Source: Eledone cirrhosa | Lineage: Eukaryota | Assembly: GCA_964016885.1 (NCBI GenBank) | Contig: OZ024756.1 | Location: 2,356,001 to 2,420,000, forward strand | Length of the DNA: 64,000 nt | Direction: 5' to 3' | In this document: positions 1 to 64,000 of the stretch, one piece after another | How the letters are laid out: each line of letters starts with the position of its first letter | Position numbering within the stretch: position 1 is the first letter of the stretch | The notes under the pieces: generated by a model | The model's input: only the letters and a program-made list of their open reading frames with translations | The model's database searches: none | Told to the model about the DNA's origin: nothing | Position numbers and translations under genes: made by a program

Positions 1-284
1 ATCTCACATTGCTGGACTGGGTTATGTGTTGTGTTCTTGAGCAAAATACTTCATCTCACGTTGCTGGACTGGGTTATGTGTTGTGTTCTTGAGCAAGACA
101 CTTCATCTCACGTTGCTGGACCGGGTTATGTGTTGTGTTTTTGAGCAATACACTTCATCTCACGTTGCTGGACTGGTTTATATGTTGTGTTCTTGAGCAA
201 GACACTTCATCTCACGTTGCTGGACTGGGTTATGTGTTGTGTTCTTGAGCAAGACGCTTCATCTCACGTTGCTTGTCTGGGTTA

Positions 285-3200
285 TGTGTTGTGTTCTTGA
301 GCAGGACACTTCATCTCACGTTGCTGGACTGGGTTATGTGTTGTGTTCTCTTGCAAAACACTTCATCTCAGTTGCTGGACTGGGTTATGTGTTGTGTTCT
401 TGAGCAAGACACTTCATTTCACGTTGCTGGACTGGGTTATGTGTTATGTTCTTGAGCAACACACTTCATTTCACGTTGTTGAACTGGGTTGTGTGTTGTG
501 TTCTTGAGCAGGACACTTCATCTCACGTTGCTGGACTGGGTTGTGTGTGGTGTTCTTGAGCAAAACACTTTATCTAACATTACTGGACTGGGTTATGTGT
601 TGTGTTCTTGAGCAAAATACTTCATCTCACATTACTGGACTGGGTTATGTGTTGTGTTCTTGAGAAAAACACTTCATCTCACATTACTGGACTGGGTTAT
701 GTGTTGTGTTCTTGAGTAAAACACTTCATCTCACGTTGCTGGATTGGGTTATGTGTTGTGTTCTTGAGCAAGACACTTCATCTCACGTTGCTGGACTGGG
801 TTATGTATTGTGTTCTTGAGCAATACACTTCATCTCACGTTGCTGGAATGGGTTATATGTTGTGTTATTGAGCAAGACACTTCAACTCACGTTGCTGGAC
901 TGGGTTATGTGTTGTGTTCATGAGCAGGACACTTCATCTCACGTTGCTGGACTGCGTTATGTGTTGTGTTCTTGAGTAAGACGCTTCATCTCACGTTGCT
1001 GGACTGGGTTATATGTTGTGTTCTTGGGCAGAACACTTCATCTCACGTTGCTGGACTGGGTTATCTGTTGTGTTCTTGAGCAAAACACTTCATCTCACAT
1101 TGCTGGACTGGGTTATGTGTTGTGTTCTTGAGCAAAATACTTCATCTCACGTTGCTGGACTGTGTTATGTGTTGTGTTCTTGAGCAAGACACTTCATCTC
1201 ACGTTGCTGGACCGGGTTATGTGTTGTGTTCTTGAGCAAGACACTTCAATTCACGTTGCTGGACTGGGTTATGTGTTGTGTTCTTGAGCAGGACACTTCA
1301 TCTCACGTTGCTGGACTGGGTTGTGTGTTGTGTTCTTGAGCAAAACACTTCATCTCACGTTGCTGGACTGGGTTATGTGTTGTGTTCTTGAGCAGGACAC
1401 TTCATCTCACGTTGCTGGACTGGGTTATTGTATTATGTTCTTAGAGCAAAACACTTTATCTCACATTACCGGACTGGGTTATGTGTTGTGTTCTTGCGAA
1501 AAACACTTCATCTCACGTTGCTGGACTGGGTTATGTGTTGTGTTCTTGAGTAAAACACTTCATCTCACGTTGCTGGACTGGGTTATGTGTTGTGTTCTTG
1601 AGCAAGACACTTCATTTCACGTTGCTGGACTGGGTTATGTGTTGTGTTCTTGAGCAACACACTTCATTTCACGTTGCTGGACTGGGTTATGTGTTGTGTT
1701 CTTGAGCAAGACACTTCATCTAACGTTGCAGGACTGCCTTATGTGTTGTGTTCTTGAGCAATACACTTCATTTCACGTTGCTGGACTGGGTTATGTGTTG
1801 TGTTCTTGAGCAGGACACTTCATCTGACATTACTGGACTGGGTTAAGTGTGGTGTTCTTGAGCAAAACACTTCATCTCACATTACTGGACTGGGTTATGT
1901 GTTGTGTTCTTGAGCAAAACACTTCATCTCACGTTGCAGGACTGGGTTATGTGTTGTGTTCTTGAGCAGGACACTTCATCTCACGTTTCTGGACTGGGTT
2001 GTGTGTTGTGTTCTTGAGCAAAACACTTTATCTCACATTACTGGACTGGGTTACGTGTTGTGTTCTTGAGCTAAACACTTCATCTCACATTACTGGACTG
2101 GGTTATGTGTTGTGTTCTTGAGTAAAACACTTCATCTCACGTTGCTTGGCTGGGTTATGTGTTGTGTTCTTGAGCAATACACTTTATCTCACGTTCCTGG
2201 ACTGGGTAATGCGTTGTGTTCTTGAGGAAGACACTTCATCTCACGTTGCTGGACTGGGTTATATGTTGTGTTCTTGAGCAGGACACTTCATCTCACGTTG
2301 CTGGACTGGGTTATATGTTGTTTTCTTGAGCAATACACTTCAACTCACGTTGCTGGTCTGGGTTATGTGTTGTGTTCTTGAGCAAAACACTTCAACTCAC
2401 CGGGTTATGTGTTGTGTTTTTGAGGAATACACTTCATCTCACGTTGCTGGACTGGGTTATATGTTGTGCAAGACACTTCAACTCATGTTGTTTTCTTGAG
2501 CAACACACTTCAACTCACGTTGCTGGACTGGGTTATGTGTTGTGTTCTTGAGCAAGACAGTTCATCTCACCGGGTTATGTGTTGTGTTCTTGAGCTAAAC
2601 ACTTCATCTCACATTACTGGACTGGGTTATGTGTTGTGTTCTTGAGCAAGACACTTCAACTCACGTTGCTGGACTGGGTTTTTGTGATGTTTTCTTGAGC
2701 AATACACTTCATCTCACGTTGTTGGATTGGGTTGTGTTGTGTTCTTGAGCAAGACACTTCAACTCACGTTGCTGGGCTGGGTTATGTGTTGTGTTCTTGA
2801 GCAAGACACTTCAACTCAAGTTGCTGAACTGGATTATGTGTTGTGTTCTTGAGCAAAACACTTCAACTCACGTTGCTGGGCTGTGTTATATGTTGTGTTC
2901 TTGATCAAAACACTTCATCTCACGTTGCTGGACTGGGTTATGTGTTGTGTTCTTGAGCAAGACACTTCATTTCAAGTTGCTGGACTGGGTTATGTGTTGT
3001 GTTCTTGAGCAAAACACTTCAACTCACGTTGCTGGACTGGGTTATGTGTTGTGTTCTTGAGCAAAACACTTCATCTCACGTTGCTGGACTGGGATATGTG
3101 TTGTGTTCTTGAGCAAAACACTTCAACTCACGTTGCTGGGCTGTGTTATATGTTGTGTTCTTGATCAAAACACTTCATCTGACGATGCTGGACTGGGTTG

Positions 3201-6200
3201 TGTTGTGTTCTTGAGCAAGACACTTCAACTCACGTTGCTGGGCTGGGTTATGTGTTGTGTTCTTGAGCAAGACACTTCAACTCACGTTGCTGGACTGGGT
3301 TATGTGTTGTGTTCTTGAGCAAAACACTTCAACTCACGTTTCTGGGCTGTGTTATATGTTGTGTTCCTGATCAAAACACTTCATCTCACGTTGCTGGACT
3401 GGCTTATGTGTTGTGTTCTTGAGCAAGACACTTCATTTCAAGTTGCTGGACTGGGTTATGTGTTGTGTTCTTGAGCAAGACACTTCATTTCAAGTTGCTG
3501 GACTGGGTTATGTGTTGTGTTCTTGAGCAAATCACTTCAACTCACGTTGCTGGACTGGGTTATGTGTTGTGTTCTTGAGCAAAACATTTCATCTCACGTT
3601 GCTGGACTGGGATATGTGTTGTGTTCTTGAGCAAGTCACTTCATCTGACGATGCTGGACTGGGTTATATGTTGTGTTCTTGAGCAAAACACTTCATCTCA
3701 CATTACTGGACTGGGTTATGTGTTGTGTTCTTGAGCAACACACTTCAACTCACGTTGCTGGACTGGGTTTTTGTGATGTTTTCTTGAGCAATACACTTCA
3801 TCTCACGTTGTTGGACAGGGTTGTGTTGTGTTCTTGAGCAAGACACTTCAACTCACGTTGCTGGGCTGGGTTATGTGTTGTGTTCTTGAGCAAGACACTT
3901 CAACTCAAGTTGCTGGACTGGGTTATGTGTTGTGTTCTTGAGCAAAACACTTCAACTCACGTTGCTGGGCTGTGTTATATGTTGTGTTCTTGATCAAAAC
4001 ACTTCATCTCACGTTGCTGGACTGGGTTATGTGTTGTGTTCTTGAGCAAAACACTTCAACTCACGTTGCTGGACTGGGTTATGTGTTGTGTTCTTGAGCA
4101 AAACACTTCAACTCACGTTGCTGGGCTGTGTTATATGTTGTGTTCTTGATCAAACCACTTCATCTCACGTTGCTGGACTGGGTTATGTGTTGTGTTCTTG
4201 AGCAAGACACTTCATCTCAAGTTGCTGGACTGGGTTATGTGTTGTGTTCTTGAGCAAAACACTTCATCTCGCGTTGCTGGACAGGGTTTTATGTTGTGCA
4301 AGACACTTCAACTCATGTTGTTTTCTTGAGCAAGACACTTCAACTCACGTTGCTGGACTGGGTTATGTGTTGTGTTCTTGAGCAAGACAATTCATCTCAC
4401 CGGGTTATGTGTTGTGTTCTTGAGCAAAACACTTCATCTCACATTACTGGAGTGGGTTATGTGTTGTGTTCTTGAGAAAAACGCTTCATCTCACGTTGCT
4501 GGACTGGGTTATGTGTTGTGTTTTTGAGCAGGACACTTCATCTCACGTTGCTGGACTGGGTTATGTGTTGTGTTCATGAGCAATACACTTCATCTCACGT
4601 TGCTGGACTGGGTTATGTGTTGTGTTCTTGAGTAAAACACTTCATCTCACGTTGCTGGACTGGGTTATGTATTGTGTTCTTGAGTAAAACACTTCATCTC
4701 ACGTTGCTGGACTGGGTAATGTGTTGTGTTCTTGAGCAATACACTTCATCTCACGTTGCTGGACTGGGTTATGTGTTGTGTTCTTGAGTAAAACACTTCA
4801 TCTCACGTTGCTGGACTGGGTTATGTGTTGTGTTCTTGAGCAAGACACTTCATTTCACGTTGCTGGACTGGGTTATGTGTTGTGTTCTTGAGCAACACAC
4901 TTCATTTCACGTTGCTTGACTGGGTTATGTGTTGTGTTCTTGAGCAAGACACTTCATCTAACGTTGCAGGACTGCCTTATGTGTTGTGTTCTTGAGCAAT
5001 ACACTTCATTTCACGTTGCTGGACTGGGTTATGTGTTGTGTCCTTGAGCAGGACACTTCATCTGACATTACTGGACTGGGATAAGTGTGGTGTTCTTGAG
5101 CAAAACACTTCATCTCACATTACTGGACTGGGTTATGTGTTGTGTTCTTGAGCAAAACACTTCATCTCACGTTGCAGGACTGGGTTATGTGTTGTGTTCT
5201 TGAGCAAAACACTTCATCTCACGTTGCTGGACTGGGTTGTGTGTTGTGTTCTTGAGCAAAACACTTTATCTCACATTACTGGACTGGGTTACGTGTTGTG
5301 TTCTTGAGCAAAACACTTCATCTCACATTACTGGACTGGGTTATGCGTTGTGTTTTTGAGTAAAACACTTCATCTCACGTTGCTTGGCTGGGTTATGTGT
5401 TGTGTTCTTGAGCAATACACTTTATCTCACGTTCCTGGACTGGGTTATGTGTTGTGTTCTTGAGGAAGACACTTCATCTCACGTTGCTGGACTGGGTTAT
5501 AAGTTGTGTTCTTGAGCAGGACACTTCATCTCACATTGCTGGACTGGGTTATATGTTGTTTTCTTGAGCAAGACACTTCAACTCACGTTGCTGGTCTGGG
5601 TTATATGTTGTGTTCTTGAGCAAGACACTTCAATTCACGTTGCTGGACTGGGTTATGTGTGTGTTCTTGAGCAGGACACTTCATCTCACGTTGCTTGACT
5701 GGGATATGTGTTGTTTTCTTGAGCAATACACTTCAACTCACGTTGCTGGACTGGGTTATGTGTTGTGTTCTTGAGCGAAACACTTCATCTCACATTACTG
5801 GACTGGGTTATGTGTTGTGTTTTTGAGTAAAACACTTCATCTCACGTTGCTTGGCTGGGTTATGTGTTGTGTTCTTGAGCAATACACTTTATCTCACGTT
5901 CCTGGACTGGGTTATGTGTTGTGTTCTTGAGGAAGACACTTCATCTCACGTTGCTGGACTGGGTTATATGTTGTGTTCTTGAGCAGGACACTTCATCTCA
6001 CGTTGCTGGACTGGGTTATATGTTGTTTTCTTGAGCAAGACACTTCAACTCACGTTGCTGGACTGCGTTGTGTGTTGTGTTCTTGAGCAAAACACTTCAT
6101 CTCACGTTGCTTGACTGGGATATGTGTTGTTTTCTTGAGCAAGACACTTCAACTCACGTTGCTGGACTGGGTTATGTGTTGTGTTCTTGAGCAAAACACT

Positions 6201-9200
6201 TCAAGTCACCGGGTTATGTGTTGTGTTTTTGAGCAATACACTTCATCTCGCGTTGCTGGAAAGGGTTTTATGTTGTGCAAGACACTTCAACTCATGTTGT
6301 TTTCTTGAGCATGACACTTCAACTCACGTTGCTGGACTGGGTTATGTGTTGTGTTCTTGAGCAAGACACTTCATCTCACCGGGTTATGTGTTGTGTTCTT
6401 GAGCAAAACACTTCATCTCACATTACTGGAGTGGGTTATGTGTTGTGTTCTTGAGAAAAACGCTTCATCTCACGTTGCTGGACTGGGTTATGTGTTGTGT
6501 TTTTGAGCAGGACACTTCATCTCACGTTGCTGGACTGGGTTATGTGTTGTGTTCTTGAGCAATACACTTCATCTCACGTTGCTGGACTGGGTTATGTGTT
6601 GTGTTCTTGAGTAAAACACTTCATCTCACGTTGCTGGACTGGGTTATGTGTTGTGTTCTTGAGTAAAACACTTCATCTCACGTTGCTGGACTGGGTTATG
6701 TGTTGTGTTCTTGAGCAATTCACTTCATCTCACGTTGCTGGACTGGGTTATGTGTTGTGTTCTTGAGTAAAACACTTCATCTCACGTTGCTGGACTGGGT
6801 TATGTGTTGTGTTCTTGAGCAAGACACTTCATTTCACGTTGCTGGACTGGGTTATGTGTTGTGTTCTTGAGCAACACACTTCATTTCACGTTGCTGGACT
6901 GGGTTATGTGTTGTGTTCTTGAGCAAGACACTACATCTAACGTTGCAGGACTGCCTTATGTGTTGTGTTCTTGAGCAATACACTTCATTTCACGTTGCTG
7001 GACTGGGTTATGTGTTGTGTTCTTGAGCAGGACACTTCATCTGACATTACTGGACTGGGTTAAGTGTGGTGTTCTTGAGCAAAACACTTCATCTCACATT
7101 ACTGGACTGGGTTATGTGTTGTGTTCTTGAGCAAAACACTTCATCTCACGTTGCAGGACTGGGTTATGTGTTGTGTTCTTGAGCAGGACACTTCATCTCA
7201 CGTTTCTGGACTGGGTTGTGTGTTGTGTTCTTGAGCAGGACACTTCATCTGACATTACTGGACTGGGATAAGTGTGGTGTTCTTGAGCAAAACACTTCAT
7301 CTCACATTACTGGACTGGGTTATGTGTTGTGTTCTTGAGCAAAACACTTCATCTCACGTTGCAGGACTGGGTTATGTGTTGTGTTCTTGAGCAAAACACT
7401 TCATCTCACGTTGCTGGACTGGGTTGTGTGTTGTGTTCTTGAGCAGGACACTTCATCTCACGTTGCTGGACTGGGTTATGTGTTGTGTTCTCTTGCAAAA
7501 CACTTCATCTCAGTTGCTGGACTGGGTTATGTGTTGTGTTCTTGAGCAAGACACTTCATTTCACGTTGCTGGACTGGGTTATGTGTTATGTTCTTGAGCA
7601 ACACACTTCATTTCACGTTGTTGAACTGGGTTGTGTGTTGTGTTCTTGAGCAGGACACTTCATCTCACGTTGCTGGACTGGGTTGTGTGTGGTGTTCTTG
7701 AGCAAAACACTTTATCTAACATTACTGGACTGGGTTATGTGTTGTGTTCTTGAGCAAAATACTTCATCTCACATTACTGGACTGGGTTATGTGTTGTGTT
7801 CTTGAGAAAAACACTTCATCTCACATTACTGGACTGGGTTATGTGTTGTGTTCTTGAGTAAAACACTTCATCTCACGTTGCTGGATTGGGTTATGTGTTG
7901 TGTTCTTGAGCAAGACACTTCATCTCACGTTGCTGGACTGGGTTATGTATTGTGTTCTTGAGCAATACACTTCATCTCACGTTGCTGGAATGGGTTATAT
8001 GTTGTGTTATTGAGCAAGACACTTCAACTCACGTTGCTGGACTGGGTTATGTGTTGTGTTCATGAGCAGGACACTTCATCTCACGTTGCTGGACTGCGTT
8101 ATGTGTTGTGTTCTTGAGTAAGACGCTTCATCTCACGTTGCTGGACTGGGTTATATGTTGTGTTCTTGGGCAGAACACTTCATCTCACGTTGCTGGACTG
8201 GGTTATCTGTTGTGTTCTTGAGCAAAACACTTCATCTCACATTGCTGGACTGGGTTATGTGTTGTGTTCTTGAGCAAAATACTTCATCTCACGTTGCTGG
8301 ACTGTGTTATGTGTTGTGTTCTTGAGCAAGACACTTCATCTCACGTTGCTGGACCGGGTTATGTGTTGTGTTCTTGAGCAAGACACTTCAATTCACGTTG
8401 CTGGACTGGGTTATGTGTTGTGTTCTTGAGCAGGACACTTCATCTCACGTTGCTGGACTGGGTTGTGTGTTGTGTTCTTGAGCAAAACACTTCATCTCAC
8501 GTTGCTGGACTGGGTTATGTGTTGTGTTCTTGAGCAGGACACTTCATCTCACGTTGCTGGACTGGGTTATTGTATTATGTTCTTAGAGCAAAACACTTTA
8601 TCTCACATTACCGGACTGGGTTATGTGTTGTGTTCTTGCGAAAAACACTTCATCTCACGTTGCTGGACTGGGTTATGTGTTGTGTTCTTGAGTAAAACAC
8701 TTCATCTCACGTTGCTGGACTGGGTTATGTGTTGTGTTCTTGAGCAAGACACTTCATTTCACGTTGCTGGACTGGGTTATGTGTTGTGTTCTTGAGCAAC
8801 ACACTTCATTTCACGTTGCTGGACTGGGTTATGTGTTGTGTTCTTGAGCAAGACACTTCATCTAACGTTGCAGGACTGCCTTATGTGTTGTGTTCTTGAG
8901 CAATACACTTCATTTCACGTTGCTGGACTGGGTTATGTGTTGTGTTCTTGAGCAGGACACTTCATCTGACATTACTGGACTGGGTTAAGTGTGGTGTTCT
9001 TGAGCAAAACACTTCATCTCACATTACTGGACTGGGTTATGTGTTGTGTTCTTGAGCAAAACACTTCATCTCACGTTGCAGGACTGGGTTATGTGTTGTG
9101 TTCTTGAGCAGGACACTTCATCTCACGTTTCTGGACTGGGTTGTGTGTTGTGTTCTTGAGCAAAACACTTTATCTCACATTACTGGACTGGGTTACGTGT

Positions 9201-12200
9201 TGTGTTCTTGAGCTAAACACTTCATCTCACATTACTGGACTGGGTTATGTGTTGTGTTCTTGAGTAAAACACTTCATCTCACGTTGCTTGGCTGGGTTAT
9301 GTGTTGTGTTCTTGAGCAATACACTTTATCTCACGTTCCTGGACTGGGTAATGCGTTGTGTTCTTGAGGAAGACACTTCATCTCACGTTGCTGGACTGGG
9401 TTATATGTTGTGTTCTTGAGCAGGACACTTCATCTCACGTTGCTGGACTGGGTTATATGTTGTTTTCTTGAGCAATACACTTCAACTCACGTTGCTGGTC
9501 TGGGTTATGTGTTGTGTTCTTGAGCAAAACACTTCAACTCACCGGGTTATGTGTTGTGTTTTTGAGGAATACACTTCATCTCACGTTGCTGGACTGGGTT
9601 ATATGTTGTGCAAGACACTTCAACTCATGTTGTTTTCTTGAGCAACACACTTCAACTCACGTTGCTGGACTGGGTTATGTGTTGTGTTCTTGAGCAAGAC
9701 AGTTCATCTCACCGGGTTATGTGTTGTGTTCTTGAGCTAAACACTTCATCTCACATTACTGGACTGGGTTATGTGTTGTGTTCTTGAGCAAGACACTTCA
9801 ACTCACGTTGCTGGACTGGGTTTTTGTGATGTTTTCTTGAGCAATACACTTCATCTCACGTTGTTGGATTGGGTTGTGTTGTGTTCTTGAGCAAGACACT
9901 TCAACTCACGTTGCTGGGCTGGGTTATGTGTTGTGTTCTTGAGCAAGACACTTCAACTCAAGTTGCTGAACTGGATTATGTGTTGTGTTCTTGAGCAAAA
10001 CACTTCAACTCACGTTGCTGGGCTGTGTTATATGTTGTGTTCTTGATCAAAACACTTCATCTCACGTTGCTGGACTGGGTTATGTGTTGTGTTCTTGAGC
10101 AAGACACTTCATTTCAAGTTGCTGGACTGGGTTATGTGTTGTGTTCTTGAGCAAAACACTTCAACTCACGTTGCTGGACTGGGTTATGTGTTGTGTTCTT
10201 GAGCAAAACACTTCATCTCACGTTGCTGGACTGGGATATGTGTTGTGTTCTTGAGCAAAACACTTCAACTCACGTTGCTGGGCTGTGTTATATGTTGTGT
10301 TCTTGATCAAAACACTTCATCTGACGATGCTGGACTGGGTTGTGTTGTGTTCTTGAGCAAGACACTTCAACTCACGTTGCTGGGCTGGGTTATGTGTTGT
10401 GTTCTTGAGCAAGACACTTCAACTCACGTTGCTGGACTGGGTTATGTGTTGTGTTCTTGAGCAAAACACTTCAACTCACGTTTCTGGGCTGTGTTATATG
10501 TTGTGTTCCTGATCAAAACACTTCATCTCACGTTGCTGGACTGGCTTATGTGTTGTGTTCTTGAGCAAGACACTTCATTTCAAGTTGCTGGACTGGGTTA
10601 TGTGTTGTGTTCTTGAGCAAGACACTTCATTTCAAGTTGCTGGACTGGGTTATGTGTTGTGTTCTTGAGCAAATCACTTCAACTCACGTTGCTGGACTGG
10701 GTTATGTGTTGTGTTCTTGAGCAAAACATTTCATCTCACGTTGCTGGACTGGGATATGTGTTGTGTTCTTGAGCAAGTCACTTCATCTGACGATGCTGGA
10801 CTGGGTTATATGTTGTGTTCTTGAGCAAAACACTTCATCTCACATTACTGGACTGGGTTATGTGTTGTGTTCTTGAGCAACACACTTCAACTCACGTTGC
10901 TGGACTGGGTTTTTGTGATGTTTTCTTGAGCAATACACTTCATCTCACGTTGTTGGACAGGGTTGTGTTGTGTTCTTGAGCAAGACACTTCAACTCACGT
11001 TGCTGGGCTGGGTTATGTGTTGTGTTCTTGAGCAAGACACTTCAACTCAAGTTGCTGGACTGGGTTATGTGTTGTGTTCTTGAGCAAAACACTTCAACTC
11101 ACGTTGCTGGGCTGTGTTATATGTTGTGTTCTTGATCAAAACACTTCATCTCACGTTGCTGGACTGGGTTATGTGTTGTGTTCTTGAGCAAAACACTTCA
11201 ACTCACGTTGCTGGACTGGGTTATGTGTTGTGTTCTTGAGCAAAACACTTCAACTCACGTTGCTGGGCTGTGTTATATGTTGTGTTCTTGATCAAACCAC
11301 TTCATCTCACGTTGCTGGACTGGGTTATGTGTTGTGTTCTTGAGCAAGACACTTCATCTCAAGTTGCTGGACTGGGTTATGTGTTGTGTTCTTGAGCAAA
11401 ACACTTCATCTCGCGTTGCTGGACAGGGTTTTATGTTGTGCAAGACACTTCAACTCATGTTGTTTTCTTGAGCAAGACACTTCAACTCACGTTGCTGGAC
11501 TGGGTTATGTGTTGTGTTCTTGAGCAAGACAATTCATCTCACCGGGTTATGTGTTGTGTTCTTGAGCAAAACACTTCATCTCACATTACTGGAGTGGGTT
11601 ATGTGTTGTGTTCTTGAGAAAAACGCTTCATCTCACGTTGCTGGACTGGGTTATGTGTTGTGTTTTTGAGCAGGACACTTCATCTCACGTTGCTGGACTG
11701 GGTTATGTGTTGTGTTCATGAGCAATACACTTCATCTCACGTTGCTGGACTGGGTTATGTGTTGTGTTCTTGAGTAAAACACTTCATCTCACGTTGCTGG
11801 ACTGGGTTATGTATTGTGTTCTTGAGTAAAACACTTCATCTCACGTTGCTGGACTGGGTAATGTGTTGTGTTCTTGAGCAATACACTTCATCTCACGTTG
11901 CTGGACTGGGTTATGTGTTGTGTTCTTGAGTAAAACACTTCATCTCACGTTGCTGGACTGGGTTATGTGTTGTGTTCTTGAGCAAGACACTTCATTTCAC
12001 GTTGCTGGACTGGGTTATGTGTTGTGTTCTTGAGCAACACACTTCATTTCACGTTGCTGGACTGGGTTATGTGTTTTGTTCTTGAGCAAGACACTTCATC
12101 TAACGTTGCAGGACTGCCTTATGTGTTGTGTTCTTGAGCAATACACTTCATTTCACGTTGCTGGACTGGGTTATGTGTTGTGTCCTTGAGCAGGACACTT

Positions 12201-14585
12201 CATCTGACATTACTGGACTGGGATAAGTGTGGTGTTCTTGAGCAAAACACTTCATCTCACATTACTGGACTGGGTTATGTGTTGTGTTCTTGAGCAAAAC
12301 ACTTCATCTCACGTTGCAGGACTGGGTTATGTGTTGTGTTCTTGAGCAAAACACTTCATCTCACGTTGCTGGACTGGGTTGTGTGTTGTGTTCTTGAGCA
12401 AAACACTTTATCTCACATTACTGGACTGGGTTACGTGTTGTGTTCTTGAGCAAAACACTTCATCTCACATTACTGGACTGGGTTATGCGTTGTGTTTTTG
12501 AGTAAAACACTTCATCTCACGTTGCTTGGCTGGGTTATGTGTTGTGTTCTTGAGCAATACACTTTATCTCACGTTCCTGGACTGGGTTATGTGTTGTGTT
12601 CTTGAGGAAGACACTTCATCTCACGTTGCTGGACTGGGTTATAAGTTGTGTTCTTGAGCAGGACACTTCATCTCACATTGCTGGACTGGGTTATATGTTG
12701 TTTTCTTGAGCAAGACACTTCAACTCACGTTGCTGGTCTGGGTTATATGTTGTGTTCTTGAGCAAGACACTTCAATTCACGTTGCTGGACTGGGTTATGT
12801 GTGTGTTCTTGAGCAGGACACTTCATCTCACGTTGCTTGACTGGGATATGTGTTGTTTTCTTGAGCAATACACTTCAACTCACGTTGCTGGACTGGGTTA
12901 TGTGTTGTGTTCTTGAGCGAAACACTTCATCTCACATTACTGGACTGGGTTATGTGTTGTGTTTTTGAGTAAAACACTTCATCTCACGTTGCTTGGCTGG
13001 GTTATGTGTTGTGTTCTTGAGCAATACACTTTATCTCACGTTCCTGGACTGGGTTATGTGTTGTGTTCTTGAGGAAGACACTTCATCTCACGTTGCTGGA
13101 CTGGGTTATATGTTGTGTTCTTGAGCAGGACACTTCATCTCACGTTGCTGGACTGGGTTATATGTTGTTTTCTTGAGCAAGACACTTCAACTCACGTTGC
13201 TGGACTGCGTTGTGTGTTGTGTTCTTGAGCAAAACACTTCATCTCACGTTGCTTGACTGGGATATGTGTTGTTTTCTTGAGCAAGACACTTCAACTCACG
13301 TTGCTGGACTGGGTTATGTGTTGTGTTCTTGAGCAAAACACTTCAAGTCACCGGGTTATGTGTTGTGTTTTTGAGCAATACACTTCATCTCGCGTTGCTG
13401 GAAAGGGTTTTATGTTGTGCAAGACACTTCAACTCATGTTGTTTTCTTGAGCATGACACTTCAACTCACGTTGCTGGACTGGGTTATGTGTTGTGTTCTT
13501 GAGCAAGACACTTCATCTCACCGGGTTATGTGTTGTGTTCTTGAGCAAAACACTTCATCTCACATTACTGGAGTGGGTTATGTGTTGTGTTCTTGAGAAA
13601 AACGCTTCATCTCACGTTGCTGGACTGGGTTATGTGTTGTGTTTTTGAGCAGGACACTTCATCTCACGTTGCTGGACTGGGTTATGTGTTGTGTTCTTGA
13701 GCAATACACTTCATCTCACGTTGCTGGACTGGGTTATGTGTTGTGTTCTTGAGTAAAACACTTCATCTCACGTTGCTGGACTGGGTTATGTGTTGTGTTC
13801 TTGAGTAACACACTTCATCTCACGTTGCTGGACTGGGTTATGTGTTGTGTTCTTGAGCAATACACTTCATCTCACGTTGCTGGACTGGGTTATGTGTTGT
13901 GTTCTTGAGTAAAACACTTCATCTCACGTTGCTGGACTGGGTTATGTGTTGTGTTCTTGAGCAAGACACTTCATTTCACGTTGCTGGACTGGGTTATGTG
14001 TTGTGTTCTTGAGCAACACACTTCATTTCACGTTGCTGGACTGGGTTATGTGTTGTGTTCTTGAGCAAGACACTACATCTAACGTTGCAGGACTGCCTTA
14101 TGTGTTGTGTTCTTGAGCAATACACTTCATTTCACGTTGCTGGACTGGGTTATGTGTTGTGTTCTTGAGCAGGACACTTCATCTGACATTACTGGACTGG
14201 GTTAAGTGTGGTGTTCTTGAGCAAAACACTTCATCTCACATTACTGGACTGGGTTATGTGTTGTGTTCTTGAGCAAAACACTTCATCTCACGTTGCAGGA
14301 CTGGGTTATGTGTTGTGTTCTTGAGCAGGACACTTCATCTCACGTTTCAGGACTGGGTTGTGTGTTGTGTTCTTGAGCAGGACACTTCATCTGACATTAC
14401 TGGACTGGGATAAGTGTGGTGTTCTTGAGCAAAACACTTCATCTCACATTACTGGACTGGGTTATGTGTTGTGTTCTTGAGCAAAACACTTCATCTCACG
14501 TTGCAGGACTGGGTTATGTGTTGTGTTCTTGAGCAAAACACTTCATCTCACGTTGCTGGACTGGGTTGTGTGTTGTGTTCTTGAG
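285..14585 (+). repeat. Near-identical 7,142-bp tandem duplication (higher-order repeat) within the satellite
   Basis: Identical ORF translations at a constant offset of 7142 (1321/8463, 3103/10245, 6111/13253). Rare variant TTCTCTTGCAAAACAC occurs at ~346 and ~7488. Boundaries approximate. Confidence 0.9.
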
Positions 14586-17500
14586 CAAAACACTTTATCT
14601 CACATTACTGGACTGGGTTACGTGTTGTGTTCTTGAGCAAAACACTTCATCTCACATTACTGGACTGGGTTATGCGTTGTGTTTTTGAGTAAAACACTTC
14701 ATCTCACGTTGCTTGGCTGGGTTATGTGTTGTGTTCTTGAGCAATACACTTTATCTCACGTTCCTGGACTGGGTTATGTGTTGTGTTCTTGAGGAAGACA
14801 CTTCATCTCACATTGCTGGACTGGGTTATATGTTGTTTTCTTGAGCAAGACACTTCAACTCACGTTGCTGGTCTGGGTTATATGTTGTGTTCTTGAGCAA
14901 GACACTTCAATTCACGTTGCTGGACTGGGTTATGTGTGTGTTCTTGAGCAGGACACTTCATCTCACGTTGCTTGACTGGGATATGTGTTGTTTTCTTGAG
15001 CAATACACTTCAACTCACGTTGCTGGACTGGGTTATGTGTTGTGTTCTTGAGCGAAACACTTCATCTCACATTACTGGACTGGGTTATGTGTTGTGTTTT
15101 TGAGTAAAACACTTCATCTCACGTTGCTTGGCTGGGTTATGTGTTGTGTTCTTGAGCAATACACTTTATCTCACGTTCCTGGACTGGGTTATGTGTTGTG
15201 TTCTTGAGGAAGACACTTCATCTCACGTTGCTGGACTGGGTTATATGTTGTGTTCTTGAGCAGGACACTTCATCTCACGTTGCTGGACTGGGTTATATGT
15301 TGTTTTCTTGAGCAAGACACTTCAACTCACGTTGCTGGACTGCGTTGTGTGTTGTGTTCTTGAGCAAAACACTTCATCTCACGTTGCTTGACTGGGATAT
15401 GTGTTGTTTTCTTGAGCAAGACACTTCAACTCACGTTGCTGGACTGGGTTATGTGTTGTGTTCTTGAGCAAAACACTTCAAGTCACCGGGTTATGTGTTG
15501 TGTTTTTGAGCAATACACTTCATCTCGCGTTGCTGGAAAGGGTTTTATGTTGTGCAAGACACTTCAACTCATGTTGTTTTCTTGAGCATGACACTTCAAC
15601 TCACGTTGCTGGACTGGGTTATGTGTTGTGTTCTTGAGCAAGACACTTCATCTCACCGGGTTATGTGTTGTGTTCTTGAGCAAAACACTTCATCTCACAT
15701 TACTGGAGTGGGTTATGTGTTGTGTTCTTGAGAAAAACGCTTCATCTCACGTTGCTGGACTGGGTTATGTGTTGTGTTCTTGAGCAATACACTTCATCTC
15801 ACGTTGCTGGACTGGGTTATGTGTTGTGTTCTTGAGTAAAACACTTCATCTCACGTTGCTGGACTGGGTTATGTGTTGTGTTCTTGAGTAAAACACTTCA
15901 TCTCACGTTGCTGGACTGGGTTATGTGTTGTGTTCTTGAGCAATACACTTCATCTCACGTTGCTGGACTGGGTTATGTGTTGTGTTCTTGAGTAAAACAC
16001 TTCATCTCACGTTGCTGGACTGGGTTATGTGTTGTGTTCTTGAGCAAGACACTTCATTTCACGTTGCTGGACTGGGTTATGTGTTGTGTTCTTGAGCAAC
16101 ACACTTCATTTCACGTTGCTGGACTGGGTTATGTGTTGTGTTCTTGAGCAAGACACTACATCTAACGTTGCAGGACTGCCTTATGTGTTGTGTTCTTGAG
16201 CAATACACTTCATTTCACGTTGCTGGACTGGGTTATGTGTTGTGTTCTTGAGCAGGACACTTCATCTGACATTACTGGACTGGGTTAAGTGTGGTGTTCT
16301 TGAGCAAAACACTTCATCTCACATTACTGGACTGGGTTATGTGTTGTGTTCTTGAGCAAAACACTTCATCTCACGTTGCAGGACTGGGTTATGTGTTGTG
16401 TTCTTGAGCAGGACACTTCATCTCACGTTTCTGGACTGGGTTGTGTGTTGTGTTCTTGAGCAGGACACTTCATCTCACGTTGCTGGACTGGGTTATAGGT
16501 TGTTTTCTTGAGCAATACACTTCAACTCACGTTGCTGGTCTGGGTTATGTGTTGTGTTCTTGAGCAAAACACTTCAACTCACCGGGTTATGTGTTGTGTT
16601 TTTGAGGAATACACTTTATCTCACATTACTGGACTGGGTTACGTGTTGTGTTCTTGAGCTAAACACTTCATCTCACATTACTGGACTGGGTTATGTGTTG
16701 TGTTCTTGAGTAAAACACTTCATCTCACGTTGCTTGGCTGGGTTATGTGTTGTGTTCTTGAGCAATACACTTTATCTCACGTTCCTGGACTGGGTTATGC
16801 GTTGTGTTCTTGAGGAAGACACTTCATCTCACGTTGCTGGACTGGGTTATATGTTGTGTTCTTGAGCAGGACACTTCATCTCACGTTGCTGGACTGGGTT
16901 ATATGTTGTTTTCTTGAGCAATACACTTCAACTCACGTTGCTGGTCTGGGTTATGTGTTGTGTTCTTGAGCAAAACACTTCAACTCACCGGGTTATGTGT
17001 TGTGTTTTTGAGGAATACACTTCATCTCACGTTGCTGGACTGGGTTATGTGTTGTGCAAGACACTTCAACTCATGTTGTTTTCTTGAGCAACACACTTCA
17101 ACTCACGTTGCTGGACTGGGTTATGTGTTGTGTTCTTGAGCAAGACACTTCATCTCACCGGGTTATGTGTTGTGTTCTTGAGCTAAACACTTCATCTCAC
17201 ATTACTGGACTGGGTTATTTGTTGTGTTCTTGAGCAAGACACTTCAACTCACGTTGCTGGACTGGCTTTTGTGATGTTTTCTTGAGCAATACACTTCATC
17301 TCACGTTGTTGGATTGGGTTGTGTTGTGTTCTTGAGCAAGACACTTCAACTCACGTTGCTGGGCTGGGTTATGTGTTGTGTTCTTGAGCATTACACTTCA
17401 ACTCAAGTTGCTGGACTGGGTTATGTGTTGTGTTCTTGAGCAAAACACTTCAACTCACGTTGCTGGGCTGTGTTATATGTTGTGTTCTTGATCAAAACAC

Positions 17501-20500
17501 TTCATCTCACGTTGCTGGACTGGGTTATGTGTTGTGTTCTTGAGCAAGACACTTCATTTCAAGTTGCTGGACTGGGTTATGTGTTGTGTTCTTGAGCAAG
17601 ACACTTCAACCCACGTTGCTGGGCTGGGTTATGTGTTGTTTTCTTGAGCAAGACACTTCAACTCACGTTGCTGGACTGGGTTATGTGTTGTGTTCTTGAT
17701 CAAAACACTTCATCTGACGTTGCTGGACTGGGTTATATGTTGTGTTCTTGAGCAGGACACTTCATCTCACGTTGCTGGACTGGGTTACATGTTGTGTTCT
17801 TGAGCAAGACACTTCATCTGTCGTTGCTGCACTGGGTTATGTGTGGTGTTCTTGAGCAAAACACTTCATCTCATATTACTGGACTGGGTTATGTGTTGTG
17901 TTCTTGAGCAAAAGACTTCATCTCACGTTGCTGGACTGGGTTATGTGTTGTGTTCTTGAGCAGGACACTTCATCTCACGTTGCTGGACTGGGTTGTGTGT
18001 TGTGTTCTTGAGCAAACACTTTATCTCACATTACTGGACTGGGTTACGTGTGTTCTTGAGCAAAACACTTCATCTCGCATTACTGGACTGGGTTATGTGT
18101 TGTGTTCTTTAGTAAAACAGTTCAACTCACGTTGCTGGACTGGGATATGTTTTGTGTTCTTGAGCAAAACATTTCATCTCACGTTGCTGGACTGGGATAT
18201 GTGTTGTGTTCTTGAGCAAGACACATCATCTGACGTTGCTGGACTGGATTATGTGTTGTGTTCTTGATCAAAACACTTCATCTCACGTTGCTGGACTGGG
18301 TTATGTGTTGTGTTCTTGAGCAGGACACTTCATCTGACATTACTGGACTGGGTTATATGTTGTGTTCTTGAGCAAGACACTTCAATTCACGTTGCTGGAC
18401 TGGGTTATGTGTTGTGTTCTTGAGCAGGACACTTCAACTCACGTTGCTGGACTGCGTTGTGTGTTGTGTTCTTGAGCAGGACACTTCATCTCACGTTGCT
18501 GGACTGGGTTATATGTTGTTTTCTTGAGCAAGACACTTCAACTCACGTTGCTGGACTGCGTTGTGTGTTGTGTTCTTGAGCAAAACACTTCATCTCACGT
18601 TGCTTGACTGGGATATGTGTTGTTTTCTTGAGCAAGACACTTCAACTCACGTTGCTGGACTGGGTTATGTGTTGTGTTCTTGAGCAAAACACTTCAACTC
18701 ACCGGGTTATGTGTTGTGTTTTTGAGCAATACACTTCATCTCGCGTTGCTGGAAAGGGTTTTATGTTGTGCAAGACACTTCAACTCATGTTGTTTTCTTG
18801 AGCATGACACTTCAACTCACGTTGCTGGACTGGGTTATGTGTTGTGTTCTTGAGCAAGACACTTCATCTCACCGGGTTATGTGTTGTGTTCTTGAGCAAA
18901 ACACTTCATCTCACATTACTGGAGTGGGTTATGTGTTGTGTTCTTGAGAAAAACGCTTCATCTCACGTTGCTGGACTGGGTTATGTGTTGTGTTTTTGAG
19001 CAGGACACTTCATCTCACGTTGCTGGACTGGGTTATGTGTTGTGTTCTTGAGCAATACACTTCATCTCACGTTGCTGGACTGGGTTATGTGTTGTGTTCT
19101 TGATTAAAACACTTCATCTCACGTTGCTGGACTGGGTTATGTGTTGTGTTCTTGAGTAAAACACTTCATCTCACGTTGCTGGACTGGGTTATGTGTTGTG
19201 TTCTTGAGCAATACACTTCATCTCACGTTGCTGGACTGGGTTATGTGGTGTGTTCTTGAGTAAAACACTTCATCTCACGTTGCTGGACTGGGTTATGTGT
19301 TGTGTTCTTGAGCAAGACACTTCATTTCACGTTGCTGGACTGGGTTATGTGTTGTGTTCTTGAGCAACACACTTCATTTCACGTTGCTGGACTGGGTTAT
19401 GTGTTGTGTTCTTGAGCAAGACACTTCATCTAACGTTGCAGGACTGCCTTATGTGTTGTGTTCTTGAGCAATACACTTCATTTCACGTTGCTGGACTGGG
19501 TTATGTGTTGTGTTCTTGAGCAGGACACTTCATCTGACATTACTGGACTGGGTTAAGTGTGGTGTTCTTGAGCAAAACACTTCATCTCATATTACTGGAC
19601 TGGGTTATGTGTTGTGTTCTTGAGCAAAACACTTCATCTCACGTTGCAGGACTGGGTTATGTGTTGTGTTCTTGAGCAGGACACTTCATCTCACGTTTCT
19701 GGACTGGGTTGTGTGTTGTGTTCTTGAGCAGGACACTTCATCTCACGTTGCTGGACTGGGTTATAGGTTGTTTTCTTGAGCAATACACTTCAACTCACGT
19801 TGCTGGTCTGGGTTATGTGTTGTGTTCTTGAGCGAAACACTTCAACTCACCGGGTTATGTGTTGTGTTTTTGAGGAATACACTTTATCTCACATTACTGG
19901 ACTGGGTTACGTGTTGTGTTCTTGAGCTAAACACTTCATCTCACATTACTGGACTGGGTTATGTGTTGTGTTCTTGAGTAAAACACTTCATCTCACGTTG
20001 CTTGGCTGGGTTATGTGTTGTGTTCTTGAGCAATACACTTTATCTCACGTTCCTGGACTGGGTTATGCGTTGTGTTCTTGAGGAAGACACTTCATCTCAC
20101 GTTGCTGGACTGGGTTATATGTTGTGTTCTTGAGCAGGACACTTCATCTCACGTTGCTGGACTGGGTTATAGGTTGTTTTCTTGAGCAATACACTTCAAC
20201 TCACGTTGCTGGTCTGGGTTATGTGTTGTGTTCTTGAGCAAAACACTTCAACTCACCGGGTTATGTGTTGTGTTTTTGAGGAATACACTTCATCTCACGT
20301 TGCTGGACTGGGTTATGTGTTGTGCAAGACACTTCAACTCATGTTGTTTTCTTGAGCAACACACTTCAACTCACGTTGCTGGACTGGGTTATGTGTTGTG
20401 TTCTTGAGCAAGACACTTCATCTCACCGGGTTATGTGTTGTGTTCTTGAGCTAAACACTTCATCTCACATTACTGGACTGGGTTATTTGTTGTGTTCTTG

Positions 20501-23500
20501 AGCAAGACACTTCAACTCACGTTGCTGGACTGGCTTTTGTGATGTTTTCTTGAGCAATACACTTCATCTCACGTTGTTGGATTGGGTTGTGTTGTGTTCT
20601 TGAGCAAGACACTTCAACTCACGTTGCTGGGCTGGGTTATGTGTTGTGTTCTTGAGCAAGACACTTCAACTCAAGTTGCTGGACTGGGTTATGTGTTGTG
20701 TTCTTGAGCAAAACACTTCAACTCACGTTGCTGGGCTGTGTTATATGTTGTGTTCTTGATCAAAACACTTCATCTCACGTTGCTGGACTGGGTTATGTGT
20801 TGTGTTCTTGAGCAAGACACTTCATTTCAAGTTGCTGGACTGGGTTATGTGTTGTGTTCTTGAGCAAGACACTTCAACCCACGTTGCTGGGCTGGGTTAT
20901 GTGTTGTTTTCTTGAGCAAGACACTTCAACTCACGTTGCTGGACTGGGTTATGTGTTGTGTTCTTGATCAAAACACTTCATCTGACGTTGCTGGACTGGG
21001 TTATATGTTGTGTTCTTGAGCAGGACACTTCATCTCACGTTGCTGGACTGGGTTACATGTTGTGTTCTTGAGCAAGACACTTCATCTGTCGTTGCTGCAC
21101 TGGGTTATGTGTGGTGTTCTTGAGCAAAACACTTCATCTCATATTACTGGACTGGGTTATGTGTTGTGTTCTTGAGCAAAAGACTTCATCTCACGTTGCT
21201 GGACTGGGTTATGTGTTGTGTTCTTGAGCAGGACACTTCATCTCACGTTGCTGGACTGGGTTGTGTGTTGTGTTCTTGAGCAAACACTTTATCTCACATT
21301 ACTGGACTGGGTTACGTGTGTTCTTGAGCAAAACACTTCATCTCGCATTACTGGACTGGGTTATGTGTTGTGTTCTTTAGTAAAACAGTTCAACTCACGT
21401 TGCTGGACTGGGATATGTTTTGTGTTCTTGAGCAAAACATTTCATCTCACGTTGCTGGACTGGGATATGTGTTGTGTTCTTGAGCAAGACACATCATCTG
21501 ACGTTGCTGGACTGGATTATGTGTTGTGTTCTTGATCAAAACACTTCATCTCACGTTGCTGGACTGGGTTATGTGTTGTGTTCTTGAGCAGGACACTTCA
21601 TCTGACATTACTGGACTGGGTTATATGTTGTGTTCTTGAGCAAGACACTTCAATTCACGTTGCTGGACTGGGTTATGTGTTGTGTTCTTGAGCAGGACAC
21701 TTCAACTCACGTTGCTGGACTGCGCTGTGTGTTGTGTTCTTGATCAAAACACTTCATCTTACGTTGCTGGACTGGGTTATGTGTTGTGTTCTTGAGCAAG
21801 ACACTTCATTTCAAGTTGCTGGACTGGGTTATGTGTTGTGTTCTTGAGCAAGACACTTCAACTCACGTTGCTGGGCTGGGTTATGTGTTGTTTTCTTGAG
21901 CAAGACACTTCAACTCACGTTGCTGGACTGGGTTATGTGTTGTGTTCTTGAGCAAGACACTTCATCTCACCGGGTTATGTGTTGTGTTCTTGGGCAAAAC
22001 ACTTCATCTCACATTACTGGACTGGGTTATGTGTTGTGTTCTTGAGAAAAACGCTTCATCTCACGTTGCTGGACTGGGTTATGTGTTGTGTTTTTGAGCA
22101 GGACACTTCATCTCACGTTGCTGGACTGTGTTATGTGTTGTGTTCTTGAGTAAAACACTTCATCTCACGTTGCTGGACTGGGTTATGTGTTGTGTTCTTG
22201 AGCAATACACTTCATCTCACGATGCTGGACTGGGTTATGTGTTGTTTTCTTGAGTAAAACACTTCATCTCACGTTGCTGGACTGGGTTATGTGTTGTGTT
22301 CTTGAGCAAAACACTTCATTTCACGTTGCTGGACTGGGTTATGTGTTGTGTTCTTGAGCAACACACTTCATTTCACGTTGCTGGACTGGGTTATGTGTTG
22401 TGTTCTTGAGCAAGACACTTCATCTAACGTTGCAGGACTGGCTTATGTGTTGTGCTTTTGAGCATTACACTTCATTTCACGTTGCTGGACTGGGTTATGT
22501 GTTGTGTTCTTAAGCAGGACACTTCATCTCACGTTGCTGGACTGGGTTATGTGTTGTGTCCTTGAGCAAAACACTTCATCTCACGTTGCAGGACTGGGTT
22601 ATGTGTTGTGTTCTTGTGCAAGACACTTCATCTCACGTTGCTGGACTGGGTTATGTGTTGTGTTCTTGAGCAATACACTTCATCTCACGTTGCTGGACTG
22701 GGTTATGTGTTGTGTTCTTGAGCAAGACACTTCATCTAACGTTGCAGGACTGGCTTATGTGTTGTGCTCTTGAGCATTACACTTCATTTCACGTTGCTGG
22801 ACTGGGTTATGTGTTGTGTTCTTAAGCAGGACACTTCATCTCACGTTGCTGGACTGGGTTATGTGTTGTGTCCTTGAGCAAAACACTTCATCACACGTTG
22901 CTGGACTGGGTTATGTGTTGTGTTCTTGAGCAAAACACCTCACTCACGTTGCTGGACTGGGTTATGTGTTGTGTTCTTGAGCAGGACACTTCATCTCACG
23001 TTGCTGGACCGGGTTATGTGTTGTGTTCTTGAGCAAAGCACTTCATCTCACATTACTGGACTGGGTTATGTGTTGTGTTCTTGAGAAAAACGCTTCATCT
23101 CACGTTGCTGGACTGGGTTATGTGTTGTGTTCTTGAGCAAGACACTTCATCTAACGTTGCAGGACTGGCTTACGTGTTGTGCTCTTGAGCATTACACTTC
23201 ATTTCACGTTGCTGGACTGGGTTATGTGTTGTGTTCTTAAGCAGGACACTTCATCTCACGTTGCTGGACTGGGTTATGTGTTGTGTCCTTGAGCAAAACA
23301 CTTCATCTCACGTTGCAGGACTGGGTTATGTGTTGTGTTCTTGTGCAAGACACTTCATCTCACGTTGCTGGACTGGGTTATGTGTTGTGTTCTTGAGCAA
23401 TACACTTCATCTCACGTTGCTGGACTGGGTTATGTGTTGTGTTCTTGAGCAAGACACTTCAACTAACGTTGCAGGACTGGCTTATGTGTTGTGCTCTTGA

Positions 23501-26499
23501 GCAAAACACTTCATCTCACGTTGCTGGACTGGGTTATGTGTTGTGTTCTTGAGCAGGACACTTCATCTCACGTTGCTGGACCGGGTTATGTGTTGTGTTC
23601 TTGAGCAAAGCACTTCATCTCACATTACTGGACTGGGTTATGTGTTGTGTTCTTGAGAAAAACGCTTCATCTCACGTTGCTGGACTGGGTTATGTGTTGT
23701 GTTCTTGAGCAGGACACTTCATCTGACATTACTGGACTGGGTTAAGTGTGGTGTTCTTGAGTAAAACACTTCATCTCACGTTGCTGGACAGGGTTATGTG
23801 TTGTGTTCTTGAGCAATACACTTCATCTCACGTTGCTTGACTGGGTTATGTGTTGTGTTCTTGAGCAGGACACTTCATCTCACGTTGCTGGACTGGGTTG
23901 TGTGTTGTGTTCTTGAGCAAGACACTTAATTTCAAGTTGCTGGACTGGGTTATGTGTTGTGTTTTTGTGCAATACACTTCATCTCACGTTGCTGGACTGG
24001 GTTATATGTTGTGCAAGACACTTCAACTCATGTTGTTTTCTTGAGCAAGACACTTCAACTCACGTTGCTGGACCGGGTTATGTGTTGTGTTCTTGAGCAA
24101 AACACTTCATCTCACATTACTGGACTGGGTTATGTGTTGTGTTCTTGAGAAAAACGCTTCATCTCACGTTGCTGGACTGGGTTATGTGTTGTGTTTTTGA
24201 GCAGGACACTTCATCTCACGTTGCTGGACTGGGTTATGTGTTGTGTTCTTGAGTAAAACACTTCATCTCACGTTGCTGGACTGGGTTATGTGTTGTGTTC
24301 TTGAGCAATACACTTCATCTCACGATGCTGGACTGGGTTATGTGTTGATTTCTTGAGTAAAACACTTCATCTCCCGTTGCCGGACTGGGTTATGTGTTGT
24401 GTTCTTGAGCAAGACACTTCATTTCACGTTGCTGGACTAGGTTATGTGTTGTGTTCTTGAGCAACACACTTCAATTCACGTTGCTGGACTGGGTTATGTG
24501 TTGTGTTCTTGAGCAAGACACTTCATCTAACGTTGCAGGACTGGCTTATGTGTTGTGTTCTTGAGCAATACACTTCATTTCACGTTGCTGGACTGGGTTA
24601 TGTGTTGTGTTATTGAGCAGGACACTTCAACTCACGTTGCTGGACTGCGCTGTGTGTTGTGTTCTTGATCAAAACACTTCATCTTACGTTGCTGGACTGG
24701 GTTATGTGTTGTGTTCTTGAGCAAGACACTTCATTTCAAGTTGCTGGACTGGGTTATGTGTTGTGTTCTTGAGCAAGACACTTCAACTCACGTTGCTGGG
24801 CTGGGTTATGTGTTGTTTTCTTGAGCAAGACACTTCAACTCACGTTGCTGGACTGGGTTATGTGTTGTGTTCTTGAGCAAGACACTTCATCTCACCGGGT
24901 TATGTGTTGTGTTCTTGGGCAAAACACTTCATCTCACATTACTGGACTGGGTTATGTGTTGTGTTCTTGAGAAAAACGCTTCATCTCACGTTGCTGGACT
25001 GGGTTATGTGTTGTGTTTTTGAGCAGGACTCTTCATCTCACGTTGCTGGACTGTGTTATGTGTTGTGTTCTTGAGTAAAACACTTCATCTCACGTTGCTG
25101 GACTGGGTTATGTGTTGTGTTCTTGAGCAATACACTTCATCTCACGATGCTGGACTGGGATATGTTTTGTGTTCTTGAGCAAAACATTTCATCTCACGTT
25201 GCTGGACTGGGATATGTGTTGTGTTCTTGAGCAAGACACATCATCTGACGTTGCTGGAATGGATTATGTGTTGTGTTCTTGATCAAAACACTTCATCTCA
25301 CGTTGCTGGACTGGGTTATGTGTTGTGTTCTTGAGCAGGACACTTCATCTGACATTACTGGACTGGGTTATATGTTGTGTTCTTGAGCAAGACACTTCAA
25401 TTCACGTTGCTGGACTGGGTTATGTGTTGTGTTCTTGAGCAGGACACTTCAACTCACGTTGCTGGACTGCGTTGTGTGTTGTGTTCTTGATCAAAACACT
25501 TCATCTCACGTTGATGGACTGGGTTATGTGTTGTGTTCTTGAGCAAGACACTTCATTTCAAGTTGCTGGACTGCGTTATGTGTTGTTTTCTTGAGCAAGA
25601 CACTTCAACTCACGTTGCTGGACTGGTTTATGTGTTGTGATTTTGAGCAAGACACTTCATCTCACGTTGCTGGACTGGGTTATGTGTTGTGTTATTGAGC
25701 AATACACTTCATCTCACGTTGCTGGACTGGGTTATGTGTTGTGTTCTTGAATAAAACACTTCATCTAACGTTGCTGGACTGGGTTATGTGTTGTGTTCTT
25801 GAGCAAGACACTTCATTTCCCGTTGCTGGACTGGGTTATGTGTTGTGTTCTTGAGCAAAACACTTCAACTCACCGGGTTATGTGTTGTGTTTTTGAACAA
25901 TACACTTCATCTCACGTTGCTGGACTGGGTTATATGTTGTGCAAGACACTTCAATTCATGTTGTTTTCTTGAGCAAGACACTTCAACTCACGTTGCTGGA
26001 CTGGGTTATGTGTTGTGTTCTTGAGCAAGACACTTCATCTCACCGGGTTATGTGTTGTGTTCTTGGGCAAAACACTTCATCTCACATTACTGGACTGGGT
26101 TATGTGTTGTGTTCTTGAGAAAAACGCTTCATCTCACGTTGCTGGACTGGGTTATGTGTTGTGTTTTTGAGCAGGACACTTCATCTCACGTTGCTGGACT
26201 GGGTTATGTGTTGTGTTCTTGAGTAAAACACTTCATCTCACGTTGCTGGACTGGGTTATGTGTTGTGTTCCTGAGCAATACACTTCATCTCACGATGCTG
26301 GACTGGGTTATGTGTTGTTTTCTTGTGTAAAACACTTCATCTCACGTTGCTGGACTGGGTTATGTGTTGTGTTCTTGAGCAAAACACTTCATTTCACGTT
26401 GCTGGACTGGGTTATGTGTTGTGTTCTTGAGCAATACACTTCATTTCACGTTGCTGGACTGGGTTATGTGTTGTGTTCTTGAGCAAGACACTTCATCCA

Positions 26500-29400
26500 A
26501 CGTTGCAGGACTGGCTTATGTGTTGTGTTCTTAAGCAGGACACTTCATCTCACGTTGCTGGACTGGGTTATGTGTTGTGTCCTTGAGCAAAACACTTCAT
26601 CTCACGTTGCAGGACTGGGTTATGTGTTGTGTTCTTGTGCAAGACACTTCATCTCACGTTGCTGGACTGGGTTATGTGTTGTGTTCTTGAGCAATACACT
26701 TCATCTCACGTTGCTGGACTGGGTTATGTGTTGTGTTCTTGAGCAAGACACTTCATCTAACGTTGCAGGACTGGCTTATGTGTTGTGCTCTTGAGCATTA
26801 CACTTCATTTCACGTTGCTGGACTGGGTTATGTGTTGTGTTCTTAAGCAGGACACTTCATCTCACGTTGCTGGACTGGGTTATGTGTTGTGTCCTTGAGC
26901 AAAACACTTCATCTCACGTTGCTGGACTGGGTTATGTGTTGTGTTCTTGAGCAAAACACTTCATCTCACGTTGCTGGACTGGGTTATGTGTTGTGTTCTT
27001 GAGCAGGACACTTCATCTCACTTTGCTGGACCGGGTTATGTGTTGTGTTCTTGAGCAAAGCACTTCATCTCACATTACTGGACTGGGTTATGTGTTGTGT
27101 TCTTGAGAAAAACGCTTCATCTCACGTTGCTGGACTGGGTTATGTGTTGTGTTCTTGAGCAGGACACTTCATCTGACATTACTGGACTGGGTTAAGTGTG
27201 GTGTTCTTGAGCAAAACACTTCATCTCATATTACTGGACTGGGTTATGTGTTGTGTTCTTGAGCAAAAGACTTCATCTCACGTTGCTGGACTGGGTTATG
27301 TGTTGTGTTCTTGAGCAGGACACTTCATCTCACGTTGCTGGACTGGGTTGTGTGTTGTGTTCTTGAGCAAACACTTTATCTCACATTACTGGACTTGGTT
27401 ACGTGTGTTCTTGAGCAAAACACTTCATCTCGCATTACTGGACTGGGTTATGGGTTGTGTTCTTGAGTAAAACACTTCATCTCACGTTGCTGGACAGGGT
27501 TATGTGTTGTGTTCTTGAGCAAGACACTTCATCTCACGTTGCTGGACTGGGTTATGTGTTGTGTTCTTGAGCAATACACTTCATCTCACGTTGCTTGACT
27601 GGGTTATGTGTTGTGTTCTTGAGCAAGACACTTCATCTCACGTTGCTGGACTGGGTTATATGTTGTGTTCTTGAGCAGGACACTTCGTCTCACGTTGCTG
27701 GACTGGGTTATATGTTGTTTTCTTGAGCAAGACACTTCAATTCACGTTGCTGGACTGGGTTAAGTGTTGTGTTCTTGAGCAGGACACTTCAACTCACGTT
27801 GCTGGACTGGGTGATGTGTTGTGTTCTTGAGCAAAACACTTCAACTCACCGGGTTATGTGTTGTGTTTTTGAGCAATACACTTCGTCTCACGTTGCTGGA
27901 CTGGGTTATATGTTGTGCAAGACACTTCAACTCATGTTGTTTTCTTGAGCAAGACACTTCAACTCACGTTGCTGGACCGGGTTATGTGTTGTGTTCTTGA
28001 GCAAAACACTTCATCTCACATTACTGGACTGGGTTATGTGTTGTGTTCTTGAGTAAAACACTTCATCTCACGTTGCTGGACTGGGTTATGTGTTGTGTTC
28101 TTGAGCAATACACTTCATCTCACGATGCTGGACTGGGTTATGTGTTGATTTCTTGAGTAAAACACTTCATCTCCCGTTGCTGGACTGGGTTATGTGTTGT
28201 GTTCTTGAGCAAGACACTTCATTTCACGTTGCTGGACTAGGTTATGTGTTGTGTTCTTGAGCAACACACTTCAATTCAGGTTGCTGGACTGGGTTATGTG
28301 TTGTGTTCTTGAGCAAGACACTTCATCTAACGTTGCAGGACTGGCTTATGTGTTGTGTTCTTGAGCAATACACTTCATTTCACGTTGCTGGACTGGGTTA
28401 TGTGTTGTGTTCTTGTGCATAACACTTCATCTCACGTTGCTGGACTGGGTTATGTGTTGTGTTCTTGAGCAAAACACTTCATCTCACGTTGCTGGACTGG
28501 GTTATGTGTTGTGTTCTTGTGCAAAACACTTCATCTCACGTTGCTGGACTGGGTTATGTGTTGTGTTCTTGAGCAGGACACTTCATCTGACATTACTGGA
28601 CTGGGTTAAGTGTGGTGTTCTTGAGCAAAACACTTCATCTCACATTACTGGACTTGGTTATGTGTTGTGTTCTTGAGCAAAACACTTCATCTCACATTAT
28701 TGGACTGGGTTATGTGTTGTGTTCTTGAGCAAAACACAACATCTCACGTTGCTGGACTGGGTTATATGTTGTGCAAGACACTTCAACTCATGTTGTTTTC
28801 TTGAGCAAGACACTTCAACTCACGTTGCTGGACTGGGTTATGTGTCGTGTTCTTGAGCAAGACACTTCATCTAACGTTGCTGGACTGGGTTATGTGTCGT
28901 GTTCTTGAGCAAGACATTTCACCTCACCGGGTTATGTGTTGTGTTTTTGAGCAATACACTTCATCTCACGTTGCTGGACTGGGTTATATGTTGTGTTTTT
29001 GAGCAGGACACTTCATCTCACGTTGCTGGACTGGGTTGTTTGTTGTGTTCTTGAGCAAAACACTTCATCTCACGTTGCTGGACTGGGTTATATGTTGTGT
29101 TCTTGAGCATGACACTTCAACTCACGTTGCTGGACTGGGTTATATGTTGTGTTCTTGAGCAAGACACTTCAATTCACGTTGCTGGACTGGGTTATGTGTT
29201 GTGTTCTTGAGCAGGACACTTCAACTCACGTTGCTGGACTGCGTTGTGTGTTGTGTTCTTGAGCAAAACACTTCATCTCACGTTGCTGGACTCGGTTATA
29301 TGTTGTGTTCTTGAGCAGGACACTTCATCTCACGTTGCTGGACTGGGTTATGTGTTGTTTTCTTGAGCAAGATACTTCAACTCACGTTGCTGGACTGGGT

Positions 29401-32400
29401 TATGTGTTGTGTTCTTGAGCAAAACACTTCAACTCATCGGGTTATGTGTTGTGTTCTTGAGAAAAACGCTTCATCTCACGTTGCTGGACTGGGTTATGTG
29501 TTGTGTTTTTGAGCAGGACACTTCATCTCACGTTGCTGGACTGGGTTATGTGTTGTGTTCTTGAGTAAAACACTTCATCTCACGTTGCTGGACTGGGTTA
29601 TGTGTTGTGTTCTTGAGCAATACACTTCATTTCATGATGCTGGACTGGGTTATGTGTTGTTTTCTTGAGCAAGACACTTCATTTCACGTTGCTGGACTGG
29701 GTTATGTGTTGTGTTCTTGAGAAACACACTTCATTTCACGTTGCTGGACTGGGTTATGTGTTGTGTTCTTGAGCAAGACACTTCATCTAACGTTGCAGGA
29801 CTGGCTTATGTGTTGTGTTCTTGAGCAATACACTTCATTTCACGTTGCTGGACTGGGTTATGTGTTGTGTTCTTGAGCAAGATACTTCATCTCACGTTGC
29901 TGGACTTGGTTATATGTTGTGTTCTTAAGCAGGACACTTCATCTCACGTTGCTGGACTGGGTTATGTGTTGTGTTCTTGTGCAAAACACTTCATCTCACG
30001 TTGCTGGACCGGGTTATGTGTTGAGTTCTTGAGCAGGACACTTCATCTGACATTACTGGACTGGGTTATGTGTTGTGTTCTTGAGCAAAACACTTCATCT
30101 CACATTACTGGACTGGGTTATGTGTTGTGTTCTTGAGCAGGACACTTCATCTCACGTTGCTGGACTGGGTTGTGTGTTGTGTTCTTGAGCAAAACACTTT
30201 ATCTCACATTACTGGACTGGGTTACGTGTCTTCTTGAGCAAAACACTTCATCTCGCATTACTGGACTGGGTTATGTGTTGTGTTCTTGAGTAAAACACTT
30301 CATCTCACGTTGCTGGACAGGGTTATGTGTTGTGTTCTTGAGCAAGACACTTCATTTCACGTTGCTGGACTGGGTTATGTGTTGTGTTCTTGAGCAAGAC
30401 ACTTCATCTAACGTTGCAGGACTGGCTTATGTGTTGTGTTCTTGAGCAATACACTTCATTTCACGTTGCTGGACTGGGTTATGTGTTGTGTTATTGAGCA
30501 AAACAGTTCAACTCACGTTGCTGGACTGGGATATGTTTTGTGTTCTTGAGCAAAACATTTCATCTCACGTTGCTGGACTGGGATATGTGTTGTGTTCTTG
30601 AGCAAGACACATCATCTGACGTTGCTGGAATGGATTATGTGTTGTGTTCTTGATCAAAACACTTCATCTCACGTTGCTGGACTGGGTTATGTGTTGTGTT
30701 CTTGAGCAGGACACTTCATCTGACATTACTGGACTGGGTTATATGTTGTGTTCTTGAGCAAGACACTTCAATTCACGTTGCTGGACTGGGTTATGTGTTG
30801 TGTTCTTGAGCAGGACACTTCAACTCACGTTGCTGGACTGCGTTGTGTGTTGTGTTCTTGATCAAAACACTTCATCTCACGTTGATGGACTGGGTTATGT
30901 GTTGTGTTCTTGAGCAAGACACTTCATTTCAAGTTGCTGGACTGGGTTATGTGTTGTTTTCTTGAGCAAGACACTTCAACTCACGTTGCTGGACTGGTTT
31001 ATGTGTTGTGATTTTGAGCAAGACACTTCATCTCACGTTGCTGGACTGGGTTATGTGTTGTGTTATTGAGCAATACACTTCATCTCACGTTGCTGGACTG
31101 GGTTATGTGTTGTGTTCTTGAATAAAACACTTCATCTAACGTTGCTGGACTGGGTTATGTGTTGTGTTCTTGAGCAAGACACTTCATTTCCCGTTGCTGG
31201 ACTGGGTTATGTGTTGTGTTCTTGAGCAAAACACTTCAACTCACCGGGTTATGTGTTGTGTTTTTGAACAATACACTTCATCTCACGTTGCTGGACTGGG
31301 TTATATGTTGTGCAAGACACTTCAATTCATGTTGTTTTCTTGAGCAAGACACTTCAACTCACGTTGCTGGACTGGGTTATGTGTTGTGTTCTTGAGCAAG
31401 ACACTTCATCTCACCGGGTTATGTGTTGTGTTCTTGGGCAAAACACTTCATCTCACATTACTGGACTGGGTTATGTGTTGTGTTCTTGAGAAAAACGCTT
31501 CATCTCACGTTGCTGGACTGGGTTATGTGTTGTGTTCTTGAGAAAAACACTTCATCTCACGTTGCTGGACTGGGTTATGTGTTGTGTTCCTGAGCAATAC
31601 ACTTCATCTCACGATGCTGGACTGGGTTATGTGTTGTTTTCTTGAGTAAAACACTTCATCTCACGTTGCTGGACTGGGTTATGTGTTGTGTTCTTGAGCA
31701 AAACACTTCATTTCACGTTGCTGGACTGGGTTATGTGTTGTGTTCTTGAGCAATACACTTCATTTCACGTTGCTGGACTGGGTTATGTGTTGTGTTCTTG
31801 AGCAATACACTTCATTTCACGTTGCTGGACTGGGTTATGTGTTGTGTTCTTGAGTAAAACACTTCATCTCACGTTGCTGGACTGGGTTATGTGTTGTGTT
31901 CCTGAGCAATACACTTCATCTCACGATGCTGGACTGGGTTATGTGTTGTTTTCTTGAGTAAAACACTTCATCTCACGTTGCTGGACTGGGTTATGTGTTG
32001 TGTTCTTGAGCAAAACACTTCATTTCACGTTGCTGGACTGGGTTATGTGTTGTGTTCTTGAGCAATACACTTCATTTCACGTTGCTGGACTGGGTTATGT
32101 GTTGTGTTCTTGAGCAAGACACTTCATCCAACGTTGCAGGACTGGCTTATGTGTTGTGTTCTTAAGCAGGACACTTCATCTCACGTTGCTGGACTGGGTT
32201 ATGTGTTGTGTCCTTGAGCAAAACACTTCATCTCACGTTGCAGGACTGGGTTATGTGTTGTGTTCTTGTGCAAGACACTTCATCTCACGTTGCTGGACTG
32301 GGTTATGTGTTGTGTTCTTGAGCAATACACTTCATCTCACGTTGCTGGACTGGGTTATGTGTTGTGTTCTTGAGCAAGACACTTCATCTAACGTTGCAGG

Positions 32401-35400
32401 ACTGGCTTATGTGTTGTGCTCTTGAGCATTACACTTCATTTCACGTTGCTGGACTGGGTTATGTGTTGTGTTCTTAAGCAGGACACTTCATCTCACGTTG
32501 CTGGACTGGGTTATGTGTTGTGTCCTTGAGCAAAACACTTCATCTCACGTTGCTGGACTGGGTTATGTGTTGTGTTCTTGAGCAAAACACTTAATCTCAC
32601 GTTGGTGGACTGGGTTATGTGTTGTGTTCTTGAGCAGGACACTTCATCTCACTTTGCTGGACCGGGTTATGTGTTGTGTTCTTGAGCAAAGCACTTCATC
32701 TCACATTACTGGACTGGGTTATGTGTTGTGTTCTTGAGAAAAACGCTTCATCTCACGTTGCTGGACTGGGTTATGTGTTGTGTTCTTGAGCAGGACACTT
32801 CATCTGACATTACTGGACTGGGTTAAGTGTGGTGTTCTTGAGCAAAACACTTCATCTCATATTACTGGACTGGGTTATGTGTTGTGTTCTTGAGCAAAAG
32901 ACTTCATCTCACGTTGCTGGACTGGGTTATGCGTTGTGTTCTTGAGCAGGACACTTCATCTCACGTTGCTGGACTGGGTTGTGTGTTGTGTTCTTGAGCA
33001 AACACTTTATCTCACATTACTGGACTTGGTTACGTGTGTTCTTGAGCAAAACACTTCATCTCGCATTACTGGACTGGGTTATGGGTTGTGTTCTTGAGTA
33101 AAACACTTCATCTCACGTTGCTGGACAGGGTTATGTGTTGTGTTCTTGAGCAAGACACTTCATCTCACGTTGCTGGACTGGGTTATGTGTTGTGTTCTTG
33201 AGCAATACACTTCATCTCACGTTGCTTGACTGGGTTATGTGTTGTGTTCTTGAGCAAGACACTTCATCTCACGTTGCTGGACTGGGTTATATGTTGTGTT
33301 CTTGAGCAGGACACTTCGTCTCACGTTGCTGGACTGGGTTATATGTTGTTTTCTTGAGCAAGACACTTCAATTCACGTTGCTGGACTGGGTTATGTGTTG
33401 TGTTCTTGAGCAGGACACTTCAACTCACGTTGCTGGACTGGGTGATGTGTTGTGTTCTTGAGCAAAACACTTCAACTCACCGGGTTATGTGTTGTGTTTT
33501 TGAGCAATACACTTCATCTCACGTTGCTGGACTGGGTTATATGTTGTGCAAGACACTTCAACTCATGTTGTTTTCTTGAGCAAGACACTTCAACTCACGT
33601 TGCTGGACCGGGTTATGTGTTGTGTTCTTGAGCAAAACACTTCATCTCACATTACTGGACTGGGTTATGTGTTGTGTTCTTGAGTAAAACACTTCATCTC
33701 ACGTTGCTGGACTGGGTTATGTGTTGTGTTCTTGAGCAATACACTTCATCTCACGATGCTGGACTGGGTTATGTGTTGATTTCTTGAGTAAAACACTTCA
33801 TCTCCCGTTGCTGGACTGGGTTATGTGTTGTGTTCTTGAGCAAGACACTTCATTTCACGTTGCTGGACTAGGTTATGTGTTGTGTTCTTGAGCAACACAC
33901 TTCAATTCAGGTTGCTGGACTGGGTTATGTGTTGTGTTCTTGAGCAAGACACTTCATCTAACGTTGCAGGACTGGCTTATGTGTTGTGTTCTTGAGCAAT
34001 ACACTTCATTTCACGTTGCTGGACTGGGTTATGTGTTGTGTTCTTGTGCATAACACTTCATCTCACGTTGCTGGACTGGGTTATGTGTTGTGTTCTTGAG
34101 CAAAACACTTCATCTCACGTTGCTGGACTGGGTTATGTGTTGTGTTCTTGTGCAAAACACTTCATCTCACGTTGCTGGACTGGGTTATGTGTTGTGTTCT
34201 TGAGCAGGACACTTCATCTGACATTACTGGACTGGGTTAAGTGTGGTGTTCTTGAGCAAAACACTTCATCTCACATTACTGGACTTGGTTATGTGTTGTG
34301 TTCTTGAGCAAAACACTTCATCTCACATTATTGGACTGGGTTATGTGTTGTGTTCTTGAGCAAAACACAACATCTCACGTTGCTGGACTGGGTTATATGT
34401 TGTGCAAGACACTTCAACTCATGTTGTTTTCTTGAGCAAGACACTTCAACTCACGTTGCTGGACTGGGTTATGTGTCGTGTTCTTGAGCAAGACACTTCA
34501 TCTAACGTTGCTGGACTGGGTTATGTGTCGTGTTCTTGAGCAAGACATTTCATCTCACCGGGTTATGTGTTGTGTTTTTGAGCAATACACTTCATCTCAC
34601 GTTGCTGGACTGGGTTATATGTTGTGTTTTTGAGCAGGACACTTCATCTCACGTTGCTGGACTGGGTTGTTTGTTGTGTTCTTGAGCAAAACACTTCATC
34701 TCACGTTGCTGGACTGGGTTATATGTTGTGTTCTTGAGCATGACACTTCAACTCACGTTGCTGGACTGGGTTATATGTTGTGTTCTTGAGCAAGACACTT
34801 CAATTCACGTTGCTGGACTGGGTTATGTGTTGTGTTCTTGAGCAGGACACTTCAACTCACGTTGCTGGACTGCGTTGTGTGTTGTGTTCTTGAGCAAAAC
34901 ACTTCATCTCACGTTGCTGGACTCGGTTATATGTTGTGTTCTTGAGCAGGACACTTCATCTCACGTTGCTGGACTGGGTTATGTGTTGTTTTCTTGAGCA
35001 AGACACTTCAACTCACGTTGCTGGACTGGGTTATGTGTTGTGTTCTTGAGCAAAACACTTCAACTCATCGGGTTATGTGTTGTGTTCTTGAGAAAAACGC
35101 TTCATCTCACGTTGCTGGACTGGGTTATGTGTTGTGTTTTTGAGCAGGACACTTCATCTCACGTTGCTGGACTGGGTTATGTGTTGTGTTCTTGAGTAAA
35201 ACACTTCATCTCACGTTGCTGGACTGGGTTATGTGTTGTGTTCTTGAGCAATACACTTCATTTCATGATGCTGGACTGGGTTATGTGTTGTTTTCTTGAG
35301 CAAGACACTTCATTTCACGTTGCTGGACTGGGTTATGTGTTGTGTTCTTGAGAAACACACTTCATTTCACGTTGCTGGACTGGGTTATGTGTTGTGTTCT

Positions 35401-35950
35401 TGAGCAAGACACTTCATCTAACGTTGCAGGACTGGCTTATGTGTTGTGTTCTTGAGCAATACACTTCATTTCACGTTGCTGGACTGGGTTATGTGTTGTG
35501 TTCTTGAGCAAGATACTTCATCTCACGTTGCTGGACTTGGTTATATGTTGTGTTCTTAAGCAGGACACTTCATCTCACGTTGCTGGACTGGGTTATGTGT
35601 TGTGTTCTTGTGCAAAACACTTCATCTCACGTTGCTGGACCGGGTTATGTGTTGAGTTCTTGAGCAGGACACTTCATCTGACATTACTGGACTGGGTTAT
35701 GTGTTGTGTTCTTGAGCAAAACACTTCATCTCACATTACTGGACTGGGTTATGTGTTGTGTTCTTGAGCAGGACACTTCATCTCACGTTGCTGGACTGGG
35801 TTGTGTGTTGTGTTCTTGAGCAAAACACTTTATCTCACATTACTGGACTGGGTTACGTGTGTTCTTGAGCAAAACACTTCATCTCGCATTACTGGACTGG
35901 GTTATGTGTTGTGTTCTTGAGTAAAACACTTCATCTCACGTTGCTGGACA
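26500..35950 (+). repeat. 5,631-bp-offset duplication within the satellite
   Basis: Identical ORFs at 26525/32156, 28407/34038 and 29867/35498. Boundaries approximate. Confidence 0.85.
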
Positions 35951-38699
35951 GGGTTATGTGTTGTGTTCTTGAGCAAGACACTTCATCTCACGTTGCTGGA
36001 CTGGGTTATGTGTTGTGTTCTTGAGCAAGACACTTCATCTCACGTTGCTGGACTGGGTTATATGTTGTGTTCTTGAGCAGGACACTTCGTCTCACGTAGC
36101 TGGACTGGGTTATATGTTGTTTTCTTGAGCAAGACACTTCAATTCACGTTGCTGGACTGGGTTATGTGTTGTGTTCTTGAGCAGGACACTTCAACTCACG
36201 TTGCTGGACTGGGTGATGTGTTGTGTTCTTGAGCAAAACACTTCAACTCACCGGGTTATGTGTTGTGTTTTTGAGCAATACACTTCATCTCACGTTGCTG
36301 GACTGGGTTATATGTTGTGCAAGACACTTCAACTCATGTTGTTTTCTTGAGCAAGACACTTCAACTCACGTTGCTGGACCGGGTTATGTGTTGTGTTCTT
36401 GAGCAAAACACTTCATCTCACATTACTGGACTGGGTTATGTGTTGTGTTCTTGAGAAAAACGCTTCATCTCACGTTGCTGGACTGGGTTATGTGTTGTGT
36501 TTTTGAGCAGGACACTTCATCTCACGTTGCTGGACTGGGTTATGTGTTGTGTTCTTGAGTAAAACACTTCATCTCACGTTGCTGGACTGGGTTATGTGTT
36601 GTGTTCTTGAGCAAGACACTTCATCTAACGTTGCAGGACTGGCTTATGTGTTGTGTTCTTGAGCAATACACTTCATTTCACGTTGCTGGACTAGGTTAGG
36701 TGTTGTGTTCTTGAGCAACACACTTCAATTCACGTTGCTGGACTGGGTTATTTGTTGTGTTCTTGAGCAAGACACTTCATCTAACGTTGCAGGACTGGCT
36801 TATGTGTTGTGTTCTTGAGCAATACACTTCATTTCACGTTGCTGGACTGGGTTATGTGTTGTGTTCTTGTGCAAAACACTTCATCTCACGTTGCTGGACT
36901 GGGTTATGTGTTGTGTTCTTGAGCAAAACACTTCATCTCACGTTGCTGGACTGGGTTAAGTGTGGTGTTCTTGAGCAAAACACTTCATCTCACATTACTG
37001 GACTGGGTTATGTGTTGTGTTCTTGAGCAAAACACTTCATCTCACATTACTGGACTGGGTTATGTGTTGTGTTCTTGAGCAAAACACAACATCTCACGTT
37101 GCTGGACTGGGTTATATGTTGTGCAAGACACTTCAACTCATGTTGTTTTCTTGAGCAAGACACTTCAACTCACGTTGCTGGACTGGGTTATTTGTCGTGT
37201 TCTTGAGCAAGACACTTCATCTAAACGTTGCTGGACTGGGTTATGTGTCGTGTTCTTGAGCAAGACACTTCATCTCACCGGGTTATGTATTGTGTTTTTG
37301 AGCAATACACTTCATCTCACGTTGCTGGACTGGGTTATATGTTGTGTTTTTGAGCAGGACACTTCATCTCACGTTGCTGGACTGGGTTGTTTGTTGTGTT
37401 CTTGAGCAAAACACTTCATCTCACGTTGCTGGACTGGGTTATATGTTGTGTTCTTGAGCAAGACACTTCAATTCACGTTGCTGGACTGGGTTATGTGTTG
37501 TGTTCTTGAGCAGGACACTTCAACTCACGTTGCTGGACTGCGTTGTGTGTTGTGTTCTTGAGCAAATCACTTCATCTCACGTTGCTGGATTCGGTTATAT
37601 GTTGTGTTCTTGAGCAGGACACTTCATCTCACGTTGCTGGACTGGGTTATGTGTTGTTTTCTTGAGCAAGACACTTCAACTCACGTTGCTGGACTGGGTT
37701 ATGTGTTGTGTTCTTGAGCAAAACACTTCAACTCACCGGGTTATGTGTTGTGTTCTTGAGAAAAACGCTTCATCTCACGTTGCTGGACTGGGTTATGTGT
37801 TGTGTTTTTGAGCAGGACACTTCATCTCACGTTGCTGGACTGGGTTATGTGTTGTGTTCTTGAGTAAAACACTTCATCTCACGTTGCTGGACTGGGTTAT
37901 GTGTTGTGTTCTTGAGCAATACACTTCATTTCACGATGCTGGACTGGGTTATGTGTTGTTTTCTTGAGCAAGACACTTCATTTCACGTTGCTGGACTGGG
38001 TTATGTGTTGTGTTCTTGAGCAACACACTTCATTTCACGTTGCTGGACTGGGTTATGTGTTGTGTTCTTGAGCAAGACACTTCATCTAACGTTGCAGGAC
38101 TGGCTTATGTGTTGTGTTCTTGAGCAATACACTTCATTTCACGTTGCTGGACTGGGTTATGTGTTGTGTTCTTGAGCAAGCTACTTCATCTCACGTTGCT
38201 GGACTTGGTTATATGTTGTGTTCTTAAGCAGGACACTTCATCTCACGTTGCTGGACTGGGTTATGTGTTGTGTTCTTGAGCAAAACACTTCATCTCACGT
38301 TGCTGGACTGGGTTATGTGTTGTGTTCTTGTGCAAAACACTTCATCTCACGTTGCTGGACTGGGTAATGTGTTGTGTTCTTGAGCAGGACACTTCATCTG
38401 ACATTACTGGACTGGGTTAAGTGTGGTGTACTTGAGCAAAACACTTCATCTGACATTACTGGACTGGGTTATGTGTTGTGTTCTTGAGCAAAACACTTCA
38501 TCTCACATTACTGGACTGGGTTCTGTGTTGTGTTCTTGAGCAAAACACTTCATCTCACGTTGCTGGACTGGGTTATATGTTGTGCAAGACACTTCAACTC
38601 ATGTTGTTTTCTTGAGCAAGACACTTCAACTCACGTTGCTGGAGTGGGTTATGTGTTGTGTTCTTGAGCAGGACACTTCATCTCACGTTGCTGGACTGG

Positions 38700-41600
38700 G
38701 TTGTGTGTTGTGTTCTTGAGCAAAACACTTTATCTCACATTACTGGACTGGGTTACGTGTTGTGTTCTTGAGCAAAACACTTCATCTCGCATTACTGGAC
38801 TGGGTTATGTGTTGTGTTCTTGAGTAAAACACTTCATCTCACGTTGCTGGACAGGGTTATGTGTTGTGTTCTTGTGCAAAACACTTCATCTCACGTTGCT
38901 GGACTGGGTTATGTGTTGTGTTCTTGAGCAGGACACTTCATCTGACATTACTGGACTGGGTTAAGTGTGGTGTACTTGAGCAAAACACTTCATCTTACAT
39001 TACTGGACTGGGTTATGTGTTGTGTTCTTGAGCAAAACACTTCATCGCACATTACTGGACTGGGTTATGTGTTGTGTTCTTGAGCAAAACACTTCATCTC
39101 ACGTTGCTGGACTGGGTTATATGTTGTGCAAGACACTTCAACTCATGTTGTTTTCTTGAGCAAGACACTTCATCTCACGTTGCTGGAGTGGGTTATGTGT
39201 TGTGTTCTTGAGCAGGACACTTCATCTCACGTTGCTGGACTGGGTTATGTGTTGTGTTTTTGAGCAGGACACTTCATCTCACGTTGCTGGACTGGGTTAT
39301 GTGTTGTTTTCTTGAGCAAGACACTTCATCTCACGTTGCTGGACTGGGTTGTGTGTTGTGTTCTTGAGCAAAACACTTCATCTCACGTTGCTGGACTGGG
39401 TTATATGTTGTGTTCTTGAGCAAGACACTTCAACTCACGTTGCTGGACTGGGTTATATGTTGTGTTCTTGAGCAAGACACTTCAATTCACGTTGCTGGAC
39501 TGGGTTATGTGTTGTGTTCTTGAGCAGGACACTTTAACTCACGTTGCTGGACTGCGTTGTGTGTTGTGTTCTTGAGCAAAACACTTCATCTCACGTTGCT
39601 GGACTCGTTGATATGTTGTGTTCTTGAGCAGGACACTTCATCTCACGTTGCTGGACTGGGTTATGTGTTGTTTTCTTGAGCAAGACACTTCAACTCACGT
39701 TGCTGGACTGGGTTATGTGTTGTGTTCTTGAGCAAAACACTTCAACTCACCGGGTTATGTGTTGTGTTTTTGAGCAATACACATCATCTCACGTTGCTGG
39801 ACTGGGTTATAAGTTGTGCAAGACACTTCAACTCATGTTGTTTTCTTGAGCAAGACACTTCAACTCACGTTGCTGGAGCGGGTTATGTGTTGTGTTCTTG
39901 AGCAAGACACTTCATCTCACCGGGTTATGTGTTGTGTTCTTGAGCAAAACACTTCATCTCACGTTGCTGGACTCGCTTATATGTTGTGTTCTTGAGCAAA
40001 ACACTTCATCTCACATTACTGGACTCGGTTATGTGTTGTGTTCTTGAGAAAAACGCTTCATCTCACGTTGCTGGACTGGGTTATGTGTTGTGTTTTTGTG
40101 CAGGTCACTTCATCTCACGTTGCTGGACTGGGTTATGTGTTGTTTTCTTGAGTAAAACACTTCATCTCACGTTGCTGGACTGGGTTATGTGTTGTGTTCT
40201 TGAGCAATACACTTCATCTCACGATGCTGGACTGGGTTATGTGTTGTTTTCTTGAGTAAAACACTTCATCTCACGTTGCTGGACTGGGTTATGTGTTGTG
40301 TTTTTGTGCAGGTCACTTCATCTCACGTTGCTGGACTGGGTTATGTGTTGTTTTCTTGAGTAAAACACTTCATCTCACGTTGCTGGACTGGGATATGTGT
40401 TGTGTTCTTGAGCAATACACTTCATCTCACGATGCTGGACTGGGTTATGTGTTGTTTTCTTGAGTAAAACACTTCATCTCCCGTTGCTGGACTGGGTTAT
40501 GTGTTGTGTTCTCGAGCAACACACTTCATTTCACGTTGCTGGACTGGGTTATGTGTTGTGTTCTTGAGCAAGACACTTCATCTAACGTTGCAGGACTGGC
40601 TTATGTGTTGTGTTCTTGAGCAATACACTTCATTTCACGTTGCTGGACTGGGTTATGTGTTGTGTTCTTGAGCAAGATACTTCATCTCACGTTGCTGGAC
40701 TTGGTTATATGTTGTGTTCTTAAGCAGGACACTTCATCTCACGTTGCTGGACTGGGTTATGTGTTGTGTTCTTGAGCAAAACACTTCATCTCACGTTGCT
40801 GGACTGGGTTATGTGTTGTGTTCTTGTGCAAAACACTTCATCTCACGTTGCTGGACTGGGTTATGTGTTGTGTTCTTGAGCAGGACACTTCATCTGACAT
40901 TACTGGACTGGGTTATGTGTTGTGTTCTTGAGCAAAACACTTCATCTCACATTACTGGACTGGGTTACGTGTTGTGTTCTTGAGCAAGACACTTCATCTC
41001 ACCGGGTTATGTGTTGTGTTTTTGAGCAATACACTTCATCTCACGTTGCTGGACTGGGTTACATGTTGTGTTTTTGAGCAGGACACTTCATCTCACGTTG
41101 CTGGACTGGGTTATGTGTTGTTTTCTTGAGCAAGACACTTCATCTCACGTTGCTGGACTGGGTTGTGTGTTGTGTTCTTGAGCAAAACACTTCATCTCAC
41201 GTTGCTGGACTGGGTTATGTGTTGTGTTCTTGAGCAGGACACTTCATCTCACGTTGCTGGACTGGGTTATGTGTTGTGTTCTTGAGCAAAACACTTCATC
41301 TCAAGTTGCTGGACTGAGTTATGTGTTGTGTTCTTGAGCAGGACATTTCATCTGACATTACTGGACTGGGTTATGTATTGTGTTCCTGGGCAAAGCACTT
41401 TCATCTCACATTACTGGACTGGGTTATGTGTTGTGTTTTTAGAGCAAAACACTTCATCTCACATTACTGGACTGGGTTATATGTTGTGTTCTTGAGAAAA
41501 ACACCTCATCTCACGTTGCTGGACTAGGTTATGTGTTGTGTTCTTGAGCAGGACACTTCATCTCACATTGCTGGACTGGGTTATGTATTGTGTTCTTGAG

Positions 41601-44600
41601 CAGAACACTTCATCTGACATTACTAGACTGGGTTATGTGTTGTGTTCCTGGGCAAAGCACTTCATCTCACATTACTGGACTGGGTTATGTGTTGTGTTCT
41701 TGAGCAAGACACTTCATCTCACGTTGCTGGACTGGGTTATGTGTTGTGTTCTTGAGCAAAACACTTCATCTCACGTTGCTGGACTGGGTTATGTGTTGTG
41801 TTCTTGAGTAAAACACTTCATCTCACATTGCTGGACTGGGTTATGTATTGTGTTCTTGAGCAGAACACTTCATCTGACATTACTAGACTGGGTTATGTGT
41901 TGTGTTCCTGGGCAAAGCACTTCATCTGACATTACTGGACTGGGTTATGTGTTGTGTTCTTGAGCAAGACACTTCATCTCACGTTGCTGGACTGGGTTAT
42001 GTGTTGTGTTCTTGAGCAAAACACTTCATCTCACGTTGCTGGACTGGGTTATGTGTTGTGTTCTTGAGTAAAACACTTCATCTCACGCTGCTGGACTGGA
42101 TTATGTGTTGTGTTCTTTAGCAAGACACTTCATCTCACGTTGCTGGACTGGGTTATGTGTTGTGTTCTTGAGCAATAGACTTTATCTCACGTTGCTGGAC
42201 TGGGTTATATGTTGTGTTCTGGAGCAGGACACTTCATCTCACGTTGCTGGACTGGATTATGTGTTGTGTTCTTGAGCAAGACACTTCAACTTACGTTGCT
42301 GGACTGGTTTATGTGTTGTGTTCTTAAGCAAAACAATTCAACTCACGTTGCTGGGCTGGGTTATATGTTGTATTCTTGAGCAAGACACTTCAACTCACGT
42401 TGCTGGACTGGGTTATGTGTTGTGTTCTTGAGCAGGACACTTCATCTCACGTTACTGGACTGGGTTATGTGTTGTATTCTTGAGCAAAACACTTCATCTC
42501 ACGTTGCTGGACTGGGTTATGTGTTGTGTTCTTGAGGAAAGCATTTCATCTCACATTACTGGACTGGGTTATGTGTTGTGTTCTTGAGCAAAACACTTCC
42601 TCTCACGTTGCTGGACTGGGTTATGTATTGTGTTCTTGAGCAGGACACTTCATCTCACGTTGCTGGACTGGATTATGTGTTGTTTTCTTGAGCAAAACAC
42701 TTCATCTCACGTTGCTGGACTGGGTTATGTGTTGTGTTCTTGAGCAAGACACTTCATCTCACGTTGCTGGACTGGGTTAAGTGTTGTTTTCTTGAGCAAA
42801 ACACTTCAACTCACGTTGCTGGACTGGGTTATGTATTGTATTCTTGAGCAGGACACTTCATCTCACGTTGGTGGACTGGGTTATGTGTTGTGTTCTTGAG
42901 CAAAACACTTCATCTCACGTTGCTGGACTGGGTTTTGTGTTGTGTTCTTGAGCAATACACTTCATCTCACGTTGCTGGACTGGGTTATATGTTGTGTTCT
43001 TGAGCAGGACACTTCATTTCACGTTGCTGGACTGGGTTATGTGTTGTGTTCTTGAGCAGGACACTTCATCTCACGTTGCTGGACTGGGTTATGTGTTGTG
43101 TTCTTGAGCAAAGCATTTCACCTCACATTACTGGACTGGGTTATGTGTTGTGTTCTTGAGCAAAACACTTCAACTCATCGGGTTATGTGTTGTGTTCTTG
43201 AGAAAAACGCTTCATCTCACGTTGCTGGACTGGGTTATGTGTTGTGTTTTTGAGCAGGACACTTCATCTCACGTTGCTGGACTGGGTTATGTGTTGTGTT
43301 CTTGAGTAAAACACTTCATCTCACGTTGCTGGACTGGGTTATGTGTTGTGTTCTTGAGCAATACACTTCATTTCACGATGCTGGACTGGGTTATGTGTTG
43401 TTTTCTTGAGCAAGACACTTCATTTCACGTTGCTGGACTGGGTTATGTGTTGTGTTCTTGAGCAACACACTTCATTTCATGTTGCTGGACTGGGTTATGT
43501 GTTGTGTTCTTGAGCAAGACACTTCATCTAACGTTGCAGGACTGGCTTATGTGTTGTGTTCTTGAGCAATACACTTCATTTCACGTTGCTGGACTGGGTT
43601 ATGTGTTGTGTTCTTGAGCAAGATACTTCATCTCACGTTGCTGGACTTGGTTATATGTTGTGTTCTTAAGCAGGACACTTCATCTCACGTTGCTGGACTG
43701 GGTTATGTGTTGTGTTCTTGAGCAAAACACTTCATCTCACGTTGCTGGACTGGGTTAGGTGTTGTGTTCTTGTGCAAAACACTTTATCTCACATTACTGG
43801 ACTGGGTTACGTGTTGTGTTCTTGAGCAAAACACTTCATCTCGCATTACTGGACTGGGTTATGTGTTGTGTTCTTGAGTAAAACACTTCATCTCACGTTG
43901 CTGGACAGGGTTATGTGTTGTGTTCTTGTGCAAAACACTTCATCTCACGTTGCTGGACTGGGTTATGTGTTGTGTTCTTGAGCAGGACACTTCATCTGAC
44001 ATTACTGGACTGGGTTAAGTGTGGTGTACTTGAGCAAAACACTTCATCTTACATTACTGGACTGGGTTATGTGTTGTGTTCTTGAGCAAAACACTTCATC
44101 TCACATTACTGGACTGGGTTATGTGTTGTGTTCTTGAGCAAAACACTTCATCTCACGTTGCTGGACTGGGTTATATGTTGTGCAAGACACTTCAACTCAT
44201 GTTGTTTTCTTGAGCAAGACACTTCAACTCACGTTGCTGGAGTGGGTTATGTGTTGTGTTCTTGAGCAGGACACTTCATCTCACGTTGCTGGACTGGGTT
44301 GTGTGTTGTGTTCTTGAGCAAAACACTTTATCTCACATTACTGGACTGGGTTACGTGTTGTGTTCTTGAGCAAAACACTTCATCTCGCATTACTGGACTG
44401 GGTTATGTGTTGTGTTCTTGAGTAAAACACTTCATCTCACGTTGCTGGACAGGGTTATGTGTTGTGTTTTTGAGCAGGACACTTCATCTCACGTTGCTGG
44501 ACTGGGTTATGTGTTGTTTTCTTGAGCAAGACACTTCATCTCACGTTGCTGGACTGGGTTGTGTGTTGTGTTCTTGAGCAAAACACTTCATCTCACGTTG

Positions 44601-47600
44601 CTGGACTGGGTTATATGTTGTGTTCTTGAGCAAGACACTTCAACTCACGTTGCTGGACTGGGTTATATGTTGTGTTCTTGAGCAAGACACTTCAATTCAC
44701 GTTGCTGGACTGGGTTATGTGTTGTGTTCTTGAGCAGGACACTTTAACTCACGTTGCTGGACTGCGTTGTGTGTTGTGTTCTTGAGCAAAACACTTCATC
44801 TCACGTTGCTGGACTCGTTGATATGTTGTGTTCTTGAGCAGGACACTTCATCTCACGTTGCTGGACTGGGTTATGTGTTGTTTTCTTGAGCAAGACACTT
44901 CAACTCACGTTGCTGGACTGGGTTATGTGTTGTGTTCTTGAGCTAAACACTTCAACTCACCGGGTTATGTGTTGTGTTTTTGAGCAATACACTTCATCTC
45001 ACGTTGCTGGACTGGGTTATATGTTGTGCAAGACACTTCAACTCATGTTGTTTTCTTGAGCAAGACACTTCAACTCACGTTGCTGGAGCGGGTTATGTGT
45101 TGTGTTCTTGAGCAAGACACTTCATCTCACCGGGTTATGTGTTGTGTTCTTGAGCAAAACACTTCATCTCACGTTGCTGGACTCGGTTATATGTTGTGTT
45201 CTTGAGCAAAACACTTCATCTCACATTACTGGACTGGGTTATGTGTTGTGTTCTTGAGAAAAACGCTTCATCTCACGTTGCTGGACTGGGTTATGTGTTG
45301 TGTTTTTGAGCAGGTCACTTCATCTCACGTTGCTGGACTGGGTTATGTGTTGTTTTCTTGAGTAAAACACTTCATCTCACGTTGCTGGACTGGGCTATGT
45401 GTTGTGTTCTTGAGCAATACACTTCATCTCACGATGCTGGACTGGGTTATGTGTTGTTTTCTTGAGTAAAACACTTCATCTCACGTTGCTGGACTGGGTT
45501 ATGTGTTGTGTTTTTGTGCAGGTCACTTCATCTCACGTTGCTGGACTGGGTTATGTGTTGTTTTCTTGAGTAAGACACTTCATCTCACGTTGCTGGACTG
45601 GGTTATGTGTTGTGTTCTTGAGCAATACACTTCATCTCACGATGCTGGACTGGGTTATGTGTTGTTTTCTTCAGTAAAACACTTCATCTCCCGTTGCTGG
45701 ACTGGGTTATGTGTTGTGTTCTTGAGCAACACACTTCATTTCACGTTGCTGGACTGGGTTATGTGTTGTGTTCTTGAGCAAGACACTTCATCTAACGTTG
45801 CAGGACTGGCTTATGTGTTGTGTTCTTGAGCAATACACTTCATTTCACGTTGCTGGACTGGGTTATGTGTTGTGTTCTTGAGCAAGATACTTCATCTCAC
45901 GTTGCTGGACTTGGTTATATGTTGTGTTCTTAAGCAGGACACTTCATCTCACGTTGCTGGACTGGGTTATGTGTTGTGTTCTTGAGCAAAACACTTCATC
46001 TCACGTTGCTGGACTGGGTTATGTGTTGTGTTCTTGTGCAAAACACTTCATCTCACGTTGCTGGACTGGGTTATGTGTTGTGTTCTTGAGCAGGACACTT
46101 CATCTGACATTACTGGACTGGGTTATGTGTTGTGTTCTTGAGCAAAACACTTCATCTCACATTACTGGACTGGGTTACGTGTTGTGTTCTTGAGCAAGAC
46201 ACTTCATCTCACCGGGTTATGTGTTGTGTTTTTGAGCAATACACTTCATCTCACGTTGCTGGACTGGGTTATATGTTGTGTTTTTGAGCAGGACACTTCA
46301 TCTGACGTTGCTGGACTGGGTTATGTGTTGTTTTCTTGAGCAAGACACTTCATCTCACGTTGCTGGACTGGGTTGTGTGTTGTGTTCTTGAGCAAAACAC
46401 TTCATCTCACGTTGCTGGACTGGGTTATGTGTTGTGTTCTTGAGCAGGACACTTCATCTCACGTTGCTGGACTGGGTTATGTGTTGTGTTCTTGAGCAAA
46501 ACACTTCATCTCAAGTTGCTGGACTGAGTTATGTGTTGTGTTCTTGAGCAGGACATTTCATCTGAGATTACTGGACTGGGTTATGTATTGTGTTCCTGGG
46601 CAAAGCACTTTCATCTCACATTACTGGACTGGGTTATGTGTTGTGTTTTTAGAGCAAAACACTTCATCTCACATTACTGGACTGGGTTATATGTTGTGTT
46701 CTTGAGAAAAACACTTCATCTCACGTTGCTGGACTAGGTTATGTGTTGTGTTCTTGAGCAGGACACTTCATCTCACATTGCTGGACTGGGTTATGTATTG
46801 TGTTCTTGAGCAGAACACTTCATCTGACATTACTAGACTGGGTTATGTGTTGTGTTCCTGGGCAAAGCACTTCATCTCACATTACTGGACTGGGTTATGT
46901 GTTGTGTTCTTGAGCAAGACACTTCATCTCACGTTGCTGGACTGGGTTATGTGTTGTGTTCTTGAGCAAAACACTTCATCTCACGTTGCTGGACTGGGAT
47001 ATGTGTTGTGTTCTTGAGCAGAACACTTCATCTGACATTACTAGACTGGGTTATGTGTTGTGTTCCTGGGCAAAGCACTTCATCTGACATTACTGGACTG
47101 GGTTATGTGTTGTGTTCTTGAGCAAGACACTTCATCTCACGTTGCTGGACTGGGTTATGTGTTGTGTTCTTGAGCAAAACACTTCATCTCACGTTGCTGG
47201 ACTGGGTTATGTGTTGTGTTCTTGAGTAAAACACTTCATCTCACGTTGCTGGACTGGGTTATGTGTTGTGTTCTTTAGCAAGACACTTCATCTCACGTTG
47301 CTGGACTGGGTTATGTGTTGTGTTCTTGAGCAATAAACTTTATCTCACGTTGCTGGACTGGGTTATATGTTGTGTTCTGGAGCAGGACACTTCATCTCAC
47401 GTTGCTGGACTGGATTATGTGTTGTGTTCTTGAGCAAGACACTTCAACTTACGTTGCTGGACTGGTTTATGTGTTGTGTTCTTAAGCAAAACAATTCAAC
47501 TCACGTTGCTGGGCTGGGTTATATGTTGTATTCTTGAGCAAGACACTTCAACTCACGTTGCTGGACTGGGTTATGTGTTGTGTTCTTGAGCAGGACACTT

Positions 47601-48300
47601 CATCACACGTTACTGGACTGGGTTATGTGTTGTATTCTTGAGCAAAACACTTCATCTCACGTTGCTGGACTGGGTTATGTGTTGTGTTCTTGAGCAAAGC
47701 ATTTCATCTCACATTACTGGACTGGGTTATGTGTTGTGTTCTTGAGCAAAACACTTCCTCTCACGTTGCTGGACTGGGTTATGTATTGTGTTCTTGAGCA
47801 GGACACCTCATCTCACTTTGCTGGACTGGATTATGTGTTGTTTTCTTGAGCAAAACACTTCATCTCACGTTGCTGGACTGGGTTATGTGTTGTGTTCTTG
47901 AGCAAGACACTTCATCTCACGTTGCTGGACTGGGTTAAGTGTTGTTTTCTTGAGCAAAACACTTCAACTCACGTTGCTGGACTGGGTTATGTATTGTATT
48001 CTTGAGCAGGACACTTCATCTCACGTTGGTGGACTGGGTTATGTGTTGTGTTCTTGAGCAAAACACTTCATCTCACGTTGCTGGACTGGGTTTTGTGTTG
48101 TGTTCTTGAGCAATACACTTCATCTCACGTTGCTGGACTGGGTTATATGTTGTGTTCTTGAGCAGGACACTTCATTTCACGTTGCTGGACTGGGTTATGT
48201 GTTGTGTTCTTGAGCAGGACACTTCATCTCACGTTGCTGGACTGGGTTATGTGTTGTGTTATTGAGCAAAGCATTTCACCTCACATTACTGGACTGGGTT
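38700..48300 (+). repeat. ~5.2-kb-offset duplication within the distal satellite
   Basis: Identical or near-identical ORFs at 40714/45924, 41321/46531 and 41538/46748 (offset 5210). Shared rare variant GGCAAAGCACTTTCAT. Boundaries approximate. Confidence 0.85.
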
Positions 48301-48444
48301 ATGTGTTGTGTTCTTGAGCAATACACTTCATCTCACGTTGCTGGACTGGGTTATGTGTTGTGATCTTGAGCAAAACACTTCATCACACGTTGCTGGACTG
48401 GGTTATGTGTTGTGTTCTTGAGCAAAACACTTCATCTCACGTTG

Positions 48445-48670
48445 CTGGACTGGGTTATGTGTTCTGTTCTTGAGCAATACACTTCATTTCCCGTTGCACC
48501 AGTATACTCAGCTGAAGATGAGTATCAACAATAGTTAGGGTTTTAACCCTGCAATGGCCTGGCGTCCTGTCCAGGGGGGGGGGGAGTATTGTGCACCCGG
48601 TCACTTAACACCACAGAAACAGAGATAAGCATCGGTGTGATCATCCTCCAGACTCAGGATAGACCTTGGA
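48445..48670 (+). mobile_element. CORE-type SINE, central domain plus 3' tail; continuous with the last satellite monomer
   Basis: GTTCTTGAGCAATACACTTCATTTCCCGTTGCACCAGTATACTCAGCTGAAGATGAGTA aligns by eye to the MIR-type CORE pattern (CCTTGGGCAAGTCACTTAAC...CAGTTTCCTCATCTGTAAAATGGG). It is followed by a SINE-like tail, AACCCTGCAATGGCCTGGCGTCCTGTCCAGGGGG...ACAGAAACAGAGATAAGC. Confidence 0.7.
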
Positions 48671-48894
48671 CAGTCACCGGGAGATATGTCCTCGATTGTT
48701 GTCCTTCACAAGATCCGGCATGTGCATCTGGAATGATTCTTAATTCAATAATTTTTCTAGTTTGGGACACCTGAGATCAATATTTACGAAGTCCTTTATT
48801 ATATTTGAAGGTAAACACACCTGTATGCTCCCCTCTCTGAAAGGAAAACTTTTTTGTTACTATAATGTAATGCATTCAAAATACTTTCCGCCAT

Positions 48895-49910
48895 TTAGTT
48901 ACGTCCCTTTATCTTCTTTAATCAAATCTTCCCAGAGTCGTTCAAATAAAGTACCAGTAACACACTGGTGTCAATTTAATCGGCTTTACTCTAACCTTAA
49001 ATTGTTGGCTTTATGCCTAAATCAGAAACCGTTATTATAATTCAATGCATTCAAAATTCTTCGCGGCATCAAGTTACGGCCCTTTATCTTCTGAGTTCGA
49101 ATACTTCCACAGTCAACTTTGGCGTTCATCCTTCCGGAGTTGATAAAATAAAGTACCAGTGGAGTATTGGTGGGAATTTAACTGCTCCCCACATCATTCT
49201 CCTAAATTGCTGGCCTTGTGCCTGGATTAATAAAACATAATTTCAGACATTTAGAGATTGGTGTATCAATAGAATCGTTGGATAATCAGCGAGGATTTGT
49301 TTAGGGTCAATACATTCTGTGTTGAAACCTCACCGAGGTTAACTTCGCCTTTCATTCTTCCGGGATAGATGAAATAAAATACCAGTAAAATACTGGGCCG
49401 ATATAAACTACCTTCTCCTCACTCTATATTGCTGTCCTTCTGCCTAAATTACAAACCAATATTATTTAGACGCTGCAGCACAGAGTTACGGCCCTTTATG
49501 ATCTAAGTTGAAATCCCGCCGAGGTTAACTTTGCCTTTTATCCTTAAGGGGTCGATAAAATAAAGTACCAGTCACGCACTGGTTTCGATCTAATTGACTT
49601 TCCCCTCCCCCAAAATCACTGGCCTTGTGCCTATATAAGAAACCAATATTATTTAGACGAATCAGGTGGTGGATTGGCAGTATCGATAGAAGGTTGGACG
49701 CCATGCTTTGACGCATAGAGTTACGGCCCTTTGCGGTCTGAGTTCAAATCCCGTCGAGGTTAACTTTGCCTTTCATCCTTACAGGGTCGATAAAATAAAC
49801 TACCAGTAATACACTGGGATAATTGCCTTTCATCCTTACAGGGTCGATAAAATAAAGTACCAGTAATACACTAGGATAATTGGTGGCCTTGTTCCAAAAG
49901 TAGAAACAAT
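48895..49910 (+). mobile_element. Tandem cluster of ~5 diverged copies of a second, tRNA-derived-type SINE
   Basis: Recurrent module TTACGGCCCTTT..CTGAGTTCAAATCCCG (B-box-like) GAGGTTAACTTTGCCTTTCATCCTT..GGGTCGATAAAATAAAGTACCAGT..CACTGG...TGGCCTTGTGCCTA..GAAACCAATATT at ~48895, ~49070, ~49250, ~49466 and ~49651. Confidence 0.8.
49766..49879 (+). repeat. 57-bp tandem duplication of the SINE central domain
   Basis: TTGCCTTTCATCCTTACAGGGTCGATAAAATAAASTACCAGTAATACACTRGGATAA occurs twice (49766 and 49823) with 2 mismatches. Confidence 0.92.
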
Positions 49911-49970
49911 CCTTTAGACGAATAAGACGAATGTTTTCTATTTTGTTTTCTATATATTTTTTTTTTGTAG

Positions 49971-49994
49971 AGAAGTTTAGTTTTATTTCTCCAG
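49971..49994 (+). other. Candidate 24-nt microexon (or recursive splice site)
   Basis: A long pyrimidine tract ends TTTTTTTTTTGTAG at 49970. It is followed by the 24 nt AGAAGTTTAGTTTTATTTCTCCAG and a consensus donor GTGAGT at 49995. The length is a multiple of 3 and two frames are open. Confidence 0.4.
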
Positions 49995-50392
49995 GTGAGT
50001 TGTTACAAATAATAATTATTAATCCAATCAAGTTTTCGCAGGTGACATTCAATTACCTACCAGTCAGATCTGAGAAAGTCAAGTTTCTCAAACGAAAGTT
50101 CATGTATTTTTTTTTTGGGGGGGGGGGGGGAGGAAATACAATTCTGTAGTATACACTGCAATCTCAATGATATTGTGGTTTTAGAAAATGAATACGTTTC
50201 TGTCAGTATTGAGTACCATGTTAGTTACATTGGTAGAGATAAGATCTAATGTAACAAGCTTACTTGTGGGTTGCTTCATTACATTATTAGTTGGTGCATA
50301 AAAACAGCTTGTGGGTAGGTCTGAGGTGTTAATTAGCCCCAATATTCATTCGGTTATAAAATACTCTGATGCCATTTTATTCCCTGTAGTGA

Positions 50393-50404
50393 ATATATAC
50401 ACAT

Positions 50405-50477
<73 letters not shown>

Positions 50478-50498
50478 GTATATATATGTATATATATG

Positions 50499-50561
<63 letters not shown>

Positions 50562-50623
50562 AGATGTATAAATATATATATATGTGTGTGTGTGTGTATG
50601 TATATGTATTTGTAGATGTATAA

Positions 50624-50656
<33 letters not shown>

Positions 50657-50730
50657 TACATGTGTGTGCGTATGTATATGTATAAATATATATATGTATA
50701 TATATACATGTGTGTGTGTATGTATATGTA

Positions 50731-50817
<87 letters not shown>
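50393..50817. repeat. Compound (TA)n/(TG)n microsatellite
   Basis: Directly visible dinucleotide tracts. Confidence 0.95.
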
Positions 50818-50818
<1 letters not shown>

Positions 50819-50966
50819 GGAATCAGTAAGACCCCGACGGCTGAGCTCAAGCCGTTTCGACGGCTAATTCTGTCCATTACTGATTCCTATTACACACTCT
50901 ACTACCCTAAGTATTGAGTACTTTGGTGCGCTATGGTCCACCTGGTTCCTTACCACATTTCCTTCG

Positions 50967-50968
<2 letters not shown>
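50816..50968. mobile_element. Penelope-like pLTR-type relic in (TA)n; same family as 57884-58120
   Basis: 14-bp inverted repeat ATAGGAATCAGTAA/TTACTGATTCCTAT. The minus strand has the hammerhead 3' half GAAA-CGGCTTGAGCTCAGCCG-TC. The tail CTCTACTACCCTAAGTATTGAGTACT..GGTGCG..ATGGTCCA.CTGGTTCCTTACCACA is shared with ~58049-58109. Confidence 0.65.
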
Positions 50969-51040
<72 letters not shown>

Positions 51041-51409
51041 GAGTGTGTGTGTACGTATACAAATAGCTGCTCCTTTTTGCAATAGGCATACCTGCTTTAA
51101 TTTAATTAAGTACATCAGATGTATATATATTACAGATTAACATATATTTCTTTCACATTCAGATTGGATTAACAGATTTCTATAGGTTGGAGGCTTGTGT
51201 GGTTTGTTTTAGCGTTCGACAGCCGTTTAAAGTACGTATCTAGTAGCGAGTTTTCACACCGTTTCATGTTACACCAAGTTCCAGTGTAAATGTTATATAA
51301 GTATTAGTTTTAATACTCTTATCAATAGATTGATATGAATATAGTTTCATAACTGCATTAGATATTCGGTCATGGATATTGAGAATAAAGCCAAGTACAC
51401 TTGCAAAAG

Positions 51410-51482
<73 letters not shown>

Positions 51483-51483
<1 letters not shown>

Positions 51484-51668
51484 TTAATATAGATGAGATT
51501 CTACAGGACTAGAACTGTTTCATTCATTAGAAATCAGATTCCTGATGATTTCTAATGAATGAAACAGTTCTAGTCCTGTAGAATCTCATCTATATTAAAG
51601 CTGTTATACTCTGCTATGTATTGAGTACCTTACCTACTGTGGTTACCTCCGATTTAACCCGGAATAAC

Positions 51669-51670
<2 letters not shown>
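51483..51670 (+). mobile_element. Inverted-repeat element (54-bp perfect arms, 9-nt loop, ~70-bp tail) in (TA)n; Penelope-like pLTR derivative
   Basis: Arms 51483-51536 and 51546-51599 are exact reverse complements. (TA)n flanks both sides. The element contains a hammerhead. Confidence 0.75.
51536..51586 (+). ncRNA. Minimal type I hammerhead ribozyme
   Basis: Stem I AGAUUC/GAAUCU; CUGAUGA at 51542-51548; stem II U-UUC(UAAU)GAA-U; GAAA at 51561; stem III ACAG(UUCUAGUC)CUGU; cleavage triplet GUA at 51578-51580. Confidence 0.75.
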
Positions 51671-53555
<1,885 letters not shown>

Positions 53556-53559
53556 ATGC

Positions 53560-54198
53560 ATTAATATATACTGATACACATATATGCATTAATATATACT
53601 TATACACATATATGCATTAATACATACTTATACCCATATATCCATTAATATATACTTATACACATATATGCACTAATACATACTTATAAACATATATGCA
53701 TTAATATATACTTATATACATATATGCATTAATATATACTTATATACATATATGCATTAATACATACTTATACACATATATCCATTAATATATACTTATA
53801 CACATATATGCACTAATACATACTTATAAACATATATGCATTAATATATACTTATATACATATATGCATTAATATATACTTATATACATATATGCATTAA
53901 TATATACTTCTATACATATATGCATTAATATATACTTATATACATATATGCATTAATATATACTTATTCACATATATGCATTAATATATACTTATATACA
54001 TATATGCATTAATATATACTTATACACATATATGCATTAATATATACTTATATACATATATGCATTAATATATACTTATACACATTAATGCATTAATATA
54101 TACTTATATACATATATGCATTAATATATACTTATACACATATATGCATTAATATATACTTATATACATATATGCATTAATATATACTTATATACATA
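53560..54198. repeat. 28-bp AT-rich minisatellite (~23 copies)
   Basis: Unit TATATGCATTAATATATACTTATAYACA. Confidence 0.92.
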
Positions 54199-54257
54199 CA
54201 AATCAGATATACATATATAAATGCCGACCAAGTATTCATTCATATATACATGTTACC

Positions 54258-54262
54258 TACAC

Positions 54263-54355
<93 letters not shown>
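54258..54355. repeat. (CA)n microsatellite
   Basis: Directly visible. Confidence 0.95.
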
Positions 54356-54358
<3 letters not shown>

Positions 54359-54653
54359 TTATGGGCTTGGAAAGGCCCATTACTGTCGAAATAGCCAACA
54401 TTTCTCTCACAAACACTCACAAACATACATACATAGCCATATAATTTATGTCTGGTCAGGTTATTTACTCGCCAGTTGAAAAGCAGGCCCGTATAGACTA
54501 TAATATAACCGTATGGGTAATACAGGGGTATGCTTCGAAACCTAAGGTAGTGATCAACTGTGTCGAGCAGGCATCGATAATATTTTAACTCTGTTAGTAA
54601 CATAAGTAGCTTATTTCCCTTCATCCCTTCTGTAGAAACCTATGACACTACTA

Positions 54654-54692
<39 letters not shown>

Positions 54693-54959
54693 TCTCTCTC
54701 TATATATAAATATATAGATAAAAGCGGGGAAAAAAGCGGTAAAAATTCCCTTGGCGAGGAAAAGAGATGCAATAGTCGGCTATGGGGAAAGATGTATTGC
54801 TGGTACGTCTGAGAAACATATTAAACAGCTAAGCTAAGATTTAACCCTGTAGCTAGAAGTGCTAGCATACAGAATGACTTACAAATCTTTGGGAAATATG
54901 AAATTTGAAAATATTGTCGCCACACTTCAAATAACTATAATGTATTCTGATTCAGGCAC

Positions 54960-55042
54960 CTTACTGATACTTTATTTATCGACATCGTAAGGATGAAAGT
55001 CAAAGCTAACATTGGCGGGATTTGAACTCAGAATGTAAAGCG
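54960..55042 (-). mobile_element. Diverged fragment of the same SINE as 48895-49910, reverse orientation
   Basis: The reverse complement reads CTGAGTTCAAATCCCGCCAATGTTAGCTTTGACTTTCATCCTTACGATGTCGATAAATAAAGTATCAGTAA. Confidence 0.75.
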
Positions 55043-55094
<52 letters not shown>

Positions 55095-55135
55095 TTAATA
55101 ATAATAATAATAATAATGATAATAATAATAATAAT
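55043..55135. repeat. (CTA)n-(TAA)n trinucleotide microsatellite
   Basis: Directly visible; abuts the LINE fragment. Confidence 0.95.
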
Positions 55136-55656
55136 GTGCGGGAATTCTGAAATGGAATGTTGCTGAACAAAAAGAAATGGATAGGAAGACTAGGAAGCTA
55201 ATGACTATCTACAACATGTTCCACAAGAGGAGTGATGCTGATAGACTCTACTTAAAGAGATCTGAAGGTAGAAGAGGTCTTATCAGCATAGAGGACTGTG
55301 CTCAGATGGAGAAACACAACCTGCGCAAATATGTGGCTGACAGTAGGGAGCCAATGCTCAAAATTGTACTGAATTGTACAAAATTGTACTGAAAGACAAT
55401 AGACCAGGGGATGTCCAAGGAGGAATTAAAAGGGAGGAAGAGCAACCTTCATGAAAAATCCCTTCATAGCACCTTCTTTAAGAAAACAGAATTTAGAAAT
55501 CCACAGACATGTAACTGGTTAAAAAGAGGATACCTTAAAAAAGCTACAGAAAGAATGCTAATGGCTGCGCAAGAGCAGGTCCTCAGAACGAAGTGGGTGA
55601 AACACCATATTGACAAGGAGGAGGCTAGCTCACTGTGTAGAATCTGTCAAGTTTGA
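55136..55656 (+). pseudogene. Decayed fragment of an RLE-type non-LTR retrotransposon (R4/Dong-like): RT thumb to start of the zinc knuckle
   Basis: Peptides GILKW..E..EMDRKTRKLMT...H.RSD.DRLYLKRSEGRRGL.SIED, K.LHS.FF, WLKRGYLKKATE.MLMAAQEQ.LRT and IDK....LCRIC match the post-RT motif pattern of R4-clade elements. An in-frame stop lies at a local AATTGTAC duplication (~55361-55392). The RT core and the endonuclease are absent. Confidence 0.8.
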
Positions 55657-55875
55657 CAGTTGATAATTGCAAACTTGACTATCATCACAGAATTGGAACC
55701 TGAAGATTGCGAAAGCATGAAAGTACTTGTTCAATTAACATTTAATATTCTACCATTCTATTTCATTATAATATCATTATAATTATAAAGGATTGTAAAT
55801 AAAACCAGTATATCAGACAAACTTGGAATTCCTTTTATTAATATAATCTTCTATACACAATCATACACACCCGTG

Positions 55876-55877
<2 letters not shown>

Positions 55878-55952
<75 letters not shown>
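55878..55952. repeat. (CT)n microsatellite
   Basis: Directly visible. Confidence 0.95.
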
Positions 55953-55956
<4 letters not shown>

Positions 55957-56030
55957 TTGAGTGCTACTTACCTGATATTTGCATTGCTTTATTCTGCTAC
56001 AATAAAACTCACCTCCTACATTATATATAT

Positions 56031-56703
56031 ATATCAAGATAAGCAGAACAAGTAAAATTCAACTAATTTTTCAAAATAAATCAAAATTAATATACAATTA
56101 AAATTAATCAAAATTAAAAAATATAATATATTTACCTATTCAAATGGCCCTAACTGTACAGTTTCACGGTGCAAAACATTAAATATCACGAGGATATTAA
56201 TGGAAAAGCAACGATCATCAGAGAAGCATTTTCCTGTCCTAGGGTTAAAAACCCCAGGAACGACAAAATATATGACCTCACTCCAACTAATACAGGTCTA
56301 AAAGGTCGTGAAAGTGACCCGTAAATACATTGGTGTATAGTGAAGGCGGGAAATCGTAGACTCGCCGTCTATAGCTCGCCACTAAAAAAAGATTTTTAGT
56401 AACTAAATATAACGACAAATTTGTATCTCTACATACTGGAGATTATTGAAAAAGGTTAATATATATCTGAGGGTACAATGTACCCCCGGAAATATATAGT
56501 GTGTCTATGATTTAAGGTGGTTCTATGGTAATAATTTGATATACCAGAACATAATATCAAGATAAGCAGAACAAGTAAAATTCAACTAATTTTTCAAAAT
56601 AAATCAAAATTAATATACAATTAAAATTAATCAAAATTAAAAAAATATAATATAAATATTTACCTATTCAAATGGCCCTAACTGTACAGTTTCACGGTGC
56701 AAA
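56031..56703 (-). mobile_element. Retrozyme-like non-autonomous element: ~525-bp non-coding unit flanked by ~145-bp direct repeats overlapping a hammerhead
   Basis: Direct repeats at 56031-56175 and 56554-56703 differ by small indels. Each repeat carries the hammerhead 3' half and cleavage site. The interior is rich in hairpins, has no ORF in the track, and is flanked by short (TA)n. Confidence 0.75.
56142..56231 (-). ncRNA. Type I hammerhead ribozyme with long stem II and palindromic stem III
   Basis: Minus strand: AAAUGCUUCU-CUGAUGA-UCGUUGC...CAUUAAUAUC(CUCGU)GAUAUUUAAUG...GCACCGU-GAAA-CUGUACAG-UU-AGGGCCAUUU. Stem I pairs at 9 of 10 positions. Stem III ACUGUACAGU is self-complementary. Cleavage triplet GUU. 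Confidence 0.8.
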
Positions 56704-56748
56704 TATATATAATGTAGTTTATAAACAGTTTATAGGACTGGAGTATAA

Positions 56749-57072
56749 ATAATATAAAATCAAAAGATGGTTAAAAGAGTTCCATGTATTTTATTATGCG
56801 CATTTCAAAAACAAATATCATAATGGGATGATATTTGCGTTCTCATCAGATAAAATAGGGACATGATATGAAGCTTAAAAAACACTTGCGAGCAGTGAAG
56901 TGTTAAATCAACATATGTTGATTTGACACTTCACTGCTCGCAAGTGTTTTTTAAGCTTCATATCATGTCCCTATTTTATCTGATGAGAACGCAAATATCA
57001 TCCCATTATGATATTTGTTTTTGAAATGCGCATAATAAAATACATGGAACTCTTATAACCATCTTTTGATTT

Positions 57073-57080
<8 letters not shown>
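56749..57080. mobile_element. 332-bp near-perfect palindrome (166-bp arms, no spacer) with a hammerhead on each strand
   Basis: Centre AACAT|ATGTT at 56914/56915. Two arm mismatches seen by eye. The right end abuts (TA)n. Confidence 0.85.
56972..57042 (+). ncRNA. Type I hammerhead ribozyme (mirror copy on the minus strand at 56787-56857)
   Basis: Stem I UAUUUUAU/AUAAAAUA; CUGAUGA at 56980-56986; stem II GAACGCAAAUAUCAU(CCCAUU)AUGAUAUUUGUUUUU; GAAA at 57023; palindromic stem III AUGCGCAU; cleavage triplet AUA at 57032-57034. Confidence 0.82.
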
Positions 57081-57112
<32 letters not shown>

Positions 57113-57582
57113 TTTGTGTGTGTATGTGTGTATTTATATATGCATACGTACACACATTTTTAACCCCAGTATTGAGTGCAAAATCTATACTGTATATATA
57201 TATATATATAAGGTATAGCTATTATGTATACACATAATAAATATATATATATATCCACACACACACGTGCATCCACCCTCACAAACACATTACACACACA
57301 CACACACACCCTTTGTCAAGGCATTCTGCTAGGAGAAGGCAACTCAGGAAACTGGGATAACTCCGATATAAAACCTGCGGCTCAGTAGTTACCGATGATG
57401 TTGATCTTTTCTCTTATTTCGGGTTATAGCTAGTGTCGCTCAGAGAGTGGGATTGGCTCAGTGCACAGTCTTTCCTCACTTTAAAACATATCTTCACGCG
57501 CAGGCATTGCACGGTGGCATTAATTAATAATGATTAATAATGTTATATCGTGCAATGGCCATACTCGATAACGAAGGAGCAA

Positions 57583-57623
<41 letters not shown>

Positions 57624-57631
<8 letters not shown>

Positions 57632-57835
57632 TAAAATAACAGATTAAAGTTTAAGCAAAGAATCGCTGCTTTCACCCTTAACGGGATCTTCAGAAGATCC
57701 CGTTAAGGGTGAAAGCAGCGATTCTTTACTTAAACTTTAATCTGTTATTTCAATAAATATTTGCTCTAAGGTTCTTATATATTTGATATATATTTATCCT
57801 TATCGAGCCCTCTTTGGATTTTAGTCCTCAAATTT
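57624..57835. mobile_element. Palindromic element (68-bp arms, 1-nt loop, ~75-bp tail) centred on a degenerate hammerhead core
   Basis: Arms span 57624-57691 and 57693-57760 with 2 mismatches. The minus strand reads CUGAAGA-U-CCC(GUUAA)GGG-U-GAAA-GCAGCGA. Stem I and stem III are not convincing. Flanked by (TA)n and (TTA)n. Confidence 0.7.
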
Positions 57836-57847
57836 TATTATTATTAC

Positions 57848-57883
<36 letters not shown>

Positions 57884-57884
<1 letters not shown>

Positions 57885-58118
57885 TAGGAAAAAGTATGAC
57901 CCCGACGGCAGAGCTCAAGCCGTTTCGACTGCTATTTCTGGACTAGCTATTTAATAGACGCCTATTTCTGGACGGCTTTTTAGTCCAGAAATAGCCGTCG
58001 AAACGGCTTGAGCTCTGCCGTCCGGATCATACTTTTTCCTATTTCCCTCTCTACTACCCTAAGTATTGAGTACTCTGGTGCGTTATGGTCCATCTGGTTC
58101 CTTACCACAATTCCTTTG

Positions 58119-58120
<2 letters not shown>
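57884..58120 (+). mobile_element. Inverted-repeat element (62-bp arms, 35-nt spacer, ~78-bp tail) with the 3' half of a hammerhead
   Basis: Arms at 57884-57945 and 57981-58042. Plus strand: a stem II-like hairpin GACG.CTATTTCTGGAC/GTCCAGAAATAGCCGTC, then GAAA at 58000, CGGC...GCCG and GUC at 58020-58022. CUGAUGA is absent. Homologous to 50816-50968. Confidence 0.72.
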
Positions 58121-58148
<28 letters not shown>

Positions 58149-58157
<9 letters not shown>

Positions 58158-58485
58158 TACAAATAATAATAAAATAGATATTCTTTTGATCAATTACATT
58201 TTATTATACATATTTCGAATGTACAACAGTACGTCCTCATCAGACAAAATATAATGATACATGACATACCCTGAGATGTTAAATGGTTAAGATCTGATGA
58301 GGACGTACTGTTGTACATCCGAAATATGTATAATAAATTATAATTAATCAAAAGAACATTTATTTTATTAATATTTGTATTTTAATATTAATAACTCTGG
58401 AAAATAATTTTTTTTAGCCGTAGAGTGCTTCCAATCTAATGTAAAACTCATTCTTTGATATACTCATTGAATCTTGTTTAACTCG

Positions 58486-58488
<3 letters not shown>
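58149..58488. mobile_element. Inverted-repeat element (96-bp diverged arms, 48-nt spacer, ~100-bp tail) with hammerhead cores on both strands
   Basis: Arms at 58149-58244 and 58293-58388; (TA)n on both sides. Confidence 0.78.
58197..58251 (-). ncRNA. Type I hammerhead ribozyme (a plus-strand copy at ~58292-58334 has the core but almost no stem I)
   Basis: Minus strand: UAUUUUGU-CUGAUGA-GGACGUAC(UGUU)GUACAUUC-GAAA-UAUGUA-UA-AUAAAAUG. Stem I is 8 bp with wobbles. Stem III AUAUGUAU is quasi-palindromic. Confidence 0.78.
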
Positions 58489-58550
<62 letters not shown>

Positions 58551-58964
58551 ATATATATCTAGGTGGAAATATGCTGCACTCTTACCTCTTACCTGTCGCA
58601 GTAGTTGAGACAGTCGAATAAAGTGGTTGAACCACGTCAGTGTGTCTATGTCTGTCTGTGTGTATATATGTGTGTGTGTGTGTATTAGAATGTCTGAGTG
58701 TGTGTCAGTATGTCTGTGTGTGTGTCTTTATGGTTGTTAGTAAGTATGTGTACGTCTGTGTGTGTGTGTGTTAGTATGTCTTTGTGTGTGTTAGTATGTG
58801 TGTGTGTGTTAGTATGTCTCTGTGTGTGTTAGTATGTCTGTGTGTGTGTTTTTGTGTGTGTTAGTATATCTGTGCGTGTATGTCGGAGCGTGTGTAAGTC
58901 TGTGTTTATGAATGTGTTCGACCAACTTTACACACTGTATCTGTGTGTATGTATGTGTGAGTAT

Positions 58965-61370
58965 ATGTATGTCTTTGTGAGTGTATGTATGTGTCTCAGT
59001 GTATGTGTGAGTGTGTATGTCTTTGTCAGTGTATGTATGTGTTTCAGTGTGTTTGTGTGTATGTCTTTGTCAGTGTATGTATGTGTCTCAGTGTATGTGT
59101 GTATGTCTTTGTCAGTGTATGTATGTGTCTCAGTGTATGTGTGTATGTCTTTGCCAGTGTATGTATGTGTCTCAGTGTATGTGTGTATGTCTTTGTCAGT
59201 GTATGTATGTGTCTCAGTGTATGTGTGAGTGTGTATGTCTTTGTCAGTGTATGTATGTGTCTCAGTGTATGTGTGAGTGTGTATGTCTTTGACAGTGTAT
59301 GTATGTGTCTCAGTGTATGTGTGTGTGTGTATGTCTTTGTCAGTGTATGTATGTGTCTCAGTGTATGTGTGAGTGTGTATGTCTTTGTCAGTGTATGTAT
59401 GTGTCTCAGTGTATGTGTGAGTGTGTATGTCTTTGTCAGTGTATGTATGTGTGTCAGTGTATGTGTCTCAGTGTATGTGTGAGTGTGTATGTCTTTGTCA
59501 GTGTATGTATGTGTCACAGTGTATGTGTGAGTGTGTATGTCTTTGTCAGTGTATGTATGTGTCTCAGTGTATGTGTGAGTGTGTATGTCTTTGTCAGTGT
59601 ATGTATGTGCCTCAGTGTATGTGTGAGTGTGTATGTCTTTGTCAGTGTATGTATGTGTCTCAGTGTATGTGTGTGTGTGTATGTCTTTCTCAGTGTATGT
59701 ATGTGTCTCAGTGTATGTGTGAGTGTGTGTGTCTTTGTCAGTGTATGTATGTGTCTCAGTGTATGTGTGTGTGTGTATGTCTTTGTCAGTGTATGTATGT
59801 GTCTCAGTGTATGTGTGAGTGTATGTATGTCTTTGTCAGTGTATGTATGTGACTCAGTGTATGTGTGTGTGTGTATGTCTTTGTCAGTGTATGTATGTGT
59901 CTCAGTGTATGTGTGTGTGCGTATGTCTTTGTCAGTGTATGTATGTGTCTCAGTGTATGTGTGTGTGTGTATGTCTTTGTCAGTGTATGTATGTGTCTCA
60001 GTGTATGTGTGAGTGTGTATGTCTTTGTCAGTGTATGTATGTGTCTCAGTGTATGTGTGAGTGTGTATGTCTTTGTCAGTGTATGTATGTGTCTCAGTGT
60101 ATGTGTGTGTGCGTATGTCTTTGTCAGTGTATGTATGTGTCTCAGTGTATGTGTGTGTGTGTATGTCTTTGTCAGTGTATGTATGTGTCTCAGTGTATGT
60201 GTGAGTGTGTATGTCTTTGTCAGTGTATGTAAGTGTCCCAGTGTATGTGTGAGTGTGTATGTCTTTGTCAGTGTATGTATATGTCCCAGTGTATGTGTGA
60301 GTGTGTATGTCTTTGTCAGTGTACGTATGTGTCTCAGTGTATGTGTGTGTGTCTTTGTCAGTGTATGTATGTGTCTCAGTGTATGTGTGTGTGTGTATGT
60401 CTTTGTCAGTGTATGTATGTGTCTCAGTGTATGTGTGAGTGTGTATGTCTTTGTCAGTGTATGTATGTGTCTCAGTGTATGTGTGAGTGTGTATGTCTTT
60501 GTCAGTGTATGTATGTGTCTCAGTGTATGTGTGAGTGTGTATGTCTTTGTCAGTGTATGTAAGTGTCCCAGTGTATGTGTGAGTGTGTATGTCTTTGTCA
60601 GCGTATGTATGTGTCTCAGTGTATGTGTGAGTGTGTATGTCTTTGTCAGTGTATGTATGTGTATTAGTGTATGTGTGAGTGTGTATGTCTTTGTCAGTCT
60701 ATGTATGTGTCCTAGTGTATGTGTGAGTGTGTATGTCTTTGTCAGTGTATGTATGTGTCCCAGTGTATGTGTGAGTGTGTATGTCTTTGTCAGTGTATGT
60801 ATGTGTATTAGTGTATGTGTGAGTGTGTATGTCTTTGTCAGTCTATGTATGTGTCCTAGTGTATGTGTGAGTGTGTATGTCTTTGTCAGTGTATGTATGT
60901 GTCTCAGTGTATGTGTGAGTGTGTATGTCTTTGTCAGTGTACGTATGTGTCTCAGTGTATGTGTGTGTGTGTGTGTGTCTTTGTCAGTGTATGTATGTGT
61001 CTCAGTATATGTGTGAGTGTGTATGTCTTTGTCAGTGTATGTATGTGTATTAGTGTATGTGTGTGTGTGTATGTCTTTGTCAGTGTATGTATGTGTCTCA
61101 GTGTATGTGTGTGTGTGTATGTCTTTGTCAGTGAATGTATGTGTCTCAGTGTATGTGTGAGTGTGTATGTCTTTGTCAGTGTATGTATGTGTCCCAGTGT
61201 ATGTGTGAGTGTGTATGTCTTTGTCAGTGTATGTATGTGTATTAGTGTATGTGTGTGTGTGTATGTCTTTGTCAGTGTATGTATGTGTCTCAGTGTATGT
61301 GTGTGTGTGTATGTCTTTGTCAGTGAATGTATGTGTCTCAGTGTATGTGTGAGTGTGTGTATGTTTATGT
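58965..61370. repeat. 48-bp GT-rich minisatellite (~50 copies; 42-bp variants near the left end)
   Basis: Unit GTATGTCTTTGTCAGTGTATGTATGTGTCTCAGTGTATGTGTGAGTGT; 16-aa periodicity in the ORF track. Confidence 0.93.
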
Positions 61371-61429
61371 CAGTGTGTGTGTGTGTCTGTGTGTGTGTGT
61401 GTGTGTGTATGTGTCTGTCTGAGTCTGTT

Positions 61430-62390
61430 TGGCTAACAATAAATAAATGTATGTCTGTGTTAATCTAACAATACAGTGTATGTTTATATGTGTATGTCTG
61501 TGTGTGTAAGTGTATGTGTATGTCTGTGTGTATATGTGTATGTCTGTATGTGTATGTGTATGTGTATGCGTCATGTACGTGTGTGTGTTTGTTAGACTAA
61601 CAATAGATATATGTGTGTGTTATTTTAACAATACCAGAGTTGTGTGTATGTGTGTGTGTTAAAGTATCTATAGTAGAAATACAGTAGTAATATATGTGTT
61701 TGTGTGTGTGTACACGTGAGTCTGTGTGTGTGTCTGTGTGTACGTGTGAGTCTGTGTGTGTTTGGCTAACGAGACTAGAGACAGTAGTAGTGTGTGTGTG
61801 TCTGAATGTGTGTGTGTGTGTCTGAATGTGTGTGCGTCTGAGTGTATGTGTGTGACTGTGTGTGTGATGGACTAACAAGACTAGACAGTATTAGTATGTG
61901 TGTGTGTTAGTGTGTATGAGTGTGTGTGTCTTAGTGTGTGTGTTTGGTTAACATGAGTAGACAGTATTAGTATGTGAGTGTGTTTGTGTCAGTGTATGTG
62001 TGTGTGTGTTAGCGTGTATGTGTGTGTGTTACGCTAACATGACTAGACAGTATTAGTATGTGGCTGTGTGTGTGTCTGAGTGTGTGTGTGTGTGCGTCTG
62101 AGTGTGTTTGTGTGTGTGTGTATGTGTTAGTGTGTATGAGTGTGTGTGTGTGTTAGTGTGTATGAATGTGTGTGTGTGTTAGGCTAACATGACTAGACAG
62201 TATTAGTATGTGTGTGTGTCTGAGTGTGTGTGTTATTGTGTGTAACTAACAAGACATGAGATAGTATTAGTATGTGTCTGAGTGTGTGTGTGTATTAGTA
62301 TGTGTGTGTGTGAGTGTGTGAGTGTGTGTGTGTATGTGTGTGTTAGTGTGTGTGTTTGACTAACAAGACTAGAGACAGTATTTTTATGTG
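61430..62390. repeat. Degenerate GT-rich repeat with recurring anchor CTAACAWGACTAGACAGTATTAGTATG
   Basis: Anchor seen at ~61766, 61872, 61948, 62034, 62184, 62246 and 62360, separated by variable (TG)n. Confidence 0.75.
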
Positions 62391-62419
62391 TGTGTAAGAG
62401 AGAGAGAGTGTGTACGTGT

Positions 62420-63860
62420 GTGTGCATGAGTGTGTGTGTATGTTCATGAGTGTGTGTGTATGTTCATGAGTGTGTGTGTATGTTCATGAGTGTGTGTGTA
62501 TGTGTGTGTGCATGAGTGTATGTGTGTGCATGAGTGTGTGTGTATGTTCGTGAGTGTGTGTGTATGTGCATGAGTGTGTGTGTATGTGTGTGTGCATGAG
62601 TGTGTGTGTATGTTCATGAGTGTGTGTGTATGTGCATGAGTGTGTGTGTATGTGCATGAGTGAGTGTGTGTGTATGTTCATGAGTGTGTGTATGTGCATG
62701 AGTGTGTGTGTATGTGCATGAGTGAGTGTGTGTGTGCATGAGTGAGTGTGTGTGTATGTTCATGAGTGTGTGTGTATGTGCATGAGTGTGTGTGTATATG
62801 CATGAGTGTGTGTGTATGTGCATGAGTGAGTGTGTGTGTATGTTCATGAGTGTGTGTGTATGTGCATGAGTGTGTGTGTATGTGCATGAGTGAGTGTGTG
62901 TGTATGTGCATGAGTGTGTGTGTGTGTATGTTCATGAGTGTGTGTGTATGTGCATGAGTGTGTGTGTATATGCATGAGTGTGTGTGTGTGTGCATGAGTG
63001 AGTGTGTGTGTATGTTCATGAGTGTGTGTGTATGTGCATGAGTGTGTGTGTATGTGCATGAGTGAGTGTGTGTGTATGTGCATGAGTGAGTGTGTGTGTG
63101 CATGAGTGAGTGTGTGTGTATGTTCATGAGTGTGTGTGTATGTGCATGAGTGTGTGTGTATATGCATGAGTGTGTGTGTATGTGCATGAGTGAGTGTGTG
63201 TGTATGTTCATGAGTGTGTGTGTATGTGCATGAGTGTGTGTGTATGTGCATGAGTGAGTGTGTGTGTATGTTCATGAGTGTGTGTATGTGCATGAGTGTG
63301 TGTGTATGTGCATGAGTGAGTGTGTGTGTATGTGCATGAGTGAGTGTGTGTGTGCATGAGTGAGTGTGTGTGTATGTTCATGAGTGTGTGTGTATGTGCA
63401 TGAGTGTGTGTGTATGTGCATGAGTGAGTGTGTGTGTATGTGCATGAGTGAGTGTGTGTGTGCATGAGTGAGTGTGTGTGTATGTGCATGAGTGTGTGTG
63501 TATGTGTGTGTACATGAGTGTGTGTGTATGTTCATGAGTGTGTGTGTATGTGCATGAGTGTGTGTGTATGTGCATGAGTGAGTGTGTGTGTATGTGCATG
63601 AGTGTGTGTGTATATGCATGAGTGAGTGTGTGTGTATGTGCATGAGTGTGTGTGTATGTGCATGAGTGTGTGTGTATGTGCATGAGTGTGTGTGTATGTG
63701 TGTGTGCATGAGTGTGTGTGTATGTTCATGAGTGTGTGTGTATGTGCATGAGTGTGTGTGTATGTGCATGAGTGAGTGTGTGTGTATGTGCATGAGTGTG
63801 TGTGTATATGCATGAGTGAGTGTGTGTGTATGTGCATGAGTGTGTGTGTATGTGCAAAGT
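62420..63860. repeat. 20/24-bp minisatellite CATGAGTG(AGTG)TGTGTGTATGTK
   Basis: Directly visible tandem units. Confidence 0.92.
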
Positions 63861-63907
63861 GAGTGTGTGTGTGTTGTCAAACACAACTAGAAGTATTATG
63901 AAACACG

Positions 63908-63956
63908 TGACACTAATATCCGGTGCTCCAGTCCACCCTGCTGGTCAATATTAAGT
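63908..63956 (+). mobile_element. Possible highly decayed CORE-SINE relic
   Basis: GACACTAATATCCGGTGCTCCAGTCCACCCTGCTGG resembles TACACTTCATTTCCCGTTGCACCAGTATACTCAGCTG at ~48478-48514. Confidence 0.3.
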
Positions 63957-64000
63957 TTTACATATAATTCAACGATCAAGTCACACACTGTACCACGCTG

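What the first reader, a model, noticed from the sequence alone, without database searches (positions are those of the whole stretch)
56031..56703. Retrozyme-like ~525-nt unit: direct repeats bracket two hammerhead cleavage sites around a hairpin-rich interior
Seen: ~145-bp direct repeats 523-528 bp apart. On the minus strand both repeats contain GAAA-CUGUACAG-UU-AGGGCC, and the downstream copy is completed by CUGAUGA and a long stem II from the interior. The interior has successive hairpins (GGGTACAATGTACCC, GGTCGTGAAAGTGACC, CCTAGGGTTAAAACCCCAGG, ATACATTGGTGTAT, GGCGGG...CTCGCC) and no ORF. Inference: a unit of slightly more than one monomer is what reverse transcription around a circular RNA would leave. 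It could represent a viroid-like structured circRNA or retrozyme family.
Basis: partly seen in the sequence, partly recalled or inferred. Interest (0 to 1): 0.85.

Follow-up and report, generated by a model that had tools for sequence, protein, structure and literature searches.

The report
Hammerhead retrozyme spread by Penelope enzymes
This is one copy of a non-coding, roughly 525-base repeat that carries a predicted self-cutting RNA motif and has more than a thousand relatives inserted into TA repeats of this animal genome; their ends follow the same two-site rule as a Penelope-like retrotransposon of the same genome, so they are likely copied by such an element's enzyme, probably from a circular RNA that has not yet been detected.

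Summary
The stretch is a 5'-truncated insertion of 1.28 units of a tandem 525-528-nt unit, and only one of its two hammerhead sites has a complete ribozyme. It belongs to a dispersed family: 1,241 exact matches to a 20-mer, five subfamilies, no ORF. The type I hammerhead covaries across subfamilies. Copies have variable 5' ends but two fixed 3' ends, 126 and about 236 nt past the predicted cut, running into (TA)n. In head-to-head insertions one arm ends at each site (31 of 40). An intact Penelope-like element of the same genome obeys the same rule (16 of 16 scored). Repeats within one insertion share private variants, as expected if one unit was re-copied. Best reading: a non-LTR retrozyme mobilised in trans by a Penelope-like RT/endonuclease, probably from a circle. 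No RNA evidence was obtained and no sequence-related coding partner was found. The class is known. I did not find the end signature or a hairpin shared by about 13,000 sites in the papers searched. The scan holds no look-alike; it noted one analogous tRNA-bearing repeat in another genome.

The parts
56031..56703 (-). Whole insertion: 1.28 units, running from unit position 505 through one full unit to position 126 (5'-truncated copy)
56152..56679 (-). Monomer, predicted cut to predicted cut, 528 nt (family 525-529 nt; sister subfamilies 480-486 nt); the predicted circle
56141..56232 (-). Complete type I hammerhead: helix I with a C.C mismatch, CUGAUGA at 56215-56221, U.U at 10.1/11.1, long interrupted helix II, palindromic helix III, predicted cut after GUU between 56152 and 56151
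56669..56703 (-). Half hammerhead at the truncated 5' end: 3' strand of helix II, GAAA, helix III, predicted cut at 56680/56679; no CUGAUGA
56031..56035 (-). Site A, the main fixed 3' end (unit position 126), joined to (TA)n with AT microhomology; the same site lies internally at 56554
56444..56553 (-). The A-to-B 'tail' (unit 127-236): two hairpins; site B, the second fixed 3' end in other copies, lies at about 56444-56452
56516..56551 (-). Hairpin GUUC-UGG..CCA-UW-GAAC-CAC just 3' of site A, kept in distant families; candidate RT recognition element (inferred)
56022..56030 (.). (TA)n target remnant at the 3' junction
56704..56711 (.). (TA)n target remnant at the 5' junction

Best explanation
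This is a 5'-truncated copy of a non-coding, hammerhead-bearing tandem repeat (a non-LTR retrozyme) that is likely inserted into (TA)n by the reverse transcriptase and endonuclease of a Penelope-like element (PLE) acting in trans, probably on a circular RNA. SHOWN in the genome: a dispersed family; a covarying hammerhead; two fixed internal 3' ends (A and B); variable 5' ends; (TA)n junctions; head-to-head pairs with one A arm and one B arm; the same rule in a coding PLE; repeats of one insertion sharing private variants. INFERRED steps: (1) A locus with two complete ribozymes is transcribed. (2) The hammerheads cut, probably as a dimer through the palindromic helix III. (3) A host ligase closes the monomer, as shown for other retrozymes. 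(4) The PLE protein binds near the hairpin after site A, nicks (TA)n and primes cDNA at A or B using AT microhomology. (5) The RT runs round the template and stops at a variable point; here it stopped after 1.28 laps, which created the 145-bp repeat. (6) When both target strands prime, one starts at A and the other at B on the same template, giving a head-to-head pair.
For: Family: 1,241 exact matches to a 20-mer against 0 for the reversed control; five subfamilies 77-91% identical. Hammerhead: on 25 distinct copies 89.7% of cells pair and 7 pairs change on both sides; helix III pairs 100% with a U-A/C-G swap; slid controls give 34-43%. Helix III is a perfect palindrome in all four variants tested. 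Ends: in 64 loci picked only by the 20-mer, 57 of 89 arms end at A, 27 at B, 5 elsewhere, and 84 of 89 run into TA. Inverted pairs: 31 of 40 are A+B, with 1 A+A and 1 B+B; 38 of 40 are one subfamily; in 29 of 35 the arms are closer to each other than to the median other arm. Coding PLE (1,218-aa frame, 4,146-bp tandem period): 16 of 16 scored inverted pairs have one short-end and one long-end arm, all in TA. Re-copying: 57 variants private to one arm are present in all of its repeats (83 arms; 20 in 14 of the 45 arms of this subfamily). Two internal RT start sites that leave a tail are shown in vitro for a Poseidon PLE (PMC11167929). Circles are shown for coral, mussel and axolotl retrozymes (PMC7229834).
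Against: No coding PLE sharing the hairpin or ribozyme sequence was found: 0 of 30 loci of a second PLE family, and none in 30 loci of the first apart from one neighbouring retrozyme insertion. The partner is therefore inferred from behaviour, not homology. This subfamily's ribozyme departs from the norm (U.U at 10.1/11.1, GUU triplet), and its active fold lies 5.9 kcal/mol above the predicted minimum. The covariation test is mixed: the number of covarying pairs (7) did not exceed shuffles (226 of 500), and the sequences are related. Single A arms pile up 1-30 nt short of the cut (11 of 53, 3.3 expected; window chosen after seeing the data), which also fits a linear RNA with a cut 5' end. In the Poseidon system ribozyme cutting was not needed for insertion in vitro (PMC11167929). 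Eight of nine predicted Xenopus retrozyme dimers did not cleave (10.64898/2026.07.22.740005). Pfam found no family in the PLE protein.
Confidence: 0.65

Rival explanations
1. Same PLE machinery, but the template is a linear multimeric transcript, uncut or cut only at an upstream ribozyme. Tandem copies arise by read-through of earlier arrays or by the RT jumping back onto a cut monomer; no covalent circle is needed.
For: Single A arms stop just short of the cut on the second lap. 18 of 126 arms hold two complete ribozymes and could be sources. This subfamily's ribozyme looks weak. Unprocessed RNA was the main substrate for the anole PLE (PMC11167929).
Against: B arms do not pile up at the cut (4 of 39, 2.4 expected) but near site A (12 of 39, 4.1 expected). 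Private variants are shared by all repeats of an arm, and arrays of up to about 7 units are 99-100% identical. Plain read-through cannot renew such arrays; template jumping could.
Confidence: 0.24
2. The unit is just the pseudo-LTR or 3' end of a coding PLE, and the copies are its truncated insertions.
For: It has every insertion signature of a PLE. Xenopus retrozymes resemble pLTRs (10.64898/2026.07.22.740005).
Against: Upstream of the ribozyme there is always more unit, an inverted arm or unrelated flank. No PLE ORF is colinear in 64 plus 28 further loci. The longest ATG ORF per unit is 25-63 aa. The sample is from contig C1 only.
Confidence: 0.05
3. An autonomous viroid-like RNA replicon that is only occasionally captured in the genome.
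For: Size, self-pairing (63% of bases paired in the circular fold) and a hammerhead.
Against: The ribozyme is on one polarity only. The fold is branched. Over a thousand chromosomal copies carry PLE-type ends and form subfamilies, like an ordinary retroelement.
Confidence: 0.04
4. A DNA-level element (Helitron-type, MITE or minisatellite) amplified without an RNA step.
For: Tandem arrays, TA targets and internal hairpins are also seen in such elements (recalled).
Against: Strand-specific ribozyme covariation; fixed 3' ends with random 5' truncation; the same A+B rule as an RT-encoding element.
Confidence: 0.02

Closest known systems
Non-LTR retrozymes of animals (Cervera & de la Pena 2020, PMC7229834; Li, Clavereau & Pollet 2026, 10.64898/2026.07.22.740005)
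   Same: Non-coding tandem unit with one type I hammerhead per unit, GC below 50%, no LTR, dispersed monomers and multimers, co-occurring PLEs. A U.U pair at the base of helix II is also reported for an axolotl retrozyme.
   Different: The unit is 480-530 nt, longer than the 170-400 nt of the expressed examples but inside the 51-972 bp range of the 2026 survey. Helix II is very long and helix III is a 4-bp palindromic stem. There is no discernible target-site duplication. The two fixed internal 3' ends and the A+B inversion rule are not described in the parts I read. The circRNA is not shown here.
Penelope-like elements with endonuclease (Poseidon of Anolis, PMC11167929; structure review in PMC8557442)
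   Same: Hammerhead upstream of two internal RT start sites, a tail on one end only, partial tandems, inverted 5'-truncated copies, AT-rich or (TA)n targets.
   Different: No ORF; the tail is about 100-110 nt rather than 30-40; no sequence homology found to the two PLE families sampled here.
Non-autonomous Chlamys PLEs such as MRC1 (passage in PMC8557442)
   Same: Non-autonomous, multicopy head-to-tail insertions in microsatellites.
   Different: Those resemble their autonomous families at the 3' end, and most Chlamys lack hammerheads.
Plant LTR retrozymes (as described in PMC7761336)
   Same: Ribozyme-bearing direct repeats flank a non-coding interior.
   Different: Those have type III ribozymes, fixed LTRs of about 350 bp, a PBS, a PPT and 4-bp TSDs. 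Here the repeat length varies copy by copy and the ribozyme is type I.

Membership tests
Non-LTR retrozyme | Type I hammerhead in each unit | tested here: met
   Core, three helices and covariation. No Rfam hit. This subfamily has U.U and GUU.
Non-LTR retrozyme | [quoted passage not shown] | tested here: met
   18 of 126 arms; arrays up to about 7.4 units. The window copy itself has one complete ribozyme.
Non-LTR retrozyme | Non-coding, no LTR structure, low GC | tested here: met
   Longest ORFs 25-63 aa; repeat length varies; no tRNA gene. PBS and PPT were not searched separately.
Non-LTR retrozyme | Self-cleavage of the transcript | not testable with these tools
   Needs in vitro transcription.
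Non-LTR retrozyme | Expressed as monomeric circular RNA | not testable with these tools
   No RNA run was available to lay; genomic evidence is indirect.
PLE-mobilised element | Fixed internal 3' ends with a tail on one end, 5' truncation, inverted copies, microsatellite target | tested here: met
   same rule in a coding PLE.
PLE-mobilised element | Sequence shared with the pLTR or 3' end of an autonomous PLE | tested here: inconclusive
   None in two families sampled, 30 loci each, with flanks of 1.5 kb, nor by eye in the 3' end of a third family. Other PLE families were not sampled.
Autonomous PLE | RT plus GIY-YIG ORF | tested here: not met
Plant-type LTR retrozyme | Fixed LTRs with type III hammerheads and 4-bp TSD | tested here: not met
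   Type I topology; variable repeat length; flanks are (TA)n.
Viroid-like replicon | Ribozymes on both polarities or RNA-to-RNA replication | tested here: inconclusive
   No plus-strand core in the unit; replication is not testable here.

The most novel reading that the evidence does not exclude
A superfamily of ten thousand or more ribozyme circles shares one hairpin that recruits a dimeric Penelope-like RT/endonuclease. The enzyme primes the two strands of one (TA)n break at two staggered sites on the same circular RNA. The genome thus records directly how retrozymes hijack PLEs, and why PLE insertions carry a tail on one end only.
Probability: 0.4. Interest if true: 0.65.

Novelty: new member of a known kind. 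Interest (0 to 1): 0.45.

Why it matters
Which enzyme moves animal retrozymes is open. A 2020 review says their repeats show no conserved motif that points to the autonomous partner (PMC7761336), and the 2026 preprint argues from co-occurrence and pLTR similarity. This family gives a mechanistic footprint: two exact start sites, an asymmetric end rule shared with a young, intact PLE in the same genome, and a short candidate recognition hairpin. That makes the partner question testable with an existing in vitro assay and a 0.5-kb RNA. It could also define a compact cargo signal for PLE-based insertion into TA repeats. The single window copy is an ordinary, probably inactive insertion.

Tried and rejected
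Rfam scan: no hammerhead model hit. Sequencing runs: no RNA holder listed. Laying three contig sets of unrecorded kind showed presence only and says nothing on RNA or circles. Partner search: top hits for two PLE proteins, a nucleotide profile of the unit against their flanks and ORF scans round pattern hits gave no coding element joined to the unit. L229 looked like one but is a PLE flanked by separate tail-only pieces in TA tracts. Pattern hits 2.8 kb and 5.2 kb apart were local duplications, not pLTR pairs. The 15-nt inverted match between the window's two flanks was considered as a target signature. It is not general: 1 of 60 single arms reached 5 nt, although that test missed a 56-nt case seen. 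Pfam found nothing in the 1,218-aa PLE frame. No tRNA gene in the unit. Scan notes: nothing by sequence or place. Literature searches: retrozyme+octopus, cephalopod+Penelope+hammerhead (63), retrozyme+target-primed+microsatellite+inverted (64), Penelope-like+twin priming (76), 'non-LTR retrozyme' (86), Penelope-like+non-autonomous+tandem+TA microsatellite (87, 0 papers). No listing or text I read described this family or the two-site rule in retrozymes. The host terms were my guess from the repeat landscape; the host was not determined.

Full report
Observation. The minus-strand monomer folds more stably than dinucleotide shuffles (z -4.66 linear; -5.3 circular), the plus strand less so. Only the lower site has a whole ribozyme. 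Rfam did not recognise it.

Family. The window is G000:C17:2356001-2420000 in a 3.0-Gb genome. The stretch gave 1,452 first-look candidates, 40 of them scored, with best matches at 94-99%. The 30 loci returned were 28 distinct places, two of them a segmental duplicate. 27 of 28 end at unit position 124-126, counted from the predicted cut, and one ends at 236; all run into (AT)n, and their 5' ends vary from 1.2 to 3.3 units. A 20-mer just upstream of the core has 1,241 exact matches (control 0), and a 19-mer near the main 3' end has 2,064. 54 distinct full units fall into five subfamilies of 480-531 nt, 77-91% identical. The window's subfamily has about 33 extra nt in the U-rich tract, so its ends lie at 126 and 228-240, where the others have 91-96 and 193-204.

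Ribozyme. I aligned 25 of 48 distinct ribozyme copies, chosen to cover the variants. With the hammerhead structure named by hand, 89.7% of cells pair, 7 pairs change on both sides, and helix III pairs in every copy; slid controls give 34-43%. Cells with double changes and the covariation score beat all 500 shuffles, but the count of covarying pairs did not (226 of 500), and the copies are related. Sister subfamilies have the usual G10.1-C11.1 pair and a GUA triplet, which fixes the register. The window's subfamily has U.U and GUU, and its active fold is 5.9 kcal/mol above the minimum (3.0 for the 481-nt form, 8.1 for a 485-nt form). Helix III is a 10-nt palindrome in all four tested, which would allow the dimeric form described for animal type I ribozymes (PMC4209133). 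In the interior, 14 of 105 consensus pairs show a double change in 12 units.

Ends. To avoid picking long copies I took loci by the 20-mer alone: 24 loci from the first hits plus 40 further clusters among the 100 places listed, all on contig C1, including two locally duplicated pairs. Of 89 arms, 57 end at A, 27 at B and 5 elsewhere (two of these are split alignments); 84 run into TA. Over all loci held at that point there were 183 distinct arms and 40 head-to-head pairs: 31 A+B, 1 A+A, 1 B+B and 7 with an unclassed end. About 16 A+B would be expected if ends were independent (my arithmetic). 38 of 40 pairs are one subfamily, and in 29 of 35 comparable pairs the arms are closer to each other than to the median other arm. 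The two arms often overlap in unit coordinates, up to a whole unit. Unpaired arms are 81 A, 18 B and 4 other.

Link to Penelope-like elements. A protein fragment beside one copy retrieved a young element with a 4,146-bp tandem period and a 1,218-aa frame. [quoted passage not shown] Pfam gave nothing; the Atlas placed it beside RT, HTH_animal and GIY-YIG clusters at 0.96-0.98. Its clade was not tested. Of 17 inverted loci fetched, 16 could be scored, and all 16 have one arm at the short end and one at a longer end, in TA. This matches the one-sided tail of PLE insertions (PMC8557442) and the two internal RT start sites shown in vitro (PMC11167929). No coding element sharing sequence with the retrozyme was found. 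More distant non-coding families of about 485-560 nt share the layout and two fixed ends. They also share a hairpin just after site A, whose pattern has 13,239 matches against 3 for the control; only 30 of these loci were examined.

Circle or line. In 83 arms longer than 1.15 units, 24,282 overlapping sites show 277 differences between repeats, and 57 variants that are private to one arm yet present in all its repeats. Fewer than one would be expected from independent mutation (my estimate). Small subfamily samples inflate the count, but the window's subfamily alone gives 20 in 14 of 45 arms; the window copy has none. So repeats were copied from one unit, which fits a circle and also fits repeated template jumping or later homogenisation. 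Arm lengths pile up at 1.125-1.26 units (22 arms, against 7 and 6 in the neighbouring bins). Single A arms stop just short of the cut, mostly on the second lap; B arms stop near A. These windows were chosen after seeing the data, and AT microhomology may contribute, so they do not decide the question.

Comparison and verdict. It meets the testable criteria of a non-LTR retrozyme and behaves like PLE cargo; cleavage, expression and circularity are untested. The class and the PLE hypothesis are published. The two-site end rule and the shared hairpin were not in what I read: 10.64898/2026.07.22.740005 (parts 1-3 of 5, abstract to discussion, plus a word search), PMC7229834 (parts 2-4 of 6), PMC4209133 (parts 1-2 of 4), PMC11167929 (parts 1-2 of 4), and passages of PMC8557442, its preprint and PMC7761336. 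I saw no supplements; those of PMC7229834, PMC4209133 and the 2026 preprint may list related invertebrate families. Repbase and Dfam could not be searched and may already hold the family under another name. New member of a known kind, interest 0.45.

Noticed in passing
G000:C28:42015000-42024999 (L128): Young Penelope-like element in tandem arrays: 4,146-bp period, 1,218-aa open frame with an asparagine-rich insert, a minimal hammerhead, 150 top hits at 98-100% identity. A ready candidate for in vitro work.
   Followed up: partly
window 56744-57085, 57624-57760, 57884-58042, 58144-58393: Four near-perfect palindromes beside TA tracts. Three carry CUGANGA cores and look like short head-to-head PLE end pairs; the 57884-58042 one showed no such core.
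   Followed up: partly
window 56658-56663 (minus) and distant families L141, L147, L160, L266: A splice-donor-like motif (GUAAAU, or GUAAGU in distant families) lies about 15 nt after the predicted cut in most families seen. If spliced from there, the RNA would lose sites A and B. Untested.
   Followed up: no
L033 (G000:C1376:36000-45999), minus strand offsets 4576 and 5235: Another tandem hammerhead family with a period of about 659 nt, long helix II and palindromic helix III, in TA repeats.
   Followed up: no
L229 (G000:C1:156342000-156351500): A head-to-head PLE of a second family (Hydra-like by recalled motifs) with a tail-only retrozyme piece, about 115 nt from site A to site B, in a TA tract at both outer ends.
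   Followed up: partly
loci held from G000: Several unrelated hammerhead families in this genome have U.U in place of the usual G10.1-C11.1 pair.
   Followed up: no
window 1-48490: A 52-bp satellite of more than 800 copies at about 90% identity fills three quarters of the window.
   Followed up: no
window 55140-55650: Degenerate fragment that looks like a LINE (RTE-type, recalled) coding region on the plus strand.
   Followed up: no
L004 flanks: The two flanks of one insertion are a 56-nt perfect inverted duplicate including the TA tract; the window's flanks share 15 nt in the same way.
   Followed up: partly

Follow-up and report, generated by a model that had tools for sequence, protein, structure and literature searches.

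Insertions of Penelope-like elements (PLEs) with an inverted 5′-truncated copy, a tail of 30–40 bp at one end and (TA)n targets are described in PMC8557442, and palindromic head-to-head PLE junctions with a tail on one inverted pLTR in PMC3846280. According to PMC4209133, PLE terminal repeats carry hammerheads with a palindromic helix III and a requirement for dimerization, single minimal PLE hammerheads did not cleave, and dual hammerheads occur on opposite strands at distances of 100–700 bp. Hammerhead dimer cleavage was also the subject of work by Lunse et al., as reviewed in PMC6765202. In Penelope-13_HM both strands bear one and the same hammerhead, which is closed by a G-U pair (PMC8557442 supplement). 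For Poseidon, PMC11167929 reports a protein which cuts and extends both strands, two RT start sites which flank the tail and were used equally between the strands in the assay, and a protein-assisted hammerhead which was dispensable for insertion in vitro. The formation of the inverted repeats of PLEs was named an open question in PMC8557442.

The palindrome analysed here lies in a window of 64 kb (the whole stretch of DNA under study), and its arrangement is already published for PLE insertions. Self-BLAST (E = 8.7e-173) bore out what a first, sequence-only reading had claimed, namely a 332-bp palindrome with 166-bp arms, about two mismatches and no loop. The spacer is 0 nt, the centre falls between 56914 and 56915, and the arms differ at two of 166 bp (56904/56925 and 56774/57055), which corresponds to a divergence of 1.2% (95% CI 0.15–4.4%). 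A third mismatch (56748/57081) marks the limit of the palindrome, beyond which pairing is provided only by TA-type bases. Both arms read outward from the centre and are thus oriented head to head. The right end adjoins (TA)n, and at the left end 37 nt precede the TA run; because both ends are embedded in TA repeats, a target-site duplication is unreadable. Within the 37-nt extension, which we infer to be element-derived, CTCC starts at 56743, 8 nt beyond the stop position of the right arm. No other copy of the arm was found elsewhere in the window, and its three forward frames are all interrupted by stops.

Based on the outward arms, the hammerhead near the short end, the TA flanks, the one-sided extension and the lack of an ORF, we consider the palindrome very probably to be a single PLE insertion, in which two 5′-truncated, hammerhead-bearing 3′ ends were joined head to head within (TA)n; we predict that its ribozyme motifs are inactive and simply carried along. 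The locus displays the features of a 5′-truncated inverted-pLTR PLE insertion, i.e. a hammerhead near the 3′ terminus, a palindromic head-to-head junction, a tail of 30–40 nt at one end and a (TA)n target. The PLE 3′-end origin, the one-sided tail and five similar neighbours (see below) go beyond the sequence-only reading. The tie to a PLE protein is indirect, because a coding remnant of RT or GIY-YIG was not found in the arm or nearby; 11 of the 131 listed stop-to-stop frames were scanned and gave no relevant Pfam match. An autonomous EN+ PLE was rejected, as no ORF with telomerase-like RT and GIY-YIG was found in the arm and its surroundings among the frames scanned. In the PMC8557442 supplement, the search for a named family produced no match for two motifs of the window and a single, unrelated match for the core motif. 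The bacterial and archaeal genomes and phages searched gave 0 matches. The features of the palindrome and of its neighbours are compiled in Table 1.

Table 1. Coordinates of the palindrome, its predicted ribozyme motifs, its borders and the neighbouring inverted structures (positions refer to the window).
Feature	Position	Strand	Remarks
Right arm, 5′-truncated 3′ end of a likely PLE	56915–57080	+	"short" end at ~57077 runs directly into (TA)n
Left arm, second copy of that 3′ end	56749–56914	−	outward; 2 substitutions relative to the right arm
Spacerless head-to-head junction	56909–56920		centred on CAT|ATG
Putative PLE "tail", one-sided 37-nt extension	56712–56748	−	folds as a weak hairpin, −3.0 kcal/mol
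(TA)n target microsatellite, short end	57073–57112		abuts the right arm
Short TA run, tail end	56704–56711		boundary in common with the adjoining direct-repeat element
Type I hammerhead motif	56972–57042	+	predicted cut after 57034
Identical type I hammerhead motif	56787–56857	−	core begins at 56849; cleavage predicted after 56795
Second copy of the 57884 family	50818–50967		77-nt one-sided extension
Inverted structure	51483–51669		54-bp identical arms, 9-nt spacer, 70-nt one-sided extension
Inverted structure	57624–57785		1-nt spacer, ≥31-nt one-sided extension
Inverted structure	57884–58119		hammerhead 3′ halves only, 35-nt spacer, 78-nt one-sided extension
Inverted structure of a putatively related family	58149–58488		arms 58149–58244 and 58293–58388, 48-nt spacer, 104-nt one-sided extension

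The same complete hammerhead had been claimed for each strand, and the type I core, the 8-bp stem I, the long stem II, the palindromic stem III and AUA were indeed recovered on both. On the plus strand, stem I is built of 56972–56979 and 57035–57042 (8 bp) and is followed by the core CTGATGA (56980–56986), by stem II (56987–57022; 15 positions with one C-U mismatch and a 6-nt loop), by GAA (57023–57025) and by stem III, an 8-nt palindrome at 57026–57033, with the AUA triplet and H17 at 57034. All core positions of a type I hammerhead (C3-A9, G12-A14, A15.1, U16.1 and H17) are present. Stem II contains G-U pairs, including the closing 10.1-11.1 pair, which is usually G-C. The motif on the minus strand (56857–56787) is identical, neither arm mismatch falling inside it; the cores on the two strands are 131 bp apart, and the predicted cut site is located ca. 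44 nt from the short end. A hammerhead descriptor detected four motifs in 48500–58600, two of them when stem I was set to at least 6 bp, compared with none in each of 300 dinucleotide shuffles; this control was run at three thresholds and gave zero motifs each time. The hammerhead families of Rfam 15 produced nothing at the gathering score, and neither the 26 matches with E ≤ 10 in 55960–58480 nor the 150 matches listed out of 184 included a hammerhead. The miRNA and snoRNA matches of Rfam, all below their gathering scores, were dismissed as hairpin and microsatellite noise.

In the predicted hammerhead fold helices I and II form, and stem III is predicted to be unstable in the monomer (P about 0.001) and stable in the dimer. 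The canonical double hammerhead of two same-sense copies was calculated at −34.5 kcal/mol versus −24.2 kcal/mol for two monomers, i.e. ~10 kcal/mol below these and only 0.6 kcal/mol off the cofold minimum, with stem III as an 8-bp duplex between the copies. For sense plus antisense, cofolding gave −108.2 kcal/mol. Since the genomic copies are mutually antisense, no transcript would contain two sense motifs, so that the dimer cannot form, and since the arms point outward, the antisense copy would be transcribed first, whichever the direction of read-through. The full read-through RNA was predicted to form a hairpin (−267.8 kcal/mol) that leaves the pairs of hammerhead stem I with probabilities of 1e-66 to 7e-63; the earlier suggestion that double-stranded read-through RNA masks the ribozyme is thereby supported in silico. 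When the start site was shifted in steps of 15 nt, stem II reappeared only for transcripts from 56839 onward, the probability of stem I then ranging from 0 to 0.6. According to these models both ribozyme motifs would be silent passengers. The sequence-only reading had named non-cleavage of the isolated motif as a refutation, which we regard as mis-specified, as the predictions allow stem III only as a duplex between two copies; single minimal PLE hammerheads likewise remained uncleaved in PMC4209133.

The palindrome is accompanied by five more inverted structures within 8 kb, which follow a common plan. Self-BLAST of 48401–64000 yielded five self-palindromes, and the sixth structure, related to one of these, was recognized by visual inspection. 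In all six (50.8–58.5 kb) a whole or truncated hammerhead reads away from the centre, and in all six one arm end is placed at most 3 nt from a TA run and the opposite end 31–104 nt away, the background being 2.9% of non-microsatellite positions within 5 nt of a TA run. In window order, the one-sided extensions comprise 77, 70, 37, at least 31, 78 and 104 nt, and CTC(C/T) starts 7, 7, 8, 7, 7 and 10 nt past the stop of the short arm. As this motif was picked post hoc, the control covered 1536 candidate motifs in 1500 random six-sets, of which three shared any common motif and none a motif with at least two fixed G/C positions; with one structure per family, 87 sets out of 1500 had some motif in common and 0 out of 1500 a G/C-rich motif. 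A GAGT(A/G)C partner is contained in four of the five other tails and is lacking in the 37-nt tail of the main palindrome. That the short end lies at a fixed distance from CTC(C/T) provides a modest mechanistic clue. No prior description of this offset was found in the literature searched, whose coverage was thin for older PLE papers and Repbase reports, and its claim to novelty is weak.

The individual neighbours differ in the state of their hammerheads. The structure at 51483 has a complete one on the plus strand (core 51542), the centre of that at 57624 falls within a CTGAAGA core (57693, minus strand), and that at 58149 carries cores at 58243 (minus) and 58294 (plus), its arms being 7.6% diverged. 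The copies at 50818 and 57884 agree in 91 of 101 nt on the tail side and share the position of the short end, and their junctions differ; palindromes therefore appear to be made anew with each insertion. In the junction spacer 57946–57980 a 12-nt direct copy of arm sequence was noticed, which we take to have the look of templated end-joining. At 51536–51547, 57691–57695 and 58290–58295 the arms are 5′-truncated in the hammerhead core or at most 2 nt from it, which suggests stalling of the RT at the ribozyme fold in these three neighbours; the main palindrome is an exception, as both of its arms pass through the hammerhead. Its nearest relative appears to be the structure at 58149–58388, a moderately supported assignment: shuffling gave z = 3.7 (0/500) against the left arm of that 58.2-kb structure and z = 2.4 (13/500) against the right one, in a test of 21 pairs with mononucleotide shuffles in which one other pair reached z = 3.8. 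The designation as a related family is only moderately secure because the common core inflates the z scores. A pattern search built from the four compared motifs is circular as evidence of kinship, and a MAFFT alignment of eight ends was left out as the cores were misaligned.

Arm divergence in four neighbours amounts to 0/54, 2/63, 3/58 and 7/92 (0–7.6%). The 1.2% of the main palindrome lies within this range, so that a recent insertion suffices as explanation. Of the earlier proposal that the insertion is young or homogenised by conversion, youth is plausible; arm-to-arm conversion is unneeded, because PLE integration would give near-identical arms at birth and those of one neighbour have since diverged to 7.6%. 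Assuming an octopus host and the scale of PMC13282606 (JC 0.09 = 25 My), the palindrome would be about 0.2–6 My old.

The window as a whole consists of eukaryotic repeat DNA, a 48.5-kb satellite being followed by microsatellites, SINE-like copies and a broken non-LTR ORF. Three quarters of it (1–48497) are occupied by a 52-bp satellite with about 934 copies and variant units of 128–180 bp. Decayed SINE-like copies, 76–97% alike, are found at 48850–49900 and 54961–55032 and may resemble octopus SINEs. At 55135–55656 (plus strand) a broken C-terminal fragment of a non-LTR retrotransposon ORF is situated beside (ACT)n/(TAA)n; a protein search retrieved 15 relatives at 46–62% identity, 10 of the 15 with Pfam PF00078. 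A solo minimal hammerhead (core 55700) belongs to the segment 55695–56020 on the plus strand, which ends in TA at ~56020 and whose putative tail hairpin seems to be split by a (TC)37 expansion at 55878–55952. Next to it, a 524-bp unit on the minus strand (56027–56703) has 148-bp direct repeats (148/148 aligned bases identical, 6 gap positions), a full hammerhead (core 56221, 10-nt palindromic stem III) and a 3′ half at 56693; it has the appearance of a PLE end in partial tandem or of a 1.3-mer in the manner of retrozymes. TTGAGT(A/G)C occurs at 50209, 50914, 51621, 55957, 57172 and 58066, mostly shortly upstream of a TA run, with six sites on the plus and none on the minus strand; a similar motif is located near published Hydra-clade ends (PMC8557442 supplement). 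Farther downstream, 58640–63874 is filled by GT-rich minisatellite arrays, which show a strong G skew and have periods of 48, 44, 64 and other lengths. A scan for tRNA genes in the window found none, and one for sigma-70 promoters found 6 versus 4.4 expected, which is irrelevant to a eukaryote.

Consistent with these data we propose the following scenario for the origin of the palindrome. A PLE protein with RT and GIY-YIG domains would cut the TA tract and prime cDNA synthesis from both DNA ends, one arm starting from the distal start site, thus including the tail, and the other from a proximal site 7–10 nt before CTC(C/T). Both cDNAs might terminate at a short self-complementary site 65 nt beyond the core of the hammerhead and become joined at this point, which would leave no spacer. 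The resulting locus would hold a dimer-dependent hammerhead, whose antisense copy comes first in read-through, so that the RNA would close up into a hairpin of 166 bp; the likely output of the locus would not exceed dsRNA on which editing or RNAi could act, without self-cleavage. The asymmetry in six of six structures speaks against this PLE reading insofar as it is not predicted by the equal use of start sites on both strands in the Poseidon assay.

The asymmetry is better accommodated by a second PLE route, to which we give a little less than half of the weight among such routes. Here, one cDNA would self-prime at the central micro-palindrome and copy itself, or an antisense RNA would serve as template instead of the cDNA, as proposed by Arkhipova 2013, and the endonuclease would then cut the hairpin 7–10 nt before CTC(C/T) and leave the tail on one side only. 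Such a fold-back accounts for the zero spacer, the near-identical arms and the strict 6/6 asymmetry, which has a chance of 1.6% if each end picked its site randomly; moreover, the tail is put down to EN-mediated resolution in PMC8557442 and junction palindromes are taken as self-priming in PMC3846280. Against it, both strands were extended in vitro (PMC11167929), and the spacers of 9, 35 and 48 nt in the neighbours, one with a 12-nt direct copy of the arm, fit end-joining of unequal cDNAs. Altogether, fold-back and two-ended priming explain the picture about equally well, the former being better on one-sidedness and worse on long or templated spacers.

Outside the PLE insertion routes, a non-autonomous palindromic mobile unit, MITE-like or in the form of a two-headed retroelement, which would keep its junction intact and use either end as a PLE priming site, is improbable. 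It would profit from the 3′ signals kept at both ends, pLTRs being reported as sufficient in cis (PMC3846280), and from the little diverged arms, but there is no second copy in 64 kb, and its RNA would be a perfect hairpin and hence a poor RT template. In addition, the ends are asymmetric and the only family seen twice, a neighbouring one, has differing junctions, which led us to reject a MITE, defined by symmetric ends and a fixed structure.

Slightly less probable still is a host-selected gene for a bidirectional self-cleaving or hairpin RNA, the symmetry of which would be kept by conversion. The intact cores, the position of both mismatches outside the motif and the G-U pairs of stem II common to the arms would agree with it. 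However, the motifs occupy 71 of 166 nt per arm, so that finding neither of the two mismatches inside is unremarkable (about 0.33), G-U closing pairs are known from published PLE motifs, the motif is predicted to be unable to fold in read-through RNA, and the surroundings are a repeat graveyard beside a 48-kb satellite. Two further candidates were rejected, a viroid-like two-polarity ribozyme RNA, as the two motifs lie in chromosomal DNA, are precisely reverse-complementary and block one another, and a non-LTR retrozyme, as the arrangement is inverted and a tandem copy with a same-sense hammerhead is absent. Spacerless palindromes are a typical signature of chimeras, but an assembly or library fold-back artefact is highly improbable here, since the arms differ at two sites and extend for 166 bp up to ends that are defined by the element and flanked by unrelated sequence, and since five neighbours follow the same plan with 0–7.6% arm divergence.

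As a probably dead insertion of a common retrotransposon class, the locus itself is of little weight, and its value lies in the footprint. A genome with thousands of such mini-palindromes could be used to tell two-ended priming from fold-back. We raise, as a bolder and rather doubtful generalization, that PLE integration obeys a strict rule, according to which every insertion has one tail-bearing end and one end fixed 7–10 nt before a CTC(C/T) hairpin common to unrelated families. Such insertions, at six per 8 kb, might in addition be a major built-in source of perfect dsRNA which traps its own ribozymes and feeds hyper-editing or siRNA silencing of the parents, notably in an octopus host. If the rule were true, the RT-start or endonuclease site could be mapped from genome sequence alone and the building of inverted repeats by PLEs would become testable. 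If transcribed, such elements would be ideally suited as substrates of ADAR or Dicer; heavy editing of Penelope repeats is reported for a lizard (PMC5625713).

Among the known systems, the inverted-pLTR EN+ PLEs (Penelope/Poseidon, Neptune, Hydra; PMC8557442, PMC3846280) share with the palindrome the truncated head-to-head copies, the palindromic junction, the 30–40 nt tail at one end, the (TA)n target and a type I hammerhead near the 3′ end. They differ in that here both copies are cut to 166 nt, so that no ORF remains, the junction is spacerless and no named consensus was matched in the PMC8557442 supplement. The Hydra-clade PLEs (Penelope-13_HM, Hydra-1_Crog, Hydra-2_Amil; PMC8557442) resemble it in the preference for (TA)n, a hammerhead within about 100 nt of the end and, as judged by eye, RCTCY ~40–50 nt after the cut. 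This motif follows the cut by 38–47 nt in three of six new Hydra-clade consensus ends and by 50 nt in the main palindrome; two of the remaining ends stop before that point and one differs. In contrast, stem III is an 8-nt palindrome starting A-U here and starts A-C in the Hydra rows, and stem II has 15 positions compared to 3–7 bp; the link to this clade is a resemblance of 3′ ends seen by eye with a differing stem III. With the dimer-dependent minimal and PLE hammerheads (PMC4209133; PMC6765202) the putative ribozyme motif has in common the conserved core, the palindromic helix III, the enlarged helix II and the occurrence in opposite-strand pairs; it is distinguished by a longer helix II with an internal mismatch and by the lack of an additional base between 9 and 10.1. 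Metazoan non-LTR retrozymes (PMC7229834; bioRxiv 10.64898/2026.07.22.740005) are likewise non-coding, equipped with a type I hammerhead and PLE-related, but form head-to-tail tandems with same-sense ribozymes able to dimerize, whereas the pair described here is inverted and unable to do so. Finally, the hyper-edited palindromic Harbinger repeats of Xenopus tropicalis (PMC5625713) are also single elements of ~200–330 bp which self-fold to near-perfect dsRNA; they are DNA transposons with a palindromic consensus, whereas in the present case the palindrome is apparently made afresh with each insertion.
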